A stretch of DNA of 20,000 nucleotides from Catajapyx aquilonaris (taxonomy: Eukaryota): the NCBI GenBank assembly GCA_000934665.2, contig JYFJ02001669.1:60184-80183 (forward strand), given 5' to 3'. The translations under genes were made by a program, and so were the position numbers. Each line of letters begins with the position of its first letter. Positions within the stretch are counted from its first letter, which is position 1. Shown here piece by piece: positions 1 to 20,000 of this stretch. The notes beneath the pieces are model-generated. The model saw nothing but the letters and a program-made list of their open reading frames with translations. It was not told where the DNA came from and searched no databases.

Positions 1-257
1 GAATAGAAATTAAAGCAATATGCTGTAATGATTGAAAATGATTAATGTGCGGCCAGTTTATTTTTTTATTTCACAGCCCCTTGGTAGGGCAGTGGCACAG
101 TTCCCTTTTTGTGGGACACAAGACTCTAGTTTGTACATGAACAATCAAGTGGGCACTTCATCAAGGCAAATGAATTAACGATAGTGCAGTTCAAAATGGA
201 TCATATAACATGCCTGGCGTAAATGAGAATTTTTAAACTGATGGCGGATGTAACTAG
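1..257 (+). repeat. 3' flank module of an F-box/LRR paralog lying upstream of the window
   Basis: Aligns by eye with the 3' flanks of gene A (~4799-5014) and of the fragment at ~13296-13547 (gaaattaaagcaat...tttcacagcccctt...gtaactag); homology ends after CTAG at 257. Confidence 0.85.
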
Positions 258-472
258 TATCTGGGCATCCGGGGAATTTAGTACCTAATATTACGATTAT
301 CCCTAGACGCAGGAATAGACGGAAGAACATAGGTCAAATCAGTTTAATTAGCAAATGCAAGTTTATTAACAGTGCACGAAATTTACAATTATGTCTCTAA
401 GTGTGTTGTTTAGGTACAGTCTTACTCTGCGCTGTTTTAAGGATGGGCAGCTTCCATCTGAGTAAGTCCTGG

Positions 473-789
473 CAGGGGCGGCTCCAGGGCCGGGCAATCC
501 GGGCAACCGCCCAGGGCCCCGCGACTAGCGGGGCCCCGTGCCCGCCATAACCGACTCGCAAAAACCCTCTAGAACAGTGCAATTTTGCGTTCGTGACTCC
601 AAATTTGGGGTCATGAGGAAGGGTTGTGACCTTGAACCGGAAAAAAATTTCGCCTGCGGCGGGCCATGTGAACAGCCCTCCCACACAACCTATACCCTTG
701 CCCCCCCCGCCCGAGAAAAAATCCGGGAACCGCCACTGACGACCCCTCTCCAAAACATTAGGGCCCCGCAAAGTCTAGGGCCGCCACTG
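473..789. mobile_element. Non-autonomous hAT-type DNA transposon (MITE), 317 bp
   Basis: Exact 8-bp direct repeat AGTCCTGG at 465-472 and 790-797. Imperfect terminal inverted repeats: CAGGGGCGGCTCCAG on the left and CAGTGGCGGCCCTAG as reverse complement of the right end. An 8-bp TSD with CAG-start TIRs is typical of hAT. Confidence 0.8.
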
Positions 790-1789
790 AGTCCTGGTCC
801 GGGGTGAGTGTTCATCCTGCTGTTGTGGATGGTCAGGATGACCTCGGCTGGCCTCCTTCCTTCTGCCCCAGTCCAATCCTTTTCCTCAGGTTGTCCAGAA
901 CGTCCTTTTTGGCCATCATCTTCCAGTTGCACGTCACTTTTTCTCACAATCCACACAATTTGGAGGGATCACAAAACACCACTCCACTCACGCCTACTAC
1001 CACAGTTCGAGTTAGTTGCTTCACATTGATTTGAAAAGTTAGAGTCCGGATCGTCATGCTCAAAACTGCTGAAATCACCAAAAAGACCCCTTCTCGGAAG
1101 AGTCCACCACTCCTTCTCCCCCCATTCTGGTTGAGAACGGTATGTCCCGGAGGGGGAAGAAGGAAACGGTGTCGAATTTGAAGCGAGACTAATCTGCAGA
1201 CGTTGAAAAGTAAAGTTGTCGGCTCTAGCGTGAAGCAACCATGCTCAAGGCTATTACTAACCCTGTTAAAATATACTACAATGAAACACACTCATATTCG
1301 TAGTCGTCACATGTACAAACTGACCACTTATTCCACAATTTCCATTATGCGTTTTCCCAAAAATAGCTGACACTACATACGTGTCGCAATGCCTCTCAAC
1401 AATGCACAAGCTCTCAGTATTTATAAAATGTGCAGAGCGCGAAAAGCAAAGTCTCTTATTTCTTCCTTTGCTGAATGGCTGCTGACTGGTTGCAGTTCAA
1501 AAAAAAACTCCACGTGAGCCTTCCTTCCCAATATTACCAGCTCACTCAGGAAGAAAAATATATATAATATATTTCCGCTCTTTTAAGCAAAAGCAAAAGT
1601 TCCAACCCAAATGTCACACCCTGACACTAGTTTGTTGTGAAGCAAAGCTCATTGCCGTTTATGGGTCTGAAATGTGTAAGAGCGGTTTGAGTTTTTACCA
1701 GATTGTTGAATGCAAAGAATGCGATGACATATAATATTGCCAATCATAAATACTGTATTAATTTTGTGTTGTTTTTATTACATTGGAGG

Positions 1790-2050
1790 TAGGCCGACAC
1801 GGCGGCGGAGTGGTTAGCGCCGCAGCCTTCCACCTCCAAGGTCCCGAGTTTAATCCCCGGGTCGGACGGAGGATACTTATGTGGATAGAGTTTCGATGGG
1901 TTCTCTCCGTGTTCGCGTGGGTTTTCTCGGGGTTCTCCCGTTTCCTCCCACTATCAAAATCCATCACAGCATAGGCAAATGATTAAAGGCGGTCTATTAA
2001 AAGATGATCCCCTAAGAGGCCCAAGGGGGCCTATCACGGGGTATCAATTA
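1790..2050 (+). mobile_element. tRNA-derived SINE with V-SINE-like core
   Basis: 15-bp TSD TTATTACATTGGAGG at 1775-1789 and 2051-2065. Pol III A-box-like GGCGGAGTGGTTAGCG and B-box-like GAGTTTAATCCC. Central TTCTCTCCGTGTTCGCGTGGGTTTTCTCGGGGTTCTCCCGTTTCCTCCCAC resembles the V-domain of HE1/DANA-type SINEs. 3' stem-loop at 2006-2045 and short (TTA) tail. Confidence 0.88.
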
Positions 2051-2472
2051 TTATTACATTGGAGGAATAAAATTCCCCTTGTACAGGAGAGGTAGAATTT
2101 AAAACTAAACAATATTATTATTATATGATTCATTAAAATCCTCGACCGATATAATTTCATCGTGACAGTAAGTAGGCCTACTCTATATTTTGCAATAAAA
2201 ACTATTTAATCAAACGTAATTATTCTAATTTTAAAATTCCATGGTAGTTTTTTTTTATAGATAATTTTAATGCTGTCGTTGGGTTTGTGTGAACCCTCAG
2301 GTCCATATTCCACTTCCGTAATGACTGAGACTGCTCCTTTGTAACTCACATCGTGCTTACTAATATTAACCTAGTGTCCCGACCGTCAGACGCCCTGTAG
2401 GAGCTCTAATTAGTGCCAGAAATTATTAAATTATCGCATAATAATTTCCTGGATAATAATCTCAAAGAGTCG

Positions 2473-2760
2473 GCCGCCATCTTGGGTGCGTTCCGACCGT
2501 CGCTTCTGCTCATATTCGGACGCAACCAGAGGACACGTCACTCTAAATCCGGACGCACCCCACATTTCTGTCTATTGTACTTCTAATTGTACTAATAAGC
2601 ATTTGTTAATTTACGTAACGTACCATATGCAATTAGTATCATGAAGCGTGTGCGATTGCACTGTTTGTCGGGTTTAACCGGCTCCTTTGGTTCGAATCGG
2701 GGGGAAAATATGCTAAGGAAATATGGCAACAGGTGGTTGATCAAATCCAAGATGGCCGCC
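2473..2760 (+). promoter_or_regulatory. Putative promoter of gene A with two oppositely oriented YY1-type motifs
   Basis: GCCGCCATCTTG (2473-2484) and CAAGATGGCCGCC (2748-2760) match the YY1 consensus CAAGATGGCGGC. The region is CpG-rich, lies 180-470 bp upstream of the ATG and is conserved before gene B. Confidence 0.5.
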
Positions 2761-2939
2761 GACAATGGAACGCTTCGAATATTGTTTCCCATTATTTTGT
2801 TGAGCTTCGGGTTGATTGTTGCGACGCGTTAGACGCCTTCCGATTGTTGGAGGGGGTTCCCGCAGGATTGGAGAGGGTCCAGAGCAGGATTGGGGAAGGA
2901 AGGAAGGAAGGACACTGGGAAGGCAGGGTGGTCGACACC

Positions 2940-4357
2940 ATGAGGGAAGGTGAAGAGAACACTGTGGATGAGACAATGGCCACGAAGAGAAGGAGGGTGC
3001 ACAAGGGCAGCGGGGTGGAGGAAGAAGAGGAGAAGCCACGGGGAAAGGTATAAAATAAAAATTGTCCCTGCAATCTGTACGGCTTTGGAGTGACCGCACT
3101 ACTACTGTGCAACCTGTGGCCCTGCCAGGCACGGTACAATCACATTGCGTGATGATTTCAATCCAATTTCTTTGCAATTGCAGGCTAGCAGCAGGACGTT
3201 TTCCAGCCTGCCTGATGAGATGAAGGCAAAGGTGTTCTCGTACCTGGACAAGAAATCCCTCTACAGGAGCACTCTGGTGTGCAAATATTGGTTCAAGGTG
3301 GCCAAGGATTGGCTGGGTCTTAGGAAGAAAGTAATTTTGAGCCCGATGCGATTGACTCTGGAGGAATCAGTGCAGGTGATCATAGACAACAGTACCCATC
3401 TGATGTCGGTTACTCTGATGCACTGGAATGACGAGGATGGTGATTTGCTGCTGAAAGTAGTGGGCGGGAATCTTCCTCACCTGAAGCGTCTCATTGTGTC
3501 TAATATGTTGGTGCCACAGAAGACACTGGAACTGATTTCACGAGAGTAAGTAAAGGAGGGTCGATATGGTTCGTTGAGTGTGATTCATCGTCAGTTCATT
3601 GCTTTTATTTTTACGACCCAGGTTCAGCAAACTGAAGGACATATCCCTTAGAAGGTTTAAGAAGAACGAGAATTACTTGAGGCATCCCCTGGACATTTTG
3701 AGTGTCTGCCGAGAGCTAGAAAAGATAACAATAGATGGCCGATGTTACCCTCCAAACAAGGCCACCGGGGAAGACTGGCCAAAACTGACTGATGTATCAC
3801 TTCTCATGGGCTTTGCTGACAGGGAAGTAGAAATACTTGCCCCCAGCTTGGGGGGACAGCTGACGAAACTGACCATTGAATTCATCATTAATCTGGAGTC
3901 CTTCCTTCTCCTCGCACACTTCCCTCAGCTGGAGGAGCTGGAGATCCAAGACTGCCTCCACTTAACTGATGCTGGCCTGGAAGACGGGATTGGGAAACTG
4001 CGCAACCTGCGTAGCTTGAACCTGGTAAAGCTCTACTCCTGCACTGCACAGGCTTTAGAAAGGTTTTTCTCCAATCCGAACATTGTGGGTAGCCTGGAGA
4101 AGCTCAGCATTTTTGGTTGCTCAAAGCTGAACCAGCGATCCTTATCAGCCATTGCCATGAACTGCCCTCTCCTGAGTCATTTCTGCTTGAAGGAAACCAA
4201 CCAGGTCACCAATGCCCCACTCCTAGACCTGGTGAGGAGGTGCCGCAATCTCCAGTACCTCCGACTCATCGGGTGCAGAAAGCTGGACCTGAGTGCAGAG
4301 GCCCTGGGTCAGTTCCAGGCGGTGAGCAGCAAGCTTCAAATTTGTGCATCTCCGTGA
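2940..4357 (+). CDS. F-box/LRR-repeat protein, copy A (exons 2940-3047, 3184-3545, 3622-4357; 401 aa)
   Basis: F-box motif FSSLPDEMKAKVFSYLDKKSLYRSTLVCKYW and AMN1/FBXL-type Cys-containing LRRs (LEELEIQDCLHLTDAGL, LEKLSIFGCSKL, LQYLRLIGCRKL). Introns 3048-3183 (AAG|gtataa...ttgcag|GCT, phase 0) and 3546-3621 (GA|gtaagt...cccag|G, phase 2) join the ORFs in frame. The start codon and first donor are less certain. Confidence 0.9.
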
Positions 4358-5172
4358 TTCCACCTGGGTGACGCGTCACTCACAGAACAACGTCTCATCC
4401 TAAGAATTCCATGTTGCACATGAACAAACAAAAAGAGTACAGCCCTTACGGCGTATGTAATGAGTTTGAAGTGAAACTCATTATCTGTAGGAATTTGAAA
4501 TGTATAAGGATGGTTGAGTTGTTACGAGATAATCTTAAGGTTAACAGTTGTCACTAATCTACTTTTTGAAACAACCAGTATTATTAATGGCCAGTATTAA
4601 TTTCTTATGTTGTACTTTCCCAACATACTCTTTGTCACTTTTGTTCAACTTGTGATTGCAATACTCTGCATGATTGCAGTGCCTTATTTAATTGACAATC
4701 ACTGCCATACGGTGTGGTGTCTGAATCCACATGTTGAATGGTCAGGGATAGTTTGTACACGGAATGGCCGTTTGGCTGTATTGAAAATGTATGCCTTGAA
4801 TTGCAATTAAAGCAATGTGTGGTAATGATTGAAAATGATTAATATGCGGACAGTTCCCTTTTATTCTTTATTTCACAGCCCCTTGCTAGGTCAGTGCCCT
4901 TTTCGGGGGACAATAGACTCCAGTTTGTACATGATCAGCAGGGGGCAGATCAAAATGTATAGTAACATGCCTGGTGTGAAAGGGAATTTTTAAACTGATG
5001 GCGGACGTAACTAGATATGTACGCCACAGTATTGACATACCATGTAATGAATTGAAATTAAACTGACACAGCAGCACCACGTAATGAGCATGCCCAGCAC
5101 AGTAACCTGCCTATGAAAACCCGAAGAACATGAGTCCACAATCTTGTGCAAATCAGGGCCAGATTATCTCAA

Positions 5173-5420
5173 GCCTCTGAGGTGCAGGCCAAGATGCCGG
5201 GACAATCAGCGGCCCATTCCATGCTTCGTGACGAGAAGAAGTCTCTTGTGACTCGTGCAGCCTGGAAGAAGGGAGTCAGCAACCAACATTGTCCAGTAGA
5301 AGCAACGGTGAGTGTGGGATGATATTAAGCTAATTAACCTCAGTAACTGGGCCGCAGAGACTCACAATTCCTGTGCCTTGGTCACATCCTAAGAATTCCA
5401 TGTTGCGCATGAACCAAACA
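5173..5420 (+). pseudogene. Remnant of a deleted paralog: orphan copy of the optional exon plus intron, fused to a gene 3' end
   Basis: 5173-5307 is homologous to the gene C exon 9354-9506, including the gtgagt donor at 5308. 5308-5376 matches the following intron, then the sequence jumps to cacatcctaagaattccatgttgc (stop/3'UTR start). Confidence 0.8.
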
Positions 5421-5765
5421 AAAAAGGACAAAAAAGGTGGAGGGTAATTCCACTTAGGAAGAATCATTATCCAAAGATGAATATTTTGCAATAAAAACTA
5501 TTTAATCAAGCGTAATTATTCTAATTTTACAATTCCATGGTAGTTTTTTTTTTTGTAATTAATTTTAATGCTGTCTTCAGTGTGTGGTACCTCAGGTTCA
5601 TATATATTCCACTTCCCTAGACTGCACATTTGTAACTCACATTATGCTTACCGTATATTAACCTAGTGTCCCGACCGTCAGACGCCCTGTAGGAGCTCTA
5701 ATTAGTGCCAGAAATTATTAAATTATCGCAATAATAATTTCCTGGATAATAATCTCAAAGAGTCG

Positions 5766-6039
5766 GCCGCCATCTTGGGTGCGTTCCGACCGTCGCTTAT
5801 TCTCATATTCGGACGCAACCAGATGTTACGTCACTCTAAATCCGGACGCAACCGACATTTCTGTCAATTGTACTTCTAATTGTACTAATAGGCACGTGTT
5901 AATTTACGTAATGTACCAACTGCAATTGTATTATGAAGCGTGTGCGATTGCACTGTTTGTCGGGTTTAACCGGCTCCTTTGGTTCCAATCGAGAGGGAAA
6001 TATGGCAACAGGTGGTTGAGCAAATCCAAGATGGCCGCC
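5766..6039 (+). promoter_or_regulatory. Putative promoter of gene B with two YY1-type motifs
   Basis: GCCGCCATCTTG at 5766-5777 and CAAGATGGCCGCC at 6027-6039, the same arrangement as before gene A. Confidence 0.5.
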
Positions 6040-6231
6040 GACAATGGAACGATTCGAATTTATGCTGTTTACATAATTCCCTTTGCTGACCTTCGGGTGA
6101 TTGTTGCGACGCTTCAGCCGCCTCCCGATCGTAGGGGAGGGTCGCAGGGGCCTCTGGAGATACATCCGGAGCAGGATTGGGAAGGGACGGAGGAGGAAGG
6201 AAGGACACTGGGAAGCAGGGTGGTCGAGGCC

Positions 6232-7693
6232 ATGAGGGAAGGTGAAGAGAACACTGTGGATGAGACAATGGCCACGAAGAGAAGGAGGGTGCACAAGGGC
6301 AGCGGGGTGGACGAAGAAGAGGAGAAGCCACGGAGAGAGGTTAAAAAAATAAAATAAATATTGTCGGTGCAATCTGTACGGCTTTGGAGTAACCGCACCA
6401 GTACTGTGCAACATGTGGCCCTGCCAGGCACGGTACAATCACATCGCGTGATGACTTAAATTTCTTTGCAATTGCAGGCCGGCGACAAGACCTTTTCCGA
6501 CCTGCCCGACGAGATGAAGGCAAAGGTGTTCTCGTACCTGGAGGAGGAATACCTCCGTAGAAGCATCACGCTGGTGTGCAAGGATTGGTTAAAGGTGGCT
6601 AAGGATTGGCTGGGTCTTAGGAAGAAAGTAATTTTGAAGCGGCAGCGATTGACTCTGGAGGAATCAGTGCTTGTGATCATGAACAACAAGACACACCTGC
6701 GATCGGTTACGCTAATGAACTGGAATGGAGAGGATGGTGATACTCTGCTGAAAGTAGTGGCCGAGAGTCTTCCTCACCTGAAGCGTCTCAGTGTTTCTAA
6801 TACGCTGGTGCCACAGAAGACGCTGGAACTGGTTGCACGAGAGTAAGTACAGGAGGGTCAATAAGGAGCGTTGAGTGCGATTCATCGTCAGTTCATTGCT
6901 TTTATTTTTACGCCACAGATGCAGCAAACTGCAGGACATATCCCTAAAAAGTTTCAACTGTACTGAGGATTACTGGAGGCATCCCCTGGACATTTTGAGT
7001 GTCTGCCGAGAGCTAGAAAAGATAACAATAGGTGGCCGATGTTTCCCGCCAAACAAGGCCACCGGGGAAGACTGGCCAAAACTGACTGACGTATCGCTTC
7101 TCATGGACTTTGCTGACAGGGAAGTAGAAATGCTTGCCCGCAGCTTGGGGGGACAGCTGAGGAAACTGACCATTGAATTCGTCCTTAATCTGGAGTGCTT
7201 CCTTCTCCTCGCACACTTCCCCCAGCTGGAGGAGCTGGAGATCCGATCCTGTGGCTTCCTAACCAATGTTGGCCTGGAAGACGGGATTGGGAAACTGCGC
7301 AACCTGCGTAGCTTGACCCTGGTAAAGCTCTACTCCTGCACTGCACAGGCTTTAGAAAGGTTTTTCTCCAATCCGACCATTGTGGGTAGCCTGGAGAAGC
7401 TCAGCATAGCTTATTGCTCAACTCTGCACACCCGTTGCATCTCAGCCATTGCCATGAACTGTCCTCTCCTGACTCATTTCTGCTTGTGGAGAACCGGCGG
7501 GGTCACCAATGACCCGCTCCTTGACCTGGTGAGGAGGTGCCGCAATCTCCAGTACCTCCGACTCATCGGGTGCAGGAAGCTGGACCTGAGCGCAGAGGCC
7601 CTGGGTCAGTTCCAGGCGGCCAACAGCAAGCTTCAAATTTATGCATCAACGTCATTCCACCAGGGTAGCGCATCACTCGACGTCACATCCTAA
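6232..7693 (+). CDS. F-box/LRR-repeat protein, copy B (exons 6232-6339, 6478-6842, 6919-7693; 415 aa)
   Basis: F-box FSDLPDEMKAKVFSYLEEEYLRRSITLVCKDW followed by LRRs. Introns 6340-6477 (GAG|gttaaa...ttgcag|GCC) and 6843-6918 (GA|gtaagt...cacag|A) are at the same positions and phases as in A; the spliced frame has no stops. Confidence 0.9.
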
Positions 7694-9078
7694 GAATTCC
7701 ATGTCGCACATGAACAAACAAAAAAAAGTACAGCCCTTATGGTGGATGTAATGAGTTTGAAGTGAAACTCATGATCTGTAAGAATTTGAAATGTGTAAGG
7801 ATGGTTGAGTTTTTACGAGATAATCTTGAAGATAAAAGTTGTCCCTAATCTACTTTTTGAAACAATCAGTATTCATGGCCATTATTAATTTCTTATGATG
7901 TACTGTACTTTCCCAACATACTGTTTGTCACTTTGTTCAACTTGTGCTTGCAGTACTTTGCAGGATTCCAGTGCCTTATTTAATTGACAATCACTGCGAT
8001 AAGTCTGATTCCACATGTCGAAAGACCAGCGATAGTTTGAACACTGAATGGGCATTTGGCTGTATTGAAAATGTACGCCTGGGATTGAAATTAAAGCAAT
8101 GTGCGGTAATGATTGAGAATGATTAATGTGCGGCCAGTTCCCTTTTATTTATTCATTCATTTATTTCACAGCCCCTTGCCATAGCTCAGTGCCCTTTTTG
8201 GGGGACACGAGACTCCAGTTTGTACATGAACAATCAAGTGCGAGCTTCATCAGGGTAAGTGATGGCGTGAAAGTTTTAATCGCCAGTATGTTGTACTCTC
8301 CCAAAATACCGCTTGTCGTTGCGTAGAAGTGGTTGCGGTCCCTTATTTCCTGACTATTGTTGCAGGAAGTATCTGAATCCAAATGTTGAAGGTTCAACAG
8401 TGGATGCAAATCGACTGGATTATTGACATACACCATGTAATGAATGGATAATTTAAGCTGAAACAGCAGCATCATGTAATGAGCATGCCCGGCACAGTAA
8501 CTTGCCTATGAAAACACGAAGAACATTATCCCCAAAATCTTGTTGCAAATTGGGGGCCAGATTATCGCAATTAATTTTTTCCTTAATCAACATCAGACGC
8601 CATCTTGGGTGCGTTCCGACCGCCGCATCCGGTCCGTTCCTTTCCGATCATATTCGGACACAACCGAAAGGCGCGTCATTTCAAATCCGGACGCGGCCCA
8701 TTATTTTGATAATGAAGTCAAGTAATGAGCAGCCATTTAATTTATTCAATGCACAAAACTGCAGTTGAATAAAATATGTTGTATGATTGCTCTATTTGTC
8801 GGGTTTAACTTTATCCGGTTACAGGTCAATGGGGTGAAATCTGGCAACAATGCCAAGCTCGAAAAACCGTTCGAATTTCGTTTGGAACTTTTGATTATTA
8901 TTCTTTCGGGTCTCGGTTGATTGTTGGCCAGCCGCAGATCGGTTGGGGCTTGATTGTTGTTGGGAGGACAGAAGGTCGATCCGGACCCACAGGAGAGGGT
9001 GGGATTGGAAAGGGACGCAGGGGAACAACTAGGGGGAAGAAGGTGGGAGGAAGGGAAGGGTTCTGGATAGGAAGCAGG

Positions 9079-10813
9079 ATGATGGAGACTAGGAGGATGG
9101 CCAGGGAGGCTGAGGAGAACACTGTGGAGACAAGGGCCATCAAGAGAGAGAGGAAGGACATGCTCAGGGGGGTGGAGGAAGAGGAGCAATGGGGAGAGGT
9201 GAAATTAAATGGAAATTTCTATTGGTGTCATCTGCATGGCTTTGGGGTGACCGCACCAGTCCTGACCATCAGCCAATCATTTCGCATGGTACTGTCACAT
9301 GAATTTTCACATGGCCCCATGATTCAATGTGCGACAATCTGATTTTGTTTCAGATTGCAGGTGGGTTGGGTGCCTCTGAGGTGCAGGCCAATACGGTGGG
9401 ACAATCAGCGGCCGATTCCATGATTCATGACAAGGAGGAGTCTCATGTGACTTGTGCAGCCAAGACTATGGGAGGCAACAACCAACATTGTCCAGTAGAA
9501 GCGAAGGTGAGTGCGGGATGACATGAAGCTAATTACCTCGGTGACTGGGCCGCAGAGACTCACAATACCTGTACTTTAAAAGAATATTACTTGTTTACAT
9601 ACGCAATTTCTGGACAATTGCAGGCTAGCGGCAAGACCTTTTCCAGCCTGCCCGACGAGATGAAGGCTAAGGTGTTTTCGTACCTGGAGGAGAAGACCCT
9701 CCGTACGAGTGTTGTACTGGTGTGCAAGGATTGGTGCAGGGTGTCCAGGGAGTGGCTGGGTCTCAGGAAGAGGATGGTCTTGAACGGTCAGCATTTGACT
9801 CTGGAAGAATCGGTGCAGATGATCACGATCAACATGATCCATCTGGAGTCACTTACTGTGATGGACTGGAATAGAGTGAATGCTGATTCCCTGCTGCAAG
9901 TAGTAGCTGAGAATCTTCCTCACCTGAAGTGCCTCATTATTTATGATACCTTGGTGTCAGAGAATATGCTGGAACTGATTGCACGAGAGTAAGTAACCGG
10001 CGTATTTTTGGTGAACGCGTAGTGCATGAAGCGTCATTGATCATCAGTTCATAATTTTAATTTTCACGACACAGGTGCAGCCAACTGCAGCGCATCGACC
10101 TAGATTATTTCGATTGGAATAAGAAGTACTCGAAGCATCCCCTGGACATTATGAGTTCCTGCCACGAACTAGCAACAATAACCATATGTGATGTGAAGTT
10201 ACCTCCACTGTCGAACCAGGTCACTTGGAGTAACTGGCCGAAACTCACAGAACTGTCACTTCGCCCATTCAAGGGCGACAGGGAAGTGGAACCGTTGGCC
10301 CGCATTCTGGGAGGCCAGCTGAGGAAACTCACAATTAGTTTAATCCGTAAGCTGGAGTCCTTCCTTCTACTGGCACACTTCCCGCAGCTGGAGGAGCTGG
10401 GAATCATATGTTGTTTTTTCTTGACCGATGCTGGCCTGAATGATGGGATCGGGAGACTGCGGAACCTCCGCAGCTTGAGCCTGCGATACGCCACCGGCTG
10501 CACTGCACAAGGTTTGCAGATGTTTTTCTCCAACCCAAACGTGGTCGGCAGCCTTGAGAAACTCAGCCTTTTTAATTGCCCAACTCTGGATGACAATTGC
10601 ATATCAGCCATTGCTGCAAACTGCCCTCGTCTGACTCATTTCCACTTGATGAGTACCGATGAGGTCACCAACGCCCCGCTCCTTGACCTGGTGAGGCGAT
10701 GCGGCAACCTCCAGAACCTCCAACTCTTCTGTTGCAGCAAGCTGGACCTGAGCCCAGAGGCCCTTGGTCAGTTCCGGGCGGCCAGCAGCAAGCTTCACAT
10801 TCATGCAGTTTAA
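9079..10813 (+). CDS. F-box/LRR-repeat protein, copy C (exons 9079-9198, 9354-9506, 9624-9988, 10075-10813; 458 aa)
   Basis: F-box FSSLPDEMKAKVFSYLEEKTLRTSVVLVCKDW followed by LRRs. GT-AG introns 9199-9353, 9507-9623 and 9989-10074 (phases 0, 0, 2) give one open frame. The extra 153-nt exon is bounded by tttcag| and AAG|gtgagt. Confidence 0.88.
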
Positions 10814-11148
10814 TGGCCAGTATTAATTTCTTATGTTGTTAATTGAAATTAAAGCAATATGATTAATATGTGGCCAGTTTATTTATTTATTTCACAGCCC
10901 CTTGCTAGGTCAGTTGCCTGGCGTGAAAGCTAGATTGCCCGGAGTCATTTCTCGCGCATAGGAAAACACTGCATGCTGGAGCGAGGGTGGTTGTCCCATT
11001 TATCACTCACGTTGCAACAATTTTCCTGGTATATTTGGCAAAAAGGAGAAGGCAAAAGAAAATTGCTGATTATATTTGGGTACTACATAATTTACGGGTG
11101 AGCTATTTTAGTGGATCGTTCTCATTAATCAGTCTGCAGTAGTGTGCA

Positions 11149-11150
<2 letters not shown>

Positions 11151-11204
<54 letters not shown>
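11151..11204. repeat. (ATA)18 microsatellite, 3' tail of the adjacent minus-strand LINE
   Basis: Perfect trinucleotide run; on the minus strand it reads AATAAATG followed by (TAT)n. Confidence 0.9.
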
Positions 11205-11205
<1 letters not shown>

Positions 11206-11925
11206 ATTTATTTCTCATCCCCCCCCCCAAAAAAAAAATCAGAGCGGGGAGGGGGACTCACCATTATTATAATATAAATGTATGTATTAATATATGGAAA
11301 ATGCATTTATCATACATTACATCAAGGGGTCATAGTATTATGTCGGTCTTTTAACAGGAAGAGGTAACTGGTAATCGAAGTAACTTTCTCTTAGGTGGTC
11401 CGTTAATAAATACTTATAGCGGGCGTAGTTCTCTTTCGAATTAGAGCCACGAGTAATATCCTCAGTTATAGAAGATTGGATGAAAGGTTCTACAATATTC
11501 TCTAAATTAATTTTATCTAAGTTGTTGAACCAGGTATCAAGAGATAATCCTGTGTCAAGAAACATCTTCCTAACCGCTGCAATCCATTCCAATTTATTTG
11601 GTTTCTTCACTGCAATTGCTGCTTGGAAACAGACGAGTGAAATTAGCTCAGAAGGGTCTGCCAGCGCTATTTTCAGTAGAAAGCGGCATAGTGCCTTTAT
11701 CAATTTAACCGAGAGGGGTCTATGGCCGGTTTCCAACCAGAGAAAATAGCCAGCTGTGTTTCTAGGGAGCATACTTTTTTATATAGCAAGTCTGAACCTT
11801 TTCCAATTCTTCTAAATGGGGTAAGCCCCAAATATGTGCGTTGTATAGCGGAACTGGTGCAATTGTAGCATCTAATAGTCTAAACGCTGTGTTAAGATAT
11901 ATAAGCTCATCTAAACCATCCATTT
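11151..11925 (-). mobile_element. 5'-truncated non-LTR retrotransposon, ORF2 post-RT region and 3' end (RTE-X/L2/CR1-like)
   Basis: Minus-strand translation AFRLLDATIAPVPLYNAHIWG...LEKVQTCYIKK, then after a frameshift LPRNTAGYFLWLETGHRPL. This matches the LINE post-RT pattern LFD..V.P.L.YG..IWG...IE.V...F.K...T......ELG..P. Ends in AATAAA + (TAT)n. The clade is uncertain. Confidence 0.8.
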
Positions 11926-11929
11926 ATGC

Positions 11930-12306
11930 TCATCTCAACCGTACAGCCAATCAATCGACATTCACAAGGATTGCAGGGGTTTATCTCCAAGCCAAACATG
12001 GTCGTCAGGCTTGAGATCCTCACACTTTCTAGTTGCTCGGTTCAGTACGACAATTGCATATCAGCAATTGCTGCGAACTGCCCTCGTCTGACTCATCTCT
12101 GCTTGGAGAGAAGCGACGAGGTCACCAACGGCCCGCTCCTTGACCTGGTGAGGAGATGCCGCAACCTGAGGCACCTTGAGCTCAACAAGTGCAGCCAGCT
12201 GGACCGGAGCGCAGAGGCCCTGGGTCAGTTCCGGGCGGCGAGCACCGAGCTTGAAATATCCATCACGGAAAGAGTTTGTACGGTACAGAACAGTAATGGA
12301 CTATAA
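11930..12306 (+). pseudogene. F-box/LRR fragment D: 3' half of the LRR exon
   Basis: QGLQGFISKPNMVVRLEILTL...NCISAIAANCPRLTHLCL...LDLVRRCRNLRHLEL is homologous to the last exon of A-C. The 5' part is missing next to the LINE; the 5' boundary is approximate. Confidence 0.85.
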
Positions 12307-12442
12307 ATGTGCAGTCATGTGCTTCCCTAATTACTGAGAATGTAACTCCTATTATGCTAACCAAATATGAACTTACTGTTAGTGTCCCGATCATCAGACG
12401 CACTGTAGGTCTGTAGGAGCTCTAATTAGGGCCAGAAATTAA

Positions 12443-12871
12443 TTGGAAATCCGAAACTGCTTCCACTCAGCTGATGCTGCCCTGGACGGAATTGGGAAAC
12501 TGCACAACCTCCGCAGGTTGACCCTGGTAGAGCTCCACCTCTGCACTGCACAGGCTTTCCAAAGGTTTTTCTCCAAGCCAAATGTTGTGGGTAGCCTTGA
12601 GAAGCTCAGCCTTGTCTTTTGCCCAAAACTGGACGATGGTTGCATATTAACCATTGCCATGAACTGCCCTCTCTTGACTCATTTCTACTTGATAAGAAAC
12701 AACCATGTCACCAAAGCCCCGCTCCTTGACCTGGTGAGGCGATGCGGCAACCTCCAGCACCTCCTACTCAACAAGTGCAGGAAGCTGAACCTCAGAGCAG
12801 AGGCCCTGGGTCAGTTCCAGGCGGCCAGCAGCAAGCTTCAAATTCATACATCCCAGATTCCACCTGATTGA
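12443..12871 (+). pseudogene. F-box/LRR fragment E: 3' part of the LRR exon fused directly to the upstream-promoter module
   Basis: EIRNCFHSADAALDGIGKLHNLRRLTL...QAASSKLQI follows ctctaattagggccagaaatt immediately, with no exon 1 or F-box exon. A full 3' flank follows to 13547. Confidence 0.88.
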
Positions 12872-13559
12872 CGGACCACTCACAGTTACAACGTCACATC
12901 CTGAGAATTCCATGTTGCACACGAACAAAAAAAAAAAGTACAGTCCTTACGGTGGATGTAATCAGTTTGAAGTGAAACTCATTATCTGCAGAAATTTGAA
13001 ATGTGTAAGGAGGGTTGAGTTTTTACGAGATAATCTTAAGGGTAAAAGTTGTCCCTAATCTACTTTTTGAAACAATCAGTTTTCATGGCCAGTATTAATT
13101 TCTTCTCTTGTACTTTCCCAACGTACCGTTTGTCGCTTTGTTAAACTTGTGATTGCAATACTTTGCAGGATTGCAGTGCCTTATTTAATTGGCAATCACT
13201 GCCACACTGCGTGGTCTCTGTGATCACATGTTGAATGACCAGGGATAGTTTGTACACCGTATGTGCATTTGGCTGCATTGAAAATGTACTCCTGGAATTG
13301 AAATTAAAGCAATATGCGGTAATGATTGAAACTGATTAATATGTGGCCAGTTCCCTTTTATTTATTTATTTCTCAGCCCCTTGGTAGGTCAGTGCTCTTT
13401 TTGGGGGACACGAGACTCCAGTTTGTACACGAACAATCAAGTGCGAGCTTCATCAGGGAAAATGAATTAATGATGGTGCAGATCAAAATGGATCATAACA
13501 TGTCTGGCTTGAAAGGGAATTTTCAAACTGACGGCGCATGTAACTAGCTTGTTGTTAAG

Positions 13560-14825
13560 CCAGAAGCTGAAGAGAATGGTTGGGACACTGTGGAGACAAG
13601 GGCCATCAAGAGAAAGAGGGTGGACATGGGCAGGGGGTGGAGGAGAAGCCACGGAGAAAGGTGGAAAATAAAATGAAAATTTGTTGGTGTCATCTGTATG
13701 GATTTGGGGTGACTGCACCAGTGCTGACCATCATAGCCAATCATTTTGCATGGAACTGTCACATTAATTTCTACATCTGGACAGCGATTCCATATCGGCC
13801 ATTTCTTTTCCCTTCGATAAAGATTGTTAAGATGTGCTTTTTGAAACAATAATGTCCAGTATGAAGTTCTTATGTTGCATTTCCCAACATGTCATCGTGG
13901 ATGCAAAATAGTTGTCTATTTGGACCGTGATTGTGAACTTTGACCTCGGATGACACCGAGGCATGGTTGACAGCCTGGGTCATTTTGCTGCCCTCTTTTC
14001 CACTCCTGCTTCTCAGGTTGTTTTCAAAAATTGGACCATCCTCAAGTCCACACCTGTACTTCTCTAGGAAATAATTATTGAAGAGCTACGTAAGGGCAAT
14101 TACTTAGCAATAATGTATCCCGGCTCGCGTTTGTTTCATTCGTTTTTATAAAACACACTATTTAGCTCAGATTTACCTCATGATTCACAAAACCTGCACT
14201 TAAAATGATTACTCCTTTTTTACATACATACGCAATTTCTTGACAATTTCAGGCTCGAGTCACGACCTATGCCAGTCTGCCCGATGAGATGAAGGCAAAG
14301 GTGTTCTCGTACCTGAAGGAGAATACCCTCCGTACGAGTGTCGCACTGGTGTGCAAGGACTGGTGCAGGGTGGCCAAGGAGTGGCTGGGGCACAGGAAGA
14401 AGGCGACCTTGGACGGCCTGAAATTGACTCCAAAAGAATAGGTGTGTATGATCAAGAGAAGCTGCAGGGCCTATCTGAAATGGGTTACTTTGATGAACCA
14501 GAGTGTAGCAAATTCTAATTAGCTGATGAAAGTAGTAGTGAAGAATCTTCCTCATCTGAAGGGCCTCATTATTTATGATACTTTGGTGTCACAGAATATG
14601 CTGGAACTGATTGCACGAGAGCAAAAGTAACCGGTGAATTATTGGTGAACGTAGTGCCGTATGACTCATTTCTGCTTGGTGAGAAGCGACGAGGCCACGC
14701 TGGTGAGAAGATGCCGCAACCTCCGGCACCTTGAGCTCAACAGTTGCAGCAAGCTGGACCTGAGCGCAGAGGCCCTGGGTCAGTTCCAGGCGGCCAGCAG
14801 CACCCTCCAAATTTCAATCGTGTAA
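13560..14825 (+). pseudogene. F-box/LRR pseudogene F
   Basis: Exon 1 remnant ~13560-13660 has a 1-nt frameshift. The F-box exon 14253-14620 has in-frame TAG at 14439 and 14520 and an altered donor (GA|gcaaaag). A deletion joins the intron to the last ~54 codons of the LRR exon (~14662-14825). Confidence 0.88.
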
Positions 14826-15125
14826 TGAGTTTGTACCGTACAATCATGTGCTTTCATGTTGTGCTTCCCTAATTACTGAGAATATCACTCCTACTATGTT
14901 TACCGAATATTCACTTAGTGTCCCGATCATCTGACACCCTGTAGTAGCTCTAATTAGGGCCAGAAATAAGTTTGCGGCATCTTCTCACCAGCGTGGCCTC
15001 GTCGCTTCTCACCAAGCAGAAATGAGTCATAGGGCACTACGTTCACCAATAATTCACCGGTTACTTACTCTCGTGCAGTCAGTTCCAGCATATTCTGTGA
15101 CACCAAAGTATCATAAATAATGAGG
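14564..15125. repeat. Long inverted repeat: arms 14564-14719 and 14972-15125, spacer 252 nt
   Basis: 14972-15125 is the reverse complement of 14564-14719 with about three substitutions and one 2-nt indel. Confidence 0.93.
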
Positions 15126-15256
15126 TCATCGGGTGCATGAAGCTGGACCTGAGCGCAGAGGCCCTGGGTCAGTTCCAGGCGGCCAACAGCAAGCTTCAAA
15201 TTTATGCATCAACGTCATTCCACCAGGGTAGCGCATCCCTCAACGCCACATCCTAA
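15126..15256 (+). pseudogene. F-box/LRR fragment G: extreme 3' end, nearly identical to copy B
   Basis: IGCMKLDLSAEALGQFQAANSKLQIYASTSFHQGSASLNATS* matches the gene B C-terminus. A 3' flank follows to ~15658 and a 5'UTR piece at ~15718-15789. Confidence 0.85.
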
Positions 15257-15789
15257 GAATTCCATGTCACACATGAACAAACAAACAAAAGTATAGCCCT
15301 TATGGTGGATGTAATGAGTTTGAAGTGAAACTCATTATTTGTAGGAATTTGAAATGCGTAAGAGTGGTTGAGTTTTTACGAGATAATCTTAAGGGTAAAA
15401 GTTGTCACTAATCTACTTTTTGACGCAATCAGTTTTCGTGGCCAGTATTAGTTTCTTATGTTGTACTTTCCCTGATTCCCAACATACTGTTTGTCACTTC
15501 ATGTTAAACTTGTGCTTGCAATACTTTGCAGGATTGCAGTGCCTTATTTAATTGACAATCACTGCGATAGGTCTGAATCCACATGCTGAAAGACCAGCGA
15601 TAGTTTGTACACGGAATGAGCATTTGGCTGTATTGGAAATGTACGCCTTGAATTGAAAGACTATGGGAGAGGCTGAAAAAATTAAACATATCACAAAGGG
15701 GCTGAAGCCGGGTTTATTGGAACGCTTCGAATTTCTTGCTGTTCAGTTCTCTTTTTGTTGAGCTTCGGGTTGATTGTTGCGAGGCGTTA

Positions 15790-16296
15790 AGGCCCATTCA
15801 CACAGGCCGTCGACGGTTTTGGTTTTTGGTCTCGTCGGCGCTGCGGACCAATCAGAACGGGCCCTCACGTAAACAATGTTTTACCTTTCTTTTTCCAGTT
15901 TTTTTTTGTTTGTTTTTCTTGTTGTTTTTTAAGGACACCGATGGGGCTCACTCTGTCTGCCATCCAGACATGGTTCGAGACTCAATGTGTCTGGCAGATC
16001 CCCACAATTTTGTATTCGGCCAATTTGGTATGGCTCGATCTCGATCGATCTCGATGACAACCGCTTTCACCATTTATTACGTAATGACGGACTTGCACCG
16101 TTTGGGCCAGGTACGTGTATGACAAAGCGTGGCACAAAGCGTTACGGGTTTATGACAAAATATTTTTCCCCAGATGGACGACCAGGATGCTGATGGCGGA
16201 CCAGGTCTTGGAGACGACGATGACGGGGACGAGGAGGATGACGATGTGCCAATTGTACAGCATTGGCGGTATGTGCAATATCTCTGTGGTACATGA
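15790..16296 (+). mobile_element. PIF/Harbinger-like transposon remnant (left end plus degenerate spliced coding fragment)
   Basis: Homology to the F-box 5'UTR stops at gcgTTA and is followed by (A)GGCCCATTCACAC, a Harbinger-type terminus at a TTA/TAA site. Putative exons 15934-16110 and 16174-16296 encode LADPHNFVFGQFGMARS (resembling the Harbinger HTH motif LA....F.....FG.A.S) and an acidic tail. No right TIR found. Confidence 0.45.
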
Positions 16297-16392
16297 AGGG
16301 GTGGAGGTGGAAAGACTGATGCTGATTGAGGATTTGACGCAGATTGCCTCCAAAAAATATTACGATTAAAATTACGTAAGATTACGGTAAGA

Positions 16393-16443
<51 letters not shown>
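16393..16443. repeat. (TAT)17 microsatellite
   Basis: Perfect trinucleotide run; possibly a retroelement tail. Confidence 0.9.
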
Positions 16444-16444
<1 letters not shown>

Positions 16445-16623
16445 TCCACTGTTGTCTTCGTTATGGGGTCCGGGATATTTATTAAATAAATAAGGTGGCA
16501 AAAAAGCACATAAACAGTCAGGACATTACTTTTGGGGTTAAAAGTACATACTGTTTGTCACTTTTGTTAAACTTGTGATTGCAATACTTTGCATGATTGC
16601 AGTGCCTTATTTAATTGACATTC

Positions 16624-16655
16624 GGGCGACATGGTGGCCGAGTGGTTAGCGCCGC
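16624..16655 (+). mobile_element. Truncated 5' head of the same tRNA-derived SINE family
   Basis: GGGCGACATGGTGGCCGAGTGGTTAGCGCCGC aligns with GGCCGACACGGCGGCGGAGTGGTTAGCGCCGC at 1792-1823. Confidence 0.75.
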
Positions 16656-16775
16656 TCACAATACCTGTACTTTAAAAGAATATTACTTGTTTACATACAT
16701 GTGCAATTTCTTGACAATTGCAGGCTATAAGAGTCAAGACCTTTGCCAGCCTGCCCGATGAGATGAAGGCAAAGG
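16655..16775 (+). pseudogene. Stub of intron plus start of an F-box exon
   Basis: Matches the gene C intron ~9559-9623; acceptor at 16723, then AIRVKTFASLPDEMKAK before homology breaks. Confidence 0.85.
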
Positions 16776-17090
16776 GGAGGTTGGAAGGAAGAAGAAGGAT
16801 TGATGGAGACTGGAAGGATGGAGCGGATGGTGAGGGAGGATCAGGAGAAGGGAAGGACCACTGTGGATGAGACAAGGGCCATGAAGAGGAAGAGGATGGA
16901 CAGGCGGGTGGAGGAGAAGCCACGGAGGAAGGTGAAAAATAAAATGAAATCAAAACTTCCGTTGGTGTCATCTGTATGGCATTGGGGTGACCGCACCAGT
17001 TATGACCATCGGCCTTTTGCCTGGAACTTTCCGTACTTCTTGTTAATTGCAGGCTAGCAGCAGGACCAGCCTGCCTGATGAGATGAAGGC

Positions 17091-17890
17091 TCTGTTCCAG
17101 AGTCCTTTAGTAATTCTCCAGCAATGCCTTCAAATCTAGAGTCTAGACTATCCTCAGTCGATTCAGCACTTGCGAAGATTTCAGACCTTCTTAGAAAGCC
17201 CCACATTCAAAATTGGTATTTAGCAAATGCAGAGAGCAAAATTAATGAACTACGTTTGGGCCTTCAGGCTGTTGACAAACAATGCGAACAAGGATTGCTC
17301 TCCTCGGCGCCTCACTTGGAGCCAAAAGTCAAGTTTCATGGAAGGGAAAAGCTGAAACGGCAATCTTCCACTGCTGGAATTTACTGGACCTCTAAAAAGT
17401 ACACTGCAATTAGTCCTTTCACCAAGCCCACTGTAGAAATTACACAAATGTTACTGGAAAGTGCAAATGATAAATGTAGCATTCCTCAAGTAAAAGATTT
17501 TACTCCAAAACTGTGCGGTGCTGCTTCCGTTGAACAGAAAGCAATTGCTGTCCGTGGCATACTTACAAGTATGAAGCAGTTGAAGAGCCTTGAGCCCTGG
17601 TCAGATAAAAATTTACTTGCTCTTATCAAATTCGAAGAAGCTGATTTTAGAGTAGGATGGTTCTATGACTGCATATTAGAACCCTTTTTGAAACGACTGG
17701 AATCCACTTACACAAATACTCCAGTGGGAGATGCTAACATATTTTCTTAAAGATCCACGCAGTAAGGCCTTAAAAAGATTATTAGATGGCAGGAAACCAG
17801 AAAACATTGAACTCGTGTTGTTGCCTAGGTGTGTTAATAATAACCATTGGGTGTTGCTAGCAGCTCATGTGAAGGGAGATAGGAACATTT
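17091..17890 (+). mobile_element. Transposon-derived fragment encoding a truncated Ulp1/SENP-family (peptidase C48) domain, probably Mutator-like
   Basis: GWFYDCILEPFLKRL, then after a frameshift IELVLLPRCVNNNHWVLLAAHV, the Ulp1 WL.D.II..YL and P....HW.L motifs. It is cut before the catalytic Asp and Cys. The upstream EKLKRQ...TSKK...TKPT.E resembles animal MULE C-termini (inference). Intronless and AT-richer than the host genes. Confidence 0.7.
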
Positions 17891-18017
17891 ATTTTTTATT
17901 TTATTTTTTTATTTTTTACCCCGTGATAGAGCCAGTGGCTCTCTTAGGGGGGAAGGGGGTGGTTCCCTAGGGAGGGCGCTGTAATTTTTGAGTCATTTCT
18001 GACTTGTGAAAAGCACT
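17887..18017 (-). mobile_element. 3' end of a retroelement (short LINE end or SINE) with A-rich tail
   Basis: Minus strand reads CCCCTAAG AGAGCC ACT GGCTCT ATCACGGGGTA followed by (AAAAAT)n-like sequence, the same flanks as the SINE tail at 2009-2043. Confidence 0.75.
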
Positions 18018-19357
18018 GATCGGGAGACTGCACAACCTCCGTAGCTTGACCCTGCAATGCGCCTCCCGCTGCACTGCACAAGGTCTGCAGAGGTTTTTCT
18101 CCAATCCAATCGTGGTCGGCAGGCTTGAGAGACTCACACTTTCTCATTCCTCAACCCTGGACGACAATTGCATAGCAGCAGCCATTGCCATGAACTGCCC
18201 TCGTCTGACTCATTTCTGCTTGGTGAGAACCCACAAGGTCACCAACCTAGACCTGGTGAGGAGATGCCGCAACCTCCGGCACCTCCAACTCAAGTGGTGC
18301 AGGAAGCTGGACCGGAGCGCAGAGGCTCTGGATCAGTTCCAGGCAGTGAACAGCAAGCTTCAAATTAATGCATCTCCCTGATTCCACCTGGGTGACGCAT
18401 CACTCAACTTCACTTCCTAAGAATTCTATGTTGCACATGAACAAACAAAAAAAGTACAGCCCTTGTGGTGGATGTAATGAGTTTGAAGTGAAACTGATTA
18501 TCTGTAGGAACTTGAAATGTGTAAGGATGGTTGAGTTGTTACGAGATAATCTTAAGGTTAACAGTTGTCGCTAATCCACTCTTTTAAACGATCAGTTTTC
18601 ATGGCCATTGTTAATTTCTTATGTTGTACTTTTCCCAACGTAGTGTTTGTCACTTTTGTTATACTTGTGATTGCAATACTCTGCATGATTGCAGTGCCTT
18701 ATTTAATTAACTGCCATACTGCATGGTATCTGAATCCACATGCTGAAAGACCAGCGATAGTTTGTAGACGGAACGAGCGTTTGCCTGTGTTGGAAATGTA
18801 CGCCTGGAATGGAAATTAAAGCAATGTGCGGTAATGATTGAAAATGATTAATGTGCGGACAGTTCCCCTTTATTTGTTTATTTATTTCACAGCCCCTTGC
18901 TATAGGTCAATGACCTTTTTGGGGGACACTAGACTCCAGTTTGTACATGAACAATCAAGTGGGAGCTTCATCATGCCTGGCGTGAAAGTTTTCATCGCCA
19001 GTATGTTGTGTCTTCCCAACATACCGCTTGTCATTGCGTCAGTGGTTGCGGTCCCTTATTTCCTGACAATTGTTGCAGGAAGTATCTGAATCCAAATGTT
19101 GAAGGTTCAACAGTGGATGTGAATCGACGGGATTGACATACACCATGCAATGAATTGAAATTAAACCGACACAGCAGCATCATGTAATTAGCATGCCCAG
19201 CACAGTAACATGCCTATAAGAAAACCCGAAGAACATGATCCCCAAAATCTTGTGCAAATTAGGGGCCAGATTATCGCAATTAATTTTTCCCTAATCAATA
19301 TATCAGACGCCATCTTGGGTCCGTTCCTTTCTAATCATATTCGGACACAACCACATG

Positions 19358-19626
19358 CCCCCCGATGGTATCTCCACCTTATCGTGGTGGTGGGGGTTTG
19401 CGTTTCTCCCGTGACCCCAAGAGCTACGCCGGCGGTAGCTTCGTCTACTGGTAGGGCCACCCAAGCCGGACAGGTCTTTGGGATAGGAGACAGACTAAGA
19501 GAGATGCCAGTCTTTCCTCTCTTCTTTTTCCTCTTCGTTTCTCTCTCCATCTGTCCCACCTTTGCTTCTTCTTACAGCCAGATAGCCACAGTTGCTTTGG
19601 CTTCTTCCAAATAAACCAAACCAAAC
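19358..19626 (+). mobile_element. Non-autonomous bipartite LINE-derived retroelement, 269 bp
   Basis: 12-bp TSD CACAACCACATG at 19346-19357 and 19627-19638; the empty site is visible in the paralogous promoter at ~8655-8680. The 5' part CCACCTTATCGTGGTGG...GAGCTACGCC...GGTAGGGCCACCCAAGCCGGACAGGTC resembles the conserved 5'UTR of RTE-type LINEs (BovB/Expander). The 3' end is AATAAA + (AAACC)3. Confidence 0.82.
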
Positions 19627-19694
19627 CACAACCACATGGCGCGTCACTTCAAATCCGGATGCGGCCCATAATTATGATGCTAATGAAGTCAGGT

Positions 19695-20000
19695 CTTCAA
19701 GGCGAAGGCACCAGATGCGCCATTGGCCCTGACCTGTTGCACGATTACTTTAGGCGGGCGTACGAGGAGAGACCGTGGGATCCTTCGTTTTACCCGTGGC
19801 GTCTGGATCGCCCTGAGATGCCCATGCCACCATTTACTTCTCAAGAGGTTCGTGCTAAACTGCGCCGGTGCGAAAACTCAGCTCCCGGAGAAGATCGGCT
19901 GTAGTCCTACCATCATTGGAAAAGACTTGACCCTGAGGCGGTGCTCCTTTCGACACTGTTCAATATGTGCCTGCGTCACCGGCGTATCCCGGAAGCTTGG
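19695..20000 (+). mobile_element. 5'-truncated non-LTR retrotransposon RT N-terminal region (R2/NeSL group, Utopia-like), running off the window
   Basis: PFTSQEVRAKLRRCENSAPGEDRL*SYHHWKRLDPEAVLLSTLFNMCLRHRRIPEAW contains the RT domain-0 APG.D motif and FN.C....IP..W; in-frame TAG at 19902. Confidence 0.85.

Follow-up and report, generated by a model that had tools for sequence, protein, structure and literature searches.

The 20-kb window, that is, the whole stretch of 20,000 nucleotides of Catajapyx aquilonaris DNA that was analysed, harbours a tandem array of three intact three-exon genes, here called A, B and C, together with six or more copies that are truncated or carry stops, all on the forward strand and repeating roughly every 3.3 kb (3297 nt, then 3146–3162 nt). 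Gene A starts with an ATG at 2940, and its exon 1 (2940..3047) consists of 36 codons for an acidic and basic N-terminus (...TKRRRVHKG...) that is joined in frame to exon 2 at an AAG/GT donor. Exon 2 (3184..3545) lies between an AG acceptor and an A/GTAAGT donor and encodes the F-box, recognized by the Pfam F-box-like model, followed by a linker and leucine-rich repeats (LRR) 1 and 2, and exon 3 (3622..4357), identified by a sequence match to FBXL2, an AlphaFold2 model and Foldseek, carries LRR3–11 and the stop codon. Gene B (6232..7693; exons 6232–6339, 6478–6842 and 6919–7693) has its GT-AG junctions at the same positions as gene A, and gene C (9079..10813; exons 9079–9198, 9624–9988 and 10075–10813) likewise yields an intact spliced reading frame with GT-AG introns. 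The proteins of 401, 415 and 407 amino acids encoded by A, B and C, respectively, are thus open across conserved junctions, and each consists of an F-box and then eleven LRRs, counted as LxxLxL repeats. A 3′-flank repeat (repeat families D16 and D18) is found downstream of each gene, and since a further copy of this repeat is located at 1..163, the array is likely to extend upstream beyond the window.

The region downstream of gene C contains the decayed members of the array, detected by tblastn, alignment, translation and repeat families. Fragment D (11962..12258) is an LRR tail that corresponds to residues 299–397 of A, and fragment E (12443..12844), which lies in an open frame (ORF 12443–12871), covers LRR7–11 only, equivalent to residues 263–397 of A. 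Copy F (13593..14813; repeat family D20) has suffered an internal deletion and retains an exon-1 remnant (13593–13652), an F-box exon with two in-frame stops (14250–14621) and an LRR tail (14661–14813). Only the last 30 or so codons are left in fragment G (15122..15211; repeat family D8), in a region (15126–15425) sharing 94% identity with the 3′ end of B (7563–7862). Scrap H (16715..16928; repeat family D20), with LPDEMKAK at 16751, is an F-box start that runs into exon-1-like sequence and contains stops, and fragment I (18019..18378) consists of LRR8–11, equivalent to residues 280–401 of A. The partial copies that were included in the selection tests described below are probably pseudogenes. 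Tandem duplication with pseudogenes, seen here within 20 kb, also characterizes the expanded, birth-and-death F-box families of nematodes and plants, and an earlier sequence-only reading, which had proposed this mode of evolution for the genes, agrees with such an array.

The F-box of all three proteins scored above the Pfam cut-offs, both for PF12937 (A 42.9, B 29.7 and C 31.3 bits against a cut-off of 24.3; E values 4.3e-11, 5.6e-7 and 1.7e-7) and for PF00646 (28.4, 22.6 and 21.8 bits against 20.5), and in comparisons with PDB sequences that of gene A matched the F-boxes of beta-TrCP, Skp2 and FBXW7. The F-box core LPDEMKAKVFSYL, 13 residues long, is common to A, B and C, as the sequence-only reading had it, and has been kept whole by the decayed copy at 14277, while its codons differ synonymously among the three genes (CCT/CCC, GAT/GAC, GCA/GCT and TTC/TTT). 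The LRR exon of A matched FBXL2 (6o60_C, E 3.4e-14) and FBXL17 (E 1.1e-9) in sequence, and its AlphaFold2 model (pLDDT 91.8, pTM 0.90) is a solenoid of 10 strands alternating with helices, for which FBXL2, D3/MAX2, COI1, FBXL17 and Skp2 were the top Foldseek matches (including 6o60_C, 6w66_B at TMq 0.71 and 1fqv_A at TMq 0.65), with 13–23% identity to the named FBXL proteins in the structural alignments. The FBXL subclass is known for a cysteine-containing repeat consensus of 26 residues; the repeats here are irregular in length (23–29 residues), only 3 of the 11 in A have the consensus cysteine at position 9, and a canonical appearance is confined to LRR7 and LRR9–11. In FBXL-type proteins the LRR solenoid follows immediately on the C-terminal side of the F-box, an order that A, B and C share with FBXL2, FBXL17, Skp2, D3/MAX2, COI1 and TIR1. 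Judging from sequence and predicted fold, A, B and C are FBXL-type and probably serve as target-recognition proteins of ubiquitin ligases, and the SCF-adaptor type initially proposed for them is thereby supported.

Orthology to a named FBXL protein (FBXL2, FBXL17, Skp2 or others) was considered and rejected, as the FBXL2 match breaks up into six stretches that overlap one another and lie in shifted registers of the repeats. The named FBXL proteins are single conserved genes, whereas the genes in the window form a fast-evolving tandem array. No protein with an E value of 1e-30 or lower was found among 1.84 billion representatives, which suits the earlier description of the family as lineage-specific; that description is tempered by more distant relatives. 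Hypothetical F-box/LRR proteins of the same size and architecture occur in Blattodea (cockroaches and termites) with 27–35% identity to the window proteins, namely in Diploptera punctata (L9F63_017102/017103 and L9F63_019710–019712) and in Coptotermes, Cryptotermes and Blattella. The consecutive locus tags of the Diploptera genes suggest that these are neighbouring copies. A 386-aa protein, P0027, encoded on a contig of transcript size, is also of the same size and architecture and is collinear with the whole LRR exon at 31% identity with 4 gap positions in total, and its F-box is 45% identical over 42 residues. A literature search found no publications on the Blattodea F-box/LRR relatives or P0027.

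Differences between A and B are clustered. The LRR exons of A and B differ at 76 of 729 aligned nucleotides (89.6% identity), and the long identical stretches and dense patches of change reported from the sequence alone were both recovered: five identical runs reach 40 nt or more (59, 56, 53, 47 and 41), compared to a mean of 0.83 in shuffled placements, and 37 neighbouring differences lie no more than 3 nt apart (shuffled mean 21.1), values that were each reached in 0 of 10000 shuffles. The longest run is unexceptional by itself, as 855 of 10000 shuffles reach 59 nt. When repeat positions are numbered from the first L of LxxLxL, amino-acid change between A and B peaks at positions 7–11, with 23 differences in 55 residues versus 29 in 233 elsewhere in the repeats. 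The counts for LRR1 to LRR11 are 2, 1, 4, 2, 1, 2, 4, 0, 3, 4 and 0, so that a patch after each motif, as first described, does not hold for A and B (LRR8 and LRR11 being without change), but does once C is added, when positions 7–11 vary in all 11 repeats. The hypervariable patch of LRR3 (3650..3664) reads RRFKK in A, KSFNC in B and DYFDW in C, and all the peptide strings originally quoted were located in their places in the alignment and codon view. Equivalent patches of A, identified in the codon alignment and register table, are found in LRR7 (3947–3961), LRR9 (4112–4126) and LRR10 (4190–4204), these coordinates being arithmetic from the gene A model and the codon alignment. In a register scan of 19 five-position windows, the proportion of replacement change (pN) had its maximum at positions 7–11 in all three pairs, and none of 10000 random sets of 55 codons reached the pN of these positions. 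In the predicted fold, positions 7–11 constitute the end of the beta-strand and the following loop, along one rim of the sheet, whereas residues at 2, 3 and 5, the positions that classically make up the concave face, are conserved (omega 0.21–0.39). The variation first assigned to the concave face is therefore a periodic LRR stripe displaced from that face, and a role of the stripe as a substrate-binding face may be inferred.

Pairwise Nei-Gojobori dN/dS at positions 7–11 was 1.91 (AB), 1.90 (AC) and 1.60 (BC), and 1.8–3.1 at positions 7, 8, 10 and 11, against 0.46, 0.38 and 0.36 in the rest of the LRRs and 0.28, 0.26 and 0.39 over 46 codons of the F-box; purifying selection thus acts on both the F-box and the scaffold of the LRRs. 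The ratio of replacement to silent change differed between positions 7–11 and the rest of the LRRs in each pair (Fisher p 0.003 for AB, 3e-6 for AC and 3e-5 for BC), although within positions 7–11 alone replacement did not significantly exceed silent change (p 0.08–0.16), a comparison that is underpowered because it includes only about 30 synonymous sites. Likelihood models were fitted to the three full sequences, and to these with four partial ones, using our own GY94 implementation, restricted to single-nucleotide substitutions, rather than PAML or HyPhy; multi-nucleotide mutations are known to inflate omega, and several patch codons differ at 2–3 bases. The partition at positions 7–11 was furthermore post hoc, the pattern having been spotted in A, B and C before testing. 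Under standard site models an omega above 1, as anticipated in the sequence-only reading, was favoured for the three genes (M2a vs M1a, 2dlnL 12.9, p 0.0016; M8 vs M8a, 2dlnL 12.9) and for the seven copies over 138 codons (M2a vs M1a, 2dlnL 26.6, p 1.7e-6); the M7 vs M8 comparison was significant as well. LRR sites with a posterior above 0.9 fell at positions 7–11 in 20 of 27 cases with three genes and in 6 of 6 with seven copies. A register-partitioned model in which the synonymous rate is local gave a stripe omega of 2.33 (LRT 12.1, p 5e-4) for three genes and 2.68 (LRT 17.4, p 3e-5) for seven copies. The silent proportion (pS) of the remaining positions was lower than pN at positions 7–11 in 18 of the 21 pairs, and in 4 of the 6 that involve fragments only. 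The support for dN/dS above 1 lost significance, on the other hand, when per-site classes of overall rate were allowed (2dlnL 1.65, p 0.44 for three genes; 2dlnL 5.2, p 0.074 for seven copies) and when A-B replacement was set against local silent sites (p 0.16–0.31). Diversifying selection at positions 7–11 is accordingly likely but unproven, as the site and register models favour it while the rate-class models and the silent clustering oppose it.

These opposing results would be expected if the loop positions were simply free to change, with omega near 1, and if mutational clustering or multi-nucleotide events mimicked an excess of replacements, an explanation that we regard as possible though unlikely. 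The rate-class models gain nothing significant from including a class with omega above 1, and two or three bases differ in many of the patch codons. Silent A-B changes also gather around the same places: pS is 0.23 at positions 5–15 and 0.28 when only the flanking codons are counted, as against 0.074 at a greater distance (Fisher p 0.003 and 0.0007, respectively). Relaxed constraint is nevertheless at odds with the register-partitioned model, which rejects omega = 1 and whose LRT was reached in 0 of 40 parametric bootstrap replicates (largest 3.82), and with a whole-tree local synonymous rate that is not raised when the stripe and its flanks are pooled (rate_near 1.01 and 0.86). For AC and BC, the peak of pN at positions 7–11 is accompanied by no rise in pS, which stays level along the repeat register. 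Replacement change at these positions also exceeds intron and flank divergence: AB has 35/132 against 145/1273 in the non-coding parts of the duplication units (p 7e-6), and the p values are 8e-5 for AC, compared with introns, and 0.03 for BC.

The silent clustering around the patches points to mosaicism, and pseudogene fragments or other, more diverged paralogues may have supplied both the patches and the silent sites beside them through short-tract gene conversion, in which case the A-B pattern would represent exchange and not new mutation, whether or not selection sorts the patches. The silent divergence of A and B is uneven along the gene (0 differences in 21.5 synonymous sites of exon 1 and 19.7 in 84.7 of exon 2, the latter exceeding that of the adjoining introns, which have 18 differences in 207), and this suggests mosaic ancestry. 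Beside the patches synonymous divergence (18/80) is above the non-coding level (145/1273; p 0.007), distant synonymous sites (9/123) are not (p 0.23), and the many fragments in the array offer possible donors. As an account of the A-B pattern, exchange of this kind is improbable: the nearest neighbours were the same in distance matrices for the patch regions and the scaffold, the patches of A and B were present in no other copy within the window, that of LRR10 differs in every copy, A and B each have derived states of their own, and a PHI test on six copies, of low power, was not significant (between 143 and 299 of 2000 permutations were as extreme). That the array is non-functional, its open frames kept by chance among decaying duplicates, is scarcely credible even with most copies truncated and one carrying in-frame stops, given three frames of 401–415 codons that are intact across conserved splice junctions, scaffold and F-box omegas of 0.36–0.47 and 0.26–0.39, and an F-box core that is identical despite silent changes.

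At a probability of roughly 0.6, the locus is best explained as a birth-and-death tandem array of FBXL-type SCF substrate receptors in which the stripe is diversifying between copies. The F-box, from its sequence, would dock on Skp1 and the putative target would be bound by the solenoid of 11 repeats. On this explanation purifying selection maintains the F-box and the scaffold, and the stripe outpaces silent sites between copies. Residues at a given register position lie above one another from repeat to repeat in a solenoid, and the stripe should accordingly run as an unbroken edge along the horseshoe; we infer that this edge contacts the substrate and that the replacement excess is adaptive, so that each paralogue would most likely recognize a different target or target variant. 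An antiviral, anti-transposon or genetic-conflict role and an expansion of the family across the genome, as put forward in the sequence-only reading, would be hypothetical additions to this picture.

Plant NLR/R proteins also have hypervariable solvent-exposed LRR residues (xxLxLxx), and the array resembles them in periodic hypervariability tied to the repeat register and in tandem arrangement with pseudogenes. Unlike in these proteins, the classical positions 2, 3 and 5 are conserved here, the variable stripe has moved to 7–11 and the effector module is an F-box, not NB-ARC. Among F-box proteins, one account of C. elegans families (PMC8120010) describes genes that are duplicated in tandem, keep their F-box conserved and accumulate replacements mainly in the domain that binds the target, features that the window genes share, target binding by the LRRs being presumed; it credits dN/dS among F-box paralogues to Thomas 2006, and the target domains it names are FTH or FBA, not LRRs. 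Plant F-box families are reported to show a comparable pattern. The variable residues of the window genes differ from those of the nematode families, as far as that account describes them, in their strict structural periodicity within the LRRs, and the host is a different eukaryote. Such focusing of change is of a kind already known from worms and plants.

A more far-reaching idea, and a long shot, is that the array acts as a germline patch library in which the truncated LRR fragments around the intact genes serve as donor templates, their sequence being written into the 7–11 stripe by gene conversion over short tracts. No such donor was found among the copies within the window; the silent clustering around the patches and the uneven A-B silent divergence are compatible with the idea. 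If true, it would reveal an animal intracellular ubiquitin-ligase recognition repertoire diversified by templated exchange, a concept midway from the NLR clusters of plants to the diversification of receptors on pseudogene templates.

A head-to-tail array occupies the plus strand of the window, as delineated from six-frame open reading frames, internal repeats and tblastn with the deduced protein, and its copies are spaced at 3297 nt and then 3146–3162 nt. The three intact genes share a three-exon structure in which all splice sites are GT-AG once equivalent junctions are located. Gene A (exons 2940–3047, 3184–3545 and 3622–4357, plus strand) encodes 401 aa, gene B (6232–6339, 6478–6842 and 6919–7693, plus strand) 415 aa and gene C (9079–9198, 9624–9988 and 10075–10813, plus strand) 407 aa. 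Further downstream, truncated or broken copies on the same strand are represented by LRR tails found by tblastn (11962–12258, 12443–12844, 14661–14813, 15122–15211 and 18019–18378), by an F-box exon whose translation contains two in-frame stops (14250–14621) and by a scrap copy at 16715–16928. The array probably extends upstream beyond the window, because nucleotides 1–163 are a copy of the sequence that flanks the unit on its 3′ side. The fragment following the decayed copy F (15126–15425, repeat family D8) matches the 3′ end of gene B and the adjoining flank (7563–7862) at 94% identity; since this exceeds the identity between A and B (about 90%), the gene B tail was partially duplicated within the array more recently. 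Two perfect trinucleotide microsatellites, (ATA)18 at 11151–11204 and (TAT)17 at 16393–16444, occur where the array is degenerate, and Rfam gave zero matches in the window.

Exon 2 encodes an F-box, with Pfam F-box-like matches that all pass the curated cut-off (E 4.3e-11 in A, 5.6e-7 in B and 1.7e-7 in C) and further PDB matches to the F-boxes of beta-TrCP, Skp2, FBXW7 and FBXL17. For exon 3 the sequence matches are to FBXL2 (E 3.4e-14) and FBXL17. The AlphaFold2 model of exon 3 of gene A, computed from a 12-row alignment (pLDDT 91.8, pTM 0.90), shows a regular alternation of strands and helices, and the top Foldseek matches of this model are F-box LRR proteins, namely FBXL2, D3/MAX2, COI1, FBXL17 and Skp2. 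Eleven repeats per protein are delineated by LxxLxL motifs. When the DSSP string is laid by arithmetic onto the repeat register, counted from the first L of the motif, strands cover positions 3 to 7–9 and helices begin at 14; positions 7–11 therefore comprise the strand end and the beginning of the loop that leads to the helix. We regard it as secure that these genes are FBXL-type adaptors forming a tandem family under birth-and-death evolution. In the N-terminus encoded by exon 1, basic residues cluster (TKRRRVHKG in A and B, IKRERKD in C) ahead of an acidic run (2976–3011, 6268–6303 and 9130–9165), and by eye this stretch looks like a nuclear-localisation signal.

In the collections covered, word-index, profile and full HMMER searches found no close homologues of these genes; the profile and HMMER searches gave distant relatives only, and the protein atlas returned generic F-box/LRR clusters. 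Among proteins of the same architecture the closest come from cockroaches and termites, where hypothetical F-box/LRR proteins reach 27–35% identity. P0027 (386 aa, on a 1356-nt contig) aligns collinearly with the F-box as well as with the LRR exon. Together with the short GT-AG introns, such relatives suggest that the window comes from an animal. In the Blattodea paralogues, compared as proteins for the presence of the stripe, some patch positions vary. In Diploptera punctata the relatives P0110/P0155 (017102–017103) and P0172/P0063/P0154 (019710–019712) have consecutive locus tags and share contigs, and the distant cockroach relatives may thus also be tandemly duplicated. A 397-aa LRR protein, the single match among 599 candidates when the LRR exon was run against the word index, was set aside as uninformative, having no F-box match and 33% identity across 52% of the query length.

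Other open frames in the window gave no Pfam match at E up to 5 (17082–17747, 17692–17967, 11341–11778 on the minus strand, 19455–19901, 19687–19998 and 15706–16119), and a longer-protein search with 17082–17747 found no relative. A 222-codon plus-strand frame (17082–17750) is followed by an overlapping 92-codon plus-strand frame in another phase (17692–17970). Together they may be a decayed mobile-element gene, conceivably one with a cysteine-protease-like motif or an Ulp1-like product, an impression that the searches did not support. The frames at 11338–11778 (minus strand) and 19455–19998 (plus strand) may resemble the ends of retrotransposon (LINE) reverse transcriptases, a likeness equally unsupported by Pfam. 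The former sits just upstream of fragment D, a copy without everything before about LRR8.

Differences between A and B in exon 3 (76 of 729 aligned nucleotides) are strongly clustered. Five identical runs of at least 40 nt are present where 0.83 are expected, and 37 neighbouring differences lie no more than 3 nt apart against 21.1 expected; neither value was reached in 10000 shuffles. The sequence-only reading had described long identical stretches broken by dense change, and this is confirmed, as is every peptide string it quoted when inspected in the alignment and codon view. The F-box core that it called invariant in A, B and C is so as protein, while the DNA varies. Its placement of a patch of change after each motif holds for A and B at LRR3, 7, 9 and 10 and fails at LRR8 and LRR11, where there is none. 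Once C joins A and B, positions 7–11 vary in 11/11 repeats. When every five-position window of the register was scanned, replacement differences per site (pN) were maximal at positions 7–11 in all three gene pairs, and silent differences per site (pS) were flat over the register for AC and BC. As a pattern, the focusing of diversification on one surface stripe is secure.

Whole-gene dN/dS is 0.52–0.69. At positions 7–11 it reaches 1.91, 1.90 and 1.60 for AB, AC and BC, respectively, and at positions 7, 8, 10 and 11 the values are 3.08, 3.01 and 1.83. The classical strand positions 2, 3 and 5 give 0.37, 0.39 and 0.21, all sites outside positions 7–11 give 0.46, 0.38 and 0.36, and the F-box gives 0.28, 0.26 and 0.39. 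Introns and flanks of the A, B and C units diverge less than replacement sites at positions 7–11. Likelihood models were fitted with in-house GY94/F3x4 code. For the three genes M2a improved on M1a (2dlnL 12.9, p 0.0016) with 27% of sites at omega 2.7, and 2dlnL was 13.1 for M8 over M7 and 12.9 for M8 over M8a. For seven copies over the C-terminal 138 codons it was 26.6 for M2a over M1a and 27.3 for M8 over M8a. This set, analysed on an IQ-TREE tree with branch supports of 47–100, excluded fragment G as too short; in D, F, G and I the N-terminal parts lacking homology were masked, and removal of columns with fewer than 4/7 sequences left 138 codon columns (columns 107–246 of the exon-3 alignment). 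High-posterior sites fell at positions 7–11 in 20 of the 27 LRR cases with three genes and in 6/6 with seven copies.

A fixed-partition model, which assigns one separate synonymous rate to the stripe together with the codons on either side of it, gave a stripe omega of 2.33 for three genes (omega = 1 rejected, p 5e-4) and 2.68 for seven copies (p 3e-5). The partition derives from the very genes, A, B and C, on which it is tested, and the four extra copies are partial and probably pseudogenes. The p-values stay below 0.01 when multiplied by the 19 choosable register windows, and the observed statistic was reached by 0/40 simulated null data sets. The M7/M8 comparison proposed in the sequence-only reading returns omega above 1, as does M1a/M2a, but significance is lost when sites may have fast or slow overall rates (p 0.44 for three genes and 0.074 for seven copies).

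Positive selection can be mimicked by mosaic ancestry. Silent differences between A and B crowd next to the patches (pS 0.23–0.28, against 0.074 further off and 0.114 in non-coding DNA), and the replacement excess over local silent sites is not significant for this pair. By exon, A–B synonymous divergence is 19.7/84.7 sites in exon 2 (8/28.2 in the F-box alone) and 0/21.5 in exon 1; in the introns flanking exon 2 (3184–3545 versus 6478–6842) 18/207 sites differ, well below the exon 2 synonymous divergence. This unevenness of silent divergence along the gene suggests past exchange between paralogues and, with the silent clustering beside the patches, indicates a mosaic ancestry arising through gene conversion or clustered mutation. 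An in-house PHI test for recombination, a weak one on six copies and 97 codon columns, was not significant. Nearest neighbours agree between patch and scaffold distances, and the patches of A or B were found in no other copy within the window, a comparison of low power. The verdict on selection changes with the treatment of rate variation among sites and of mosaicism. We consider it likely, at a probability of roughly 0.6, that the diversification of the stripe is adaptive, which seven sequences do not prove.

Rapidly evolving F-box families presumably allow cells to direct ubiquitination at shifting targets, for example pathogens or selfish elements, and those studied best belong to nematodes (C. 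elegans, PMC8120010) and plants. The locus described here adds a further case of this kind, with an LRR recognition domain and a structural periodicity that is unusually clean. From the plant R-gene pattern it departs in that positions 2, 3 and 5 are here conserved and the variable stripe lies at 7–11. The immune or genetic-conflict role proposed in the sequence-only reading would be hypothetical. The locus is a useful caution as well: one and the same data set gives a significant test for positive selection under some models and no significant result under others. Genes A–C provide a compact LRR-type example from a further lineage, probably an animal one, and a few natural variants for binding studies. 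The strict register of positions 7–11 maps the surface that likely determines specificity in a precise form open to testing.
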